Virus record (IMG/VR): IMGVR_UViG_3300023174_007844 | Location: 16,399 to 80,398 of that record | Length of the DNA: 64,000 nucleotides | From: a virus | Reading direction: 5' to 3' (one strand) | Shown here: piece by piece, positions 1-64,000 of the stretch | Layout of the letters: the number at the start of each line of letters is the position of its first letter | Numbering within the stretch: the stretch's first letter is position 1 | The notes under the pieces: generated by a model | What the model saw: only the letters and a program-made list of their open reading frames with translations | Told to the model about the DNA's origin: nothing | The model's database searches: none | Program-made: the position numbers and the translations under genes

Positions 1-679
1 GCAAAGGCAATCTATCAAACTCCAGCAATCTATAAGAATTAGAGATTTGCTTACAGATAACGTAAGAACAACTTTTTTGGATGAGTTTGAGTTTCTTATA
101 TTCTTGAACTTGATCATTTGTAAGGGATAATTTCGTCTTTTTTAGTGTTTTGTCTACCACTTCAAGATTTTGCTTTACAGAAATAAATTTGCAGTTTTTG
201 ATAGCATTTCTAACTGTAGATTCGCTTTGTCCAGTGTAGAAAGAAATTGTATTAATTGCCACTGGTCTTTCGTCTTCATACCGAGCAGCAAAAATACAAA
301 TTAGGAGTTCTTTGACAACTTTTTTGCTTTGACTTTGAAGGGCAGACAACGGTACTGCTACTGGTTTTGACCTAGTTATTTCTGGCTTTAAGCGGTCAAT
401 AATTCTATTGATAGAAAATAAACAAACAGTTTTCTTGCCAAATTTTCCATGAGGAGCAGTCCAATACTTGTCAATACCTTTGTCAATAATCTTGTAAACA
501 AAGGTAGATGAATATTGAAATACTTTGCTTGCTATATTGATTATTTCTTCTAGAGGAACGATGCCTGAATTATTAAGGTCTACTAACTTAGAAATAGCCC
601 AAAGTATATAAACATCCACTTCATTGTGTTGTAATACTTGGGCTATAACTTCAGGATTCAGGATTATCGTTTTGGACAT
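1..679 (-). CDS. Putative HTH DNA-binding protein (runs off window start)
   Basis: Hand translation from ATG at 679 (MSKTIILNPEVIAQ...) stays open to the edge; contains HTH-like VAINTISFYTGQSESTVRNAIK; not in the ORF track. Confidence 0.6.
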   Translation of the reverse strand, partial: MSKTIILNPEVIAQVLQHNEVDVYILWAISKLVDLNNSGIVPLEEIINIASKVFQYSSTFVYKIIDKGIDKYWTAPHGKFGKKTVCLFSINRIIDRLKPEITRSKPVAVPLSALQSQSKKVVKELLICIFAARYEDERPVAINTISFYTGQSESTVRNAIKNCKFISVKQNLEVVDKTLKKTKLSLTNDQVQEYKKLKLIQKSCSYVICKQISNSYRLLEFDRLPL

Positions 680-896
680 TATTAGATAGATCTTCTAAAA
701 TTTTATTTGCGCCAGACCAGAAGATGTACTTGTAAACATCTTCTTCAGTATATCCTGGATTTTCAGCCAACATAAGCTGATGAATAAAATGAATTTTATT
801 AGCTAGATTTCCATTGATAAGAATATTCACTGGAATTTCTTCAGGAGCATCATTAAAAGATTGTTTCAATTTTTCAATAATTTCAATGTTGTTCAT
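651..896 (-). CDS. Hypothetical protein
   Basis: 81-aa ORF overlapping both neighbours in the operon. Confidence 0.7.
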   Translation of the reverse strand: MNNIEIIEKLKQSFNDAPEEIPVNILINGNLANKIHFIHQLMLAENPGYTEEDVYKYIFWSGANKILEDLSNNVQNDNPES

Positions 897-1515
897 TTAG
901 TTCTCCCATTTTTATCTTTGCATTCTTAATAAAATTTTTCCAAAGTAGATTTAAATTCTTAAAGTTTTCTTTATGTAAATCTTCATCTATTTGCTTGTAA
1001 ACATTGTCTGTCCAAGTAATAAAATCAGGATTGTAACTATTTAAGCGTTCATATTTCTTTATTTTTTCCGCAAAAGAAATAAGAAAATCAACTTCAGATA
1101 AACCACCGGGATAATTACTAGAATTGTTTTCTTTTTCGAGATATTTTTTGATTGTATTACTAACTTCTCTCATCAGATATTTGACATCAAAATCAACAGT
1201 TTCTATATCAATTTTAGCAAATACAGAGAGTTTATGTATAGCTTCTACAAAATTCAAACCTTCAACATCTTGTACTAGTTGAATCAAATCTCCAGTGGCT
1301 CCGCATCCAAAGCAATTATAGGTATTTGTTTTAGTATTGACACCAAAAGAAGGATTGCCGTCATCGTGATCTGGCATAGGACATCTTGTGTTTGCCCAAT
1401 CAGTGTGCTTAGATATTATGAAGTCAGAATCATATTCCGACTCCATAAATTCCATAATATCAATACTTTTCACTAGATTATCAATAAATTGCCTAGTGAT
1501 TGTAGTTTTATTCAT
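883..1515 (-). CDS. CHC2 zinc-finger protein (DnaG primase N-terminal Zn-binding domain, no TOPRIM)
   Basis: CPMPDHDDGNPSF...YNCFGCGATGDLIQLVQDVEGLNFVEAIHKL; likely start MNKTT at 1515 overlapping the helicase stop. Confidence 0.85.
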   Translation of the reverse strand: MNKTTITRQFIDNLVKSIDIMEFMESEYDSDFIISKHTDWANTRCPMPDHDDGNPSFGVNTKTNTYNCFGCGATGDLIQLVQDVEGLNFVEAIHKLSVFAKIDIETVDFDVKYLMREVSNTIKKYLEKENNSSNYPGGLSEVDFLISFAEKIKKYERLNSYNPDFITWTDNVYKQIDEDLHKENFKNLNLLWKNFIKNAKIKMGELNEQH

Positions 1516-3103
1516 AAAGCATCCAATCAGACACAGAAAGTTCTCTATCATCATCGTAGTTTATAGGTTCAATTTCTTCTTCGTCATCTAAAATTGCTTG
1601 AACATTTCCATTTTCATCACGAACAACTGGATTACGTTTGATAGGAGTTTTGCCGTCAGGACGATCTGATGTGGGAACTTCCTTAACAACTGTATTTCCA
1701 GTTGCAACACCATGTAATGCCAATATTTGTTGCTGCTCTTCTTCTTCCAATTCTGATACTTTATTGTATTCTCTGTTCATGCGAATTGGAAACGGGTTGA
1801 ACCAAGCATCACGCATTTTAACTGGATGAAGAATACAATATCCATGTTCCCGATTGGGCTCCATAGCAATAGCATAGGTACAAAGGTGCATGAGGTTTTG
1901 TCCACCAGATGCAGCAGCCTGATCATAAGACATAAATTTTTTGTCATCTTTAGACTTGCGTGAATCTCTAATTGTCTCACGGTTTATCTGTTGAGCAGTG
2001 AGAACTGGAATATTGTATCTTTTGGCAAGCAAGAATAAACCCTTAACTGCTTGTGATTGATTCTCCCAATCTTTTGCTCCATTGACAGCTTTACGCACGG
2101 TCATATTTCCAATATAGTCAACTACAAGAAGATCTGGTTTGCCTTTTGTAGCAATCAATTCTCTAATTTTTTGATCAATATATTCTGGTGTAGGATCTTC
2201 CATATTGACATCATATTCAAAATATGGGCCATCTTCTTGACCTTTTAAACCATCATAAATTGTCTTCATTTCATCTGGAGAAAGATCAGTGCCTTTGATT
2301 TGGTCATAAGGAATCTCAAAACTTAATGAAACGTGACGAAGCAAACAAAGCCAAGAGTTCATTTCAAAAGAAAGATACAAAACTTTTTTCTTGCACACTT
2401 TATTTGCATGAAGAGCAGAATTTAAAAGCATTACACTCTTACCACCAGAAGAAGGTGCCAAGAAAACAATAATTTGTCCAGGCATCCATCCAAAAGTTTT
2501 AGAATCTATATTGCTTATTCCACATTCAATACCCTTAAATAATTCAGGTTGAGTAAGACGTTTTTCGTACTCTAATTTGAAGAAATCAGCACTATTAGAT
2601 ACATCAAAATTTTGTATTTCAGAAAATTTTTCAGACAGTTCTTCCTGAATATCATCAAGGTCTTTCTGGATAGCTTCTACAGTTTTAGATAGATCACCAT
2701 TAGCAAGAAGACTATTAGATGATTCAAAAGTTTTAGTAAGTGTGCGTAGACCTTTATTCTTTTTAAGCAATGTAGTGACTTCGTAAAAATCATTCTCATT
2801 AAAGTCAAAATTCTCAATCTCATCCCAAAGAGAAATATATTTTCTACGGGTGAAATCTTTGATATTGCTTTCATTCAATGATGATTCAAGTACAAAGCCT
2901 GTTAATAAACTTCCACCACTTCTTTCCCAATATTTCATTATAAAATCGTACATTTTTTGGGTGTAAGAAGAGGTGTCATTTGAATCTATATGAACAAAAT
3001 GATCCCTAGTAATTTGACGTGCAAGAGCCTTATCCATACACTTTTGACTTTTAGTGATGGATGATAGGAACATTATTTCTAGTGAACGTTGATCTAGTTT
3101 CAT
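1508..3103 (-). CDS. dnaB: Replicative DnaB-like (SF4) helicase
   Basis: Walker A APSSGGKS, SFEM, VVDY, AQQINRE motifs; likely start MKLDQ at 3103 (ATGA overlap). Confidence 0.9.
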   Translation of the reverse strand: MKLDQRSLEIMFLSSITKSQKCMDKALARQITRDHFVHIDSNDTSSYTQKMYDFIMKYWERSGGSLLTGFVLESSLNESNIKDFTRRKYISLWDEIENFDFNENDFYEVTTLLKKNKGLRTLTKTFESSNSLLANGDLSKTVEAIQKDLDDIQEELSEKFSEIQNFDVSNSADFFKLEYEKRLTQPELFKGIECGISNIDSKTFGWMPGQIIVFLAPSSGGKSVMLLNSALHANKVCKKKVLYLSFEMNSWLCLLRHVSLSFEIPYDQIKGTDLSPDEMKTIYDGLKGQEDGPYFEYDVNMEDPTPEYIDQKIRELIATKGKPDLLVVDYIGNMTVRKAVNGAKDWENQSQAVKGLFLLAKRYNIPVLTAQQINRETIRDSRKSKDDKKFMSYDQAAASGGQNLMHLCTYAIAMEPNREHGYCILHPVKMRDAWFNPFPIRMNREYNKVSELEEEEQQQILALHGVATGNTVVKEVPTSDRPDGKTPIKRNPVVRDENGNVQAILDDEEEIEPINYDDDRELSVSDWMLYE

Positions 3104-3897
3104 CTTGCGTAAGGCAACCTTATAGTAATGCAATTTCGAAGTAAAGAATTCCAACCAGAACCTGTTGAAATATTCGCAGTTCCATAAGTCAACAAAAAGT
3201 ATGGTTTGCCAGAGTTTACCCTTGATTTTGCTAGTCTGTCTAAATTTTGAGGGAATTGAGGGTGAGTTTGTTTATATTGTTCAATTCCATCGATGACAAT
3301 AAAATCAAGACTCTTAAATTCTTCATTCATCTTGTCAAATTCATCTTTCTTATCAAAATCGCTTAAGACACTTATAATTTCAGTCCAATCATAGTACTTA
3401 GCAGACAAACCTTTTTTGATAGCAGATTGAACTAATACTGCACCGATAAAAGTTTTACCACTACCATTTTTACCATCAAAAATTAGTGATGTAAGTGGTG
3501 TCTTGATATTTCCAGTGTGACGAATAATTGGAGGATCGTTGTTTACAATATCCTTCATATATTTTTCAAAATGCTTAAGTAATACTAAAACTCGTTCACT
3601 GGTTTTAGATTCAACACCAAGATCTCTTCCATGAGAATCTGCACGAATATTCCAATCATCAAGACTTTTACCAATGAAAACTCTTGGTACATTAGCTTTA
3701 GCATAAAGTTCTTTGAGAAATTTTTCTTTCTCACATGAACACATTACAGATTTAGCTTTGTAATTAACAGTGTAGCCCCAATAATCACAAAGAGCGCAAC
3801 CGATACCTTTACTCATTCTAAGGTTTCGTGCACTATCTCGTAAGTTTTCTTTTAAATTATTTAGACCCAATATATCTTCAAAATTAGGTTCAGCCAT
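3100..3897 (-). CDS. DnaC/IstB-like helicase loader ATPase
   Basis: N-terminal CxxC...CxC, Walker A GKNGSGKT, Walker B IVIDG; adjacent to DnaB. Confidence 0.8.
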   Translation of the reverse strand: MAEPNFEDILGLNNLKENLRDSARNLRMSKGIGCALCDYWGYTVNYKAKSVMCSCEKEKFLKELYAKANVPRVFIGKSLDDWNIRADSHGRDLGVESKTSERVLVLLKHFEKYMKDIVNNDPPIIRHTGNIKTPLTSLIFDGKNGSGKTFIGAVLVQSAIKKGLSAKYYDWTEIISVLSDFDKKDEFDKMNEEFKSLDFIVIDGIEQYKQTHPQFPQNLDRLAKSRVNSGKPYFLLTYGTANISTGSGWNSLLRNCITIRLPYAR

Positions 3898-5501
3898 TAC
3901 AAATCATCCTCGTTCTCATTGTATCTCTTAATTTCAGAATTGCTACTGGAGGCATTTCTTGCTCTTTCACTAGCCCAAGATCTCAAGTATTGTATCTCTT
4001 CTTTCATCAATTTAGAAATGGGAACGGAATCTTTAATTGCGTCTACTATGTCTGATGTAATGATTTCTCTTTTGTTATCACTGAATGCTTCGTACAAAGC
4101 TGATTCAATGGCAGCTTCTATTTCCGCACCTGTGAAACTTTCAGATAAATCTGCCAATAATTCCAAATTAAAATTCTTTGGATTTCTGTTTCTTTTCTCA
4201 AGGTGGATTTTAAATATAGTTTTTCTTTCTAGCAGTTTAGGAAGATCTACAAAGAAAATCTCATCAAATCTACCTTTTCTCAATAATTCTGGTGGCAATG
4301 AAGAAACATCATTGGCAGTAGCAACAACAAATACTGGAGACTTTCTATCCTGCATCCAAGTGAGCCAAGAACCTAAGACTCTAGATGTAGTACCGCCATC
4401 TGTTGTACTTGATGCTCTTGATCCAGACATGCCCTTATCAATTTCATCACACCAAAGAATACAGGGAGCTACAGATTCAGCCACTTTAAAAACTTGTCTC
4501 ATATTTTGTTCAGAACTTCCAACAAGACCAGAAAATACTTTGCCCATGTCAAGTCTTAGAAGTGGGAAATTCCAAAATGATGAAATAGCTTTGGCGAATA
4601 ATGACTTACCAGCACCTTGAATGCCTACAAGTAAAATGCCTTTGGGATTTGCTGGCAATCCATAATCTAATGCCTCTAATGAAAAAGCATCTTTACGTTT
4701 TTCGAGCCAAGATTTTAATCCTGATAAACCACCAATACTATTCATATCAGTAGGGTCATCAATCCAATCCAATAAGCCTGATTTACGGATAATATCTTTC
4801 TTTTGTTGAATAATTGATTCAGGCAATAAGGATGTGTGTTTGATCATACAATAGGTACAAACTTGCTCACATTCTGATATTGTCAAACCTCTAAAACAAT
4901 TGACTACATTGTCAAGTTCTTCTTTGGTATATGATGTTTGAAATTTAGCAGCAAGATCAGGTCTTTTAGATGCTTTATCTAAAAGATATGTAATCTTTTC
5001 TGCTATTTCATCTTTACTTGGAAGAGGAAAATCAATTACAGGAACAGATTTTTCTAAATCTGTGGGAAGTTCTAGTGTGGATGAAAGAATAATTATTGCT
5101 TTGTTCTCTGTGGAAAAATCAAAGCTTAAGTTTTTCAATTGGCGGACAACTTTTATTTCTACTTGTCCACGATAGTTTCCAGAACCAAAAAATTTATTGT
5201 AATCTTTCAACACCAAGATACAAAATTTATTCTTTGGAACTATAAGTTTTTTAAACCAGCCTAATACTTCTTCTTGGTCCAAAACACAATCAGATGCTTT
5301 TGCTGGTAAGAATTCTGGAAATGTTGAATGAAGTCCAGAAACGATATCCCATTTTACGAGATCCCAAGAAGTATCAGCTTTGGAACATAAACTTTCCAAA
5401 GCTGACATTACTCTATTTTCTTCTTGAGATACTAAATATAAGACTGTTCTTTTAGATCTTATTAGCAGCTCAATTTCATCTATTGTTTGATTGCTGTCCA
5501 T
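3897..5501 (-). CDS. AAA+ ATPase (Ycf46/SpoVK-like)
   Basis: GIQGAGKS, LWCDEIDK, ATAN, PPELLRKGRFDEIFFVDLP. Confidence 0.9.
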   Translation of the reverse strand: MDSNQTIDEIELLIRSKRTVLYLVSQEENRVMSALESLCSKADTSWDLVKWDIVSGLHSTFPEFLPAKASDCVLDQEEVLGWFKKLIVPKNKFCILVLKDYNKFFGSGNYRGQVEIKVVRQLKNLSFDFSTENKAIIILSSTLELPTDLEKSVPVIDFPLPSKDEIAEKITYLLDKASKRPDLAAKFQTSYTKEELDNVVNCFRGLTISECEQVCTYCMIKHTSLLPESIIQQKKDIIRKSGLLDWIDDPTDMNSIGGLSGLKSWLEKRKDAFSLEALDYGLPANPKGILLVGIQGAGKSLFAKAISSFWNFPLLRLDMGKVFSGLVGSSEQNMRQVFKVAESVAPCILWCDEIDKGMSGSRASSTTDGGTTSRVLGSWLTWMQDRKSPVFVVATANDVSSLPPELLRKGRFDEIFFVDLPKLLERKTIFKIHLEKRNRNPKNFNLELLADLSESFTGAEIEAAIESALYEAFSDNKREIITSDIVDAIKDSVPISKLMKEEIQYLRSWASERARNASSSNSEIKRYNENEDDL

Positions 5502-6318
5502 TTATAAACTTATCGAATTGAAATCTAGGATTGCCTGGATAATCTTCATCTCTCCACCAGGTTTCTTCCTTGTATTTAGTCGTGTATTTAACGAAAATTT
5601 CACGCCAATCAAGCATTTCAAATCCTGGAAGATATGGGGATCTTGATATAGATTTTTGAAAAGTATCAGCTATCAGTTTCTTTTCTTCAGCATTGCCTTT
5701 GGAAAGTGTGGCAAAAAGTTGATTCAATCCAGATGTAAAATCTTCTGCACTAATGTTTTGTGTCTTAGCATAGTAGGTACAAACAATAGGAATGCCAAAT
5801 TTGGAAAACATTTCTTTTGATCTTCCAAGTTTTGCCAAGCTCTTCACTTCATCATAGATATCAATCAGAGGTGCAGAATTATTTGTATTAATTACATCTT
5901 GGTAGTAACGATTCAAATAGTGAGGAAATTCCATAAGTAAGAAGTGTCCTGACCTTTGCATGATTACAGTTTTATTTATGAAGCACCAATCAATAAATTT
6001 CTTGGTCCATTCATTCTTGTCTAACTTATTGTCTTCCATAAAATCAGCAATTATGTTGATGATTTTATTGTCAGAGGTGTAAGTGACTCGGTAAACCCCA
6101 TCAAATGCTTTCTTGTATTCGTTCAAGAAGTAATCTGTGAAATTCTTAGCCGTCCAATCATTAAGATTTTCTGGTGCTTCTTTCAAAGTCTTAATTACAG
6201 GCTTTTTGCGCTGTCGTTTGTTGGCTTGAAATGGATTTACCAATTCAGATTGAAGAGGAACGTGTTGCATATAAATACCTTTCACAAAGTCATAAGTGGG
6301 ATCATTAACTGTCTTCAT
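5476..6318 (-). CDS. Hypothetical protein in replication operon
   Basis: 280-aa ORF overlapping both neighbours. Confidence 0.7.
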   Translation of the reverse strand: MKTVNDPTYDFVKGIYMQHVPLQSELVNPFQANKRQRKKPVIKTLKEAPENLNDWTAKNFTDYFLNEYKKAFDGVYRVTYTSDNKIINIIADFMEDNKLDKNEWTKKFIDWCFINKTVIMQRSGHFLLMEFPHYLNRYYQDVINTNNSAPLIDIYDEVKSLAKLGRSKEMFSKFGIPIVCTYYAKTQNISAEDFTSGLNQLFATLSKGNAEEKKLIADTFQKSISRSPYLPGFEMLDWREIFVKYTTKYKEETWWRDEDYPGNPRFQFDKFINGQQSNNR

Positions 6319-7030
6319 CTTCTACCTCAATCAAATCAAAATTTTGCATCTCCTTTATCTCTTCTAAAGAAGTTTCTTTTACTTTGGCTATGCCATTTTC
6401 TTTATATACTAGATAATTTTTTGATGATATAAGGGCAAATTTTTCTGGAGAGTGAGTAATGAGTATATTTTGTAAACCTAATTCAGTGTTATATTTCTTC
6501 ATAAATTTCAATAAATATTTCATTACTCCATCTTTAGAAACAGCAGAAAATGCTTCATCTAAGAAATAAGCACCTGTGTATCCATTATAAGTTCCAAAAG
6601 CAATTCGCAATATATAGCTGATAATTTCATGCAGTCCTCCTCCACTTGTTCCACGTAAAGGACGTTTTACTAACTCACCATCAATTATTTTTTCCAATGT
6701 TGGCGAAATTGTAAATTGACTTGTATTTTCACTTTCCTTTTGGCTTATTTCTTTCATTTCCATAGTGAAAGTATAATCTTGGCTATACATATCTCTTGAC
6801 CAAGCAGTAACTAATTCTTCAATTGAAGAAATTGCATTAAGTCTGGTTTCTTGTGCTATTTGGCGAATAAATATATTAGCTTTTTTGTTGAGTTCTTTAT
6901 CAACTTCTAACTCTTTTATCTTACTTTCTTGTTCTTCTAAAAGAGTTTGTAAGGTTTTGCGTTCTGCTTCAAGAGTAATCAATTCTCTTTCAAGTTTACT
7001 ACAAAAGCTTTTAATTTGCTGAAGATTCAA
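6305..7030 (-). CDS. SbcC/Rad50-like ATPase, C-terminal half
   Basis: Coiled coil then signature-like TSGGG, Walker B YFLDEAF, H-loop LITH; no Walker A. Confidence 0.85.
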   Translation of the reverse strand: MNLQQIKSFCSKLERELITLEAERKTLQTLLEEQESKIKELEVDKELNKKANIFIRQIAQETRLNAISSIEELVTAWSRDMYSQDYTFTMEMKEISQKESENTSQFTISPTLEKIIDGELVKRPLRGTSGGGLHEIISYILRIAFGTYNGYTGAYFLDEAFSAVSKDGVMKYLLKFMKKYNTELGLQNILITHSPEKFALISSKNYLVYKENGIAKVKETSLEEIKEMQNFDLIEVEDEDS

Positions 7031-7032
7031 GA

Positions 7033-7287
7033 CTACTCTCCTTCAAGTTCAACAACTTTATCTTGTAACTCCTGAAGTTTGCTTTCTAATTCAGATTGCT
7101 TATTTGTAATTAGATTCTTAAGATCTTTTGGTTTGCAGCCATAGTTGTTTTTGCAAGTTTGTACTAAATCATCATATTCAGTTTTAAATTGTTCAAGCTG
7201 CGTAGATAAAACTTGAACTTTACCTTCAGCATTTCCTTTTTTCTTCTTGTATGCTTCGATCTGATCTAGAATTTCTTTAGATGTCAT
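7033..7287 (-). CDS. Small coiled-coil protein (SbcCD-associated)
   Basis: 84-aa heptad-rich ORF between SbcD and the SbcC C-half. Confidence 0.7.
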   Translation of the reverse strand: MTSKEILDQIEAYKKKKGNAEGKVQVLSTQLEQFKTEYDDLVQTCKNNYGCKPKDLKNLITNKQSELESKLQELQDKVVELEGE

Positions 7288-7291
7288 TTTT

Positions 7292-8293
7292 TCATTCCCC
7301 CTTAATAGTCTTGGTATTTACGGTCTTAACAGCATTGATAGCTAAATCAATAATTTCATTGCTTATATTAGCGTTTTCTGCTTTAGTTCTTAGCGCAGAG
7401 ATTTTATCATCAAGATTTGTAAACTGCCATGATGTAGTTCTCATGTTTGCAACCTTAAGTTTGAACTCATGTGTATCTTTCTTAAGTTCTTTTGCTGCTT
7501 GCATTTCTTCAAGCTTAAAAACTTCACTAGCTGGTTTTGCAGATTTAAGCTTGATATATTCTTCGTTTTGAATTTCACCATCCAATGTATAGTCAAGAAT
7601 TAATATTTTAATGTCTTTTTCTAAATTGTCCCTAGACGCTGAATACCTACTGATTGAACCAGGGTTAATAAATCGCTTGCCATCACTTCTTGTTTGCGTC
7701 ATTTCGTGATGTATATGACCTGAAATGACTAGATTTGTATTGGGATGCAAAGGTGTATCCTCGAAAAGATAAGCATATTCAGCAAACCTATCAATTTTTG
7801 TTGAGATCGATGCATGACAAACCCAAATAATTGCTGATGAAGTTGTAAGAAAACCTTGCTTTATTTCTCTGTCTAAAGATGGAGTGTAATGAGCAAAAGA
7901 TATACCCAAAGAAGGTTCATAGTCTGTCTTAATCAATAATCCAGCTGAAATAAGTGTTCCTAAAGCAGTCTTTTCAAGATTTGAAGAACTATCGAGATCG
8001 TGATTCCCTACACAGATATAGATAGGAAATGACCAAGGTTTATTGCCATTTGGTATACCTTTCAAAATTTCTAAAGTTTGATTTCGTAAGAGTGGTCCAA
8101 CTTCATAAACTTCAAATAGATCACCAAGAAGAACAACGGCATCAAGCTTTCTTTCTTCAGCAATTTGCAAACATTCAACAAGCTTTGCTCTGATTGACAA
8201 ACTATAATCATCAAGCCTATTTTTTGGTTGCCTATCCATTAAGTGAATATCACCAACAAACATGACTTTATTTTGTTTAATTACATTCTTCAT
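7292..8293 (-). CDS. SbcD/Mre11-like metallophosphoesterase nuclease
   Basis: GDIH, LGDLF, GNHD, SGHIH, NPGS motifs. Confidence 0.9.
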   Translation of the reverse strand: MKNVIKQNKVMFVGDIHLMDRQPKNRLDDYSLSIRAKLVECLQIAEERKLDAVVLLGDLFEVYEVGPLLRNQTLEILKGIPNGNKPWSFPIYICVGNHDLDSSSNLEKTALGTLISAGLLIKTDYEPSLGISFAHYTPSLDREIKQGFLTTSSAIIWVCHASISTKIDRFAEYAYLFEDTPLHPNTNLVISGHIHHEMTQTRSDGKRFINPGSISRYSASRDNLEKDIKILILDYTLDGEIQNEEYIKLKSAKPASEVFKLEEMQAAKELKKDTHEFKLKVANMRTTSWQFTNLDDKISALRTKAENANISNEIIDLAINAVKTVNTKTIKGE

Positions 8294-9435
8294 GATAATC
8301 TCTGGCACACACAGAATCTTCCACAGGATTCACAGCTTTCAAAATTTTCTCTTGCGTAAATCTCCAAAGATTCAATTTCTATATCACATTCTTTGATAAT
8401 TTGATTTAGTTTTTTGATATCTTCTAATTTAGTATCAATATTTGAGTTTGTATTTTCAATATCAGAATCCAGCTTCTCCATAGTTAATAATTCAGTATGA
8501 ATGGAATCACAGTTTGAAATAAGTTGTCCTATATCACCTTCAGCAATTTCGTAATAATGATTGTAACTCTTTTCGGCAGTTTTATATTGAGTCACTTTAT
8601 TTGAAATATTTTCAATCAAAATAAGACCATCTGATATGTCATTATAATTTTTAGTCAACTCTGGAATAACTGAGCTATAAACTTCTTCAAGTGCTTCATA
8701 TTTGATTTTTTCATTTTTACAATCAACATATTGTTTGTAAGCTTTGTAAAAATCATCAACAAATTCTTCTAAAGTATCAATTTCAGACTCTAAATTTTCA
8801 TAATCTTGAATAAGATCTTTGAGTTTATTGAAATTTTCTATTCTTTCATCAAGATTTTCAAATGGCTTTAATTTTGTTTTAGTTGAGTCAAGTTCAGCAG
8901 ATACTCTTTTTATATCTGCTGAAATTTTATTAACTTCAGAATTAAGTAATGACCCTGCTTGTTCTAGATCATCTATTCTTAGAAGTTTTGAAATATCTTT
9001 TGGTATTGCTGTATCTGTAGAATTGATAAGAAATAATTTATCTTCTTGGTTAGCAAAAGGAACATAAGAATGAGCTGTTCTTGGTGTGTGTCCGATAAAT
9101 TCCACAACATCTTTTGGAAGATCAGAGCCAAATTTTGCGTGTTTGACAAGTTCTTTTCCAAAATACTGATACTCTACTTCATTGACAGTACCTTTGGTTC
9201 GCTTCAAATAGTCGCCATTCTTAAAAATGACAGTGATTTCGGTATTTTTTTGGCCATTTTTGACATCATATGACTTCCATTCATTCTCGAATACAAACAT
9301 AAATGCACGAAATAATGCTGACTTGCCACAGTCAGACGAACCTGTAATTACTGTCAAGCCAGATCCAAAAGTTAAAAAAGTATCTTCGTGATTTTGAAAA
9401 TTCTTTATACGAATGCTCTCTATATGCCTATTCAT
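8290..9435 (-). CDS. SbcC/Rad50-like ATPase, N-terminal half with Zn hook
   Basis: IKNFQNH, Walker A GSSDCGKS, long coiled coil, terminal CESC. Confidence 0.85.
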   Translation of the reverse strand: MNRHIESIRIKNFQNHEDTFLTFGSGLTVITGSSDCGKSALFRAFMFVFENEWKSYDVKNGQKNTEITVIFKNGDYLKRTKGTVNEVEYQYFGKELVKHAKFGSDLPKDVVEFIGHTPRTAHSYVPFANQEDKLFLINSTDTAIPKDISKLLRIDDLEQAGSLLNSEVNKISADIKRVSAELDSTKTKLKPFENLDERIENFNKLKDLIQDYENLESEIDTLEEFVDDFYKAYKQYVDCKNEKIKYEALEEVYSSVIPELTKNYNDISDGLILIENISNKVTQYKTAEKSYNHYYEIAEGDIGQLISNCDSIHTELLTMEKLDSDIENTNSNIDTKLEDIKKLNQIIKECDIEIESLEIYARENFESCESCGRFCVCQRLS

Positions 9436-9917
9436 CTTATAAGCATTGTAGACAATATATCTGGAAAATGCAAGTATACAAATTCAGAGCGAGATCTAAT
9501 TATTGAATTGGGTATATCAAACACATTTGGAATTTCAATTTTATATAGTTCAGCCTTGATCAATTTTATAGGGTTACTGGTCATAGGGCAACATTTATTT
9601 GTTTTGCCATTATGTAATTTATTGCAGCTCATACAAAGAAATTCTGATGATTTAAAATATGGAATAAAAAAATCTACAGTGATGTCAAGTTCTATTTTTC
9701 TAAATTTTAAATATGTATGATTATTGAAGTCTTTGTAATTTTCACATATTTTACGGAATGTTGTGCCTTTATTATCTACAAATAAAGTGCTGGGTATTTT
9801 TATTTCATAATCATTTGTAAAAACAAACTTAGTCTCTGATAAAATACCAGGACTAGCCAAACAGCATAGGAGCTCATTGTTTATTTGTGAAAATCTATAT
9901 TGTGCTGGCTTCTTCAT
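9432..9917 (-). CDS. Hypothetical Cys-rich protein
   Basis: 161-aa ORF, ATGA overlap with the SbcC N-half. Confidence 0.6.
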   Translation of the reverse strand: MKKPAQYRFSQINNELLCCLASPGILSETKFVFTNDYEIKIPSTLFVDNKGTTFRKICENYKDFNNHTYLKFRKIELDITVDFFIPYFKSSEFLCMSCNKLHNGKTNKCCPMTSNPIKLIKAELYKIEIPNVFDIPNSIIRSRSEFVYLHFPDILSTMLIR

Positions 9918-9928
9918 TGGAGGGGAAT

Positions 9929-10126
9929 ATGAAAATAAGTATTGATCGGGATATGCTACTTACTGAATTATACGATTTACGAGCAATATTGACTGAAGCG
10001 GCTTTAGAATCAGATGAAGCAAGGAAAGGCAAATTGAAACTTGATGAAATTTTAACCTTGATTATGAATTCACCACAATCAGAAAATAATTCATCATATC
10101 CAAAGCCAAAGTTGAGGAGGGGCTAA
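9929..10126 (+). CDS. Hypothetical protein
   Basis: GGAGGGG SD before MKISID at 9929. Confidence 0.6.
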   Translation: MKISIDRDMLLTELYDLRAILTEAALESDEARKGKLKLDEILTLIMNSPQSENNSSYPKPKLRRG

Positions 10127-10356
10127 TGACACAAGTAAGACTAGAAGAAATATTGTCTAAAGAAAATATTTCGAATGAAGAGTTGGGAGAAATCCTTGGA
10201 GATATGTTTGTTTCATTCAGCAAACATTTCAAAGAACTCAAAAATCAAATGAATAATCTAAGTGAAGAGATTGACGATTTAAAAAAAGAAATCCAAGCAT
10301 TAGAAGATCAATCTAAACTTGGATTTGGAATAATTTTAGAGGATGAGGAAGATTAG
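10126..10356 (+). CDS. Hypothetical coiled-coil protein
   Basis: TAATG overlap, GAGGAGG SD. Confidence 0.65.
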   Translation: MTQVRLEEILSKENISNEELGEILGDMFVSFSKHFKELKNQMNNLSEEIDDLKKEIQALEDQSKLGFGIILEDEED

Positions 10357-10823
10357 TCTTCCTCATCAGTCATTTGTATTCGCACTAAAAATGGCTGATC
10401 AGTCTCATAACTAGCCCATGTAGAAGAATCAACTTGGTAAACATCTGAACTTCCGGTATATGGGCAAACAATATTTGGTTGGTCTTCTTTGCTATTCATT
10501 TCAACATAAACAACTGCCATACGATCACGGTCTTTCTTTGCTGCAGTTTGGTTAGTTGTTGTATCGAAATTTGCATCAATAACTCCTAATGATCTTTCGC
10601 CTTCTTCAGTAAGGTCATCATCATCCATATCGTCTAGAAGATCAATGTCATCTACTGGAACTTCAATTTCAATGGTTTCTCCATCTCTAACAACATACAT
10701 CTTCTCAAATTTCATATTATGGGAATCACTATCAACACCCATAAGTTCATCCATAGCAGCTCTTGTTTGTTCTTCAGCTGTCTTTTCATCAACAATTACA
10801 CCAGCAACTTTTCGCTCTTCCAT
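10353..10823 (-). CDS. Acidic hypothetical protein
   Basis: 156-aa D/E-rich ORF. Confidence 0.7.
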   Translation of the reverse strand: MEERKVAGVIVDEKTAEEQTRAAMDELMGVDSDSHNMKFEKMYVVRDGETIEIEVPVDDIDLLDDMDDDDLTEEGERSLGVIDANFDTTTNQTAAKKDRDRMAVVYVEMNSKEDQPNIVCPYTGSSDVYQVDSSTWASYETDQPFLVRIQMTDEED

Positions 10824-10831
10824 CTTGTTTC

Positions 10832-11677
10832 CTATGCTATATTTTTGTCAGTAAAATCATAAAGATTAAAATTTATCTTTATTGGGTAGTTCAATCCGCC
10901 AATAGGAATAAATGTAAATACTTCAGGCACATTTTTTTCTACCTTAAGACAAAATACATCTGATTCTTGCTTGACAGATACAAATTCAGTCATTGTAATT
11001 TTACCCTTATGTGAAAATACAAGCAATCCATCACCACCACGAGGAGAGAAAGACATCTTCATAATTCCAGATTTACGAGGGATTACAGTGAGCCTAATAT
11101 CAGAACCATATTGACCCAAAACTGTGCCTTCAATTTTCTCTCCTATTAATACAGAAGATGGGATTTTCATATACACATCAAGAGATTTTTCTAGCTTGTA
11201 ATCTAATTGTAAAACATCAAGATAATTTGTCGGATTGTTCTCTACACCTAATCTGCATATAACCCTGTCATTTTGTTGAAATTCACCCTCGATTATGCCA
11301 GATATAGTTTCTTCTGGTTCTAATTTGCAGTAGACATTCAAAGGAGCAGTTGTTTGTTTAGCTAGGAAGAAATTTTTTATTGAATATGCTCCTGCTCTAT
11401 CTGGTAAATAATGAGCATTAAAAGATTTTTTCAATGATTTCACTTTAAGATCAGAATTCATATAAAATTTTTGTGGCTTGTCTGTTCCGTTTTTATAATG
11501 AACAAAATATCTCACTCTGGTATTTTGTGTAAATTTTTTATCGTGTAGTACTCCTGACTTACAAATTGTTTCTGGGTTGTTCAAGTATAACAAATAAGAT
11601 GTTTGTTGAGAATTTAAAATAAATAAAGCCGCAATCAAACATTTGATCACAGCATATAACTTAAGAGAGAACGCCAT
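10832..11677 (-). CDS. Hypothetical protein with N-terminal hydrophobic segment
   Basis: GGAGGG SD before MAFSLK; YLNNPE motif; beta-rich. Confidence 0.65.
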   Translation of the reverse strand: MAFSLKLYAVIKCLIAALFILNSQQTSYLLYLNNPETICKSGVLHDKKFTQNTRVRYFVHYKNGTDKPQKFYMNSDLKVKSLKKSFNAHYLPDRAGAYSIKNFFLAKQTTAPLNVYCKLEPEETISGIIEGEFQQNDRVICRLGVENNPTNYLDVLQLDYKLEKSLDVYMKIPSSVLIGEKIEGTVLGQYGSDIRLTVIPRKSGIMKMSFSPRGGDGLLVFSHKGKITMTEFVSVKQESDVFCLKVEKNVPEVFTFIPIGGLNYPIKINFNLYDFTDKNIA

Positions 11678-11787
11678 TGTTAAACCCTCCAAGGAATAAC
11701 GTTAAACTAGGTTTAATATTCTAGATATAAAGGGCTGAAAACTCCTAAAAAAGAAAAGTAATCATATCTCTAATTTGGATCTCATTT

Positions 11788-14322
11788 ATGTTCAATTTAA
11801 AAAAACACGTATCAGCTGCAGATTTATCCACAAAAGTATCTCCAGAAGAAATTCCAGGCAGAACGATCGAAGAAAAAGCTGCCTATATTTCTGAATACCT
11901 TGATAGAGAAATTGGTGAAAAATTAGCAGCTGGAGAAATCGGTATTGATGCTGCTTACAAGTTATTGGCAGAAACAAAAGTAACAGGCGTACCACAACAA
12001 TTTGAGTTTCTTGAAAAATACAGAAGTAATATCACTTCTTTAATTCAATCAGCTTGTACTATCAAAGAGCAATTAGAACAAACAGGATTAGATCCGAATC
12101 AAGTTTCTGAGATTATTATCAAGAAATTATTAGAGCGTGTCAATCAAGTATTTATTCCTGAATTGATTGAATTAAGTAGAACATCAAAAAGAAACTCTCC
12201 TGAAGCCACTGAAATTTTAGGAAGATTGCCAGACTATCAAGATCCTGATCAAATTGCTTCTATCAAAACATGGATATCTAAAGAAATTGAGAAAGAAGTA
12301 AATGAGATTATTGACGAATACAAAGAAATTAGAAGTCGTGCATTACAGATTCCTAATTTTGATGATAACGATTTGTCAACTATGCTTACTAATCCTCCAG
12401 CTGAAGCATTAAAAGTATTATTCCCTGATAGAAGGAAAACATCAAAAGAACCATTGCCTTCTAAATTTACAGACCCAACAGTTGTCAGAGATGTTGAAGG
12501 TATTAATGAAGAAATTCAAAAATTAGCTCGTAAAACTAATGTCAAAGGCGATACTGGCTGGACTAAAGTTCTTGCATTATCTGGGAAAATGGGTGAAGAA
12601 GAAATAGCAAGATGGAGCAAATTAATTGATCACCCTATCAAGTTTAATTTGTATGAAATTGTCAAGAATGCAGGTTTATTGTCCGAATTAAGATCTGAAA
12701 GTCCTAAAGTTTTAAGGCAAACTGGTTTTAAAAATCCTGAATTAAGACAACAATTTTATCAAATTTTCTTTCCTCAATTTGATCCTAGCACTGGATTACC
12801 TTTCTTATCAGAATCTGAAATGAGATATATTGATGAGAATTTTCCTGGTCAAAGACCTCAAGATATACCTTTCAATATAGATAGGAGAATGGATGCTATC
12901 AAACGTTCTCAAATAAAGTTGAAAGATAATTATGCAAAAAATAGACTTTATGAATTTATTCAAGAAGGTTACGATGGTCCAGGGATAGTTAAATTAATTC
13001 AATCTGATATGCTATCTGTAGATCCAGCAGGTTTGGCAATACAATTTTATTATAGAAGTATATGCAAATACAATATAAGCCAATTTAGGAGCGATTTGAG
13101 GGATATTGGCTTGACTGAAGTCAGTGAAGCTTTAACATCTCAAAACCATATTCCTGATCCTAATTATAATTTTTTGGGGCTTACTACAAGGTCTACAGAA
13201 GAAGCAAGAATTATAGAAATTTTGAGAAAAGAATTTGGTATTGATGCTATTCCATATCAAGTTTTAGTACCAATTCCCACTGACTGTCCAACGAATGTAA
13301 ATAATTTTGATATTGACTTTATGATTTATGTAGATGTTTTAGAATACATCGATCCAGTCACTTTTCAACCAGTAATCAAGTCAAAAGTTATGTTTGTTGG
13401 AGAATATTTTGGCTACGACAGTGATGACCCCAAAACAATTGTAGATAGAGGAAGACCTTGGGTAGATCCTGATGGCAATGTTTTCACTCCTCCACCACAA
13501 ATTAGTAAAAAAACTGGTGAAGTAATGAAAGAGTATGAGCCTCTTCTTCCTGGTGTTAAAACAAGAGAAGGAAATATATATAAGCTTAAGACATTATGGA
13601 AAAAGAGAACTTATTCTACTCTTGCTCATATTGTTGGCACTGATGCTTTGAGCTTTGAAGAACAAGATTTAAAAGTCCCATTCAATACAATAGCTCAAAA
13701 ATTAGATGAGAAAAATATTATTTATTCTTATTCAGGTTGCAGCAATACAAACAATTTCTGCAAAGCTAAGAAGATGATTGACAATAGTGTTGACTTTGAA
13801 TTACAAGCAAATATTGACAATCCAGATTATCGCAGAATGATGGTAAATGATGACAAGAGAAAATGCATTCGTGCAATTGACTCTGCAATATTACATTACA
13901 AATTACAAAATGCAGTAAAGCAAGCTAAAAAAGAATTCATTGGTAGAGCTGGATTTGATAGAAAGACTATCAAGGAACATCATGATTATGTTGAAAGCAT
14001 CAAGCACAACATAGACAATGCATCTAGAATTATAATAAGTCCTAATTCTACAGCAGAACAAAGGATGTCTGCTCAAAAAATGATAGAAGCAAATCAATCG
14101 GATATGACAACTTTAGAAAATTCACCATTAAGACCGTTCAAGTCAAGAGTTGATGAAATATTATCTGAAAGACAACATGTTGAAAGATTACAACAATTTG
14201 AGCAACTTAAGAATGCTATAGAAAATGGAACAATATCAACTGACTTAAACGAATTACGAAAATCATTAATGGAAATTGATGAGGGTATTTTTGGATTCGT
14301 TACAGATCCAGAAAAATTATAA
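11788..14322 (+). CDS. Large protein with PD-(D/E)xK-like nuclease domain and MFNLKK leader; probable virion protein
   Basis: RSTEEARI...FDIDF...VGEYFG resembles a restriction-endonuclease fold; upstream AGG-N19 motif. Confidence 0.55.
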   Translation: MFNLKKHVSAADLSTKVSPEEIPGRTIEEKAAYISEYLDREIGEKLAAGEIGIDAAYKLLAETKVTGVPQQFEFLEKYRSNITSLIQSACTIKEQLEQTGLDPNQVSEIIIKKLLERVNQVFIPELIELSRTSKRNSPEATEILGRLPDYQDPDQIASIKTWISKEIEKEVNEIIDEYKEIRSRALQIPNFDDNDLSTMLTNPPAEALKVLFPDRRKTSKEPLPSKFTDPTVVRDVEGINEEIQKLARKTNVKGDTGWTKVLALSGKMGEEEIARWSKLIDHPIKFNLYEIVKNAGLLSELRSESPKVLRQTGFKNPELRQQFYQIFFPQFDPSTGLPFLSESEMRYIDENFPGQRPQDIPFNIDRRMDAIKRSQIKLKDNYAKNRLYEFIQEGYDGPGIVKLIQSDMLSVDPAGLAIQFYYRSICKYNISQFRSDLRDIGLTEVSEALTSQNHIPDPNYNFLGLTTRSTEEARIIEILRKEFGIDAIPYQVLVPIPTDCPTNVNNFDIDFMIYVDVLEYIDPVTFQPVIKSKVMFVGEYFGYDSDDPKTIVDRGRPWVDPDGNVFTPPPQISKKTGEVMKEYEPLLPGVKTREGNIYKLKTLWKKRTYSTLAHIVGTDALSFEEQDLKVPFNTIAQKLDEKNIIYSYSGCSNTNNFCKAKKMIDNSVDFELQANIDNPDYRRMMVNDDKRKCIRAIDSAILHYKLQNAVKQAKKEFIGRAGFDRKTIKEHHDYVESIKHNIDNASRIIISPNSTAEQRMSAQKMIEANQSDMTTLENSPLRPFKSRVDEILSERQHVERLQQFEQLKNAIENGTISTDLNELRKSLMEIDEGIFGFVTDPEKL

Positions 14323-14323
14323 T

Positions 14324-15190
14324 ATGGCAATTTATACATCCAACCACTTAGGTAAATGGCACTGGCTCAGATACAATTCAAATATTCTTTTAATTGAAGA
14401 ATTTACATCTGAAATTGCTAGAGCAGTGTCACATAAAAACTTAATACAAGGTTCGGCTGGTGTTCATGTTCTTTCAGTTAATGGAATCACTGAGACATGT
14501 ACTTTGTCATCAGATGTTTTGTTACAATTGCCTCAAGGTCAGAATTTTGTAAATGGAAAAACACCTAAAATTGTTATTCCGCCTTATAATCCAGCGTACA
14601 AAGATATATTTGATTTAATCATTACAGATTTTGCAATTGTAAAAGCAAATCTCGACAGACAATCTTATATGTCTCAAAGAAATTTACTTACTTCAGCTTC
14701 AATTTCAATAGGGAGCAATATTCGCTGTACCTTAAATTACAATTGTCTTTTTGATAAAATGTTTGATGAAATCAAATTTGTTGATGCATATTCAAAAGCT
14801 AATGATTTTTTGGCTAGAACAGCAAAAAATTATGATTGTAGATTTTTTGCTACTGCTGGGTTTGACGAAACTTACAAAGTTTTATCTGGCAATATTAATA
14901 TAAATGTATCATATCAAAAAGTTTATTTACTTAATTTAGAATCAGAGTATCCCTTATATTCACCTCAAGGGTATGAAGTTACAGGTTCTATAGTAATTCC
15001 AGCAAAAAATTGGTATACATTGAGGGATATGTATAAGTCTCAAGTTGTAAAATTAACTAACATATCCATAGTAATTGGCAATAGATACTTAAGATTAGGT
15101 CAAGTTATTGTTGAGGATAGTGTCAAATTGTCTATGGGAGACAACATGATGACAGCAGAAATTACATTCAAGGGATTTGCAAGACTATAA
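14324..15190 (+). CDS. Putative tail-tube-like structural protein (paralog A)
   Basis: Beta-strand rich; colinear similarity to the next ORF; likely start MAIYTS at 14324. Confidence 0.45.
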   Translation: MAIYTSNHLGKWHWLRYNSNILLIEEFTSEIARAVSHKNLIQGSAGVHVLSVNGITETCTLSSDVLLQLPQGQNFVNGKTPKIVIPPYNPAYKDIFDLIITDFAIVKANLDRQSYMSQRNLLTSASISIGSNIRCTLNYNCLFDKMFDEIKFVDAYSKANDFLARTAKNYDCRFFATAGFDETYKVLSGNININVSYQKVYLLNLESEYPLYSPQGYEVTGSIVIPAKNWYTLRDMYKSQVVKLTNISIVIGNRYLRLGQVIVEDSVKLSMGDNMMTAEITFKGFARL

Positions 15191-16128
15191 TGCCTATACT
15201 ATCGCCAGAGTTGATTTCAACTTATTATGCTGTGTCATTACTCAATAAGACTTACATTCTTGATTCTTGGAATGAAAATGTTCAACAAGATGTGAGCGAT
15301 AAATCTTTTATTCAAGGTGATATTGCTAATAGAATTATAGAAGTTAATAACCCTCTTCATCAAGCCACTATATCTGGTCCTATTTTATTATTAAAAGATT
15401 TAGATACAGAGCTTCAGGGAGATACAACATCATTCGTTAATGTAAATAGTTTTAATTACAACAAACCTCCAACAGGTATATATGATATTTTCGATTTATT
15501 GATTGAAAATCTAAATGCAGTTTCTAAACCAATAAATGAAGTCACTGATTTGCCTTTCTTTATTGACAATGGATCAATGAACATAAACTTTTCAGATGTA
15601 AATACCACATTGACTCTGACCAGTATATATCCACAAGGTTTTGAAAGAAATAGTAATTTTCAATTTACAAAATCTTCCGCAATTAAGACATTTGAAGAAA
15701 AGAGAATTTTAGGCAGAACAGTAAAATTTTGGGATTTGAGATTTAGAATTTTTGGAGATTTTTATTCTCTTACACAAGCTAATATAAATGTTAGAGTTGT
15801 AAGTGATAGAAAAACTCATGTAGGCAATAATTACTGGAATGGAAATGTTCATCCAGACTACATTATTAATGGCTACTCTATCACTGGTGATGCTACAATT
15901 TCTATTTTGCCTGAACAATTTGAAAACTTTAGATTATATCAAGCTCCTGGAAGTTTTAATGTATTTCAAAACTCTATTGGTTTCGGATTAATTGATAGAT
16001 ACAGAGGCCATAGATTTATAGATTTTGGAAACTACTTAATTTTGCCCAGAATTGAATTGGACATGAGAACAGGGCAACTTATAACTGCAAGAATTAGTTT
16101 CAATACATTTGTAAGAAGATCTGTCTAG
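15190..16128 (+). CDS. Putative tail-tube-like structural protein (paralog B)
   Basis: FIQGD/LIQGS, GRTVKFWDLRF/ARTAKNYDCRF, GYSITG/GYEVTG shared with the previous ORF. Confidence 0.45.
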   Translation: MPILSPELISTYYAVSLLNKTYILDSWNENVQQDVSDKSFIQGDIANRIIEVNNPLHQATISGPILLLKDLDTELQGDTTSFVNVNSFNYNKPPTGIYDIFDLLIENLNAVSKPINEVTDLPFFIDNGSMNINFSDVNTTLTLTSIYPQGFERNSNFQFTKSSAIKTFEEKRILGRTVKFWDLRFRIFGDFYSLTQANINVRVVSDRKTHVGNNYWNGNVHPDYIINGYSITGDATISILPEQFENFRLYQAPGSFNVFQNSIGFGLIDRYRGHRFIDFGNYLILPRIELDMRTGQLITARISFNTFVRRSV

Positions 16129-16147
16129 CAACCTGTACAAATTTGGT

Positions 16148-16690
16148 ATGCAAGATTTTTTAAAATTTCATCTTTTCTGTGAAGATGAAAAAAAATATGA
16201 AGAATTACCAGATAATACCCTAATTCTATCATTTACCATTCCTGGCAGACCATCAACCAAGAAAACTTCACAAAGGGTGGTTAGAAGAGGCAAATACACT
16301 AAGATTTTGCCATCTGCTCTTTACGAACGATATGAATTACATTGCAAAGAATATTGTGAATATTTCTGGCAAAGATTTAAACTAAACCCCATTGATTTTG
16401 GCATTGGAATAAAACTCAATGTTTATTTAGATTCTTGGATTGTTGGTGATGAATGCGGATATCAACAAGCTCACGGTGACATTATTCAAAAGCATGGAAT
16501 TATTGCTGATGATATGTGGATTCATTGGATGGACAAAGATTCACATATGATTAATTATGATAAGGAAAATCCTAGAGTGGAAGTGGAAATTTACAGATAT
16601 AGACATCCAAAAGAACAATTTAGAAATGAAAAATTAGAAAAGGAAGCAATAAAAGAAGCAAAGAAGAAGAATAAAACAACCAAGGAATAG
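16148..16690 (+). CDS. RusA-like Holliday junction resolvase
   Basis: TIPGRPSTKK, GIIADD, YDKENPRVEVEI. Confidence 0.75.
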   Translation: MQDFLKFHLFCEDEKKYEELPDNTLILSFTIPGRPSTKKTSQRVVRRGKYTKILPSALYERYELHCKEYCEYFWQRFKLNPIDFGIGIKLNVYLDSWIVGDECGYQQAHGDIIQKHGIIADDMWIHWMDKDSHMINYDKENPRVEVEIYRYRHPKEQFRNEKLEKEAIKEAKKKNKTTKE

Positions 16691-16693
16691 TGT

Positions 16694-16975
16694 ATGAGCA
16701 ATATTATAATTGTGGATTTCAGGGACAATGAAGACTTTGAAAATCATCCTTATATATCATATTTGAAACAAACTTTAAATATGATTTCTTATCTTGAAGA
16801 AGCTGCTGAATTGTGGAAGTTGAATGATTTCTTTGTGGAATGTGTTTCAGATTACTTACAAATAAAAAGAGAAAGAGTATTTATTACTAGATTATGGGAT
16901 ATTCCAATTGATTTATCTTCTAATAGGGTGGGAATTATTACCAGTCAATCTTTCTTTCCAATAATTAAGACATAA
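16694..16975 (+). CDS. Hypothetical protein
   Basis: 93-aa ORF following RusA. Confidence 0.6.
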   Translation: MSNIIIVDFRDNEDFENHPYISYLKQTLNMISYLEEAAELWKLNDFFVECVSDYLQIKRERVFITRLWDIPIDLSSNRVGIITSQSFFPIIKT

Positions 16976-17002
16976 AAAAAGCAGGCTATACAGCCTGCTT
17001 TT
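16974..17002. terminator. Bidirectional intrinsic terminator
   Basis: A-tract GCAGGCT-ATAC-AGCCTGC T-tract between convergent genes. Confidence 0.85.
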
Positions 17003-17018
17003 TAGTTGGTTGAGATGA

Positions 17019-17348
17019 TTAGGAATTAGCTACGATGTAATGTGGCTCTGTGTCTGTGATTGTAAACTCACCAGAAACACCAAGAGGCTCAACAATTTCC
17101 TTCATACGCTCTTGAAGCGCAGAAGTGTTCTCATTAAGAGCTTCATTGATAGCATTCAATTGCTGTTGTGCTTGCTGAAGCTGAGCTGCATACTGTTGTG
17201 CGACATTGACAAACTCAAGAACATCTGACTTTTGTGCCTTAAGTTCGAGCAATGACTGGCGCATAGATACTAACTCAAGATACTCATCGTGGGAGATAGC
17301 TGGCTGCTCCTCACTAACAACTGCTGAAACGTCTGTAGACTCGTCCAT
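17019..17348 (-). CDS. Acidic coiled-coil hypothetical protein
   Basis: 109 aa, higher GC than neighbours. Confidence 0.7.
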   Translation of the reverse strand: MDESTDVSAVVSEEQPAISHDEYLELVSMRQSLLELKAQKSDVLEFVNVAQQYAAQLQQAQQQLNAINEALNENTSALQERMKEIVEPLGVSGEFTITDTEPHYIVANS

Positions 17349-17473
17349 TTGATATATATCCTTTTGATCCCTTGATCTGTATTATGATACCCAATAAATT
17401 GTATTTGTCAACCCTTGATATCTGAAAGTTAACAAGGTATCATCCAGATATCTTTATACAATAAAGGCAAGAA

Positions 17474-18163
17474 ATGAAAACAATTTTTTTAAGCCCATCA
17501 GATCTAGCATTTTTACTAGATGATAGTCCTTGGGGATTTTATCAGAAGTATAATCTAGGCATCAAGCGGCCTCCAGTAATTATTCCACGTATCTTTACAG
17601 TAATAGATGTTCTTACTAAAGTTTGCTGTGAAGACAAGAATATGAAGGAATTAAATTCATCTTTTCCTGATGCAATTCTCACTGGAGCAGATCAATGGGT
17701 GAAAAGTAAGCCTATCGTAAATCCAGATTTTCCTGATGTCGAAATAATCCTTCGTGGAAAAATTGATGGTGTATTAAAATTTGCTGATGGATCTCATTCT
17801 GTCATCGATTTTAAAACTTGTGAAATTCAAGAAAAAACTTTGCAGAAATATGTCCGTCAATTATCTTGCTACAGTTATGCTATGGCAAATCCAAATTCTG
17901 CATCAGACTATTCTGTCAAAATTAATGACAAAATTGGTTTATTTGTATATGAACCAAATAAGTTTTCCATTGCTGAAGATGGATCTGCCAATTTGGGTGG
18001 AAAGCTTAAATACATTGAATACGATCTTGATTTAGATGCGTTTGCAGAATTTATCAAGAAAGAAGTGATTCCTCTAATTGCTGGCAAAGAACCACCGCCA
18101 ACAGATGATGATCCTTGTTGGGTGTATATAAAACAATTTGGATTTGAATACGAGGAAGATTAA
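17474..18163 (+). CDS. PD-(D/E)xK RecB-family exonuclease
   Basis: LRGKIDG...VIDFKT...QLSCY. Confidence 0.85.
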   Translation: MKTIFLSPSDLAFLLDDSPWGFYQKYNLGIKRPPVIIPRIFTVIDVLTKVCCEDKNMKELNSSFPDAILTGADQWVKSKPIVNPDFPDVEIILRGKIDGVLKFADGSHSVIDFKTCEIQEKTLQKYVRQLSCYSYAMANPNSASDYSVKINDKIGLFVYEPNKFSIAEDGSANLGGKLKYIEYDLDLDAFAEFIKKEVIPLIAGKEPPPTDDDPCWVYIKQFGFEYEED

Positions 18164-18218
18164 AAACTGTATCAGAATACTAAACAATAATAAGTTTAGT
18201 ATTCTGATTTTTTTAACT

Positions 18219-19169
18219 ATGAGAAAAAACATATCTACCTATAATCACAAGAAATTTGCTCAGTCTTCTAGTAATACAAAAGCAACGTTAGCTAGATTAA
18301 CTAATCCAGACTACATCAAGTCATTGTTGTTGCAACCAAATCTTGGTGACACATTTGCATATTTGTCATTTAGATATGTATTTAGTGACAATGAATTAAA
18401 TATCAAAGATAAAACAGAATTTGATAAAAAAATTTACACCAAAGATAATGTTGATAAATACATAAGATTTCTTGATGTTTTAAATAAAAAAATAAGATTC
18501 ACCGGAAGAGACAAAACAAGATTTGACAAAGGTATAGCTGCAGCTAAAGAACTTATAAACACAAAACTTAAGCAAGTAACTAATACAACTCCATCACAAC
18601 CACAACAACAAGGCGGATCTACAGTTGTTCCTGCAGGTTATGCAGCTCAACAAGTGCAAATAACACCTGAACAAGCCAATAAGCATTTAGGTGTCGTAAT
18701 TCCTACATTAATAACACTTTCAAAAGATAAAGAAAAAATAAGAGCATTTATATCAAGATATTCAATTGAAATTGACGATATTTTGTATGCAATGAATATT
18801 TTGAGAACAGATGCTAAGTATTATGGACAATATAATTCATATAACAAAGATTTATCTGAATTGTCTAAAATTTATTATGATTCTATGTTCCCTGCAGGAT
18901 GGTCAGTTGCTGGAAATTCTGTTTTTGTTCATGATGATAGAACCGTGGCCAATGAAATTTTGAAATTAATTCCAGAAGCAAAAACTAAGGGTGATGCTTT
19001 TACTAAAGCAAATGAAAAAATTAAAATTTTCCAAAATGAATTTCTCGATAAAAACCCCGGAAACACTGATATAGCGGAAATTGCCAATAAAATAAATAAA
19101 GAAATAGACAAATTTAATGGCGACAAAGTAAATGCAGAAAAGATGGGGCGACTTACAAGACTAAAATAA
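18219..19169 (+). CDS. Hypothetical protein with KKFAQ leader; probable virion protein
   Basis: Likely start MRKNISTYNHKKFAQ; AGG-N19-GAATAC at 18153-18180. Confidence 0.6.
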   Translation: MRKNISTYNHKKFAQSSSNTKATLARLTNPDYIKSLLLQPNLGDTFAYLSFRYVFSDNELNIKDKTEFDKKIYTKDNVDKYIRFLDVLNKKIRFTGRDKTRFDKGIAAAKELINTKLKQVTNTTPSQPQQQGGSTVVPAGYAAQQVQITPEQANKHLGVVIPTLITLSKDKEKIRAFISRYSIEIDDILYAMNILRTDAKYYGQYNSYNKDLSELSKIYYDSMFPAGWSVAGNSVFVHDDRTVANEILKLIPEAKTKGDAFTKANEKIKIFQNEFLDKNPGNTDIAEIANKINKEIDKFNGDKVNAEKMGRLTRLK

Positions 19170-19204
19170 AGGGCAATTTTTAATAATTGTTAAAATAGAA
19201 AATT

Positions 19205-20101
19205 ATGTTTACAAAAGAATTTATTAAAATTAGTAAAGTGCTTGATGAATATGGTTTACATAGACAAGCTGATAATTTATTGAAAATTGCCCAACTTGCT
19301 ACTGATCCAAAAAAATTTTATGGACCTACACAAACAGATACAGTAAAGATTAATCCTGATGATTTTGTTAATTATAAAAGTTTAGTATCAACAAAAACAG
19401 ATCTTCAAAATAAAATAAATAGCTTAAAAAAGGGTGATAATACAGATAAAAATGTAGCTCTCAGTTTAGCAACCGAATTAACAAATTCATATAAAAATAA
19501 TAAAATAGATTATTCTTCATACAAAAAACTAATTCAAGACTTAAATTCAAAAGCAAAAGCAAATGATTACAAAATACAAGATGCAGTTGCTATTGGCCCA
19601 ATTAATCCACGAGCTTATCCTGATCCAAGCACAATAAATGAAACAGCTTCGCAAGGTCGTGGTAGAACTCAAAATCCTGACGGATCTTTCACTGATCAGA
19701 ATATACCTATCCAGCTTGCTTCACCTTTTGAAGGAGTAACAGGCAAAGGAGAAACAGCTTTTCCAAATAGAGAGTACAGAAACTTACCTGAATTACAAAA
19801 AGATTGGAATGATTATTTTACAAAGCCTGAATTCAAAAATTCAATACAACAAAGAATTGATGAGATACAAGCAAATGATATAAAGAATAATACAAAAACT
19901 GACACAAGCAAATTAAAAGCGTTGTTAGATAAATCAAATTCTCCAGATGGATTGCAAGTGGGTGATTTTGGAAATGCTGAAGAAACAACCGTGTGTGATA
20001 GTACAGGGAAGTGTGAAAAAGTGAAATATGCGCCAAATAATACATTGCCTACACAAATTTATGGCACAGAATCTAATCCAACTTTTAAGCCTAACAGATA
20101 A
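19205..20101 (+). CDS. Tagged hypothetical protein (LD..G...AD..KIAQ leader)
   Basis: MFTKEFIKISKVLDEYGLHRQADNLLKIAQ. Confidence 0.7.
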   Translation: MFTKEFIKISKVLDEYGLHRQADNLLKIAQLATDPKKFYGPTQTDTVKINPDDFVNYKSLVSTKTDLQNKINSLKKGDNTDKNVALSLATELTNSYKNNKIDYSSYKKLIQDLNSKAKANDYKIQDAVAIGPINPRAYPDPSTINETASQGRGRTQNPDGSFTDQNIPIQLASPFEGVTGKGETAFPNREYRNLPELQKDWNDYFTKPEFKNSIQQRIDEIQANDIKNNTKTDTSKLKALLDKSNSPDGLQVGDFGNAEETTVCDSTGKCEKVKYAPNNTLPTQIYGTESNPTFKPNR

Positions 20102-20105
20102 TAAA

Positions 20106-20297
20106 ATGCCAAAACCATTACATGATTTAGTAGATAAATTATTAGATAATCCTGATTTTTATCCAGAAAAATCTAAAGATGATAGAGAATCTACAGCTTG
20201 GGCAATTGCATATTCAGATTATAATAAAAATAAGAAAAGAAAAAAGAAATCATTTAATTTAAAAGAATATCGTACAGCACAAAAACCAGATCAATAG
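20106..20297 (+). CDS. Small basic protein, ChaB-like, with C-terminal FNL motif
   Basis: Likely start MPKPLH; ESTAWAIAY; ends KKSFNLKEYRTAQKPDQ. Confidence 0.5.
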   Translation: MPKPLHDLVDKLLDNPDFYPEKSKDDRESTAWAIAYSDYNKNKKRKKKSFNLKEYRTAQKPDQ

Positions 20298-20324
20298 ATC
20301 TGGTTTTTTATTTATAATAGTTTT

Positions 20325-21032
20325 ATGACAAAACTATCGCTTATTATGCTTACAAACACTGTAAATAGTGATATTTACAGGATGACACAAAATGCATTAG
20401 ATTCTCTTCATAATTCCATTGGATCTGAGAATTTTAATGTAGTGTTGGTGGAATCAAACAAAGATAGAGAATGGGATTATCGTCATGTAAACTTTTATCT
20501 TAAACCGCCAATTGATTTTAATTACAATACATACTTAAATATAGCAATTGAAAACTGTGATTCTGAATATATTGGGATTGTAAATAATGATGTAAATTTC
20601 CATAAAGATTGGTGGGTCAAAATGGAAGCAGCTATGATTAAGCATGAACTTGACACAGCTTCTCCTAGATCACCCACTGAACAAAATGGAATTGTTCCAA
20701 GAGCTGAGATTAAACACAGATTTACTCCTGAAACTATGGTGAGAGTGGGATTTGAACTTATCATTAATTTTTGTGGATGGTGTTGGATTATGAAGAAAGA
20801 AGTGAAGGATTGGCTCTTTCCCTTAGATGAACAATTTGCTTTCTTTTTCCAAGACAACGATATTATTATGAGATTACAAGAAAAAGGCTGCAAACATGGA
20901 ATGGTTGCAGCTTCAAAGGTAGATCATTATGGGCAAAAATCTCATGGAACATTCAAGGATCAAGAAGAATACATGAAAAATACATTTGCTTTAGAAAAGA
21001 ATTTTATAGAAAAATGGAGGCATCGAATGTGA
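20325..21032 (+). CDS. Glycosyltransferase family 2
   Basis: VVLVES, NYNTYLN, IGIVNNDV, LDEQF..FFQDND, VDH. Confidence 0.8.
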   Translation: MTKLSLIMLTNTVNSDIYRMTQNALDSLHNSIGSENFNVVLVESNKDREWDYRHVNFYLKPPIDFNYNTYLNIAIENCDSEYIGIVNNDVNFHKDWWVKMEAAMIKHELDTASPRSPTEQNGIVPRAEIKHRFTPETMVRVGFELIINFCGWCWIMKKEVKDWLFPLDEQFAFFFQDNDIIMRLQEKGCKHGMVAASKVDHYGQKSHGTFKDQEEYMKNTFALEKNFIEKWRHRM

Positions 21033-21047
21033 TGCCTCCATTTAGTT

Positions 21048-21965
21048 TTACTTATTGAGTAATGACAATTCTTTCATTACGTGTTCAGCAAGTGCTTTTG
21101 TGGTGTTGTATGTCTTCATATGATTCATTACTTCGGATTGGAAATATTCATAATTCTGATCAAGCCACTTTGGATCATTCTTGTCAAAGAAAGCAATCTT
21201 AGTCAATAATGCCTTTGGAAAACGCATCATAGAATATCTTGGACAATTCATGATATCTGGGAACAAAGGAATACATCCATTTCCCATAATTTCATAATGT
21301 CTCAAACAATCCCATCCAGCTTTAGGCATAGTGAAAGCATACTTGGAGAACATGTAATCCTGATAATAATCTGCTTCATTATTGAAAACATAAGTCTTCT
21401 TATCGCGAGGATCACTGTGAGCAATACGACGTTCTTTCTTTTGACCAGCATTTACTTTGTTAGTTGGAAAAGCAAAGCTAATTGGTAGAACGTGTTGCAT
21501 ATATTCTTGAAGATGAACTTGCTTTTGGTCAGGATATAATTCACGCTTAAAGTAAACTACACCATCCTTGACTCTTTCTTCAAGGAACAAGTTAGTATCT
21601 TCGCCATCAACAAAAACAATTTTCTTCTTGTCATAATTTTCAAGTACAAGTTGAAGATGTTCTTGACAACGCCAGATACTTCCATAAACTACATAATCAA
21701 AATACTTGTTACGAATCTTCTTAGTAATGTCTTCACGATCAGCATTGTCAGAAGTGATGTTTCGGCAAATTGTAAAACCACGACCATATTCAGTGGCCAA
21801 TTGTTCATCAGAATAGTCTGAATAAAGATGAAATCTCTTATTACAATCAACTACATCATCGCCAAAAAGCTCCTTGAGTCCAAGAAGCAAACAGTCATCT
21901 TGATAATCAGTTAGCCAAGGAAATTGCTCTGATCTTTGGTTTCCAGAAATATATAGAATCTTCAT
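21048..21965 (-). CDS. Glycosyltransferase-like protein (GT-B type)
   Basis: FVDGED, YFKREL, KAGWDCLRHYEIMGNGCIP; likely start MKILY at 21965. Confidence 0.6.
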   Translation of the reverse strand: MKILYISGNQRSEQFPWLTDYQDDCLLLGLKELFGDDVVDCNKRFHLYSDYSDEQLATEYGRGFTICRNITSDNADREDITKKIRNKYFDYVVYGSIWRCQEHLQLVLENYDKKKIVFVDGEDTNLFLEERVKDGVVYFKRELYPDQKQVHLQEYMQHVLPISFAFPTNKVNAGQKKERRIAHSDPRDKKTYVFNNEADYYQDYMFSKYAFTMPKAGWDCLRHYEIMGNGCIPLFPDIMNCPRYSMMRFPKALLTKIAFFDKNDPKWLDQNYEYFQSEVMNHMKTYNTTKALAEHVMKELSLLNK

Positions 21966-21992
21966 ATAAGTATTGTACACTCCGAAGCAAAA

Positions 21993-22547
21993 TTACGCTC
22001 TCACTTCAATTGTACATTTTACATCAACTTCATAATCAATGCAAAGGTCAGCCAATTTATCTAGCAAATTCAACTGACCAATCATAATAAGATTCATAGG
22101 TTTTGGGTCTGATATAGAAATTAATTCTAAAGCTGTTTCAATTCTTTTTTTCAAAGCTACTGGGTTGTAAGATTTGTTTTTAGAAAGACTTAAAGAATAT
22201 AAAATAGGCAAAATATATTCATTAGTAATTTCTAATCTATTAGTGCCATCTTGAAGGTCACACATAAACAATTGAAAGCTATAAGCTACTAATGGTTTGT
22301 CTTCAATTATATATTCTCTGCAAAATTCATGATCGTAATTAAGCTCATATTTGAAGCTATTGTCTTTTAAGATCTTTTCCCATTCATTCATTGTTCTACG
22401 ATTATTCAATTCTAGAATATCTTGCAACAAAATGAGCATAATTGAGCTATAGTTTGATGGTGGAATTACTTGTCCTTTCCACAAAACATTTTCGGCACTT
22501 GGATGCTGTTTAATATCTGGTTCAAAAACTAAAAGTGTATAGCTCAT
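21993..22547 (-). CDS. Hypothetical protein
   Basis: 184-aa ORF with TAAAAT-N6-ATG start. Confidence 0.65.
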   Translation of the reverse strand: MSYTLLVFEPDIKQHPSAENVLWKGQVIPPSNYSSIMLILLQDILELNNRRTMNEWEKILKDNSFKYELNYDHEFCREYIIEDKPLVAYSFQLFMCDLQDGTNRLEITNEYILPILYSLSLSKNKSYNPVALKKRIETALELISISDPKPMNLIMIGQLNLLDKLADLCIDYEVDVKCTIEVRA

Positions 22548-22567
22548 AATCTTATTTTACATTAAGA

Positions 22568-23038
22568 TTATTCTGGGACAATTAGCTTCTCATATGTTTC
22601 AAAAAATTCCTGAGAAGCAATCCTGTACACTTCAAGATAATTTGGAGAAGGTGAAACAATATAATCTCCAGGCTTTAATGACATTAATCTGCCCCATTTT
22701 GCTACAAATTCAAGTTCAGAACCATAATATCTACAAGCAAGAATCTTACCTTTTGGGATGTAAATTGCACCTTGTTCATAATAATAGAAAAATTTATATC
22801 TACTAAACAACATATCAGAAGGAACGATATATTCTTCTTGACATTCTGTTTGTAAATTTTTCACTACAAAATCGCCTTCTTTTGCATAATTTGTAGTTTC
22901 CAATCCATCAGCGGTCCAAGTTTCTATATATTGATTTAATTGGGCAGGATAAGCATAAATTAAACAAGTTTTAAAATACTCTTGTCCATTGTCTCTTATT
23001 TCAGGAAAAAAATAAGAGTATGCTTCATCTTGTGTCAT
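22568..23038 (-). CDS. PGDYG-like protein
   Basis: Internal duplication AKEGDFVV / LKPGDYIV, ends FFETYE. Confidence 0.6.
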   Translation of the reverse strand: MTQDEAYSYFFPEIRDNGQEYFKTCLIYAYPAQLNQYIETWTADGLETTNYAKEGDFVVKNLQTECQEEYIVPSDMLFSRYKFFYYYEQGAIYIPKGKILACRYYGSELEFVAKWGRLMSLKPGDYIVSPSPNYLEVYRIASQEFFETYEKLIVPE

Positions 23039-23883
23039 CAGGATTCAAGCATTTGTTCGATATTGAAAAGATTAGTTCCGATATCTCTTAGATTGGTATA
23101 TATTTCTGTTAGCTTTTTTACTTGTTCTTCAGGAAGATTATTAGGATTTTCAGCAGTGTTTACCATACGATAATTTTCATCATAATTGCTTTTGACATCC
23201 CCAATTACAGAGGATATAAAACTTTGCATATCATCTAATTTTCTAGAAATTTCATCTACATTTAATTCTGATAATTTAGAAATTACTTCAGAATATTGAT
23301 CAGATGACGTGCCAGATTCATCTCCTAATTCAACTTCTGACCCTCTTCTAATATCTAATTCATCGCGGGTTATATCGTTTTTCTTAAGCCAATCTAATTG
23401 TTGTCTGGTAGGATTTGTGTAAATAGTTGCATTAGCTCTACCATTATTCAAGTTTATTCTCATAGCACCAGTGAGTTCAGAAAGTACGTGTCTATCAGAT
23501 CTATCTTTCAATGCTTCTGGATTTACACCTAATCTTGATAGTAAGTATTTATCAAACATTACGTGAGATCTTAAATTAGGAGTGACAGAACCATCAGGCA
23601 TTACGTAAAATGCTTCATATGGTGTGCTAAAATGTGTGTGGGTTTCTCTTGATCCACTTACCCAAGGACTAGATTGATCAAATTCAGACATAATTTTAGA
23701 AATTTCTGAATTGATAGCTGCAACCATTTCTTGTTCAGATCCATACTTTTCAATTAATTTTCTTTTGATTGTATCTGCATCATCAGTTGATGGATCTATA
23801 TAAGATTTAGAACGAAGCTCATTTTGAATAATTTGTTCTGCTTCTTCTTTGGAAATCGCTTGTTTAATAAATGAATACCACAT
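23038..23883 (-). CDS. MWY-leader protein
   Basis: Likely start MWYSFIKQA at 23883 behind AGG-N19-GTATAT-N7; YVMPDG..H...RI..PTRQQ domain. Confidence 0.7.
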   Translation of the reverse strand: MWYSFIKQAISKEEAEQIIQNELRSKSYIDPSTDDADTIKRKLIEKYGSEQEMVAAINSEISKIMSEFDQSSPWVSGSRETHTHFSTPYEAFYVMPDGSVTPNLRSHVMFDKYLLSRLGVNPEALKDRSDRHVLSELTGAMRINLNNGRANATIYTNPTRQQLDWLKKNDITRDELDIRRGSEVELGDESGTSSDQYSEVISKLSELNVDEISRKLDDMQSFISSVIGDVKSNYDENYRMVNTAENPNNLPEEQVKKLTEIYTNLRDIGTNLFNIEQMLES

Positions 23884-23920
23884 ACCAATAATATACTGGA
23901 AGAAATAAAAAAGACCCTGA

Positions 23921-24475
23921 TTATTCAGAGTCTTGATTGAAATCAAACTTTTGCTGTCCAGATATCAAACTATCTAATTTTTCACTAGTATCACAGCCAT
24001 AATTCATAATATTCTTAAAAGATTGGATTTCTTTACTTGACAAATCTAAATTGAAATGCTTTATTGCTACTTTGATATTTTCTTCCATTTCGTCAGGTGT
24101 AAATATCGAATTGTGAATAGCAAACATTCCACTATCAATTCCTAAGCTATAAGATTCAGGACCAAAATTAAACTTATAATAAAGCAAATGTCTATAAGAT
24201 CCACCTTCTTTATAATAATTTTCAAAAATCATATTAGTGATATGGAAAAATAATAACAATTGATTATCTGTTTCTAAAGATTCAAAATATTCTTTAGCTT
24301 TTTGCTTGTATTCTTCTATAGCTTTTATTTCCATCTCAAAAAATTCTTTATATTCTTCAGAGTTCAAATAGTCAGTAAATGATTTATAACTTTTTCCATT
24401 TATATCTGGCATTGGATTACCTGTACTTTCTCGTATTGAATCTTCTTTGCGTTGTCTAATTTCTTCCCAAGTCAT
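23921..24475 (-). CDS. Hypothetical phage protein
   Basis: GGSYRHLLYYKFNFGPESY..G...G motif. Confidence 0.65.
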   Translation of the reverse strand: MTWEEIRQRKEDSIRESTGNPMPDINGKSYKSFTDYLNSEEYKEFFEMEIKAIEEYKQKAKEYFESLETDNQLLLFFHITNMIFENYYKEGGSYRHLLYYKFNFGPESYSLGIDSGMFAIHNSIFTPDEMEENIKVAIKHFNLDLSSKEIQSFKNIMNYGCDTSEKLDSLISGQQKFDFNQDSE

Positions 24476-24476
24476 A

Positions 24477-24698
24477 TTAATCTTTTACAGGTTCAATATG
24501 AATACACTGGGCTTCTTCTTTTCTCAATGCAATATGACTTTCTCTGCAGTTTACAACCATCATATTTGTATGTTGTTTGTTGAGAATTTTTATTTCACAA
24601 CCAGGATTAAAACCTAATTCGGAAAGTCTTGTTCTGACAGTTCCGCATATTGATTCAATCCTATAAGTTTCACCAGCATAACCATCAAACAAAGTCAT
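24477..24698 (-). CDS. feoA: FeoA domain protein
   Basis: RTRLSELGFNPGCEIKI...IALRKEEAQCI. Confidence 0.8.
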   Translation of the reverse strand: MTLFDGYAGETYRIESICGTVRTRLSELGFNPGCEIKILNKQHTNMMVVNCRESHIALRKEEAQCIHIEPVKD

Positions 24699-24699
24699 T

Positions 24700-25146
24700 T
24701 CACCACCACAATTCAAACCAAAGTTTAGAAAGATATTCTACCGCTAAACGAACATCATCAGTAAGTTTTTTTCTTTCTTCGATATCTACTGAATTGAAAT
24801 ATTGGTCTGTAGCATAATAATTTTCAAAAGCTTGTACGATAAATCTCAACTTTTCGTAATAAGATTCTTCAGTTTCACCATTTGCAATTCCATTATTTAC
24901 ATCCATAAATCTTTTCAATCTAGGAATAATAAATAATGCCATAGTGCGATCTAAATGCCAAGTTTCTGTGTCATCAAAACCATTTAAAAATCTTTGCTGA
25001 CGATGTTGTTCTTTTCGTTCTGAATCTTTTTCGTAAACATCATCAGCAACACTAAAGCAAATATTCTCAAGACCCTCTGGCTTTATAGATAATTGCAAGA
25101 AGTCTTTTGATTTCTTCTGGGTCGATTTTGATTCTTTTTGGCTCAT
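24700..25146 (-). CDS. Hypothetical phage protein
   Basis: GFDDTETWHLD...IIPRLKRF...LWW. Confidence 0.7.
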   Translation of the reverse strand: MSQKESKSTQKKSKDFLQLSIKPEGLENICFSVADDVYEKDSERKEQHRQQRFLNGFDDTETWHLDRTMALFIIPRLKRFMDVNNGIANGETEESYYEKLRFIVQAFENYYATDQYFNSVDIEERKKLTDDVRLAVEYLSKLWFELWW

Positions 25147-25148
25147 CT

Positions 25149-25343
25149 TTATCGCTCATTTTCTTCTTTATTGGCTATATCGTAATAATTCATACCATTA
25201 CGTAAGCACCAAACTGAAAGAGCGCCTAAAAGAAAATCTGATGGCAATGTCCCAGTGGTTTTCCATACATGAGTTATAGCTACCAGAGCAACTACATACC
25301 AAAGTAAACCTGCAGCCTTGTTGTTGTCAATTTTATCTTGCAT
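25149..25343 (-). CDS. Small membrane protein
   Basis: Two hydrophobic segments; TATAAT-N7-ATG. Confidence 0.6.
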   Translation of the reverse strand: MQDKIDNNKAAGLLWYVVALVAITHVWKTTGTLPSDFLLGALSVWCLRNGMNYYDIANKEENER

Positions 25344-25388
25344 AATATTTATTATATCATAAAAAAAGAAGGCTGTAAAGCCTTCTTT

Positions 25389-25631
25389 TTATTTACTGAA
25401 TTCTTGAAAGTATGGGCATTTTTGATAGCCAGAACCATCTCGTACCCATCCATTACCTTTGCAAGTTTCTTTGCCTTTCCCCAGACATTCACAAACTCCA
25501 ATTGGTTTACCATTTCTGATAATCATATTGTCAATTTTAGCTTGCTCTTCTGGTGTAAGGTCTAGAAATTCAGCAATAGATCCAACACGAAATCCAGCTT
25601 CTTCTAAACGCTTCTTTTTCTCATCAGTCAT
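25389..25631 (-). CDS. Antitoxin-N-terminus-like peptide fused to a Cys-rich tail
   Basis: MTDEKKKRLEEAGFRVGSIAEFLDLTPEE then CEC..C..CP. Confidence 0.55.
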   Translation of the reverse strand: MTDEKKKRLEEAGFRVGSIAEFLDLTPEEQAKIDNMIIRNGKPIGVCECLGKGKETCKGNGWVRDGSGYQKCPYFQEFSK

Positions 25632-26037
25632 CGTATTCGTCTTCTTCATCATCAGATTCATCTAATGCTACTGCCAAATCTCCTGGTATTACGTCCCACA
25701 TAAAACCCTTATCTTCAAGAGTATCCGTATTCCAAGGTTCTAATTCTTCAAGCCATTCTCTATAATCTTGGTATTTCTCATTATAAAGATCTTGAAGAGT
25801 GTCAAAGTCCAATTGATATTCTTTGCCATAAAATTTCATAGCTTTGTCAAAATATCTACAATCAGAATCTATTTCAAGATAAGCATAGCCTTCTTCATTA
25901 AGAGGATCTCTGCTAGTGCCAAGGAAAGAATAATCACTAATAATGTCAATGATATTTAAATCACTTATAAGTTCAAGATCAACTTTCCAATAATCGTGTC
26001 TACCACAGTCTATAGCTTGAATTGTAACTTTTTCCAT
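25624..26037 (-). CDS. Hypothetical protein
   Basis: 137 aa, ISDYSF...YLEIDSDC. Confidence 0.65.
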   Translation of the reverse strand: MEKVTIQAIDCGRHDYWKVDLELISDLNIIDIISDYSFLGTSRDPLNEEGYAYLEIDSDCRYFDKAMKFYGKEYQLDFDTLQDLYNEKYQDYREWLEELEPWNTDTLEDKGFMWDVIPGDLAVALDESDDEEDEYDD

Positions 26038-26039
26038 AA

Positions 26040-26633
26040 TTAAAAACCTTTCGCTATTGTTGCGCTACGATGATCTGCCATATGAAAGAATTCAGCTTCT
26101 TTTGTCTTAGGGAGAAAAGCAGCACCCCATTCTACCCTGCCATGATGAGAAAGTAAAATATGACTTAAGTTTTCCTTTAATTCTTTTGGAAAATCATTTA
26201 TTTGATCCATAGCAGAATAAACCCACATTGCAGACAAACATAAATGTCCAATGATTTTGCCTGTTTGCGTAAAAGTGTAATAAGCTTTATTATCAACTAT
26301 TTCTTGCAATTCATACTCTTCTATTTTAGCAAGATCATGAAGTAATGCAGCAGAAATTAGTAAATCTAAATCGAGATTTTCATATTTGTATGACTTTAAT
26401 AATTCACAATCAAGAATACAAAACTCAGCCACTTCAATAGAATGCTCTAAAAGACCACCAGGATAAGCATGATGCATTCCTTTGGCTGCTGGAGCTTGTT
26501 CAAATTGGCTTCTATATTTTCCATTTTGCCCAACAAGATTTGCGCATAATTCAGATAAATATGGATTTTGAATTTTATTAATTAAGACATCAAGTTTTTT
26601 TAATAAAATCAAATGTGCTTCTGTTGTAATCAT
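26040..26633 (-). CDS. HD-domain 3'-5' exoribonuclease YhaM-like (no OB fold)
   Basis: APAAKGMHHAYPGGLLEH, LLHDLAK, IGH, HILLSHHG. Confidence 0.85.
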   Translation of the reverse strand: MITTEAHLILLKKLDVLINKIQNPYLSELCANLVGQNGKYRSQFEQAPAAKGMHHAYPGGLLEHSIEVAEFCILDCELLKSYKYENLDLDLLISAALLHDLAKIEEYELQEIVDNKAYYTFTQTGKIIGHLCLSAMWVYSAMDQINDFPKELKENLSHILLSHHGRVEWGAAFLPKTKEAEFFHMADHRSATIAKGF

Positions 26634-26782
26634 GGTGCTATTTTCTTTGCTATCCACTTTGCTAATCTAATAAAAATTTTCACTGCTAATGCTATCAGTG
26701 TACCTAATATTGCAATGATAATTATTGGCCCAAAAGGCAATAATACCCAATGAACTGCGTTGAGCCAATCAAAAAATGTCAT
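26630..26782 (-). CDS. Small membrane protein
   Basis: Hand-translated 50 aa MTFFDWLNAVHWVLLPFGPIIIIAILG...; ATGA overlap with HD gene. Confidence 0.55.
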   Translation of the reverse strand: MTFFDWLNAVHWVLLPFGPIIIIAILGTLIALAVKIFIRLAKWIAKKIAP

Positions 26783-26784
26783 GT

Positions 26785-26997
26785 TTAATCTTCTGGATAC
26801 ACTTTCTTTGGCTCTATGATTAAACTATAATTAACTTTTTCTTCTTCAAAACAATATCTTAATGAATCCAAAAACTCTTTTCTATCATTGTAATAAAGTT
26901 TTTGAAGCATCTTAATCATTTCTTCTTCTGACACTTCTGAATCTTCATCACCAGTAATATCAATGTCAAAAGATAAATTCAATTTGTATTTGGCCAT
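26785..26997 (-). CDS. Hypothetical protein
   Basis: In operon; likely start MAKYKL. Confidence 0.6.
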   Translation of the reverse strand: MAKYKLNLSFDIDITGDEDSEVSEEEMIKMLQKLYYNDRKEFLDSLRYCFEEEKVNYSLIIEPKKVYPED

Positions 26998-26998
26998 T

Positions 26999-27247
26999 TT
27001 ATTCTTCATCTACCTTTTTGTTACCGTCAACAATATGGTCTGTATCCCAATAATCAATGTCCCAATCATCAGCAATTAAATCACGAGGTTCTAAACCAAG
27101 AGTCCAATCCATCAATTCACAATCATCACTGTAATGATACACAAAGACTTCTTCATCTTTGTCGTAATACATATATTTTTGTTTCCAGGAAGTTCTAGTG
27201 ATTGGTTCACCTTCCATCAAAGCATCTAACACTTCAGAAAATTTCAT
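26999..27247 (-). CDS. DUF2829 / Tad2-like protein
   Basis: MKFSEVLDALMEGEPITRTSW...DLIADDW. Confidence 0.7.
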   Translation of the reverse strand: MKFSEVLDALMEGEPITRTSWKQKYMYYDKDEEVFVYHYSDDCELMDWTLGLEPRDLIADDWDIDYWDTDHIVDGNKKVDEE

Positions 27248-27600
27248 TTGATTTCTCTTATTTTATCAAAAATTTTATTCCAATTATTGTCATCAACTAA
27301 ATCAATAGTAAATTCTTCTTCTTCACCTGTGTCGTGATTTATGCTATGCCATAAACCTTGCAAATTCCATATTTTGATATCAAGAGATGAATCAGTGTTA
27401 TTTATATTCCATTCTAAAATGACATCATCTCCAACAGCAAATATTTTGGGCAAAGATAAATCTCTGGGATAATTTTTGGTCAAGAAATCAGAAAGCAAAA
27501 CCAAATCTTCAGTGTAAAGTTCAGTGTATTCATTTGCTATCCAACCATTTGAAAATATTTCTTCAAACCTATCCCAAAAGTAAGTGAATTTTTCTTTCAT
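27244..27600 (-). CDS. Hypothetical protein
   Basis: ATGA-coupled ORF. Confidence 0.6.
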   Translation of the reverse strand: MKEKFTYFWDRFEEIFSNGWIANEYTELYTEDLVLLSDFLTKNYPRDLSLPKIFAVGDDVILEWNINNTDSSLDIKIWNLQGLWHSINHDTGEEEEFTIDLVDDNNWNKIFDKIREIK

Positions 27601-27812
27601 TCTTGATTTACTTTCTTGAGAGTGTATTTTGCTTCCATAGGTAATATAAGAAATTTTATCTCCATCCAGTCAGTTTCACCAGATTGATGCTTTACTTTAT
27701 TCTGTAGCTTATTATCCTGAAATCTCCAATAAGTGGTATTTTTCTCATCTTTCACACACAGAATATGCCCAGAATTTAAAATTTCAATTACCTGTGTTGG
27801 AATAGGAAGCAT
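27597..27812 (-). CDS. Hypothetical protein
   Basis: Coupled ORF. Confidence 0.55.
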   Translation of the reverse strand: MLPIPTQVIEILNSGHILCVKDEKNTTYWRFQDNKLQNKVKHQSGETDWMEIKFLILPMEAKYTLKKVNQE

Positions 27813-28081
27813 TAATCAACCTCAAAACTTTTCCTAAATGTTTCTCTAACATTTTGATCCCACAACAATTCAGATGCAAAACCAAGAGTACCAGAGTCAA
27901 AATGAATCCAAACAGTTTTACCATCATCAGAAAGACTTACTTCTATAATATCATTTTTATTGTGTTGAAATTCTTCACAACAAATATGGGCAATTTCTTG
28001 TAAATATTTTTTGAATCTAACAAAACTATAAATACGCCCTCTTACATATTGTTCACTTAATATCTTTGGATCAGCTTCCAT
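27812..28081 (-). CDS. Hypothetical protein
   Basis: Coupled ORF. Confidence 0.55.
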   Translation of the reverse strand: MEADPKILSEQYVRGRIYSFVRFKKYLQEIAHICCEEFQHNKNDIIEVSLSDDGKTVWIHFDSGTLGFASELLWDQNVRETFRKSFEVD

Positions 28082-28271
28082 TTAACACTCGCAATGATAA
28101 GAAAAACAAAGCACTCAACATCCCACTAATAATTAGTAAAGAAGAAGTGAATTGTAAAAAAGATCGATCTTTTACAACCACAGTCTTATATGCCCCTATG
28201 AGAAAGTAAGACCAACTCATAAGAGCAAATAAAAAGACAATGGATAGAATTATAATCTTAATATTTTCCAT
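28071..28271 (-). CDS. Small two-TM membrane protein
   Basis: Two hydrophobic helices. Confidence 0.6.
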   Translation of the reverse strand: MENIKIIILSIVFLFALMSWSYFLIGAYKTVVVKDRSFLQFTSSLLIISGMLSALFFLSLRVLNGS

Positions 28272-28803
28272 CTTTTATGTCCTGTTGATGTTTATCCACT
28301 TCTGCCACAACATCAACACTTTCCCAATCATCAGCAATTAAATCTAAATAAATAAGCTTGCCGTATCTAGCATATTTACCAACACCCCAATCAGGATGCC
28401 AACTTTTACGTCTGATTGTTTTTCCGGCATTTAAATCATCCAATACATCTTTGAATAATTTATTTGGAACCACAACCCAATCTTCAGCAAAAAGATCTTC
28501 AGTGGTGATTGTAGATTCTGCGTGATCATATTTTTTAGGAAATAATGTAAGACTAGGGTTGCCTTCTCTTGACATCATTTTGCCATGCCCTAACATTTTG
28601 ATAGCCCAATTGATATCTCTCTTAAGCTCGATATTATTCACCTTAAGAAAACTATCAAAATTACTTCCAATATGCTTGTTCTCTAAAGCATAAGGCAAAT
28701 AATCTTCACCTGGATCGATATAATTCATAGCTGCCTTATTCAATTTTGCTTTTTTAATTTCGACATCATAAAAATATTTTTGATTTTTAGGTAATTTATC
28801 CAT
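28258..28803 (-). CDS. Tandem DUF2829/Tad2-like domain protein
   Basis: INWAIKMLGHGKMMSREG...DLFAEDW and FKDVLDDLNAGKTIRRKSW...DLIADDW. Confidence 0.65.
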   Translation of the reverse strand: MDKLPKNQKYFYDVEIKKAKLNKAAMNYIDPGEDYLPYALENKHIGSNFDSFLKVNNIELKRDINWAIKMLGHGKMMSREGNPSLTLFPKKYDHAESTITTEDLFAEDWVVVPNKLFKDVLDDLNAGKTIRRKSWHPDWGVGKYARYGKLIYLDLIADDWESVDVVAEVDKHQQDIKDGKY

Positions 28804-28874
28804 ATCTTATAATACCATAAAAAAATGAACTTGTAAGAAATCCTTACAAGTTCATTAACACAAAAACAATCTAT

Positions 28875-31574
28875 CTATAATAATTTAACATCAGGGAAGC
28901 TTGTCAATACCTCAAATCCCATGTTGTCCCAGTGTCTTTCATCAGCAAAAGGTCTGAAATTAATCCAATATGAGTTTTCAGGACCATAAGTTCTAACTTC
29001 ACCAATTTCATTCCATGTATGGTAGATCAAGTGAGCAAAATTAACATTTATATCTTCGAATGGAAAATCAACTGGCAAAGTAGAATCAGCTACTAAATAA
29101 CCATCTTCAATTGCCACCACTCTATTTTTGGATATATATAAGTCAAATTGTGATCGTCTATCCAATCCTTGCCAAGTTCTATTTAATGGCTCGTTTAATC
29201 TTTGAACACTAGGTCTGAAGAAAATATCACCTTCAAATAAACCTGTAGTTGGATTTTTTGAAGCTCTGTAAATTATTGCACCAGAACGAGTAGTACAATA
29301 AGCATCCATCAATTTTGTAAGTTTATTTTTTGAATCTTGACTTACCCACCAATAATCTGGGTTGAAATCAATATTATCTAATACTTTCAATGTGTCAGAA
29401 GTAAGTTCATACTCATTGACACCACCAAAGTCAGCAAATCTAATCCAAGTTGATCTAGGTACAGCTCCAGTATTCATAGTAAAAGCTGGAAATTTACCAT
29501 TGTCATTAAAATTAGCAGTCCATTTTATTTCAGTAAAAGAAGGTTGATCATTAATAGAATTCACTTTGAATGTACCAACTTTATATTCAGTGCGATAATC
29601 AACTCTTCTATAAGGCGCTGGTAAATTCCAAGGGGCACTATCTCTTCCAGCAAATTTTACTGGAATATTGTAAGATTTTCTAGAGCCATCTGGATTATAA
29701 CCAGTGTCTACATTCATATTGTAACTGTTAGCATTTATTGCCCATCTGAATAATTTACCAGATAATGTATTTTGTGCAATTTTGTCAGCTGCTTTACCAG
29801 AATATACTACTTCTCCAGCAGGCAACAAAAGAATATCACACCATCTTCTGCCACTAAAATGGGGATCAACTTCAAATGTCAGGTGTAATACTTTGCCACC
29901 AGATATATTTGCAGTTTTCTTCGGGCTCATCAGCATCACGCCATTACTAACGTGTGATGGAGTTGATGATTGACCCAAGGTTCCACCATCATATATAGTG
30001 TCCATAAAGTGAGAACCCATTAAGAATACGGTTGAAGCAGATGTATCAAGATCATCTAAGAAGAATGACCATTTATCGTTTTCATACCATCTTAAAATGA
30101 CATCACTTTTGTTCCAATATTGCCAATTTCTTCCAAATCTTTGTTCTACTACATCTAACTTTTGTGGCATTTGAACAATCGGTTGGAAGTTTCTAAAGTT
30201 GTCAAAGAATACTTGTTCACCAGCTAAAGTTTTTTGAATTGTGGTTACTTTATATGGTGCTGATTTTGTAAGTACTATTGGATTATTAGATGGATCTCCG
30301 TGACCATTTACTCCAGCATGAACTTCACCACTTGGACCACTTGCACCAGGACCTATCACGCCATCAATTTGTTGATATGGACCAAACTTATCTAATGCTT
30401 CAACAATAAGATTATATGATTGGTTGCTTGTCAAACCATTCATTTCAACCATATTATAGCCTGAAGAATATTTAACAGTATTTGGATTATTTTCTACATA
30501 AACTTTATAGTCTGCAGCACCAGGAACCAAATCAAATTTTACAACAACACTGTCATCGTTTGGAGTGTATCCTGTAATATTAACAGGAGTTGAAATTGGA
30601 TCTGGTGGACCAAATCTTGTTATTATATCTGCTGCTGGGCCAAATGTTTCTTGCACTGTAAAATGATTTTTATTCACAGAAGCAACAACATATCTGTAAG
30701 TTTTGCCAGATATTACATCTTTGTCTATGTAATATTGAGACCATAAATTGGCTGCAATTAAAGTTCCATCTCTGTAAATATTATATGCATTTGGAGAGTC
30801 CTGGCCATTAATTTGTTGATCTTGCCACTTTATGAAATTTCTTGGCTTTCCATTATTCCATTCAGGGACAGCAACATATTTGCCAGGAGTTGATGGAGGT
30901 CTAGTAGTCCATCCGAAATTATAGTTAGGAGCAAATTCACCTCTTGCTAAACTTAAAGCAGAAGGCAAAGATTCTAATCCATTTTTATCAACTGCGGTAA
31001 CTGTATATGTCCAGCCTTCACCAAACACCAATTGACTTACTGTAAATGAATTAGTATTCGAAGAACCAATTTTTTGACTGTATCTGTAAATATTGTAGGA
31101 TACAGCTTCAGGACTAGGATCCCAAACTAACTGATCATAAGCACCATTATTCCACAAACCAAATGTTCGTAAATTGACAGGAGCTTCGGGATTCTTCAGA
31201 ACTAATAATGGAATAATTGCAGTGGAAACATTTGACATCTGCAAAAAACCAGATGGTACAACACCACAAACATAGTAATCCCATTTGTCACGGTATTTTA
31301 CATTTCTATCAATGAAAATATTCTCGTTATTTACAAGTTTCGCATAAGGCTTATAATAATCAGGTTTGGTACCTTGACCAACCTTATAAATAAAATAACG
31401 AGTGCATTTAGGTATTAAGTCCCATCTTAATTTGACGTGATAATTAGATGGAGTACCCACGCAGTAGCACAATTCTACTTGAGAAGAAAAATTCTTTACT
31501 TGTGGTGGTTTTTGAGCCCACGCACAGGAAACAAATGTGTATAAAAACACAAATAAAACAATAGCTTTCTTCAT
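28875..31574 (-). CDS. Secreted multi-fibronectin-type-III protein
   Basis: GGAGG SD, signal peptide MKKAIVLFVFLYTFVSCAWA, repeated W...YNIYR...Y.VTAV FN3 patterns. Confidence 0.75.
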   Translation of the reverse strand: MKKAIVLFVFLYTFVSCAWAQKPPQVKNFSSQVELCYCVGTPSNYHVKLRWDLIPKCTRYFIYKVGQGTKPDYYKPYAKLVNNENIFIDRNVKYRDKWDYYVCGVVPSGFLQMSNVSTAIIPLLVLKNPEAPVNLRTFGLWNNGAYDQLVWDPSPEAVSYNIYRYSQKIGSSNTNSFTVSQLVFGEGWTYTVTAVDKNGLESLPSALSLARGEFAPNYNFGWTTRPPSTPGKYVAVPEWNNGKPRNFIKWQDQQINGQDSPNAYNIYRDGTLIAANLWSQYYIDKDVISGKTYRYVVASVNKNHFTVQETFGPAADIITRFGPPDPISTPVNITGYTPNDDSVVVKFDLVPGAADYKVYVENNPNTVKYSSGYNMVEMNGLTSNQSYNLIVEALDKFGPYQQIDGVIGPGASGPSGEVHAGVNGHGDPSNNPIVLTKSAPYKVTTIQKTLAGEQVFFDNFRNFQPIVQMPQKLDVVEQRFGRNWQYWNKSDVILRWYENDKWSFFLDDLDTSASTVFLMGSHFMDTIYDGGTLGQSSTPSHVSNGVMLMSPKKTANISGGKVLHLTFEVDPHFSGRRWCDILLLPAGEVVYSGKAADKIAQNTLSGKLFRWAINANSYNMNVDTGYNPDGSRKSYNIPVKFAGRDSAPWNLPAPYRRVDYRTEYKVGTFKVNSINDQPSFTEIKWTANFNDNGKFPAFTMNTGAVPRSTWIRFADFGGVNEYELTSDTLKVLDNIDFNPDYWWVSQDSKNKLTKLMDAYCTTRSGAIIYRASKNPTTGLFEGDIFFRPSVQRLNEPLNRTWQGLDRRSQFDLYISKNRVVAIEDGYLVADSTLPVDFPFEDINVNFAHLIYHTWNEIGEVRTYGPENSYWINFRPFADERHWDNMGFEVLTSFPDVKLL

Positions 31575-31645
31575 TTTCAACCTCCCCAGGTTTATTTTTT
31601 GGTTAGAGAGCTATTGTTTTATTCTTGATTTAATAGGGTGATACT

Positions 31646-31894
31646 TTATAAATTATTGAATTCTACCTCTTCATAAATCTCCCAAACAGGTCCAGCATTA
31701 TTCAAAATATGCTGATGGAGACGGATAAATTCTTCCCAATTGTAATAAAATTCATTACCCATACTATCCATCAATTTTTCTTCAACACGATAGATATAAT
31801 AATCTTCAGGCCACTTTCTAGATCTTGTCTTCAATCCTAATGCAATTAATGGACGGGTAATTTGACTAAACAACTTCACGACTTTTCTCCACAA
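31646..31894 (-). CDS. Hypothetical protein, distant DUF2829-like
   Basis: GLKTRSRKWPEDYYIY...WEIYE. Confidence 0.5.
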   Translation of the reverse strand: MWRKVVKLFSQITRPLIALGLKTRSRKWPEDYYIYRVEEKLMDSMGNEFYYNWEEFIRLHQHILNNAGPVWEIYEEVEFNNL

Positions 31895-32423
31895 TATGTT
31901 TCAAAACGATTGCAGCATTATAAGCATCCCAATAAGGATCGTGCTTCTCTCCAACAAACTTTAATCCCAACTCTGCCAAAGATCGTTCTAGCCCATTATT
32001 GTAAGGCTTTCCCATAACCAAACTATAGAGCAAAGATATATTTAAGTATTCATTAGAGAAAGGATATCTACATTGTTTCTCACGACATTCACTATACATT
32101 TTCTCATCATCATTACCCCAAGCAGCACAAGGTATAGATTTTGAGTTAAGATCTTTCATAACCATCTTGCACATATCACCAAAATCTTCGCCATTATCAG
32201 CTTGCTCTTTTGTAATTCCAGTGATTCTAGTGCAATATTCAGAAATTTCACTTCTTATGGGCTTGCAAACAATATTGAAATTGCCAGATATTTCTAAAGT
32301 TTTCATATCCAAAATGCAAGCCCCAAGAGCTATTACTTCACGATATTTATGAAAATTCTCCCGCCCTTCCCAACAAGTAGCTTCAAGATCAAATATTACA
32401 ATTCGATCACAATTGAAAGTCAT
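31866..32423 (-). CDS. DEDDh 3'-5' exonuclease (ERI-1/KapD-like)
   Basis: IFDLEATC, ITGIT, AWGNDD, HDPYWDAYN. Confidence 0.88.
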   Translation of the reverse strand: MTFNCDRIVIFDLEATCWEGRENFHKYREVIALGACILDMKTLEISGNFNIVCKPIRSEISEYCTRITGITKEQADNGEDFGDMCKMVMKDLNSKSIPCAAWGNDDEKMYSECREKQCRYPFSNEYLNISLLYSLVMGKPYNNGLERSLAELGLKFVGEKHDPYWDAYNAAIVLKHIVEKSREVV

Positions 32424-33036
32424 TAAGTAAATTTCCCATCTTCAAATCTGACAATATCCTATCATAATCCAAAGTGTTGTTTGCCCAATAACTATCACGG
32501 AAATATTGAATAGAATCGTAATATTCTGCACGATCATCAAAGTGAATAATTACGGGACATTCTCCAACATCGTTTAATACCTTCTGTAACAACAATCTTC
32601 CAGTACGACCATTGCCATCTATGAAAGGATGAATTACCTCAAAGAAATGATGAATATACAAAGCAGCATCAAGAGGATTAACTACACCATTCTCAACTTC
32701 TTTCATTATGTCTTTGGCAAATTTGTACCATCGTTCCATAAGAGTAGGAATTATCATATGGTTTGGACATAATTCATGACCAATATAAACATCTTCTTTA
32801 CGATATTGCCCAGAACTATTTCTTTCCTCAAAATAAGGAATACCACGAGTGAGAAATCTATGAATGTCTAATGGAGTACTAGCATTTAATTCCCAGCCAT
32901 CAGACAAAGCAAAATTCAAAGCCTGAAGATGATTATCATACATATGACAACCAGGATAATTACCCAGATAACCTGGCTGAGGATCAATCAAATTACTCTC
33001 ACAAATAAAAATATGTTTCCAAGATTTAACAAACAT
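32407..33036 (-). CDS. Fic domain protein
   Basis: Canonical HPFIDGNGRTGR. Confidence 0.92.
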   Translation of the reverse strand: MFVKSWKHIFICESNLIDPQPGYLGNYPGCHMYDNHLQALNFALSDGWELNASTPLDIHRFLTRGIPYFEERNSSGQYRKEDVYIGHELCPNHMIIPTLMERWYKFAKDIMKEVENGVVNPLDAALYIHHFFEVIHPFIDGNGRTGRLLLQKVLNDVGECPVIIHFDDRAEYYDSIQYFRDSYWANNTLDYDRILSDLKMGNLLNDFQL

Positions 33037-33142
33037 TTCTACACCTCAAAAGCTTAATATCATATAAAAGCAAACACAACAATATAACAGAATATATTAA
33101 TGTGATACAAAATTTAAATCACAACTAGAGAAGGAGAAAATT

Positions 33143-33337
33143 ATGTCCATCTTATCAAACATATTAAAGAAAGCTGCCGGAGTACCAGAAGTTAATCTTA
33201 ATAAACTTCCATTTGCAAACAAAATTGTAGGAGACTGGGAAACTAAAAGCATGGAAGACCTTGTCAAACAACTTCCAAAAGAAACTATCCACAGACTTAT
33301 CGACGTTTGTAATAATGAACTTAAAACAAGAAGTTGA
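33143..33337 (+). CDS. Hypothetical protein
   Basis: AAGGAG SD. Confidence 0.65.
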   Translation: MSILSNILKKAAGVPEVNLNKLPFANKIVGDWETKSMEDLVKQLPKETIHRLIDVCNNELKTRS

Positions 33338-33566
33338 AAATAGTTAGAAGATTATTTGTTTTCTTTGTAATCGGTTTCATCACTTATCTTTTATTATCAA
33401 TGAAATAAAAGATTTATCTGGAGGGAAAGTATGAACGACAAAGATAGAAAACGTGATGCTTTATTTGTAATCTTATATAGCATTATAGGATACTTGATTA
33501 TTCTCATAGCAACAAGATAATAATTTGTAAAAGGTTATAAATTATAAAATTATAAATAAATAAATT

Positions 33567-34595
33567 ATGTTAAGAATTTCTACATCTGCTTGTTTATCAT
33601 ATGCTAAACTTTGTGACTCATATGGATATTATGAACAAGCAGATTTTTATGAAAATTTAGTAAATGTAAGATTGTCTCAATTAAATTACGATTACGAAAA
33701 ACAACCAGCTTGGATTAAGGAACAATCAGCTCCTGAAAAAGCTTTCTTTCAAACATTACAATATCCATATAAATTATTAGAAAAATCAAACGCTTCTGCA
33801 AAACAAAAAGATCTCATAACAGATGCTGCGTTTGGTTCTATGGATGCGTTTGATGTAGCATTCACCTCTCCACAAGCAATTCAAGCTGCAAGAAAAGCAA
33901 AAGATTTAGCAACCTTAATAAAGAATAATCCAGCTGCAGCAGAATCTGCAAAAAAAGCAGCTACACAAATTTCCACCAAAATACCAATATTAAGTAAACT
34001 TATTTCAATAACACCTTTTATAGGCGTTTTAATTAATCTTTATTTGTCAAGACAAGAGATAGCAAAATATTTTGACCTTATCAATAATGGAAAATTTGAT
34101 GAAATTTGGAATGATCCTGAAGAAAGATCCAAATTTATTGAAATCGTAATAATGACAATTGCAGGTGCTTTAACACTACCTGTTGTTGCAGCTATACCTG
34201 TATATGGACAAATTATGTTTGCCACAGGAACAGCTTTATATGCTGTTTCAAGCACACTTACTTTAGGTCGCACAGCTATTGACGCTTATTTAGTAGGTAC
34301 AGGTGAAAAAAATTCTGTAACTGAAGCAATTAGTAAAGATGATTATTCTTTAGAACAAAATGAAATAGTTGGAATATTACAAGGCACAAGTCAAGATATT
34401 AAAGACGCTGTCAAAATTGCAGCAAAACACCTTAAAAATAACCCAGCAGCCAAATATATTGAAATTTTTGCATTACCTGAAATAAAAAATTATCCTTGGA
34501 TACAATCTCACAACACTCCCGAAGATAATCTCAAATATAATAAGTTTATGCAAATATTATCAATTTTAAGAAAATTATCTAAACGCTCTAAATAA
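33567..34595 (+). CDS. Tagged protein with hydrophobic hairpin
   Basis: Leader YAKLCDSYGYYEQADFYENLVNVRLSQ; hydrophobic IVIMTIAGALTLPVVAAIPVYGQIMFATGTALYAV. Confidence 0.7.
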   Translation: MLRISTSACLSYAKLCDSYGYYEQADFYENLVNVRLSQLNYDYEKQPAWIKEQSAPEKAFFQTLQYPYKLLEKSNASAKQKDLITDAAFGSMDAFDVAFTSPQAIQAARKAKDLATLIKNNPAAAESAKKAATQISTKIPILSKLISITPFIGVLINLYLSRQEIAKYFDLINNGKFDEIWNDPEERSKFIEIVIMTIAGALTLPVVAAIPVYGQIMFATGTALYAVSSTLTLGRTAIDAYLVGTGEKNSVTEAISKDDYSLEQNEIVGILQGTSQDIKDAVKIAAKHLKNNPAAKYIEIFALPEIKNYPWIQSHNTPEDNLKYNKFMQILSILRKLSKRSK

Positions 34596-34619
34596 AAAAC
34601 CCCCAAGAGGGGGTTTTTT
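34594..34619. terminator. Bidirectional terminator
   Basis: AAAAAACCCCC-AAGA-GGGGGTTTTTT between convergent genes. Confidence 0.85.
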
Positions 34620-34621
34620 AT

Positions 34622-35812
34622 TTAGAAAAGTTTTACTTCAAAATCTTCTTCTTCAGATGAATCTCTTGGGATTGTAAAACCATATGTTTTCATAACATAT
34701 TGAATTAAATTGTTTGCAATATGTTCGCCCAAATCAATCAGAGCCATGTTATAAAGTTCTTTTTTTGTTATGCCTGGTTTTATAGATCCATTGTTTTTCT
34801 TTCTTGTTAAATATTTTTCCATAGTTTCAATAGGGGTATCAAACAATTTTGCTTTTTTTCTATCAGCATCAATTTCATTTGTTAAGCGCCCTACATTTGA
34901 ACCATCTGTGCCTGTTGCCTTTGGAGCATCAGGTTTTTGTTTTCCTTTCATTAAAGCTGCCGTACCAGCAGCTGAAGCACCAGAAAAAAGCAATGCTGTA
35001 ACTGCAGGACTCATAGTTCTCTTCCAAGGTCCCATGCTATACAAATAACTTCTCATAGGAATTGTGCTGTGTTGAAGTACTTGTTCAATCATATTGTCTG
35101 TAGTGAAAGAATTGTCATACAACATTCCTCTCAATTGCCTTTCGGAAGCAATACTAGCTTTGATTTGGTTTGCATTTTCCATATTTCTTGGAATTCCATA
35201 CGTACTACAAACGTGATCTATTGCTGTTTCTATAAGTGCAACATGAGCATCTCTCATCTGAACAAGTTCATTTTCTAAAGGACTTACTAATTGTTCTCTT
35301 TCTCGTGGATGAGCTTCTAACCAATCATCAATTTCATCATCAGCTAAATGATGCATTCTCTTAATTTCTTCAATTCTAGTGTCGTAAAGAGTTTTCCATC
35401 TTGCATATAACTGTGGAAATTCTTTTTGCTTAGATTGGACTTGTCTGTAAGCTGGTTGTAGAGCATTGATGATGCGATCAATTAATCTTGAATTGCTTCT
35501 ACCAACCATTGGATTATGACCACTTACATTTTTTTCATCATCTAATAATTCCAAAACTTCATCATAATCAGGTACAGTTCTCATGCGATCTATAACATTT
35601 GGACCTCTACTTAAATCACGTACTTGTCTTCTGGCCCTCGCTGATTCATCACCAACTCCACGTATTCTGTCAACAAATCTTCTCCAACCAGTTTGAAATG
35701 GATTTTGAGCTTCTTTGATTAAGTTGTCAATTTTGTCAGCTGATTTATAATCTCCATCACGATCAGCTTCCATAGCCAATTTTATGTACTTGTTTAATTG
35801 ATTTTCTTGCAT
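34622..35812 (-). CDS. Tagged protein with Ala/Gly hydrophobic segment
   Basis: Leader YIKLAMEADRDGDYKSADKIDNLIKEAQ; AVTALLFSGASAAGTAAL. Confidence 0.7.
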   Translation of the reverse strand: MQENQLNKYIKLAMEADRDGDYKSADKIDNLIKEAQNPFQTGWRRFVDRIRGVGDESARARRQVRDLSRGPNVIDRMRTVPDYDEVLELLDDEKNVSGHNPMVGRSNSRLIDRIINALQPAYRQVQSKQKEFPQLYARWKTLYDTRIEEIKRMHHLADDEIDDWLEAHPREREQLVSPLENELVQMRDAHVALIETAIDHVCSTYGIPRNMENANQIKASIASERQLRGMLYDNSFTTDNMIEQVLQHSTIPMRSYLYSMGPWKRTMSPAVTALLFSGASAAGTAALMKGKQKPDAPKATGTDGSNVGRLTNEIDADRKKAKLFDTPIETMEKYLTRKKNNGSIKPGITKKELYNMALIDLGEHIANNLIQYVMKTYGFTIPRDSSEEEDFEVKLF

Positions 35813-35893
35813 AATGTATAGTCCTAAAATACAAACTCTCTTATTTTATATTACAGAATATTTCTAACACACCTTTTTAAGTATAAGAAAAGA

Positions 35894-36691
35894 ATGCATG
35901 AATACTTAAATTTAGATTGTATTGAATATCTTAAAACACTTAAAGATAATTCCGTAGATCTCATTCTCACTGACCCTCCATACTTTATTGGATACGATGG
36001 AGGCAAAGGATGGGACACTCAATGGAATTCAGATCAAGAATATCTAGATTGGTGCGAAAAATGGACTAAAGAATGCGCTAGAATCTTAAAACCTAATAAA
36101 ATGATGTGTGTGTTTGGAACTTTAAAATACAATACATTCTTGCGCTATAGATTAGATATATTAGATAAACTACCAAACTTCTTTCAACAACCAGAAATTA
36201 TATGGTCTTACAATTGGGGAGGAAGAAGTAAAACAAATTTTGCTAGAAAACATGAGTATATTTGGTGCTACTCTAAAGAAAAAACTTTTACTTTTAATGC
36301 TGACAATGTAAGAACTGAACGTAAACAAAAAGTAAACATTAGAACAGGTAAAGAATACGAACAAGGAACTATCCCAACCTGTGTATGGGAAAAGAACAAT
36401 CACACAACTAGCAAAGAATATTGTAATTGGCATCCCACTCAAAAACCAATTAGCATATTAGAAAGATTCGTTCAAGCATACACAAATCCAGGAGAAACAG
36501 TATTAGATATATTTAATGGTGCTGGATCAACAATGATAGCATGTGAAAATACTGGACGAATCTTCAAAGGATGCGAAATAGATCCTGAATATTATGAAAA
36601 ATCAATTGCAAGATATACTACACTTACTGGAAAACAATATAACAATAACTTAATAAAAGTGCCAGGAAAGAAAACCAAAAATAAGGTATAA
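35894..36691 (+). CDS. DNA N6-adenine/N4-cytosine methyltransferase (beta class)
   Basis: DPPY, HPTQKP, LDIFNGAGST, GCEID. Confidence 0.92.
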   Translation: MHEYLNLDCIEYLKTLKDNSVDLILTDPPYFIGYDGGKGWDTQWNSDQEYLDWCEKWTKECARILKPNKMMCVFGTLKYNTFLRYRLDILDKLPNFFQQPEIIWSYNWGGRSKTNFARKHEYIWCYSKEKTFTFNADNVRTERKQKVNIRTGKEYEQGTIPTCVWEKNNHTTSKEYCNWHPTQKPISILERFVQAYTNPGETVLDIFNGAGSTMIACENTGRIFKGCEIDPEYYEKSIARYTTLTGKQYNNNLIKVPGKKTKNKV

Positions 36692-36753
36692 AACCTATAG
36701 AGCATTGAAGCCCTATTCTATATTGAATAGGGCTTTTTTATTTGGGGGATCTT

Positions 36754-36993
36754 ATGAAAATTGACTTTGAAAAAATATTCTTTTACTTTATGCTAGTGAT
36801 TGTTAGTGGTAGTATTGGATATGCACTCAAACCTGCAGAACCAGTTGACCAAAAAGAACTTGAAAGAAAATACCAAAATCAACAACAAGTATGTACAGCT
36901 GCTATGCATATGATGGCAGATTTTTCTAAAAAAAATTACTATCAACCCAAAACCAAAAAAGAATGGGCCATAGAAAGAATGATGAGCAGATGA
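36754..36993 (+). CDS. Small membrane-anchored protein
   Basis: GGGGG SD-like run; N-terminal TM. Confidence 0.55.
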   Translation: MKIDFEKIFFYFMLVIVSGSIGYALKPAEPVDQKELERKYQNQQQVCTAAMHMMADFSKKNYYQPKTKKEWAIERMMSR

Positions 36994-37177
36994 CACTACT
37001 AGACTTACAAATAAATTTATATATTGACAACCTTACCAACCCTAAGGTAAAATAAATTATGAAAGAACAACGCAAACTAATAGAAAGAATTTTTGGAATG
37101 GTAGTAGTAATTGCAACAATGATTATTCTCAAAGTAGCTTGCGATTAGATTTTTCTTTGGTATAATAGTTTTGATGG

Positions 37178-37459
37178 TGGCCAGTAGCACAATGGCAGTG
37201 CATTTGACTGTGGATTGATAGCAGCTTATTAGAGTAATTTAATATAGAAAATTGTCGAAATTCAGTGAAAGCTAAGTCGAAAGATATGCCAACACTGAGC
37301 CAAGCCCGTAAGGGAAGGTGCAGAGACTATAATGACAACATCCTACTAGGTATTGCTAAGGATGATGGTATAGTCCAGACTACAAACAGATTTATCTGGT
37401 AGTGAAAACTATAGTAGTAAGTAATCAAAGGGTTGATAGTTCGAGTCTATCCTGGCCAG
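37178..37459 (+). tRNA. tRNA-Asn(GTT) interrupted by a group I intron (exons 37178-37211, 37422-37459)
   Basis: Acceptor TGGCCAG/CTGGCCA, D-arm GCAC/GTGC, spliced anticodon arm TTTGA-CTGTTAA-TCAAA, T-arm GATAG-TTCGAGT-CTATC. Confidence 0.9.
37212..37421 (+). mobile_element. Group I self-splicing intron, 210 nt, between tRNA positions 35/36
   Basis: Exon ends in U, intron ends in G; P1 CTGT/GCAG with U.G; P10 GATTG/TAATC; P AATTCAGTGAA, Q AACACTGAGC, R CAGAGACTA, S GGTATAGTCC. Confidence 0.9.
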
Positions 37460-37547
37460 TAAATAATCCTCATATTTATTTATGGGGATTATTTGTTTTA
37501 AAGGGTATAATTGTATTTGATTCGAATAAATTATTGGTAGTACAAAA

Positions 37548-38333
37548 ATGAATACTACCAAAGGAAATTTAGATATGAAAAAATGCAAAAAATGTGAAAA
37601 TCAAATACCCACTAGGATATATTTAGAAGATAAACTGATTTTAACTAAAAATCGCTTATATTGCTTTGACTGTTCGCCTTTCAAACAACATAATTTAAAG
37701 CAAACACAAACAACTTCAGACAAACCTATAATGAATACTTGTCGTGTATGTCAAAAAGATTATCCTGCAGGGCATCATCAACATAAGAGTATTTGCAATA
37801 CTTGTCGTACTACTAGTTCAAGACAAAATAAAAAAAGAAGAGCCGTTGAATATATGGGAGGCAAATGTATAGTTTGTAATTATGACAAATGTATTGCTGC
37901 ATTGCATTTTCATCATATAGAACCTCACGAAAAAGAATTTGGTTTTTCAAGCAATATGACCAAGCCATTTGAAGTTTTGCAAATTGAACTTAATAAATGC
38001 ATTATAGTTTGTTCAAATTGCCATTCAGAGATACACGCTGGCTTATTTGAGATAGATGAATATGTTGTTCTACAAAATGAAATCAGGCAAACTTACATTC
38101 CAGAAACAAAGCCAGTAGTAAATTATGCACCTGTTGTAAAGATTTCTAAAAGACCTGATAAAGAAACTTTAGAAAAACTTGTTTGGGAAATGTCTTGTGT
38201 CAAAATAGGCGAAATGTATGGCGTTAGTGATAATGCTGTAAATAAATGGTGTAAATTTTATGGTATCAAAAAACCTGGAAGAGGTGATTGGGAAAAAATA
38301 AAATTTGGAAAGCTTGAAATACCAAAACATTAG
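37548..38333 (+). CDS. HNH endonuclease with Zn ribbons and C-terminal HTH
   Basis: GGKCIVCNY...LHFHHIEP...KCIIVCSNCHSEIH; KIGEMYGVSDNAVNKW; alternative start 37575. Confidence 0.85.
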   Translation: MNTTKGNLDMKKCKKCENQIPTRIYLEDKLILTKNRLYCFDCSPFKQHNLKQTQTTSDKPIMNTCRVCQKDYPAGHHQHKSICNTCRTTSSRQNKKRRAVEYMGGKCIVCNYDKCIAALHFHHIEPHEKEFGFSSNMTKPFEVLQIELNKCIIVCSNCHSEIHAGLFEIDEYVVLQNEIRQTYIPETKPVVNYAPVVKISKRPDKETLEKLVWEMSCVKIGEMYGVSDNAVNKWCKFYGIKKPGRGDWEKIKFGKLEIPKH

Positions 38334-38350
38334 GGTATAATCCTTGTGAT

Positions 38351-38423
38351 GGCCTGTTAGTCGAGTGGTTAAGATGCCTCCCTTTCACGGAGGAGACCAG
38401 GGGTTCGATACCCCTACAGGCTA
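38351..38423 (+). tRNA. tRNA-Glu(TTC)
   Basis: GGCCTGT/ACAGGCT, CCTCC-CTTTCAC-GGAGG, AGGGG-TTCGATA-CCCCT. Confidence 0.93.
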
Positions 38424-38447
38424 TTTGTGGTATAATGTATTTGTTGT

Positions 38448-38518
38448 TCTCTGGTGGTGTAACGGTAGCACAGAGGTTTTTGGTGCCTTTAGTTGGAGTT
38501 CGAATCTCTACCGGAGAA
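38448..38518 (+). tRNA. tRNA-Gln(TTG)
   Basis: TCTCTGG/CCGGAGA, GAGGT-TTTTGGT-GCCTT, TGGAG-TTCGAAT-CTCTA. Confidence 0.88.
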
Positions 38519-38523
38519 CCTTT

Positions 38524-38594
38524 GCTCCATTAGTATAAAGATAGTACGGATCTCTTGTAAAGATTGGGTAGGCGTTTGATTCGTCTATGGAGCT
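38524..38594 (+). tRNA. tRNA-Thr(TGT)
   Basis: GCTCCAT/ATGGAGC, GATCT-CTTGTAA-AGATT, AGGCG-TTTGATT-CGTCT (atypical T-loop). Confidence 0.8.
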
Positions 38595-38624
38595 CCTTTC
38601 CCTTTTTTGTGATATAATAAAGTT

Positions 38625-38780
38625 ATGAACGAAACAATTTTATTTTCAATTTTATTTGCTTTAGTGGCAATAATCTTCGTCTTGTTATTTGTTGTAATTT
38701 TCCAATTGAAAAAAATGACAAAATCTTACGACAATAATTTTGAGTCTTTGAACAAAAAGACAGCTAAATTGGTGGAATAA
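38625..38780 (+). CDS. Small membrane protein
   Basis: Hand-translated 51 aa MNETILFSILFALVAIIFVLLFVVIF; TATAAT-N6-ATG. Confidence 0.55.
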   Translation: MNETILFSILFALVAIIFVLLFVVIFQLKKMTKSYDNNFESLNKKTAKLVE

Positions 38781-38783
38781 ATT

Positions 38784-38921
38784 ATGAGTATTACATTAGC
38801 ATCTTGGATATCGGCTGGCATTATAGTTGCATCATCTACGGCATTTACTCTTTATTTTAATTATCGCTTAGATAGATTGATAAAGATGCTTGACTCTATG
38901 ATTACTGACCGACCAGAATAA
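38784..38921 (+). CDS. Small membrane protein
   Basis: Hand-translated 45 aa MSITLASWISAGIIVASS. Confidence 0.5.
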   Translation: MSITLASWISAGIIVASSTAFTLYFNYRLDRLIKMLDSMITDRPE

Positions 38922-38937
38922 TTCGTATAATAATTTT

Positions 38938-39567
38938 ATGAAACTTAGTGATGTATTAGAAGAAGAATTTTTCTCTAGATCAAATTTAATTAATTATTTG
39001 ATTGGATTATATGGTTATAAGTCATATTTAGAGATTGGTGTCAATGATGGAATGAATTTTGAAAGGGTCAATTGTCCATATAAAGTTGGAGTAGATCCAG
39101 AAGACAGATATGACAAAATCACTTTCAATGTTACTTCAGATGAGTTTTTTGATCAGAATAAAGAAACATTTGATATTGTTTTTATTGATGGTTTGCATGT
39201 ATCAGGTCAAGTTATTAAGGATATCCGTAACAGCTTAGATATCTTGAATCCTAAAGGTACAATTGTGATGCATGATTGTCTTCCTGTAGCTGAGATAGTT
39301 CAAAGAGCAGAAAGAGAATCTCATCATTGGAATGGTGATGTTTGGAAAGCTTTTGCTCATTATAGGTCTGATCCAAATCTTACTATGTTTACGATTAGAA
39401 CTGATCAAGGTTTAGGTGTCATAAAAAAGGGCAAACAAGAACCATTTGACTTGCCTGAAACTTTAGATTTTGAATTTTATTCTAAAAACGTTATTAATCT
39501 GATGTCTGTTTTTGAAATTAGAGCTTCTCTTGATTTGATTGCTCAATTACATAAAAACAATTTTTAG
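38938..39567 (+). CDS. Class I SAM methyltransferase (Methyltransf_24-like)
   Basis: YLEIGV, TSDEFF, FDIVFIDGLH, IVMHDC, WNGDVWK. Confidence 0.85.
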   Translation: MKLSDVLEEEFFSRSNLINYLIGLYGYKSYLEIGVNDGMNFERVNCPYKVGVDPEDRYDKITFNVTSDEFFDQNKETFDIVFIDGLHVSGQVIKDIRNSLDILNPKGTIVMHDCLPVAEIVQRAERESHHWNGDVWKAFAHYRSDPNLTMFTIRTDQGLGVIKKGKQEPFDLPETLDFEFYSKNVINLMSVFEIRASLDLIAQLHKNNF

Positions 39568-39621
39568 TAAAGGCAAAAACGTTTACAATAATCAATAATA
39601 AAATAGTTTATAAATCAACTA

Positions 39622-39945
39622 TTGAAAGTGATTATTATGCGTCCCTTTGCCTTTAAACATCAGCAATATCTTTTAGAAGAGATATGCAAAAATACTACAA
39701 TTTTGCCCAATCATAAGTTTGTCAGCAGAAAACATTCAGGAGAATTTTCTGCTGTTTTAATCTATCCCAATGAAGCTAGAAAAATCTATTTAGAAGGTTT
39801 AGGTTTTAAGGTTTTTATTGATGAACATTATGACAAGAACCGACTTTTATTTAGTGATGAAAAATTATTAGAATGGTTCTTGGATGATAGCAAAATATAT
39901 CTAACTTTTGAATTTAGTTTGAAAAGCATCTATCTTATGAAGTAA
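39622..39945 (+). CDS. Hypothetical protein
   Basis: Preceded by AAAGG-N19-CAATAA. Confidence 0.55.
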   Translation: MKVIIMRPFAFKHQQYLLEEICKNTTILPNHKFVSRKHSGEFSAVLIYPNEARKIYLEGLGFKVFIDEHYDKNRLLFSDEKLLEWFLDDSKIYLTFEFSLKSIYLMK

Positions 39946-39977
39946 AATAATCCCATCGAATTCGATGGGATTATTTT
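39944..39977. terminator. Perfect 34-bp palindrome / terminator
   Basis: AAAATAATCCCATCGAA-TTCGATGGGATTATTTT. Confidence 0.75.
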
Positions 39978-39995
39978 TTTAAGGTAAAATAAATT

Positions 39996-40319
39996 ATGTC
40001 TGAACGAGAATGGGTTGATAAGATAAAAAAAGAATGTGTGTTAAATGTTGGTAATTTCGACACTAAATATGCAATTCAGTTAGTTGGGAGAAGTGGTAGT
40101 AAGATTGGTATTGTTTCTCTCAATAAGCAGTTTATGAGTGTTGATATAATTGACAAGCAAAAATATGAGCGGTTTTATGATCAATTTTACTCTAGAAATA
40201 ATAAAGAATCTCGTGCTCCATTAGTTATAGATTATCATATTGAACATTCTATAGGCAGGGCTGGATTTAAGGAATTGTGGGATTTTTTTTACAAGAAAGT
40301 TAAATCTAGGGTAAAATAA
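39996..40319 (+). CDS. Hypothetical protein
   Basis: TAAAAT-N5-ATG. Confidence 0.6.
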   Translation: MSEREWVDKIKKECVLNVGNFDTKYAIQLVGRSGSKIGIVSLNKQFMSVDIIDKQKYERFYDQFYSRNNKESRAPLVIDYHIEHSIGRAGFKELWDFFYKKVKSRVK

Positions 40320-40338
40320 AAATAGGAGAATTAATTTT

Positions 40339-40602
40339 ATGGATGCTGCAGATTGGATTGGTTTGATTTTAGGAATTCTACTTTCAGTTTGGGCTAATAA
40401 AAGAGGATATGCTTGGTGGGCTTTCATCTTAGCTAGTCCTATTGTTGGTGCTATTGCTTTAGGAATTTTGCCTAACTTAGCTGAGCCTGGAAAAGAGTTT
40501 GAAAATAAGGAAGAATTAGTAAGAAAAGGAAATACTACAGGAATGTGGATTTCTGGACTAACAATTGGCTTCCTAATGATTATTGGAGCTTTGAATAAAT
40601 AA
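40339..40602 (+). CDS. Small membrane protein
   Basis: AGGAG SD; three hydrophobic segments. Confidence 0.7.
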   Translation: MDAADWIGLILGILLSVWANKRGYAWWAFILASPIVGAIALGILPNLAEPGKEFENKEELVRKGNTTGMWISGLTIGFLMIIGALNK

Positions 40603-40628
40603 AAAAGGGGAGAATTTTCTCCCCTTTT

Positions 40629-41576
40629 TTATTGGTTTCTGTAGTAGTCTAAAAGTAATTTGACACTATCTTCCAAGGTGTACTTAGGTGTCCAATTTGT
40701 CTTTTCATAAAACTTGTCAACACTAGGAATTTGAAGAGTTACATCTACAGGCCTAAGTAAGTTTGGATCTTCTTTTGAAACAATTTTACAATTTGCTTGT
40801 TTCTTAAGTTCTTCAAGAAAATCCCCTACTCTTACAGGGACAGTTGAACCAATATTGTATGCTTCTCCAATTTCGCATTCTTTAGCAGCAATCCAATAAG
40901 CTTCAACAATATCTCTTACATCAAGCAAAGTTCTTACAGAGTCTAAGTTTCCATGATAGAGAACATCTTGTTTTCCACGTTCAATATCTACAATTTGTTT
41001 TGCAAATGCGCTGGAAAAAATATCTGGCCTTCTTGGATTTATATAGCCAAAAGCACGAGTAATTACACAAGGTATTTCATAAGATCTATAATATGACTTT
41101 ACTAATTTTTCTTGTGTTAATTTACTAATAGCATAAACATTTACTGGATCTATACTTTGAGATTCTTTGATTGGTACTTCATCTGGTCTTACTTGCCCAT
41201 ACACTTCAGAAGTACCACAAAATTGAATCATTGGTTTTTGATTTAAGATTCTTAATGCTTCTAATAAATTTAAGGTTCCATTTACATTATTATTGAAAAC
41301 AGAGCTTGGCGTAGTAAATGATAATTTTACATTTGCATTGGAAGCCAAGTGGAAAATGTAATCAGGTTTTGCTTCTTCGAGAGTTCTAATTAAGCTTCCA
41401 AGATCCGTCAAGTCACATTCAAACATTTTTATCTTAGAAAAAACTCCCGATTTGTTTTTTCTATCAGTATGCCATCTCGAAATACCTTGAATTTGAATAT
41501 CAGGTATTGTCGAAAGGTGTTCAGCTAAGTAAGTAGCTCCACTTCCATTGATTCCTGTAATGAGTGCGTTTTTCAT
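40629..41576 (-). CDS. GDP-mannose 4,6-dehydratase / RMD-like NAD-dependent epimerase
   Basis: LITGINGSG, PDYIFHLA, TSEVYG, YAISK, HGNLDSVR, LLRPVD; likely start MKNAL at 41576. Confidence 0.88.
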   Translation of the reverse strand: MKNALITGINGSGATYLAEHLSTIPDIQIQGISRWHTDRKNKSGVFSKIKMFECDLTDLGSLIRTLEEAKPDYIFHLASNANVKLSFTTPSSVFNNNVNGTLNLLEALRILNQKPMIQFCGTSEVYGQVRPDEVPIKESQSIDPVNVYAISKLTQEKLVKSYYRSYEIPCVITRAFGYINPRRPDIFSSAFAKQIVDIERGKQDVLYHGNLDSVRTLLDVRDIVEAYWIAAKECEIGEAYNIGSTVPVRVGDFLEELKKQANCKIVSKEDPNLLRPVDVTLQIPSVDKFYEKTNWTPKYTLEDSVKLLLDYYRNQ

Positions 41577-41599
41577 AAAGGTATTATACATTCCAAATT

Positions 41600-42007
41600 T
41601 TAGTCTTCAAATTGTTGATCATATCCATCTTCATCAGGCAAGAGAATATTCAAATCTTGGTCTGCTGAAAAATGACAATATGATAAATCTGAATGAGTAA
41701 TAAGTAATTTCATAAAGATTTGATAAATAGATGGATCAGTGCTATAAGGTGTAAAGTACTGTAAAACTTTATCATAATTAACAAGAATGAATGGTTTATC
41801 ATTCAAGCTAACAATATAAAATCTATTAAGTTTTGTTTCAACAAAATGTCCTTGTAAACCAGGGACATTTTTCTTTAACAGCTCCCAATCAGCACCAATA
41901 TTGTTATGAATTGAAAAGATATTTCTGCCAAAATCTCTTAATTTAAATATTTCTTCCACTGAGAATGAGGTTTTTCTAGGTAGGTTATAGATATCAATTA
42001 TTTTCAT
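41600..42007 (-). CDS. Hypothetical protein
   Basis: 135-aa ORF with upstream GGTATAAT. Confidence 0.6.
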   Translation of the reverse strand: MKIIDIYNLPRKTSFSVEEIFKLRDFGRNIFSIHNNIGADWELLKKNVPGLQGHFVETKLNRFYIVSLNDKPFILVNYDKVLQYFTPYSTDPSIYQIFMKLLITHSDLSYCHFSADQDLNILLPDEDGYDQQFED

Positions 42008-42046
42008 CTTACTTGCATTATACCTGATCTATGGTATGCTATTCCC

Positions 42047-42226
42047 ATGAAACACAAGATTACAATTATCGATGAAAACTTTGAAGAGAAAAGTCTTGAA
42101 ATGACTTATGCTCAATTGAAAGAATTGAATCGATGGTTAAACATATATTTAAACACTGGCAAAACAATCGAATATAAAATTGAAAAATCAAAGAAAAAAG
42201 TTGAAGTTGTTAGTGCACAGATGTAA
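42047..42226 (+). CDS. Small hypothetical protein
   Basis: Hand-translated 59 aa MKHKITIIDENF; TGGTATGCT-N6-ATG. Confidence 0.55.
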   Translation: MKHKITIIDENFEEKSLEMTYAQLKELNRWLNIYLNTGKTIEYKIEKSKKKVEVVSAQM

Positions 42227-42254
42227 AGTTGTGGTATAATTAGAGTGTTAATAA

Positions 42255-42327
42255 GCAACCGTAGCTCAGTGGATAGAGCAAATGCCTTCTAAGCATTTGG
42301 CCACAGGTTCGAGTCCTGTCGGTTGTA
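42255..42327 (+). tRNA. tRNA-Arg(TCT)
   Basis: GCAACCG/CGGTTGT, AATGC-CTTCTAA-GCATT, ACAGG-TTCGAGT-CCTGT. Confidence 0.95.
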
Positions 42328-42386
42328 TCAGAAAAATCTCATCCTAAACAGATGGGATTTTTCTTTTTAAACCAGAATAAATTATT

Positions 42387-42764
42387 ATGTGGTATCGAAT
42401 TTCAGCAAAGAAAAAAGTTAGCTTAGTTATTGTATTTAATGGCGATAAAGTTTTGTTAGGTGAAAAATTGTCTGGCTATGAAATTCCTGGCGGTCATGTT
42501 GATTATTTAGAAGATGAAAAAGATTGTGCCAGAAGAGAATTGGAAGAAGAAACTAACTTAAAGATATCTAAAATTAAACTTTTGCGCACTATGGATATGC
42601 CTGACAAAATTGTTTATGTTTATTACACTAATAATTATTCTGGTGATCTCTTAGCTGGAGATGATTTAGTAGGAGCAAGTTGGCATAAAATAAATGATTT
42701 GCCCAAAATAAAATTTAATGGTGCTGAATTAATTTCTGAAGCATACGAAAAAAGCTCCTCATAA
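42387..42764 (+). CDS. NUDIX hydrolase with MWY leader
   Basis: Nudix box GGHVDYLEDEKDCARRELEEETNL; MWYRISA. Confidence 0.9.
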   Translation: MWYRISAKKKVSLVIVFNGDKVLLGEKLSGYEIPGGHVDYLEDEKDCARRELEEETNLKISKIKLLRTMDMPDKIVYVYYTNNYSGDLLAGDDLVGASWHKINDLPKIKFNGAELISEAYEKSSS

Positions 42765-42778
42765 GGGAGCTTTTTTAT

Positions 42779-43795
42779 TTAGAATGAAATGTGTTTATAT
42801 CCAGATTGTTCTAGGAATCTTAGAAATTCTCTTCCGTCAAATCCTCTTTGTTGTCCTTCCCAAATGGTTTTTTCTATTAGTTTTTCTCGCCATTTTTTAT
42901 AATTAGGGCAATTCCAATCAAACCAATTATTTTCTAGTAATTTGAGATTAAGAACAGTTTGATTTACATTTGTTGAATAAGGAAATTTCCAAAACTTAAA
43001 TTCAGGGTTGTATTTTTCTTTTGTAGTATCAAAATATAATTGATTTCCAAGACAAGCCTGAGAAGCATCCAATAGATCGAATAAATCTTTATCTGCCCAA
43101 ATAATCATCCATAGTGCTTCATAACACCACCCAGAATATCCATTAGATTTATTAGGATCTTTTTCAATTAATTTCTTGAATTTTTCCTCTCTTGACAATC
43201 CTCTTAAGTAGGGGTGATACATGTCTATATCTTGAAATAAATAATCTGGTTTTTCAGCTTCTTCTAATAATTGAAATATCTTTTCATCTGTATTCCAATA
43301 AATTAAGTTTTCATAAAAAGAAATTGGTTTTTCTTGAATTTTTTCTCTAGATACATAAAAAATTTCACCAGGACCAAAACAATAAAGGTATTTACTAATA
43401 TTATTGTCATTAATAAAACCTAGTCCTAATTTGTGAGCTATTTCTCGAATGGGATTTAATCTAACCCAACTAGATGAAAATTGATTATAAATTGGTCGTG
43501 CATAACAAAAGGAACCATATCCAGCTGTTAGTGTGCTTTCGATAGCTAATAATGGTTCATGAACATGATCATCTGGAATAGCTTGAGAATAAATAACAAA
43601 ATCTGGCAAGTTGTTATAATTTTCAATAATCCATTTTATAAATATTGTTTGATTACTTGTATTCTTGTCTACACAAATATCATCTGGTTCTGGATTATTT
43701 CCAACATGAAAAACTGTTTTAGGGTATTTTAATTTATTGATGAAAATATCTCTATCTTCATTATTATGAATAATTATAAAGTGTTTATTTTGCAT
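42779..43795 (-). CDS. DUF3431-like protein
   Basis: KWIIENYNNLPDFVIYSQ, FYVSREKI, YEALW. Confidence 0.6.
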   Translation of the reverse strand: MQNKHFIIIHNNEDRDIFINKLKYPKTVFHVGNNPEPDDICVDKNTSNQTIFIKWIIENYNNLPDFVIYSQAIPDDHVHEPLLAIESTLTAGYGSFCYARPIYNQFSSSWVRLNPIREIAHKLGLGFINDNNISKYLYCFGPGEIFYVSREKIQEKPISFYENLIYWNTDEKIFQLLEEAEKPDYLFQDIDMYHPYLRGLSREEKFKKLIEKDPNKSNGYSGWCYEALWMIIWADKDLFDLLDASQACLGNQLYFDTTKEKYNPEFKFWKFPYSTNVNQTVLNLKLLENNWFDWNCPNYKKWREKLIEKTIWEGQQRGFDGREFLRFLEQSGYKHISF

Positions 43796-43959
43796 TTAAA
43801 TCCTCAAGTAAATTATACGCAGAAAAAAAATTTATTTTCTAGAATATAACACATGGAGGATATCTTAATGAAGGGAAAATTATCACCAACGGAGTTGACA
43901 ATTTGCATAATGACAATATTAACATTACTTGCAATTTTCATTCCAATATTTTTATTAGC

Positions 43960-44556
43960 ATGGTCAGGTTATTAATCGATTTATTACAAAAATTTTTTTC
44001 ATCTAATAGGCATTTCGGGAATATAAGAACAAAACACGAAACGTCTGCCCCTTTAGAATGGAAAGAAAGTTTTTGGGATAAACTTAAAAAAGACAAATTA
44101 TTTTCTCCAATAGATCTTAATAACAAAGAGCATTTCAAAGAAATAAGAATAAAGATAGGCAAGAAGTTTATTGTTCTTGCTATTAATATATTTTTGATAT
44201 CTTTCACATTCAATATTATTAAAGATTCTTACAACATAATTAGAGCAGATTATTTGTTAATGAATAGTTCAAAGATAGATTTTTCCAATGATTTGCCAGA
44301 AAATTTGAAAAAAGAAGAGCAAAACAAAATCGAATCTTTGAGCAATTATATAAAAAGAAAAGATTTAATAAATATTGCAAAAACTACAGCAGAATTATCT
44401 ATATATGCCAAATGGAAAGAGTATTTTATAAGTGATAGAAAACAAAAATTTATAAAGGAAAATCAAGATGCAATTAAGGGAAATATATTTTCTTTCTTAA
44501 ATAATTTATTTATTTTGTATTTGATATTGAAGAAAAAAATTACCCGTCAACAATAG
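43960..44556 (+). CDS. Membrane protein
   Basis: Two hydrophobic segments; likely start MVRLLI. Confidence 0.55.
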   Translation: MVRLLIDLLQKFFSSNRHFGNIRTKHETSAPLEWKESFWDKLKKDKLFSPIDLNNKEHFKEIRIKIGKKFIVLAINIFLISFTFNIIKDSYNIIRADYLLMNSSKIDFSNDLPENLKKEEQNKIESLSNYIKRKDLINIAKTTAELSIYAKWKEYFISDRKQKFIKENQDAIKGNIFSFLNNLFILYLILKKKITRQQ

Positions 44557-44911
44557 AATAAGAAATACAAGTGGTGGGTGATCCGAAACCTTGTAAATAT
44601 CTCACTTTCACTGATTCAACAAATCTGCTTGTATCATCAGGAATTATTTCAGCTCTTACTAATAGATCAACAATAGGTTTTACAATATTGTCTGGATCGC
44701 ATTTTAGTTTCCATTGAAGATCGGCAAGAATTAGAATTTCTATTTCAATTGGATAATTTGTTGCTGGTAATAAATTGTCTTTAATGATTGAAATGTTTTT
44801 ATCAATCCAATCATTATATTTTTTACTTTTCACCATTTTGCCACGAGCAATAGGCGCATACATTTTGTTTGCAGAGAAAGGTTCTTGGATAGTGCAAGAC
44901 TTTTTAAGCAT
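44540..44911 (-). CDS. rusA: RusA-like Holliday junction resolvase
   Basis: PFSANKMY, DPDNIVKPIVDLL, IIPDD; likely start MLKKS at 44911. Confidence 0.8.
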   Translation of the reverse strand: MLKKSCTIQEPFSANKMYAPIARGKMVKSKKYNDWIDKNISIIKDNLLPATNYPIEIEILILADLQWKLKCDPDNIVKPIVDLLVRAEIIPDDTSRFVESVKVRYLQGFGSPTTCISYSIVDG

Positions 44912-44961
44912 GAAGGTTTTATACAGAGCAAATGTGAAAGCCAGTATGGGGGTGGGAAAAA

Positions 44962-45552
44962 ATGGATACTTTTTTTTGTGAATTGGGCAGTGATAAGTAT
45001 ATAAGAGAAAATTTTTTTTCTGACTATCAATACAAAGGGACAATGGTTGAAGTTGGAGGGGGACATCCAGAATTATATTCAACATCAAAACATTGGATAG
45101 ACAATGGCTGGAGAGCGATCATTTTTGAACCACAACCTAAATTTTTTGAAATGCATAAAAATTTAAACAATGAAGTATATGATGTTGCAATTTCAAATGC
45201 TTGTGGTGAAGATATAGACTTTCATATTTGTAAAGATTCGATGGGTATGTCAGCTTCAGCTTTAGCACATAGAATTGGACAATACAATTTAGATCAAATA
45301 ATTAAAACTAACACTATAACTTTGGACAAAGCTTTAGATGTTATTGATGTAAATAAAATTGATATTGTAAATATAGATGTTGAAGGCTGGGAATTGGAAG
45401 TTATGCAGGGTTTTAGCCCAGAAAAATATAATTTTCCTCTTATTGTACTTGAAAACTTTACTAGAAGTTCTTCATATATAGAGTATATGGAAAAAATTGG
45501 TTATAAATTAATTTGGAATCTTGAATATAATTATTTATTCCAACATGAATAA
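44962..45552 (+). CDS. FkbM family methyltransferase
   Basis: VEVGG, FEPQP, TLD, IDVEGWELEVMQG, IVLEN. Confidence 0.88.
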   Translation: MDTFFCELGSDKYIRENFFSDYQYKGTMVEVGGGHPELYSTSKHWIDNGWRAIIFEPQPKFFEMHKNLNNEVYDVAISNACGEDIDFHICKDSMGMSASALAHRIGQYNLDQIIKTNTITLDKALDVIDVNKIDIVNIDVEGWELEVMQGFSPEKYNFPLIVLENFTRSSSYIEYMEKIGYKLIWNLEYNYLFQHE

Positions 45553-45593
45553 TAATTTTGTATTGATATAAGAATAAAGGATACTATTTCCTA

Positions 45594-46679
45594 ATGTGGT
45601 ATAAAATAGCCCAGCAATTGCAACTTCCTGGTTTAGATGTAGAGCAATCTTCACCAACAACAAGAGAAAAATCTAAGCCAAGAGAAGAATCACCAGAACT
45701 TTTAGAAACTCAAAAAAATCCTCAAAGTTTATTCTTTAGTGATTGGGCTAAAGGTCATTACGTGCCAGAAGAACCTGTCTATCACGGAACAACTCACGAA
45801 TTTGATAGATTTGATATTGACAAAGGTTCAATGAGTAATTATTTTGGTCCAGCATTTTATTTTACTAGTGATGAAGAAGATGCTTCAAAAAATTACACTG
45901 GTACTGGGCCTGATCAAGAAAGAAACATTGAAAATCTTCAATATAATTTGCTTGATCAATATGATGAAGACGAATATTATCTATGGAATTTATATAGTGA
46001 TGATCCAAGATATAGTAGAGAATTCAATGAAGACGGTAAACCATATAACCCAAGTTATCTAGCAGAAAAAATTGCCAGAGATACAATTTTAGGACCCAAT
46101 AAACCTAGAGTAATTCCTGCTCACGTTAGAATGAAAAACCCAATTCATCTAACTAGTTCACAGGATGCAGAACATCCAGAAAAAGTTTTCATTGATGATA
46201 TAGAAGGTAGTATGGACTTTTTAGGGAAAAGAATCAATCCTTCTGACAACCATAATTTGAGCACAGTTATATCAAAACTTCACAATATTATAGTGGACTA
46301 TTGGGATTATGATATTGCTAATGAAATTTGTGAAGAATTAGTGCAAGATAATTCTGTTGGATTTGATGAAGAAATTTCAGCCTCTTCATTGATCATGGAC
46401 CTAATTAAAAAATTAGAATTTTATGATAGTGATCAAGATACTCAGTTTAAAGGTGATATTGTCAAAAGATTTATTAATTCACTAGGACATGACAGTATTG
46501 TCATGGATCCTAATCAATTTTTCAGAATGTACTCTCAAAAGAAACCAATCAAACATTACATCACCTGGAATCCAGAAAACATTAAACACGCCAGAGAAAA
46601 TATAGAGTTTGATCCAAAAAATCCTGTTATCACTGCTAAGAGTGGTAAAATTAATTTATGGAAGAATTCTTTGCTGTAG
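45594..46679 (+). CDS. ADP-ribosyltransferase-like (ART-PolyVal type) protein with MWY leader
   Basis: VYHGT...FDRFD...FGPAFYFT...A..Y, MKNP, GHDSI. Confidence 0.65.
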   Translation: MWYKIAQQLQLPGLDVEQSSPTTREKSKPREESPELLETQKNPQSLFFSDWAKGHYVPEEPVYHGTTHEFDRFDIDKGSMSNYFGPAFYFTSDEEDASKNYTGTGPDQERNIENLQYNLLDQYDEDEYYLWNLYSDDPRYSREFNEDGKPYNPSYLAEKIARDTILGPNKPRVIPAHVRMKNPIHLTSSQDAEHPEKVFIDDIEGSMDFLGKRINPSDNHNLSTVISKLHNIIVDYWDYDIANEICEELVQDNSVGFDEEISASSLIMDLIKKLEFYDSDQDTQFKGDIVKRFINSLGHDSIVMDPNQFFRMYSQKKPIKHYITWNPENIKHARENIEFDPKNPVITAKSGKINLWKNSLL

Positions 46680-47020
46680 TTTTCATCGAATGTATGATGG
46701 AAAATAATAGATGTTTCTCTGACAAAGATTTTTATAAATTATTAAAAACCCAAAGACTAGATAAATCAAAAGTAAATTTCAATCAACTTATGCAAGCATT
46801 TTTAATTGAATTTGAATTTGATAATTATGAGATTTTAGACAATATATGGCAGCCTAAAGGATCATTTGTTTCTCATAAAGCAATTTGGAATATAATTGAT
46901 GAATTAGAGTTACATTTAGAAGTGGAAAATTCATTGGGTGGATTTTACGAAACAAGTTGTGATGTAGTACAGAAAATTAATAATTATCTTTGGTTATGCG
47001 AAAAAGAAGCCTCCCAATAA
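46658..47020 (+). CDS. Hypothetical protein
   Basis: 120-aa ORF. Confidence 0.55.
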   Translation: MEEFFAVVFIECMMENNRCFSDKDFYKLLKTQRLDKSKVNFNQLMQAFLIEFEFDNYEILDNIWQPKGSFVSHKAIWNIIDELELHLEVENSLGGFYETSCDVVQKINNYLWLCEKEASQ

Positions 47021-47055
47021 AGGGGGGCTTCTTTTTTTATAAGAAACTTATTGAT

Positions 47056-47520
47056 ATGTATGCTGAAAAACTCTTAAGGATAGCAAGTAAATTAGATAGC
47101 TTAGAACAGTATAAGTTAGCAGATAAATTTCTAAAACTTGCTCAAGATATGTCTGTTCCTTATTATGTATATCCCACTCAGCAAAAATATGATTATAGAA
47201 ACAGAATACCAATGAAACGAGATTTCACTGGCAAATCTACAACAGAAATAGATAATAAGTTTGGTCAGGATGCAAAAATATATTTACAACAATTAATAAA
47301 AGATCCATTATTATTTGACCATCCACAATCAAAAATAATGTTAGACACTATATTAAATGATCCTGACTATAAAATGAATCAATCCTCTTTAGTCAATATG
47401 GTTAATATATATCGAAATCATTATGAGCAACTAAATGACAATAGAAATGATATTCATGCAATTGCTGATTTGGAACCAGAATTACACAAGCACTTAGACA
47501 ATATGTTGAGTAAAACTTAG
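47056..47520 (+). CDS. Tagged hypothetical protein
   Basis: Likely start MYAEKLLRIASKLDSLEQYKLADKFLKLAQ at 47056. Confidence 0.7.
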   Translation: MYAEKLLRIASKLDSLEQYKLADKFLKLAQDMSVPYYVYPTQQKYDYRNRIPMKRDFTGKSTTEIDNKFGQDAKIYLQQLIKDPLLFDHPQSKIMLDTILNDPDYKMNQSSLVNMVNIYRNHYEQLNDNRNDIHAIADLEPELHKHLDNMLSKT

Positions 47521-47529
47521 GAAAACTTT

Positions 47530-49317
47530 ATGTGGTACAACAGAACAATTTTAGCAGCAATACAAGATGCAATCAACGCCTTGCAATCAAAAGGTGTAAG
47601 TGATCAGATTATTCAGTTTGTGCACTCTTTGCCTAATGACAAAAAAGGTAAAGCAATTGGTGCGTTGAATCAAAATCCTTCTATGATGATTGATGATTTG
47701 AAAAGTTTATTCGAATCAGGTTATAAGCCTTCAAGTCAGGAATTGCAACTTGTTAAAGATTATGATCCAAAATTTCAAAGTTGGGCTTTATACCAATACA
47801 AACAATTAAGAGCTAACAAATTAAATGATGATCCAAAAGATGATAGATGGGAATATAAGCAACCATTAACTGGTTATGCTGGCATTAAAGATGATCTAGA
47901 TAAGGTTCACGATTTTTTTAGACATCATACTCTAGATAATCCTAACTATAACATTGGAACAAAATCATTTCAAGAAGCTTTTGATGATTCTGATGAGTGG
48001 CATAATGCTATGGCTCAAAGAGGATCTGGAAAATTCTATTTACCATTCAAGAGAGATGAATCTGGAGAATTGATTGACGAAAAGATTGTTCATAGATTTG
48101 AAGATGGATCTATGATTGTAAGAGTAGAAGATCCAAACGATTTAGATGTTGAAGGCAATTTTATGCATCACTGTGTAGGCTCATATGCAGACAGTGTTAA
48201 GTATGGAGATTGTACTATTTATTCTTTGAGAAATAAATTTAATAATCCAGAAGCAACTATTGAAGTTGGCAGAGATGGAAAAGTTAAGCAAATCAAGGGC
48301 CCAAGCAATTCTGAAATTCACGATGAGGATAAAGTAGAAAAAATTGCAGAATTCTTTGAAGGCAGAGATGACATTAAGAAAAAAGCTGGAGAAGGTTGGG
48401 TTCATCAGAGAGCTAGAGAATGGGATCCTAGCGAAGTAGATTGGTCTATCTATCCTGATGATTTGAGATATTCTATAACTGAGGCTGCTTACGGTCCATA
48501 TCTTGAAGATTATGATGATGAAGATCACGGAGACTTTGCTAGATTTGGAATTACTGCTAATGAGTTTGACCAAAATGAATTTACTGAGCAAAATATAAGA
48601 AATGTTGATATGGCTGATATTGTCAAAGAAGCAACTAAAGCTATAGATGAAGGATTGAAAAGCAAACCTTATGGAAGAACTTTTTCTTTAGAAGATTATG
48701 ATATCAATGAATTAGCTGACACTGTTGTAAGTGTTGCTTTTGATAAATTAAAAAGAATTGTAGATGACATTTATTTACCTGATCCAACACAAGAACCAGA
48801 TTTTTATGAGCGTCGTGGTGGAGTAGAAGCATACAAACTTAAAACAGCAGAAAGTTTATTAAGCAATAATCCATTAACAGATTTGCTTTATCATTTTGCT
48901 GATCGTTATGATGAATATGCAAGATATATGGATGATAATTTTGGTTTTAGCTTGGATGAGAATGAATTTAATTTAGATCAATCTGCTTTTGGGGCTATGG
49001 ATAATTCTTCAGATAAATTAAGTTTAGAAATAGCTAAAAAGATTTTTGAAAAATATGAAAATGATGAATCAGTGCAGAAGTTTGAAGAATTACTAGGAAC
49101 AAAGTTCATCTTACCTAATTTGCAAGATTATGATGTTGAATATAAACCAAAAATGAATTATATCACTGGTAAAGAAATGTACACAGAAGATCCAGCTCAA
49201 TTAAGATTCCAAGATCTTCCAGAAGGTGAATCTTTCAATTTAGCTAGACATAGAAAGAAACAACAGAATCTTGAAGATGATAATTTAGAAATTCCTTTTG
49301 AAGATGATTTTGAATAA
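47530..49317 (+). CDS. PcfJ-like domain protein with MWY leader
   Basis: LDVEGNFMHHCVGSY...IYSLR...ATIEV...QIKGPSN; C-terminal FNLARH. Confidence 0.75.
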   Translation: MWYNRTILAAIQDAINALQSKGVSDQIIQFVHSLPNDKKGKAIGALNQNPSMMIDDLKSLFESGYKPSSQELQLVKDYDPKFQSWALYQYKQLRANKLNDDPKDDRWEYKQPLTGYAGIKDDLDKVHDFFRHHTLDNPNYNIGTKSFQEAFDDSDEWHNAMAQRGSGKFYLPFKRDESGELIDEKIVHRFEDGSMIVRVEDPNDLDVEGNFMHHCVGSYADSVKYGDCTIYSLRNKFNNPEATIEVGRDGKVKQIKGPSNSEIHDEDKVEKIAEFFEGRDDIKKKAGEGWVHQRAREWDPSEVDWSIYPDDLRYSITEAAYGPYLEDYDDEDHGDFARFGITANEFDQNEFTEQNIRNVDMADIVKEATKAIDEGLKSKPYGRTFSLEDYDINELADTVVSVAFDKLKRIVDDIYLPDPTQEPDFYERRGGVEAYKLKTAESLLSNNPLTDLLYHFADRYDEYARYMDDNFGFSLDENEFNLDQSAFGAMDNSSDKLSLEIAKKIFEKYENDESVQKFEELLGTKFILPNLQDYDVEYKPKMNYITGKEMYTEDPAQLRFQDLPEGESFNLARHRKKQQNLEDDNLEIPFEDDFE

Positions 49318-49323
49318 TTAAAA

Positions 49324-52300
49324 TTATATCTTTTTTCTTAAAATATAGGTTAGTTTATCTGCTAACCTATATTCTTTTTTAAAATCCAATTTTTGAGCGA
49401 TTTTCACCATAGAGTTTACAAAGGCAGTGGTAAGTTCTTCATCTTCTTCAGGTACATCTTCTTCTGACGCAAATGGATCAGGCAATTCTTTTTGTGTTTC
49501 AGGCGGTGTTGGTCTTTTTCCTTTCATCACTTGGCCAGTTTCTTCATCAAAATATCCAGTGCCATATTTTGATTTTCTTTCATATGCAAGAATTTTCGGA
49601 GCAAGGTTAGGATACATATGAACTAATGCTGCTCTTATCTCTGGCATTATATTTACATAAACATCTCCGTTCAAAACTTGCATTTCAAAAAATTTAGGAT
49701 AATTTCTTAATAAATGTAATTGATGATTTAAATTTGGACGATTTCTAAAATAACTAAATATGTCTAAATTATAAAAATTTGGATCTTCTTTTACTTCTGG
49801 ATAATAATGTGTATACAAATCCAAAAATTCTAACATAATATCTGGTGTAAAGTCTTTGAAAGAGTCGATTTCTTCATCACTAAATTTTCTTTTTTCTAGT
49901 ATTTTTGAGAGGAATTCAAATGCATAACTTCTACCACGATGTAATACTCTGTAAAATTCAGATCTTACATATCTGTTGCCATCTAAAAATTGATTTATAT
50001 AGTCTTCATATAGCCAAGGTGTTTTTTCAATGTCTATATTAGACATAAAATATCTAGCAGAAATGTTATTCATTTTTCTCTGCAAAAATTCTTTAATTTC
50101 TGGATCTTCTAAAAATTCTTGTGGAATAAACCTTAAAATGTTTGCAAAATCATTTTCATTAAAATTTAAATTACTTCCTATCCAATCAGCAAAATGATCA
50201 ATATTCTTAAAGAAATTTTTCCAGAAATTTATATCTTGTATTGCATTTTGAAATTCTTGAATAGCATCTCTGAAATTTTCTTTTGCCTCATCACTCATCT
50301 CAACTTCTTCAAATTTCTTAAATAATTTGCCATCATTGTAAATAGCCCATAATAAAGTTTGATTTGCATTATGAGGGATAATTTCTTCTGGTCTATCTTT
50401 GTATGCGTAATGAGCGTCTTTTAAGATTGTTTGTTCGTGCTCTTTAAGATCAAATGCAAAATTTATGGTTGGATTATTACTCCAATCATATTGATAAGTT
50501 CCACTATATTCGTCAAAATTATTAAATGAAAATTCACGTAAAAGATCTACATTTTTTATTTGGTTAATTAATGAAAGATCAAAAGGATCGCTGGGATTGT
50601 AATATTTAGTAATATCTTTGGAAGGTTTGGGACATAAAATTGAATACTTTACTTCTTCAAATACCCCAAGTTCTTTTGCTTTTTCAAAATCATTTTTATC
50701 AAAACCAGTTGCCATTGCCACTTCTTTAATAAGTGATTTATCCCCTGATTGCAATACGACATTTTTTAAATCATTTTTTGGAAAAGCCGAAGTGTAATCT
50801 ACTAAATCATTATCTGTCAATCTATTTTTTGCATACAATAAAAATAATTTTGGATCTTCAAAAATTAAATTTCGTACACCATTTGGAACAAAAGTTTTTA
50901 CAGTGCTAATATATTTGATCAATAAATCTCTGTCGTTTAAATCTAATAATAAATCAGCATCATTAAGGCGAACTCCAATACCAGTTTGTAAGTTATCGTT
51001 TTCTATCAAAGTTTCAAGATAAATTCTTAAAAAATCTGGTTTTTCTTTTAAGGTTGGTTGTGCAATTTCATCTATACCGCCCTGTTTTTCGATTAATTGT
51101 TCAAATAAATCTTTTCTATTTAAGTTTATTAAATCAATTTGCATAAGAGGGCTAAATCTTCTACCACCTATAATTTGACTTCTTAAATATGAAGTAAGTA
51201 AATTTTTGTTTTTTCTAAAAAATTGATATTGCGTTTCAGAAAGTTGCAAACCAGTGTTGACATATTTCATCAACAAATCTTCACCACCAACACTTCTAGA
51301 TAAATATTCTAAAACTTCATCTTTTACACGTTTACCTAAACCCATCCATCTTGAAGTATAGAATTTAGCATCAGGGTTATTAAGGATGTACGCAATACCA
51401 GATCTATCTGAAACCTCTTCTATGATATCTAAACTATTTTTATCTATTCTTTGAATGTCACTATCTTCGCCATTGACTTTAGATTTTCCAGATTGCCATA
51501 AAAGTATATCTTCCACACCCAAAGCAGCTATATAGTTAAAAGTGCCATTTTGTAATCTTTCTTCTGTAGACTTGGGTTTGTTCTTAAGAATTAATTCTTC
51601 TTGACCAGTTTCAGGATTTGGTCTTGTTGCTTGTAAATTAATTCCCTTGCTAGTTAAGTATTGAGAATACTTATCCCAATCCCATCCATTTGTAAGTTGA
51701 TGTCCGGTTATATTTGGAATGTCTGTTAATAAAACATTTTCTGAAGCAAAATCAATTGCAACTTTTCTTTGATTTTCTGTAGGAGGATTGTTATCAAAAA
51801 CTACAAAAAAAGAAGCATCGTGACTATCTCTATAAGATTGCCACATATTATTTGGGCCTTTATAGCCAATACACCAACTTGTATCATCACCAACTAATCT
51901 TCTACCATCGTTGGCATTATTTATCTCAAATATCCTTATAGAATTATCTTTATTTGCTACAACAGGAACATCTTCTGTTTCAGTGTTTGTAGCTTGTTCT
52001 TCAGCTTCTAAAATAGGAAATTGAGCGTGTATATATTCTGTTAATTTAATCGCATCATCAAAAACTTCGTCGTTTATTTTGACAGCATTTTTACTAACTG
52101 AAAATTTAGTAATTCTTCTTGAGTCAATATATTTTTGTATAGCTTCTACATATTCATCTGCTTCAATATTACGAGCTAATATCCAAGCAGCAAATACTTG
52201 ATACTTTTGATCATATTTCTTTACTGTTTCTCTTAAGTCTTGATAATATTCTGCATCTTTACCCAAATGATTGCAAATTGCTTGAATATCTTCTTTTATG

Positions 52301-52335
52301 CCAGCTGTGATGATCCTAAAACTATACCTTTTCAT
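49324..52335 (-). CDS. Large protein with TSWCIG domain and C-terminal tag
   Basis: GDDTSWCIG...NMWQSY...FFVVFD; ends MVKIAQKLDFKKEYRLADKLTYIL. Confidence 0.7.
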   Translation of the reverse strand: MKRYSFRIITAGIKEDIQAICNHLGKDAEYYQDLRETVKKYDQKYQVFAAWILARNIEADEYVEAIQKYIDSRRITKFSVSKNAVKINDEVFDDAIKLTEYIHAQFPILEAEEQATNTETEDVPVVANKDNSIRIFEINNANDGRRLVGDDTSWCIGYKGPNNMWQSYRDSHDASFFVVFDNNPPTENQRKVAIDFASENVLLTDIPNITGHQLTNGWDWDKYSQYLTSKGINLQATRPNPETGQEELILKNKPKSTEERLQNGTFNYIAALGVEDILLWQSGKSKVNGEDSDIQRIDKNSLDIIEEVSDRSGIAYILNNPDAKFYTSRWMGLGKRVKDEVLEYLSRSVGGEDLLMKYVNTGLQLSETQYQFFRKNKNLLTSYLRSQIIGGRRFSPLMQIDLINLNRKDLFEQLIEKQGGIDEIAQPTLKEKPDFLRIYLETLIENDNLQTGIGVRLNDADLLLDLNDRDLLIKYISTVKTFVPNGVRNLIFEDPKLFLLYAKNRLTDNDLVDYTSAFPKNDLKNVVLQSGDKSLIKEVAMATGFDKNDFEKAKELGVFEEVKYSILCPKPSKDITKYYNPSDPFDLSLINQIKNVDLLREFSFNNFDEYSGTYQYDWSNNPTINFAFDLKEHEQTILKDAHYAYKDRPEEIIPHNANQTLLWAIYNDGKLFKKFEEVEMSDEAKENFRDAIQEFQNAIQDINFWKNFFKNIDHFADWIGSNLNFNENDFANILRFIPQEFLEDPEIKEFLQRKMNNISARYFMSNIDIEKTPWLYEDYINQFLDGNRYVRSEFYRVLHRGRSYAFEFLSKILEKRKFSDEEIDSFKDFTPDIMLEFLDLYTHYYPEVKEDPNFYNLDIFSYFRNRPNLNHQLHLLRNYPKFFEMQVLNGDVYVNIMPEIRAALVHMYPNLAPKILAYERKSKYGTGYFDEETGQVMKGKRPTPPETQKELPDPFASEEDVPEEDEELTTAFVNSMVKIAQKLDFKKEYRLADKLTYILRKKI

Positions 52336-52376
52336 AACATTTTTATTCCATTATTTAGTATACAGTTTCCTATTTC

Positions 52377-52440
52377 GCATCCCAAAACACAAAAACAGGG
52401 GCTGCTTTTTCAAAGCCCCTGTTTTTGTGTTTTGGGATGC
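52377..52440. repeat. Perfect 27-bp inverted repeat (10-nt loop)
   Basis: GCATCCCAAAACACAAAAACAGGGGCT / AGCCCCTGTTTTTGTGTTTTGGGATGC. Confidence 0.9.
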
Positions 52441-52446
52441 TCCTAA

Positions 52447-52779
52447 CTACTTTTGAATACCATCAGGACGACCTTGCTTGCCACCACCCTGACCACGACC
52501 AGCAGAACCATCTACTCCGCCACGATCTACAGTTGGAAGAGTAGTCTTTGCCACAAGCTTCAATCCATCAACACTAAATTGATAAAGAGTGTTACCTGAA
52601 ATGACATAAACATAATTGCCAGAAGCAGCTACAGAAGAACCACCCCCAGCACGTCCACCACCTTGACCAGGACCAACCGGACGAGGAGCATCCTGACCTT
52701 GGAAGCCACCTGGAACCTGTGCAAAAACGACACCGAGAACAGCCAAAGAAGCTGCAAGAGAGACGAGCACTTTATTCAT
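52447..52779 (-). CDS. Small secreted Gly-rich protein
   Basis: Signal peptide ...VVFA-Q; VAASGNYVYVISGNTLYQF; higher GC. Confidence 0.75.
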   Translation of the reverse strand: MNKVLVSLAASLAVLGVVFAQVPGGFQGQDAPRPVGPGQGGGRAGGGSSVAASGNYVYVISGNTLYQFSVDGLKLVAKTTLPTVDRGGVDGSAGRGQGGGKQGRPDGIQK

Positions 52780-52918
52780 AATTTTTACCTCTGTTCAATA
52801 GACGAACAATAGTATTATATGTTCAATAAATGAGTGAAAGATTAAGATAGATCTTTTAGCAAACAGAAACAAAAAAAAGATCTACTTTCGTAGATCTTTT
52901 TTTCTAATTTGCTAAAAA

Positions 52919-53818
52919 TTAATTGCAGCCTTGATAATCACCAGTAGCCCAGAGACAAAGATCTCCTACTGCTTTCTTGTATTGAACAGCCTTAGCGTGT
53001 CCATCTACAAAAATACAGTTGACAGTACCAGTATGTCTAGCACCAATTTTATTCAATCCTGTTGCAGCGTCGAGAGTGCCACCAGATGCACTCCAGTTTG
53101 CGTTTCCAAGATTCTTCCAATAATACTTATATTGGCTACCTTGTGAATTTACATATGTTTGGATAGCAGCAATATCTGAAGTAGTAAATTTAGTAGTATC
53201 AAGTAAACCTGATTCATTCATTACATCTGGAACTACACCATAGTAAGAAGCATCAGATACAAGAATAATTCCAGCAGGTCTGGAAACGCTAGCTGCTGCA
53301 ACACTTTGTGGATTACCACTAGCATCAGCGAATGAACCAGCAGGACTCATCCAAGCATCATTATGTCCATATGAGTTTTGTCCACCATAGTTTGTTCCCA
53401 ATGCTCCTGGTGCATTGAAATTGATCTTTGCTTTATCTCCTGGTGCAAAAGCAGTTGGATTGCTAGGACACTTGAATAAAGTATAGTTCTTTACATATGG
53501 TTGAAGTAAGTGTACCCAGTAATAACGCATAGAAGAATTTGCATCGTAAGCACTAGCAGCTGGATCTCCTACATACTGAGGACAAACCTGAAATGCGCCA
53601 GAAGCATCACGGCAGTTGAAACGGTGTGGGTAATAGTTCTCATCATAGTCTTGGACATACATCATAGTAGATGTACCAATCTGTTTCATATTAGATAAGC
53701 AGGATGCAGAACGAGCCTTATCACGAGCCTGGGCAAAAACAGGGAAGAGAATTGCAGCCAAAATAGCGATGATTGCAATGACAACGAGGAGTTCAATAAG
53801 AGTAAACGCTTTTTTCAT
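52919..53818 (-). CDS. Prepilin-type N-terminal cleavage/methylation protein, DUF1559 / H-X9-DG family
   Basis: [36 protein letters not shown]...CLSN.KQ; C-terminal [16 protein letters not shown]. Confidence 0.93.
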
Positions 53819-53941
53819 TTTTTAGTTTCCTTTTAGAAATCTGTAATTATTATTCCACTAAATAAGTAAAGATATATTAAGAGAAATAAATAATTTCTTA
53901 ATAAAAAGGAGCGCATATCCTAAACTCTCTATAATAAAAAT

Positions 53942-54430
53942 ATGAAATACAAAATTACAATAAAAGGCGCAAAAGAACAGAAGTATCTTTTCCTAGATAT
54001 AGATGGAGTGATGAATTCTTTCAATGATTACAATGTGACAGGCGAAGAATTCCTAGATAAAATAAATGATATATCTTTTGTAATTAGTAAGAAACAAATA
54101 GATCTTTTAAACCAAATAATAGAAAAATATAATCCTAAAATAGTGCTGTCTTCCTATTGGCGCACAAGATATCCAATAGAAAAAATAAATAAGATATTTA
54201 AAGAAAATGGATCGAAATGCGCAGTGATAGCAAAGACAGATGAAAAAGGCGAAGAACACAAAGACAGATGGGAACAAATAAAAAGATTTATAGATAAAAA
54301 CAACATAGAAAACTATATAATATTAGATGATGATAGTTTGGGCAATAAAGCCAAAAATCATATCAAAACAGATCCATACAAAGGTTTAGAAAAAGAACAT
54401 ATAGACAGAATAAAAAAGATATGGAAATAA
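53942..54430 (+). CDS. HAD phosphatase (Swiss-Army-Knife RNA-repair-like HAD)
   Basis: FLDIDGVMN, IVLSSYWR, YIILDD, GL. Confidence 0.8.
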   Translation: MKYKITIKGAKEQKYLFLDIDGVMNSFNDYNVTGEEFLDKINDISFVISKKQIDLLNQIIEKYNPKIVLSSYWRTRYPIEKINKIFKENGSKCAVIAKTDEKGEEHKDRWEQIKRFIDKNNIENYIILDDDSLGNKAKNHIKTDPYKGLEKEHIDRIKKIWK

Positions 54431-54466
54431 ACTAGTGAAAATCAATATTACAGAGAATAATATATT

Positions 54467-54955
54467 ATGAAAAAAGTAATTGCTGGATACATAGAACTCG
54501 CAAATATTCTTGATGATGCTGGACACGAACAAGAAGCGCAAGAATTTACTGAACGTGCTGTCAAACTAGCTCAAACTCATCAATCATCAACTAATCCAAG
54601 AAAATTAGAATCTTTTAAAAGTATGGTTAATCAAGACGCAGCAAAAGCAACTGATTTAATTATGCAAGCAATGAAAGGTGAAATTTCAAAAGATATGCTT
54701 AATTCAGAAATAAAAAGCATGTTGAAAAAACAAGAATCATATAAGAAAAATGAAAATATCAGTAAACATGATGAAGATATATTATTAAATAGCATAGTAA
54801 ATAATAATAAAACCAAATCATCAGATGGCCCAAAGTTCAAAACAGTTCAAGAAGCAAGAAACTATTACAGCCAAAAACATGTATTTAGAACTACTGAAGA
54901 AGCTGAACAATTTGAAAAAGAAAAAAATCAATTCTTTAAGTCGCAAGGAAGATAA
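54467..54955 (+). CDS. Tagged hypothetical protein
   Basis: YIELANILDDAGHEQEAQEFTERAVKLAQ. Confidence 0.7.
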   Translation: MKKVIAGYIELANILDDAGHEQEAQEFTERAVKLAQTHQSSTNPRKLESFKSMVNQDAAKATDLIMQAMKGEISKDMLNSEIKSMLKKQESYKKNENISKHDEDILLNSIVNNNKTKSSDGPKFKTVQEARNYYSQKHVFRTTEEAEQFEKEKNQFFKSQGR

Positions 54956-55114
54956 ATGAAAAAGAAATTGTCTCCAGAACAAGAAGCATTATTAAGTAAA
55001 TTCAAAAGCGCAAATAATAATGGTGCAAAAACTTCTATAGATAATAAAAATGAAAAGGCTCTGACAAATGCGCCAAAGCCTCAAATAAGAAGAAGTGGTA
55101 GTAGAGGGAAATAA
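54956..55114 (+). CDS. Small basic protein
   Basis: Hand-translated 52 aa MKKKLSPEQEALL...RRSGSRGK. Confidence 0.5.
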   Translation: MKKKLSPEQEALLSKFKSANNNGAKTSIDNKNEKALTNAPKPQIRRSGSRGK

Positions 55115-55354
55115 TTAGACCGGCTGTGTCCAATCTGGGCCAGCAAGAATAGCTAAAATTTCTTCATATGTATGATAGTCAGATTTGGTAGTGAGACTTT
55201 CAACACAAGTTGGAACCGTATCTCCATCCCATTTCACAAAAGTCTTAGTGCCATCAACACTCTTGCGCAATGTATCAGCGCTAGTCTCTAAAACCTGCAA
55301 AAAATCAATTAGTGAAATTTCATCCACACTAAAAATAACAAATGTTCTGTTCAT
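55115..55354 (-). CDS. Conserved small phage protein
   Basis: Likely start MNRTFVIF; TLRKSVDGTKTFVKWDG...YEEILAIL..PDWT. Confidence 0.65.
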   Translation of the reverse strand: MNRTFVIFSVDEISLIDFLQVLETSADTLRKSVDGTKTFVKWDGDTVPTCVESLTTKSDYHTYEEILAILAGPDWTQPV

Positions 55355-55427
55355 AGTAATATTATAAAAGAAGGTGAGATAAATCTTCTTACTGTACATT
55401 AACATATAAATACCTTTATTTTTTGGA

Positions 55428-55817
55428 ATGATAATGAACAGACGAATCTTAATATCAATGAATGAAATTTGTGAAGAATTAGATAAATTGAATCTTGTGG
55501 AAGCATCTAATGAAATAACACGAGTTATGATGAAAATTGCACAAGAAAACACTAATCTTCTTGAAGAAGGAAGTTTAGTTGATTCTCCTCAATTTGCTGC
55601 TTGGACAAATTTTGGCAAATTTTTAGCCAAAAAAGATCCAGATTTTATTGCTCCAATAAAACCTAGAGTTTCAGTGATAACTTATGAAGATGTAACTGAC
55701 AAAGCACTTGCAGAATATCATACTTATAAAAATAACAAAAAACAAACTTCTAAATTTACTTATGAAGAAGAAAATAAACTCAAACAATTAGCATTAAATG
55801 CAGATAGGGCAAGATAA
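55428..55817 (+). CDS. Tagged hypothetical protein
   Basis: MNRRILISMNEICEELDKLNLVEASNEITRVMMKIAQ. Confidence 0.7.
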   Translation: MIMNRRILISMNEICEELDKLNLVEASNEITRVMMKIAQENTNLLEEGSLVDSPQFAAWTNFGKFLAKKDPDFIAPIKPRVSVITYEDVTDKALAEYHTYKNNKKQTSKFTYEEENKLKQLALNADRAR

Positions 55818-56161
55818 TGGGAAAATTTATTAAAACAGCGCTTCTTCAACAAAAAGAAAGATTAGAACAACAAGAAGTACAATTAGAAGAGGTGAGAAAA
55901 GGCGAACTTTATAAATCATTACAAGATGGCCTTTCAAAACATCACAAAACAGTGGATCCAAAGAATTTTGAAGATTTATTTGAAAAAGTGAGAAAAGGCA
56001 ATCCTAGCGATCCATTAGAGATCCAATTAAGTAAAGCTGGCCTTTATAAACAAAAAAATAATGTAGAAGACAAAACATTTACAGAAATATTAGAAGAAAT
56101 TGAAAAAGGTTTTCCTAAAGAAATTATAGAGATTCAATTAGATCCTAGAAGATATGAATAA
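55817..56161 (+). CDS. Hypothetical protein
   Basis: MGKFIKTA start; TAATG coupled. Confidence 0.6.
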   Translation: MGKFIKTALLQQKERLEQQEVQLEEVRKGELYKSLQDGLSKHHKTVDPKNFEDLFEKVRKGNPSDPLEIQLSKAGLYKQKNNVEDKTFTEILEEIEKGFPKEIIEIQLDPRRYE

Positions 56162-56612
56162 ATTAGTAAGAATAGCCCAACAATTAGACAAAAATGGCCA
56201 ATATAAAGCTGCTGACAAGATAGCTTCCATTTTACTTATGGCCATACAATATAAACAAGATTTAGAAGATGGTATTAGGGCTTTATTCAATTATTATGAT
56301 GAAAGAACATTAACAAGATTACTAAAACAAACAAATATTTTAGAAAATAATGGTGATATATCTTCTCGCCCATTCGATTATAACGAATTGATGCAAGAAC
56401 TAAATAATTTTGAAACAATATCACCAGAAGACATGCCAACAAGATCAGGAAATAATAATTATCAAAATTTAGAAGAAGTAAAATCTTCTATCATGAAAAC
56501 AATTGAAATTATAGACAAATTCCAAATATCAATAGCAAATGCACACGATGTTCAAAGAGAACAACAAAAGAAAATACAAGATTTACAGGGTGATATTATT
56601 CCCGACGAGTGA
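56154..56612 (+). CDS. Tagged hypothetical protein
   Basis: MNKLVRIAQQLDKNGQYKAADKIASIL. Confidence 0.7.
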   Translation: MNKLVRIAQQLDKNGQYKAADKIASILLMAIQYKQDLEDGIRALFNYYDERTLTRLLKQTNILENNGDISSRPFDYNELMQELNNFETISPEDMPTRSGNNNYQNLEEVKSSIMKTIEIIDKFQISIANAHDVQREQQKKIQDLQGDIIPDE

Positions 56613-56825
56613 AATTAATCTACAACAAAATATAAAACAATAAATTACCAAACTGTAAAGAGCTATAGCATTCCTATAGCTCTTTCTCTTTTCCCAATTA
56701 TATAAATGCAAATAATACGCAGCAACCCACATCAATAATGCATAAAGAAACCATTGAACTAAGTTTTCACTCTCACTTGCCCATATGAAATAAAAATATA
56801 ATTGTATCCCAAAGATTATTCTCAT
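56583..56825 (-). CDS. Small membrane protein
   Basis: Hydrophobic 80 aa, coupled to upstream gene. Confidence 0.5.
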   Translation of the reverse strand: MRIIFGIQLYFYFIWASESENLVQWFLYALLMWVAAYYLHLYNWEKRKSYRNAIALYSLVIYCFIFCCRLISLVGNNITL

Positions 56826-57547
56826 TAGAAATCTTCTGGATATGTTAGTTTAGAATCACTTTTCATTTCTAAACACTCTGGACGACCTATCATTTTATAT
56901 AATGGATTCCAATCATGTATAGTGTTCGAATCATGGTATGTGTTTATATAAAAACCATACACAAGATTTGAATAAGATTTCACCCATAAATCAAGCAAAT
57001 CATGGCCATCTTTGTAGCCTTGAACCCTAAATGTTTTTCTTAATCCTAAAAATTGTTTTGGTATGTAAAAAAATGTATCTACAACTCTTGGCAATCCAGA
57101 ATCGAGTTTTCTATTCTCATACCAACAAACACATGGAAATTTTACAACCTCATCATTTACATTAAATAAATTGATAAATTCATCCCTCAAAAATAAATCA
57201 TTTCTTGATATTACTAAAAAATCATAATCATTTTGCTTAAACAAATATTCTATATTATCTAATGCTTTTTGAACACCATAATATTGAGACAAATCATGCT
57301 GAGACTTAAAATTATAACTTTGTATATCTCCATAAACATCCATTAATAATTTGTCATAATTTGTTGACACAGTATCTAATGCAACATGAATAACATTGCC
57401 CTCTAATTGTAATTTAGAAAAGAGTTTTTTATGTGTGTTGGCAGCCTCGATTTGATCATTAATAAAATTTCTAGAGCCAATAATTCTACTAAATTGCCCT
57501 CCTTCTCGAAATGACTCACCTCTAATTAAAAACAATCCTTTTTTCAT
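56825..57547 (-). CDS. Putative glycosyltransferase-like protein
   Basis: LIRGESFR, YDFLVISRNDL, VVDTFF. Confidence 0.5.
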   Translation of the reverse strand: MKKGLFLIRGESFREGGQFSRIIGSRNFINDQIEAANTHKKLFSKLQLEGNVIHVALDTVSTNYDKLLMDVYGDIQSYNFKSQHDLSQYYGVQKALDNIEYLFKQNDYDFLVISRNDLFLRDEFINLFNVNDEVVKFPCVCWYENRKLDSGLPRVVDTFFYIPKQFLGLRKTFRVQGYKDGHDLLDLWVKSYSNLVYGFYINTYHDSNTIHDWNPLYKMIGRPECLEMKSDSKLTYPEDF

Positions 57548-57554
57548 AAAACTA

Positions 57555-57779
57555 TTATAAAAGAATATCTCTCTTCCAACTTTCTAATATTGAAGAAATA
57601 TTAGTACCGAAACATCCTTTCCATTTTGGCGCAGGAATGTCAAACTCGTCCAAATCCACTTCATATATTTTTAAGTAATAGTCTGCGCTTAAAATATAAT
57701 AAAATTCCATATCTCCAAAAAATATTTCTTTTCCCTGATTATCTAAAATATAATCCCGAAATTCTATCAAATTTTTCAT
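57555..57779 (-). CDS. Hypothetical protein
   Basis: Likely start MKNLIEF. Confidence 0.5.
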   Translation of the reverse strand: MKNLIEFRDYILDNQGKEIFFGDMEFYYILSADYYLKIYEVDLDEFDIPAPKWKGCFGTNISSILESWKRDILL

Positions 57780-57867
57780 TGCTTGGAAATAATACATATA
57801 AATAATATAAAGGGAAAAAATAATTTGATTTGTAAAAAGATTATAACAACCTACACAGGAACAAAAA

Positions 57868-58689
57868 ATGAATAAGAGACAAATAGTAGCATCCCTAAAT
57901 AAAATAGCAAATGAACTTGACGATTCAGGTATGTACATAGAATCTAAATCTGTCACAAATGTCATGAAAAAATTAGCACAATCTAATTTTATCAAAAATA
58001 GATTTATTGAATTACACCCACAAATTCAACAAGAAATTGATAGACTAAAATCTGCAAAACCAGGCTCAGGGCTAATTGAAATATCAGATATTTACACTAA
58101 TAATAGATATTGGAATATGCCATCATTTATTGATGAAAAAAATATTTCACAAAGAATCAAGCAACTACAAAGCCCAGAATATCAAAAAACACTTGCAGAA
58201 AAAAGACTTAAGTTCATTTCTAATAAATTAGAAACAGAAAGATTATCAGATACCGATAGACAAACATTATTAAACGATCTTAAATATCTTAAACAATTCG
58301 TGTCAGCTCAAAATCTTTCTGATAACCCAGAACTCAATTCCCAAAAACAAACACCACAAACCGCATACGAAAGAATGCAACAAACAGAAGCTGAAGAACT
58401 AGATAAACTGAATCCTAAACCTATTGATTATAACCAAAAAGTATATGAGATTGTCTTTAAAGAAATGAGGAAAGCATACCCAAGTAAATCAGATACAGAT
58501 ATAGGACTCTCATTGTCTAATAAAACAAATCTTCAAGGATATAAAGAAATCAATAAAAATCCTGAACTTAGAGATAATATCCTAAATGCTATAAGAATTT
58601 TTTCTAGCAAATTTATGGATGCAGAACAAGCATACAGAAAACTAAGCGGAATATTTATGAGCAAAATAAGTTTTTCGGGAGTGAGATAA
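57868..58689 (+). CDS. Tagged hypothetical protein
   Basis: MNKRQIVASLNKIANELDDSGMYIESKSVTNVMKKLAQ. Confidence 0.72.
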   Translation: MNKRQIVASLNKIANELDDSGMYIESKSVTNVMKKLAQSNFIKNRFIELHPQIQQEIDRLKSAKPGSGLIEISDIYTNNRYWNMPSFIDEKNISQRIKQLQSPEYQKTLAEKRLKFISNKLETERLSDTDRQTLLNDLKYLKQFVSAQNLSDNPELNSQKQTPQTAYERMQQTEAEELDKLNPKPIDYNQKVYEIVFKEMRKAYPSKSDTDIGLSLSNKTNLQGYKEINKNPELRDNILNAIRIFSSKFMDAEQAYRKLSGIFMSKISFSGVR

Positions 58690-58717
58690 AAAAGAGGAGC
58701 AAAGCTCCTCTTTTTTA
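58687..58717. terminator. Bidirectional terminator, copy 1 of 3
   Basis: AAAAAAGAGGAGC-AAA-GCTCCTCTTTTTT. Confidence 0.88.
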
Positions 58718-59308
58718 TTTAATCACATCTTTTAAAGTTTTACTTATTAAATCCCAATTTTTGCCTCTAATAATATCATCTTTACTCTTATTAAATATTT
58801 CTATAACCTTACTATCAAAACGCACAGAAACATAAGAATTACCACTAAATAACCCTTCTAACAACCTGAAAACTTTTTCATCATCGCAATAAAACCCAAT
58901 ATAACCCACCACTTCTTTCTTTCCACTACATATATCGCTAAACTCTCTATAACTAAAAGGAATCTCCCAATTAGGATCCATTAAAAAATATTTATTATCA
59001 TTCTCGCAATTATTTAACCATAAACCAATAGTGCGAATCTTTTTCCTATCACCCAAAAGATTTTTCCAAGCCTTATCAATGAAATTCTTTGTGCGATTAT
59101 GGCCCTCGCAACTTGGCAACGTGTCATAACCATTATTGTTCAAATACTTTACAATACTCTTAATTTTTGGATCTAAAGTGTCATCAAGCTCTGCACTATT
59201 AAAGCTATCACTCTTGCGCTTCTTAAAATAATACCAAAGATTATGATCCTCACTGTAAAACCAATCATAATACTTCAACTTGTCAACACCAATTGGACTA
59301 ATTCTCAT
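58715..59308 (-). CDS. Hypothetical protein with LN..G..T..SCEGH motif
   Basis: LDPKIKSIVKYLNNNGYDTLPSCEGH. Confidence 0.65.
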   Translation of the reverse strand: MRISPIGVDKLKYYDWFYSEDHNLWYYFKKRKSDSFNSAELDDTLDPKIKSIVKYLNNNGYDTLPSCEGHNRTKNFIDKAWKNLLGDRKKIRTIGLWLNNCENDNKYFLMDPNWEIPFSYREFSDICSGKKEVVGYIGFYCDDEKVFRLLEGLFSGNSYVSVRFDSKVIEIFNKSKDDIIRGKNWDLISKTLKDVIK

Positions 59309-59389
59309 AATGTATTTTTATTCATATCAAAACAAGATTCCTAAAAGGATACAATAATAAATACTTAAAATATTACTATGGAGACCATA

Positions 59390-59884
59390 ATGAATAAAAG
59401 AATAATTTTATCATCCCTAGCAAATATAGCTGACGATTTTGAAAACAGTCACGAAATTCTTTTAGCTAATAGAATCAATCTAATTATGACCAAATTAGCT
59501 GAAAAAGAACAAGACTGCCCAGATGCAACACAAGATATTGAACTCAACCTCAAAAATAGACAAAAAGCTATCAATGAACACGGATATGGACCAGCTGACC
59601 CATCACAACCAAATGACAAATTCTGGAAAAAGAAAATGGATATGTGGAAAGTGGATGACCTATCAGAAGTGAAAAACATGCTATGCGGTAACTGTGCTGC
59701 TTTCGATATTACAACAAAAACAATGGACTGCATAGAAAAAGGCATAGGAGAAGATGCCACAGAAACCATAAACGCAGGAAAACTTGGCTACTGTAAATTC
59801 TTAAAATTTAAATGTGCAGCCAAAAGAACTTGTGACGCTTGGGTGACAGGCGGACCAATAACTGACAAAAAAGATAAGAAATAA
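59390..59884 (+). CDS. Tagged Cys-rich (metal-binding) protein
   Basis: MNKRIILSSLANIADDFE...LANRINLIMTKLAE; CGNCAAF, GYC, FKCAAKRTCDAW. Confidence 0.72.
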   Translation: MNKRIILSSLANIADDFENSHEILLANRINLIMTKLAEKEQDCPDATQDIELNLKNRQKAINEHGYGPADPSQPNDKFWKKKMDMWKVDDLSEVKNMLCGNCAAFDITTKTMDCIEKGIGEDATETINAGKLGYCKFLKFKCAAKRTCDAWVTGGPITDKKDKK

Positions 59885-59885
59885 A

Positions 59886-59916
59886 TAAAAAAGAGGAGCA
59901 AAGCTCCTCTTTTTTA
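59886..59916. terminator. Bidirectional terminator, copy 2 of 3
   Basis: Identical to 58687-58717. Confidence 0.88.
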
Positions 59917-60915
59917 TTCTATTACTTCTGTATCACTATTATCTGGCTCATAACTATCAAGATATTTCTTTACATCAATATAAAGATTTGTCAAATATTT
60001 TGCAATTTGTCTTATATATTGAGGATTTAAGTTTCTAATTATCTGTGAAAATAATAAATCATCGATGGTATATTGAGTTGTTTCTTTAATATTATTATAA
60101 AGCTCAGATGTTTTATATGAACTGCTAACATCTTTGATATTTACTATGGTTTGTATTAGAACTTTGAACTGCTCCAAAAATATCTCTTTACCTTTTTCTC
60201 TATTTTCATAATAAGTGTGAAATGTATGAATTAAATGATCGAAGCTGAAAAAAGTATCAAACTCAGATCTTATTGCTCTTAATTCACTTGGGTTTGCGTA
60301 ATAAAATTCAGAAAGGCCAAAAATTGAATCTTTTCTTCTGTCTAATTCCTTAAGGACTTTTTTTCTTTTTTTCCGCATTTCTGCATCAACTGGTTTTTCA
60401 TAACTACTTGTATCGCTCCAATCAACCGTCAAGTCTCTTGCAAGATCATATCTGGCATCTTCTCTTGAGCTTGATAACGGTTTTTGATTTGGAAGCGATT
60501 TATAAGTGCCAAAATTATCTGTTGAATGTAATTTGCCAGAACCTATATATAATTCTTTCTTACGAAAAGGTAACAAATCTTCAATAGCATGTATAATCTC
60601 GTGCTTTAATGTCGATTTCAAATAATTCAAATTTAGATTTTGATAGTGATATATATTCACAACAACTTCATGAGTTTCAGGATCATAATATGCTCCAGCT
60701 GTATCTGCTGAGCCTTCTGCATAACTAAATTTAAGATCTTTCAATTTGTTATCAGGAATATTTCTAAAATTTTCTTGAAATAAATCAATATCTAATTTGT
60801 ACTTGCCATTTGTATCAATGACTTTTGAAGCGTTAATAGCATTGTCAACATCCTGCTCAAATGTAGGACTCACAATTGACCATAATGACCCTTGTTTCGC
60901 AAATTTATACCACAT
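59914..60915 (-). CDS. Zincin-like metallopeptidase with MWY leader
   Basis: AGAYY, TLKHEIIHAIE, YYANPSELRA; MWYKFAKQ. Confidence 0.75.
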   Translation of the reverse strand: MWYKFAKQGSLWSIVSPTFEQDVDNAINASKVIDTNGKYKLDIDLFQENFRNIPDNKLKDLKFSYAEGSADTAGAYYDPETHEVVVNIYHYQNLNLNYLKSTLKHEIIHAIEDLLPFRKKELYIGSGKLHSTDNFGTYKSLPNQKPLSSSREDARYDLARDLTVDWSDTSSYEKPVDAEMRKKRKKVLKELDRRKDSIFGLSEFYYANPSELRAIRSEFDTFFSFDHLIHTFHTYYENREKGKEIFLEQFKVLIQTIVNIKDVSSSYKTSELYNNIKETTQYTIDDLLFSQIIRNLNPQYIRQIAKYLTNLYIDVKKYLDSYEPDNSDTEVIE

Positions 60916-60968
60916 ACCTATATAATACTGGAAACAACATTGTCTCCCCTAAACTCTGACACTAACAA

Positions 60969-61001
60969 TAAAAAAAGAGGAGCTTTGCTCCTCTTTTTTT
61001 A
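60969..61001. terminator. Terminator, copy 3 of 3 (inverted)
   Basis: AAAAAAAGAGGAGC-TTT-GCTCCTCTTTTTTT. Confidence 0.88.
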
Positions 61002-61002
61002 T

Positions 61003-61236
61003 TTAATCTCTAGGATCCCAAAATGGATTGTTTCTCTTATACTTTTCCTCTGCAATACTAACACCCATAAGATTAGTGTAGCCCTCAATCATTCTACCTA
61101 TAAGAGATTTCCATTGCGCCGAAAATGATTCCAAACCCGCTCGACCACCCCTCTCACTATAAACTAAAAATGCTTTCTCTACACCAGCATCCGTTATTGA
61201 TTCTTCTAACTCTTCCTGTGAATATTTAGTAAACAT
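61003..61236 (-). CDS. Hypothetical protein
   Basis: AGGAG SD and TGATATAAT upstream. Confidence 0.65.
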   Translation of the reverse strand: MFTKYSQEELEESITDAGVEKAFLVYSERGGRAGLESFSAQWKSLIGRMIEGYTNLMGVSIAEEKYKRNNPFWDPRD

Positions 61237-61264
61237 AATTTTCTCCTGCCCATATTATATCACA

Positions 61265-61680
61265 CCTTGTCTCCCCTAAAATCTGATAAAACTCTGACAA
61301 AAATTATTATCAAAGAATAATAAAAACAAAGTCAGAAAATTTATCAGAAACAAGGCCCAAAAACTATATACTAATACTAGGGCAAAAAAGATACCTAATA
61401 ATTACCAAAAACAATAAAACTTAACCACCCCCCCCCTCTAATCCTGGGCCAAAATGTAGGGAAGAAAATTAATATATAATCCTGGGGCAAAAAAGATACC
61501 TAATCCTGGGGCAAAATGATAAAATTTAACCACCCCCCCCCATACTTCTAGAAAATTATGGGGCAAAGGTTATGGGGCAAAAACTAGGGTGCGATTTCTT
61601 CACATATGGCCTTTTTTTTGATAGGGGGGAGCGGGAACCCAAAGAATATTCTAACATACCCCCCCCATGCCCTTTAGAAA
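61265..61680. repeat. Non-coding repeat region with GGGCAAAA direct repeats and poly-C/G tracts; candidate origin or packaging site
   Basis: About 6-7 GGG(G)C(C)AAA copies; GGGCAAAAAAGATACCTAAT twice; TTAACCACCCCCCCCC twice. Confidence 0.65.
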
Positions 61681-61689
61681 AGATGGATC

Positions 61690-62049
61690 TTACAAACAAT
61701 AACGAATAGAAGAGTCTTCTAAACATACAAGACTCATAGCAGCAAGACTATTATACTTATCATCTCTAACAATAGGGTAGTCTAAATAACAGACATCTTC
61801 TCTATATAAGGTCTTCCATATAAACAAGGCTACTTCTCTCTCTACAATTATAATAGTATCAAGTTGTCTGCTAGGTAGTTCAACAACACGATTGAACCTT
61901 GTAGGATTGAATCGTATACCGTCTTTTATTATAGGGTTAGACTTGTTTGCAACCAATTTACATGACAAACCCTGGGGCATAATTGTCTCCCAAGAGTTGT
62001 CTATCATCAATGCTATAACGTGGTCTGTCTTATTTATTATCTTTAACAT
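61690..62049 (-). CDS. Hypothetical phage protein
   Basis: MLKIINKTDHVI; VVELP...IIVEREVA...VRDD. Confidence 0.6.
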   Translation of the reverse strand: MLKIINKTDHVIALMIDNSWETIMPQGLSCKLVANKSNPIIKDGIRFNPTRFNRVVELPSRQLDTIIIVEREVALFIWKTLYREDVCYLDYPIVRDDKYNSLAAMSLVCLEDSSIRYCL

Positions 62050-62108
62050 TCTTCCATACCATATAACTAAATACACATAACCACATAAGCATACATAAAC
62101 ACAATACG

Positions 62109-62387
62109 TTAGTTATAATGAGTAGTATATAACTCATATTCTCCCCCTGTCTGCTTGTTAGAAATTTCTATCATTTCATCCCAAGTGACTAAGTATCCTA
62201 TCATACCTGCCAATGATTTAGATTTTGTTTCCCAGCTCCTACCTATTTCTTCATTCAGGAATACAGCAAGTTTTCCAGTCAATGTTGACTTAGCATGTTT
62301 TCCAGTAAGGGGATTAACATATACCCACACGTCAGATATCATATTTTGAAAATCAACAGGGTATAATTCTGGCTCTACATCGTTCAT
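62109..62387 (-). CDS. Hypothetical protein
   Basis: Likely start MNDVEPE. Confidence 0.55.
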   Translation of the reverse strand: MNDVEPELYPVDFQNMISDVWVYVNPLTGKHAKSTLTGKLAVFLNEEIGRSWETKSKSLAGMIGYLVTWDEMIEISNKQTGGEYELYTTHYN

Positions 62388-62406
62388 AATATATTTATAA
62401 AATATC

Positions 62407-62434
62407 TTGACAGGTATATGACTAATGATATAAT
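62407..62434 (+). promoter_or_regulatory. Sigma70-type promoter, leaderless
   Basis: TTGACA-N16-TATAAT with TGn; ATG 6 nt downstream. Confidence 0.8.
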
Positions 62435-62440
62435 AATGGC

Positions 62441-62722
62441 ATGGAAACAACATACCTTGTTCAAAAAGTAGAAATCCGTTCACAACACTTAATGGGCGAA
62501 ACCAACTCCCAAACCCCCAACACATGGAAGGATACAAAATTCTCTTGGGAAAAATTGAATGAAATCGCACATTCAGCTCTTGATATGATTGTAAACGGTT
62601 ATGGCAAAGAATTTTTCAAGAAACTTGTAGTAACAGTGACTTACACTATTGCTGATGGTGATGACGTGCAATACGCTATTGACTGTGGATTTGACGAAGA
62701 AGGTGAAATCTACTGTTCATAA
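62441..62722 (+). CDS. Hypothetical early protein
   Basis: Directly behind a consensus promoter. Confidence 0.7.
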   Translation: METTYLVQKVEIRSQHLMGETNSQTPNTWKDTKFSWEKLNEIAHSALDMIVNGYGKEFFKKLVVTVTYTIADGDDVQYAIDCGFDEEGEIYCS

Positions 62723-62727
62723 TCTAA

Positions 62728-62835
62728 TAAAGATAATTCCCAAGAATTTTTCTTGGGAATTATCTTTAGGTATGGTAAAAACCATACCTAAAAAATTTTG
62801 TCAAATAAAAAAAGGGGGTTTTTCAACCCCCTTCC
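62728..62835. terminator. Three tandem inverted repeats between convergent genes
   Basis: 19-bp (62728-62768), 12-bp (62765-62792) and GGGGGTT/AACCCCC stems. Confidence 0.75.
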
Positions 62836-62838
62836 TAA

Positions 62839-63180
62839 TTATGCTTCTTCTTTGACTTCAAGCGCACGGATGATGTACTTGATTTGGTCTACTTCAGCCT
62901 TAATACGTGATTCATTTGCACGAGCGGTTTCCAAGAGAAATTCTGCTTCACGCTTTGCAATAATCAAATCTTGGGTCTTTTCAGAAACCTTAGCATTACG
63001 GGCTTCTGCATTGCTACCTAATTCTTTTGGGTCTACTTCACGGTAGATGAGATTTACAGCATCTTCAAGAGCGTAAACACTTTTCTTGTAAGTGATATTG
63101 GTTTCAGCTGTTTTGTCAATAGCCTTTGTATACTGTCCTACAGCATTCATAAACATCGTGATAACTTCTTGCTTGTTCAT
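62839..63180 (-). CDS. Coiled-coil hypothetical protein
   Basis: AAGGAG SD; GSNAEARNA motif. Confidence 0.7.
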   Translation of the reverse strand: MNKQEVITMFMNAVGQYTKAIDKTAETNITYKKSVYALEDAVNLIYREVDPKELGSNAEARNAKVSEKTQDLIIAKREAEFLLETARANESRIKAEVDQIKYIIRALEVKEEA

Positions 63181-63248
63181 TTCTAAACTCCTTGGTTCGA
63201 TGACTAATTATATCACTAACACTATACCTTGCAAGTTATTTTTTTAAT

Positions 63249-63276
63249 TTGACAGGTATATAGTTTATGATATACT
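63249..63276 (+). promoter_or_regulatory. Sigma70-type promoter, leaderless
   Basis: TTGACA-N16-TATACT with TGn; ATG 6 nt downstream; shares TTGACAGGTATAT with 62407. Confidence 0.8.
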
Positions 63277-63282
63277 ATTCTT

Positions 63283-63501
63283 ATGAAACTTGAACAGGTA
63301 TTGCCAATGCTCCGTGATGGTAAATGCATCACCAGAGAGAGAAAAACCAAAGACGATATCACCATGATTTACTTTGTAAGAATTATTGATGATAGATTAA
63401 AGTTTATGTTCTTAACGTCAAAAGGTGAACAAATCTCTTGGGCATATTACACTTTCAAGACAGAAGACGTTATGGTAGATAATTGGGAGATAGCAGGATG
63501 A
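63283..63501 (+). CDS. DUF2829/Tad2-like protein
   Basis: MKLEQVLPMLRDGKCITR...EDVMVDNWEI. Confidence 0.6.
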   Translation: MKLEQVLPMLRDGKCITRERKTKDDITMIYFVRIIDDRLKFMFLTSKGEQISWAYYTFKTEDVMVDNWEIAG

Positions 63502-63818
63502 CTTTAGATATAATTAATCGTTTGTTTTATGTTGTTGTTTGGGGTGGTGGATTCTTTGCGTTTTGGCAGATTACAAAGCATATGCCTAAAACACTATATA
63601 CATTATTGGAATGCATCTCAGTAATGTCAGTTACTGTTTTATGTATGGCTCCAATTTCTGCTTTATTAGAATACATCTTGGGTGGCAACATTGACACTAC
63701 AATGATGTTTGCAGTAGGTCTTTGTGGAGTAGGTTTGTTGAGCGGAATTTGGATGGTTATGGTACAATCATCAAGAGCATTACAGGGAAAGAAGGAATAC
63801 CAATATGTTATTCTCTAG
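63498..63818 (+). CDS. Three-TM membrane protein
   Basis: ATGA overlap; three hydrophobic helices. Confidence 0.65.
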   Translation: MTLDIINRLFYVVVWGGGFFAFWQITKHMPKTLYTLLECISVMSVTVLCMAPISALLEYILGGNIDTTMMFAVGLCGVGLLSGIWMVMVQSSRALQGKKEYQYVIL

Positions 63819-64000
63819 GAACGGTTTCAAGACTGTAGATACTACAGAAGAGTTTGTCAAGCAAGTGTTAGAGTTTGGTCAAAAAGACTTAGTCTTAAGC
63901 GTAACACATAGTAATGGTGTTATTGATATAGTTGTAAGTCCAACAATGGATGCTATAGAAGCAGACATATACCATTTCCTTGATGATGAAACAGAGTTGA
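63805..64000 (+). CDS. Hypothetical protein (runs off window end)
   Basis: AAGGA SD, MLFSRNGFKT... open to the edge. Confidence 0.5.
   Translation, partial: MLFSRNGFKTVDTTEEFVKQVLEFGQKDLVLSVTHSNGVIDIVVSPTMDAIEADIYHFLDDETEL

Follow-up and report, generated by a model that had tools for sequence, protein, structure and literature searches.

A DUF1559 prepilin-type gene lies in the genome of a freshwater jumbo phage, and we propose that the AT-rich clade to which this phage belongs captured it, together with part of its promoter, from Armatimonadaceae hosts and keeps it as a moron or auxiliary gene. In the reading that we favour, and to which we assign a probability of about 50%, it is a host-derived phosphate-stress envelope gene, by analogy with pstS and phoA of the cyanophages. 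The product would be an envelope protein similar to type IV pilins or T2SS pseudopilins, consisting of a class III signal, an assembly helix and a globular domain that ends in H-X9-DG.

The DNA analysed, referred to as the window, is a stretch of 64,000 nucleotides (G000:C1:16399-80398) from an IMG/VR record of 80 kb with 32.6% GC and a CheckV completeness of 22%, which IMG/VR and CheckV agree in classifying as viral. Phage genes in the window encode a DnaB helicase, an SbcC-like exonuclease and a tail-like protein, and a 316-kb relative (G406) encodes the DNA polymerase phrog_405 (E 1e-243), a topoisomerase II and a head-protease-like protein. The window is a fragment of a freshwater jumbo phage with a genome of about 350 kb. 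The clade is abundant: many lake metagenomes contain its contigs, which reach 358 kb. Further loci, at least L128 and L138, came from a scan of metagenome contigs. The features discussed below are collected in Table 1.

Table 1. Positions of the features in the window
Feature	Position	Strand	Remarks
DUF1559 / H-X9-DG prepilin-type gene, allele 'type A'	52919..53818	-	open frame, 299 aa
Class III (prepilin) signal and N-terminal hydrophobic helix	53744..53818	-	residues 1-25; N_methyl and TIGR02532 matches
C-terminal H-X9-DG motif region	52985..53044	-	residues 259-278; TIGR04294
Gene terminator, hairpin and T-run	52871..52904	-	kept in L002
GGAATAATA, -10-like element	53848..53856	-	conserved in all related phages
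CTTAATAT, one intact Pho-box-type repeat upstream of the gene	53874..53881	-	degenerate copies 11 nt either side
Gene of a 110-aa secreted Gly-rich protein, optional second cassette gene	52447..52779	-	ORF
Second hairpin terminator; right edge of the variable cassette	52384..52432	-	palindrome conserved in the window/L002 alignment
Phage tRNA-Glu(TTC)	38350..38424	+	ARAGORN
Phage tRNA-Gln(TTG)	38448..38520	+	ARAGORN

A prepilin-like protein encoded by exchangeable alleles

The initial annotation, made from the sequence, had described an intact class III signal and a C-terminal H-X9-DG motif. The strings it quoted are present, and the domain matches agree with it: N_methyl (PF07963, residues 2-25, 30.2 bits against a cut-off of 21.2) and DUF1559/SBP_bac_10 (PF07596, residues 30-279 of 299, 45.3 bits against a gathering cut-off of 23.3) in Pfam, the prepilin N-terminal motif TIGR02532 (31.5 bits against 16.3) and TIGR04294, the H-X9-DG domain (21.6 bits, the cut-off being 19), in NCBIfam. 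Only the cleavage site, placed after Phe by the hyphen in the annotation, has to be moved: by the usual prepilin rule, which we assume to apply, Ala-4 and Phe-5 flank the cut, so that Phe becomes +1 and Glu +5. The gene is intact and under purifying selection. The phage protein agrees with 30 homologues at every one of their 75 invariant columns and has kept the four conserved cysteines among the family-invariant residues, and dN/dS relative to the other phage copies is 0.05-0.12, with dS values up to about 1.9.

The AF2 model of the 299-aa protein had a pLDDT of 82 and a pTM of 0.81. Most of the top matches found by VIA-align were type IV pilins or pseudopilins spanning the whole model, yet their Z scores did not exceed 4.4. 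Foldseek comparison of the model with the PDB gave nothing at E <= 0.001, the matches being restricted to the helix and having E values above 0.4. The PDB sequence search likewise matched the N-terminal helix alone (profile E 1e-8 to 1e-12 to pilin N-termini). A tblastn search of the protein against 50,697 GenBank phage records gave no match, with the reservation that the low-complexity filter may hide helix-only matches. To our knowledge, a fibre has never been shown for any DUF1559 protein.

At the same locus, related phages carry other DUF1559 paralogues, which are about 35% identical, and at least three alternative globular domains are traded among these phages. DNA identity to the type-B phages is 82-87% from the HAD gene to about position 53638, where it ends, and it restarts at about 52443 at a level of 92-95%; contigs from independent runs have loose ends at 52432 and 52443. 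Judged from these alignments, the segment encoding residues 1-25 is the left anchor of allele exchange, and the alleles are swapped by recombination anchored in the conserved 5' end of the pilin gene. The locus can be viewed as a set of auxiliary-gene alleles traded via recombination inside the conserved segment that codes for the signal peptide and the helix. Neither the allele swapping nor the Pho motif described below was mentioned in the initial annotation.

The right part of the cassette varies as well. In L002, a phage 96% identical to ours, about 390 bp holding the 110-aa ORF are exchanged for about 90 unrelated bp, a homologue of this ORF lies 3' of the DUF1559 gene in L230, and the DNA similarity to L128 runs through the ORF. 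It had no match in Pfam or NCBIfam, and 199 small metagenomic homologues but no named ones were found. The idea that the 110-aa ORF was co-captured from the host was dropped: its matches in 401 Armatimonadota genomes were weak and partial, and none lay beside pilin genes.

Exchange of at least three globular domains is a pattern common in arms-race genes, and it favours another function, remodelling of the cell surface for superinfection exclusion or receptor masking. The phage pilin would enter the type IV pilus or pseudopilus machine of the host, and would either poison assembly or alter the fibre surface in a way that keeps rival phages, or the progeny virions, from adsorbing. Host paralogues have an identical N-terminal assembly helix, therefore co-assembly with them is plausible. 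PHROGs places phage pilins under moron / host takeover, and there are precedents for phages that block type IV pili, Tip of D3112 and Aqs1 of DMS3. Nevertheless, we consider surface remodelling unlikely. The phage alleles, at 82-90% and 83% identity, are near-orthologues of ordinary genes of the host, they keep the invariant residues under strong purifying selection, and a dominant-negative change was not seen. Exclusion would not need the retained Pho-type operator of the host, and we know of no pilus-targeting protein that is a full pilin copy.

Pho-box-type repeats in hosts and phages

Promoters of the cellular orthologues contain two to four CTTAAY repeats with a period of 11 bp. At least one correctly spaced pair was found upstream in 30 of the 37 type-A orthologue loci, as opposed to 1 of 37 in the control. 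The pair CTTAAY-N5-CTTAAY is rare (1-29 matches per genome vs. 0-5 for the reversed control); it precedes pstS in three genomes (G135, G215, G027), a 9-bp-spaced variant stands before pstS in a fourth (G214), and the pair also occurs 5' of Porin_O_P, PP_kinase (ppk), PhoU_div and several DUF1559 paralogues. We regard the repeat as a Pho box because the same motif precedes pstS, a phosphate porin, ppk and phoU-like genes, and on the basis of its promoter sequence we assign the cellular type-A orthologue to the Pho regulon. DUF1559 is listed as a domain of 'unknown function', yet in some genomes no other paralogue group is as large, and it has essential members (PMC10632474); the finding of several paralogues behind a pstS-type operator gives the family a testable regulatory context. 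The number of DUF1559 paralogues ranges from tens to hundreds per genome.

The DNA upstream of the phage genes is for the most part unalignable or unrelated among the nine phage loci. CTTAAYAT is one of only two conserved upstream blocks, and it is present in 9/9 loci, whichever allele or neighbour they have. Four loci (L003, L128, L229, L232) contain two spaced repeats, and a single intact one is left in the window, L230, L231 and L233. One copy of the composite CTTAAYAT-N16-20-GGAATAAT is present in the whole 80-kb genome, compared to 0.0 expected from shuffles, and the sole YTTAAY-N5-YTTAAY of the 316-kb relative, where 6.1 would be expected, lies just upstream of its DUF1559 gene. The phage repeats are about one helical turn farther from the -10-like element than those in the host promoters; this difference and the single intact repeat of the window count against Pho control.

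The single intact repeat in the window and in L230, L231 and L233 would fit a reading in which the gene is host-derived cargo with a benefit unrelated to phosphate, such as sugar or peptide capture, and the TTAA repeats are the relic of a decaying promoter. The conservation of CTTAAYAT amid unalignable upstream DNA and the lone double repeat of the 316-kb relative speak against such a relic; from these two observations we argue that the motif is under selection, and we hold a benefit unrelated to phosphate to be unlikely. Pho-dependent expression of the phage gene has, in our estimate from these motifs, slightly better than even odds; with the conserved phage-type GGAATAATA, transcription may be independent of phosphate. 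Cyanophage genes are under the control of the host PhoBR system via PyTTAAPyPy(T/A) boxes, and the same source explicitly describes computational Pho boxes in phage genomes as unreliable predictors (PMC10976474). It must be added that the Logan contigs of a metatranscriptome run (X18) covered only 52422-52892 and 53248-53493, and the adjacent HAD gene had no contig; since the contigs of an RNA library are no proof of transcription, they were left uncounted.

Capture from Armatimonadaceae and the probable host of the phage

The nearest cellular copy, found in the genome G207, is 82% identical to the window protein and 90% identical to the copy of a sister phage, and the copy of an Armatimonas sp. 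MAG (G400) shows 68-70% identity to the phage protein. In the phylogenetic tree the AT-rich phage copies and the G207 copy form a 100/100 clade within cellular Armatimonadota sequences. The closest cellular genomes (G207, G400, G305, G084 and G144) belong to one GTDB family, which includes NCBI-named Armatimonas sp. MAGs. The free tree places the G207 copy within the phage copies, at weak support (88/44), and monophyly of the phage copies was not rejected by an AU test (p 0.53); one or several captures are both compatible with the data.

Codon amelioration toward A/T is evident in the phage gene. Its GC3 is 0.25, compared to 0.21 in phage ORFs and 0.54-0.94 in the cellular orthologues, and the ratio of the Gln codons CAA:CAG is 9:4, compared to 2:10 and 0:22 in cells. 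Five of the seven Arg codons remain CGT; phage genes favour AGA. Capture of the gene from Armatimonadaceae is, in our judgement, highly probable. Search and phylogeny have thereby borne out what the initial annotation had proposed, a host-derived gene with its nearest relatives in Armatimonadota, more precisely in the family of the Armatimonas MAGs, and the GC3 values agree with the rewriting in AT-richer codons that it had suggested. It had also considered the form of the signal typical of Armatimonadota. Among the five genomes compared this applies to the class Armatimonadia, not to the whole phylum: the exact motif occurs 20 times in an Armatimonas MAG and 31 times in a Capsulimonas MAG, and 0 times in Fimbriimonas, Pirellulales and Limisphaerales genomes. 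An alignment scan that drew on the N-terminal pilin patterns alone returned unspecific paralogues from four phyla.

Matching of the phage tRNAs, which the initial annotation had suggested for host prediction, also leads to Armatimonadaceae. The tRNA-Gln is identical (64/64) in G410, G411 and G096, where it lies on 3-kb stretches with a GC content of 0.55-0.57, it is 98-99% identical in G380, G365 and G395, and identity is at most 85% in the remainder of the 401 Armatimonadota genomes. No significant match of tRNA length was found in any Planctomycetota or Verrucomicrobiota representative. The tRNA-Glu is 96% identical to that of G084 and 89% identical to those of many genomes of its family, and the whole segment of Glu, spacer and Gln shows 95% identity to a short contig (G365:C347). 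The restriction of the tRNA-Gln to one subclade provides independent support for the host call. The best cellular matches to the alternative allele of the sister phages (80-83%) are in the same genomes as the tRNA-Gln matches. The carriers of the tRNA-Gln of the G096/G410/G411 type form a small-genome subclade of Armatimonadaceae. We conclude that the host is probably a member of this Armatimonadaceae subclade.

When window positions 1-60000 were compared with 32 genomes of the family of G207, no CRISPR-spacer-like match was among the matches listed, which were to a conserved ATPase, a tRNA and the 5' end of DUF1559 genes, the last dominating one of the lists. The absence of spacer-like matches does not count against the host call.

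The GC content of the phage (32.6%) and of the proposed hosts (about 50-57%) differ by 20-25 points, which is unusually large and would be easier to understand if the host was not an armatimonadotal bacterium, and the gene and the tRNA had arrived by indirect transfer or the cellular matches were phage contigs mis-binned in MAGs. Mis-binning would also agree with the shortness of some contigs (G207:C396, G365:C347, G395:C55). The contig with the G207 copy is a binned contig of 2.3 kb on which the gene adjoins an IS3 element; the transposase has no close second copy in that MAG, and therefore the IS3 element cannot be used to anchor the contig to the G207 genome. The G207 copy has, however, the GC3 of a host gene (0.54), a host-type leader (MNAIRSHRNAF) and a 5' UTR similar to those of the type-B genes of G411, G096 and G365, features that argue against a mis-binned phage contig, as do the stretches of 0.55-0.57 GC that carry the identical tRNA-Gln. 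As two different alleles and one tRNA converge on the same subclade, a host outside Armatimonadota seems improbable.

An assembly chimera or cellular contamination of the viral contig, which could be suspected because the GC content of the gene exceeds that of its flanks by 8-10 points and which the initial annotation had wished to see checked, is refuted: the excess GC comes from the amino acid composition, since GC3 is phage-like, and assemblies from independent lake runs span the junction (zero-difference contigs bridge 53685-54105, and the DUF1559 junctions recur in IMG/VR contigs from other metagenomes and in the independent runs X2, X3 and X4).

We found no papers in the literature characterising phages of Armatimonadota. 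The host assignment would tie a clade of uncultured freshwater jumbo phages to a specific subclade of Armatimonadaceae, which is also uncultured.

Proposed role and comparison with known systems

We infer that in a phosphate-starved infected cell the PhoB-type regulator of the host would turn on the phage copy, the product would be processed and assembled by host machinery, and it would sustain or boost a pilin-based envelope function for phosphorus supply during replication of the genome of about 350 kb. Cutting of the phage signal would fall to the prepilin peptidase of the host, as a search of the phage records G000, G405 and G406 (88% complete) gave no Peptidase_A24; the candidate hosts G207 and G096 have one. 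Phosphorus supply is deduced from regulon membership alone, because according to the literature function is known for no DUF1559 protein, and we put forward a role of the phage gene in it only tentatively. With regard to the functions offered by the initial annotation, nutrient capture has gained from the Pho-box-type operator shared with the host pstS, and jamming of the pilus or of T2SS assembly has gained no direct support.

It is conceivable, but at present rather speculative, that DUF1559 proteins make up a pilin-based apparatus for nutrient scavenging with one branch devoted to phosphate starvation, and that these phages carry a cassette of exchangeable subunit alleles, the invariant 5' end of the pilin gene serving for its recombination with other phages and with paralogues of the host. 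The infected cell could then be re-equipped with a fibre subunit matching the local host lineage or phosphorus source. If this were true, the locus would offer a first way into the function of the DUF1559 family and would represent a new kind of modular auxiliary-gene locus.

It is instructive to compare the phage gene with better-known relatives and counterparts. With the DUF1559 genes of cellular Armatimonadaceae (G207, G400) it shares the three-part architecture of the protein and a Pho-box-type repeat upstream. It differs from them in residing in a jumbo phage of 32.6% GC, in its GC3 of 0.25, in the single intact operator repeat, in the phage-type -10-like element and its own terminator, in the short leader (MKKA vs. 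MNAIRSHRNA of the host), and in occupying a locus that holds other paralogues in related phages. The class III signal, Glu at +5 and the long N-terminal helix are common to the phage protein and to type IV pilins and major pseudopilins of T2SS such as PilA4 of Thermus (6xxd), EpsG (4lw9) and PulG (5wda), but the globular part of the phage protein is about twice as large, its C-terminus carries H-X9-DG, and the structural match is not significant. Tip and Aqs1 would be similar to the phage pilin gene in being phage genes that act on the pilus system of the host; in contrast to the phage pilin, they are small binders of the PilB ATPase and are not pilin homologues.

The closest parallel to the favoured reading, that of a phosphate-stress gene taken from the host, is offered by pstS and phoA of cyanophages (P-SSM2 pstS, cited in PMC10976474). 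There, too, a Pho-regulon gene of the host is carried by a large phage of the lytic type, and the Pho-controlled cyanophage genes have a host-type PhoB operator (PyTTAAPyPyW repeats, 11-bp period), which the repeats upstream of the phage pilin gene resemble. The cargo described here is, however, pilin-like, neither a phosphate-binding protein nor a phosphatase, it comes as exchangeable alleles, and its hosts would be Armatimonadota. The taking of phosphate-regulon genes from hosts by phages may thus extend beyond marine cyanophages, to another phylum, another habitat and to envelope or pilin-like cargo.

The gene and the surrounding phage genome

The open reading frame carries, above the Pfam gathering scores, a prepilin N-methylation motif (residues 2-25) and DUF1559/SBP_bac_10 (residues 30-279), and NCBIfam assigns TIGR02532 and the C-terminal H-X9-DG domain TIGR04294. 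These assignments agree with the initial annotation, whose intact class III signal, H-X9-DG motif and quoted protein strings are all present. The hyphen in its signal sequence implied cleavage after Phe and has to be moved; by the usual prepilin rule the cut falls between Ala-4 and Phe-5, making Phe +1 and Glu +5. The AlphaFold model of this protein (type A) is confident (pLDDT 82, pTM 0.81). Foldseek matched the N-terminal helix alone; the matches from an exhaustive structural scan were for the most part type IV pilins and pseudopilins, aligned over the whole model with Z scores of at most 4.4, among them PilA4, EpsG, PulG and minor pilins. It is plausible that the modelled protein has a pilin-like fold carrying large insertions. 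The literature offers no function for DUF1559 proteins; in Planctopirus limnophila they make up the largest group of paralogues, two of which are essential (PMC10632474), and in Rhodopirellula they respond to stress (PMC2754498).

The 80,398-base IMG/VR record (GC 32.6%), of which the window is bases 16399-80398, is rated 22% complete by CheckV, hence a genome of about 350 kb. The window encodes a DnaB-type helicase, an SbcC-like exonuclease, a tail-like protein and four tRNAs. A related phage record, G406 (315,852 bases, 88% complete), has the same DUF1559 gene at 86% identity, and also a phage DNA polymerase (E 1e-243), topoisomerase II subunits, helicases and a head-protease-like protein; annotation of the window and G406 identified no capsid or terminase gene. 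Each phage record has one prepilin-type gene and none was found to have a prepilin peptidase. GenBank phages have no detectable homologue of the type A protein. The conserved upstream neighbour encodes a protein with a HAD_SAK_2 domain (E 8e-27), known from 'Swiss Army Knife' proteins of RNA repair. Elsewhere in the window, a segment of an AAA ATPase gene has matches of 64-75% nucleotide identity in 17 of the 32 Armatimonadaceae genomes; this could reflect either the conserved core of an ATPase or another host-related gene.

Features of the window discussed in the text
Feature	Position	Strand	Remarks
AAA ATPase ORF	3897-5501		phrog_8638
Segment matching Armatimonadaceae	4221-4664		within the ATPase ORF
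tRNAs Glu-TTC, Gln-TTG, Thr-TGT, Arg-TCT	38350-38596 and 42255-42327		ARAGORN
Variable block	~52443-53637		
Secreted Gly-rich protein gene	52447-52779	-	110 aa; optional second gene of variable block
DUF1559 gene	52919-53818	-	299 aa, type A
Stretch bridged by lake-water contigs	53685-54105		DUF1559 gene 5' end to HAD gene
Intact upstream repeat	53874-53881		
HAD_SAK_2 gene	53942-54430	+	

The initial annotation had considered misassembly, and the junctions show that the locus is not a chimeric join. In L002, a phage locus from another metagenome whose protein is 96% identical, the neighbours are unchanged (HAD_SAK_2 upstream, a 1003/1004-aa gene downstream) and both gene junctions are near-perfectly identical to those of the window. 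Exact-sequence cluster members of the protein occur on additional contigs of up to 162 kb, and the stretch from the 5' end of the gene to the HAD gene is bridged by contigs of three other lake-water runs, which are from different samples and studies; two of the three show zero differences to the window. The GC content of the gene exceeds that of its flanks by 8-10 points, but its GC3 (0.25) is phage-like, thus the excess stems from amino-acid composition.

Cellular origin and host

A search of 5.8 billion proteins found three close clusters at 94, 86 and 82% identity; the next proteins were at 69% or below and, where a taxon was named, nearly all from Armatimonadota (Armatimonas sp., Capsulimonadales, Chthonomonadaceae). 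At E ≤1e-20 three Armatimonadota MAGs had 36, 21 and 86 matching paralogues, and a Pirellulales and a Limisphaerales genome none. Forty-five of 401 Armatimonadota genomes match the protein at E ≤1e-85, the best cellular copies being those of G207 (82%) and G400 (70%, the NCBI 'Armatimonas sp.' protein). The GTDB family of G207 (32 genomes) includes G001, titled Armatimonas sp. by NCBI, and all five closest cellular matches. In trees all AT-rich phage copies and the G207 copy form one fully supported clade inside cellular sequences. The Armatimonadota-type host origin proposed initially is thus supported by protein search, genome survey and trees.

The G207 copy is cellular in composition (GC3 0.54, flank GC 0.50, as on other G207 contigs), adjoins an IS3 transposase, is 90% identical to the G406 phage copy, and has a leader (MNAIRSHRNAF) and 5' UTR resembling those of another paralogue in G411, G096 and G365. 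In the free tree it is weakly nested among phage copies, and the AU test did not reject phage monophyly (p 0.53). The data can be explained by one capture from a G207-like lineage; several captures are possible.

The claim that the codons were rewritten towards AT also held: GC3 is 0.24-0.37 in phage copies and 0.52-0.94 in cellular orthologues, and the Gln CAA:CAG ratio is 9:4 in the window gene as against 2:10 in G207 and 0:22 in G400. Arg is encoded by CGT in 5 of 7 cases, while phage genes use AGA for about two-thirds; this CGT excess is left over from a source that used CGN. Among phage copies dN/dS is 0.05-0.12 (dS 0.17 to ~1.9), and every one of the 75 columns that do not vary across 30 homologues is retained by the type A protein; hence the gene works in the phages.

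When phage DNA was compared with the 32 genomes of the G207 family, the phage tRNA cluster stood out; among the matches listed for window 1-60000 there was no CRISPR-spacer-like one. The tRNA-Gln(TTG) is identical (64/64) to that of G096, G410 and G411, where it sits in 3-kb stretches of GC 0.55-0.57, and 98-99% identical to that of G380, G365 and G395. At E ≤1e-8 it matches 13 of 401 Armatimonadota genomes, at no more than 85% identity outside these six. A Capsulimonas genome gave 75%, a Limisphaerales genome a 19-nt match only, and a Fimbriimonas and a Pirellulales genome no match. The alternative allele of sister phages likewise finds its best cellular matches (80-83%) in the small-genome subclade G096, G365, G411, G413 and G395. 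Two DUF1559 alleles and the tRNA-Gln therefore converge on one Armatimonadaceae subclade; the tRNA matching suggested initially supports this host. All four tRNAs read A-ending codons, which dominate in phage genes (GAA 783 vs GAG 118; AGA 375 of 549 Arg) and which host orthologues seldom use; this fits codon compensation over a phage-host GC gap of 20-25 points.

One Armatimonadaceae MAG includes a contig of 919 bp (L290, G365:C347:1-919) with tRNAs Asn-Glu-Gln-Thr-Ala followed by an apparent 23S rRNA 5' end; its Glu-spacer-Gln segment is 95% identical to that of the phage, and the order of genes on the contig agrees with the phage cluster. It is either a host tRNA cluster copied by the phage or a mis-binned fragment.

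A variable block at the locus

Scanning IMG/VR with P0003, the representative of the 82% cluster, gave six more contigs (30-358 kb, GC ~0.31) which have many genes in common with the window's phage, and whose DUF1559 genes are only ~35% identical to that of the window. Type A is found in 3 IMG/VR contigs, type B (322 aa) in at least 11 and type C (298 aa) in 1. In L231 and L233 a type B gene is flanked by the same HAD gene and 1004-aa gene. Their DNA is 82-87% identical to the window from the HAD gene across the intergenic region to about nucleotide 180 of the pilin gene, shows no identity across the gene body, and is again 92-95% identical at the downstream hairpin; the exchange thus has one of its anchors in the invariant segment coding for signal and helix. 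Besides a signal peptide, the 110-aa protein has a conserved beta-rich core and two stretches rich in Gly. Its gene is missing from L002, an insertion/deletion difference; L230 has a homologue 3' of its DUF1559 gene, and the window and L128 are similar in DNA across this 110-aa gene. It has ~200 small unnamed metagenomic homologues, but belongs to no family, and no convincing cellular homologue was found.

Type B, too, is derived from these bacteria, being 78% identical to a protein of an Armatimonadaceae MAG and 73% to one of Armatimonas sp. In G096:C89 a type B orthologue (8339-9301) lies ~5.5 kb from a prepilin peptidase gene (2564-2851). Cellular loci L095 (G207:C396, type A) and L333 (G411:C298, type B) have a common MNAIRSHRNAF leader and, in the upstream 120 nt, visibly similar 5' UTRs, yet their globular domains are only ~35% identical; 5'-module exchange among paralogues may thus already happen in the hosts. 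A 308-aa DUF1559 gene resembling type C is present in L228 (IMGVR_UViG_3300012041_000023, 70 kb, GC 0.66), which otherwise has no genes in common with these phages and may be a provirus or a cellular piece of a high-GC Armatimonadota genome.

Upstream repeats and possible role

When the upstream regions of nine phage loci are aligned, conservation is confined to CTTAAYAT and a -10-like element, GGAATAATA, that begins 17-19 nt farther downstream. L003, L128, L229 and L232 have two TTAAY repeats with an 11-nt period; the window has one intact repeat with degenerate copies on either side. Cellular type A orthologues have 2-4 CTTAAY repeats spaced by exactly 11 nt. At least one spaced pair occurs within 300 nt upstream in 30 of 37 cellular type A loci (1 of 37 with the reversed pattern), and elsewhere in these loci there are 8 matches in 416 kb. 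In five Armatimonadota genomes (3.4-6.6 Mb) the double repeat is rare, with 1-29 matches per genome (control 0-5). It is found upstream of pstS in G135, G215 and G027 (a 9-bp-spaced variant precedes pstS in G214), and also of genes for an SLH/phosphate-selective porin, polyphosphate kinase, a PhoU-like protein, an alginate-export-type porin, phosphoketolase and several DUF1559 paralogues. DUF1559 genes make up a large share of the triple-repeat sites in the genomes examined. In the complete genome G215 (C1:3053753-3077384; L269-L274, L279) two tandem DUF1559 paralogues with 3-4 repeats each lie ~6 kb from pstS, and another repeat cluster 23 kb from it. The 11-nt-spaced repeats are built like a PhoB operator, and match PyTTAAPyPy(T/A), a consensus that is cyanobacterial (PMC10976474). 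The only YTTAAY-N5-YTTAAY in the whole 316-kb genome of G406 (6.1 expected from shuffles) is directly upstream of the DUF1559 gene. It must be noted that the phage repeats are about one helical turn farther from the -10-like element than the host repeats, that a single good repeat is left in the window, and that Pho boxes predicted in phages frequently do not stand up to experiment (PMC10976474).

The evidence best supports reading the gene as an auxiliary gene that was taken from the host and belongs to its phosphate-starvation regulon. In this reading a jumbo-phage clade infecting a freshwater Armatimonadaceae subclade has retained the gene under selection, the host Pho system would turn the phage copy on when phosphorus is scarce, and host machinery would process and use the protein. 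It is from regulon membership that a phosphate-related role would be deduced; the heavy phosphorus demand of a ~350-kb genome makes such a logic attractive. The main rival, in which the pilus is remodelled or poisoned and superinfection thereby excluded, agrees with the allele diversity but is at odds with the orthologue-like conservation and the retained operator.

We found no paper on a DUF1559 gene carried by a phage as Pho-regulon cargo. What is new here is the DUF1559 pilin-like cargo, Armatimonadota as host phylum, cassette exchange via the pilin 5' end and, as the repeats suggest, several DUF1559 paralogues in the Pho regulon. A phage with a host Pho-regulon gene plus operator is of a known kind. 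The induction proposed for the auxiliary gene would resemble that of cyanophage pstS, a phage gene induced by the host Pho system under phosphorus shortage.
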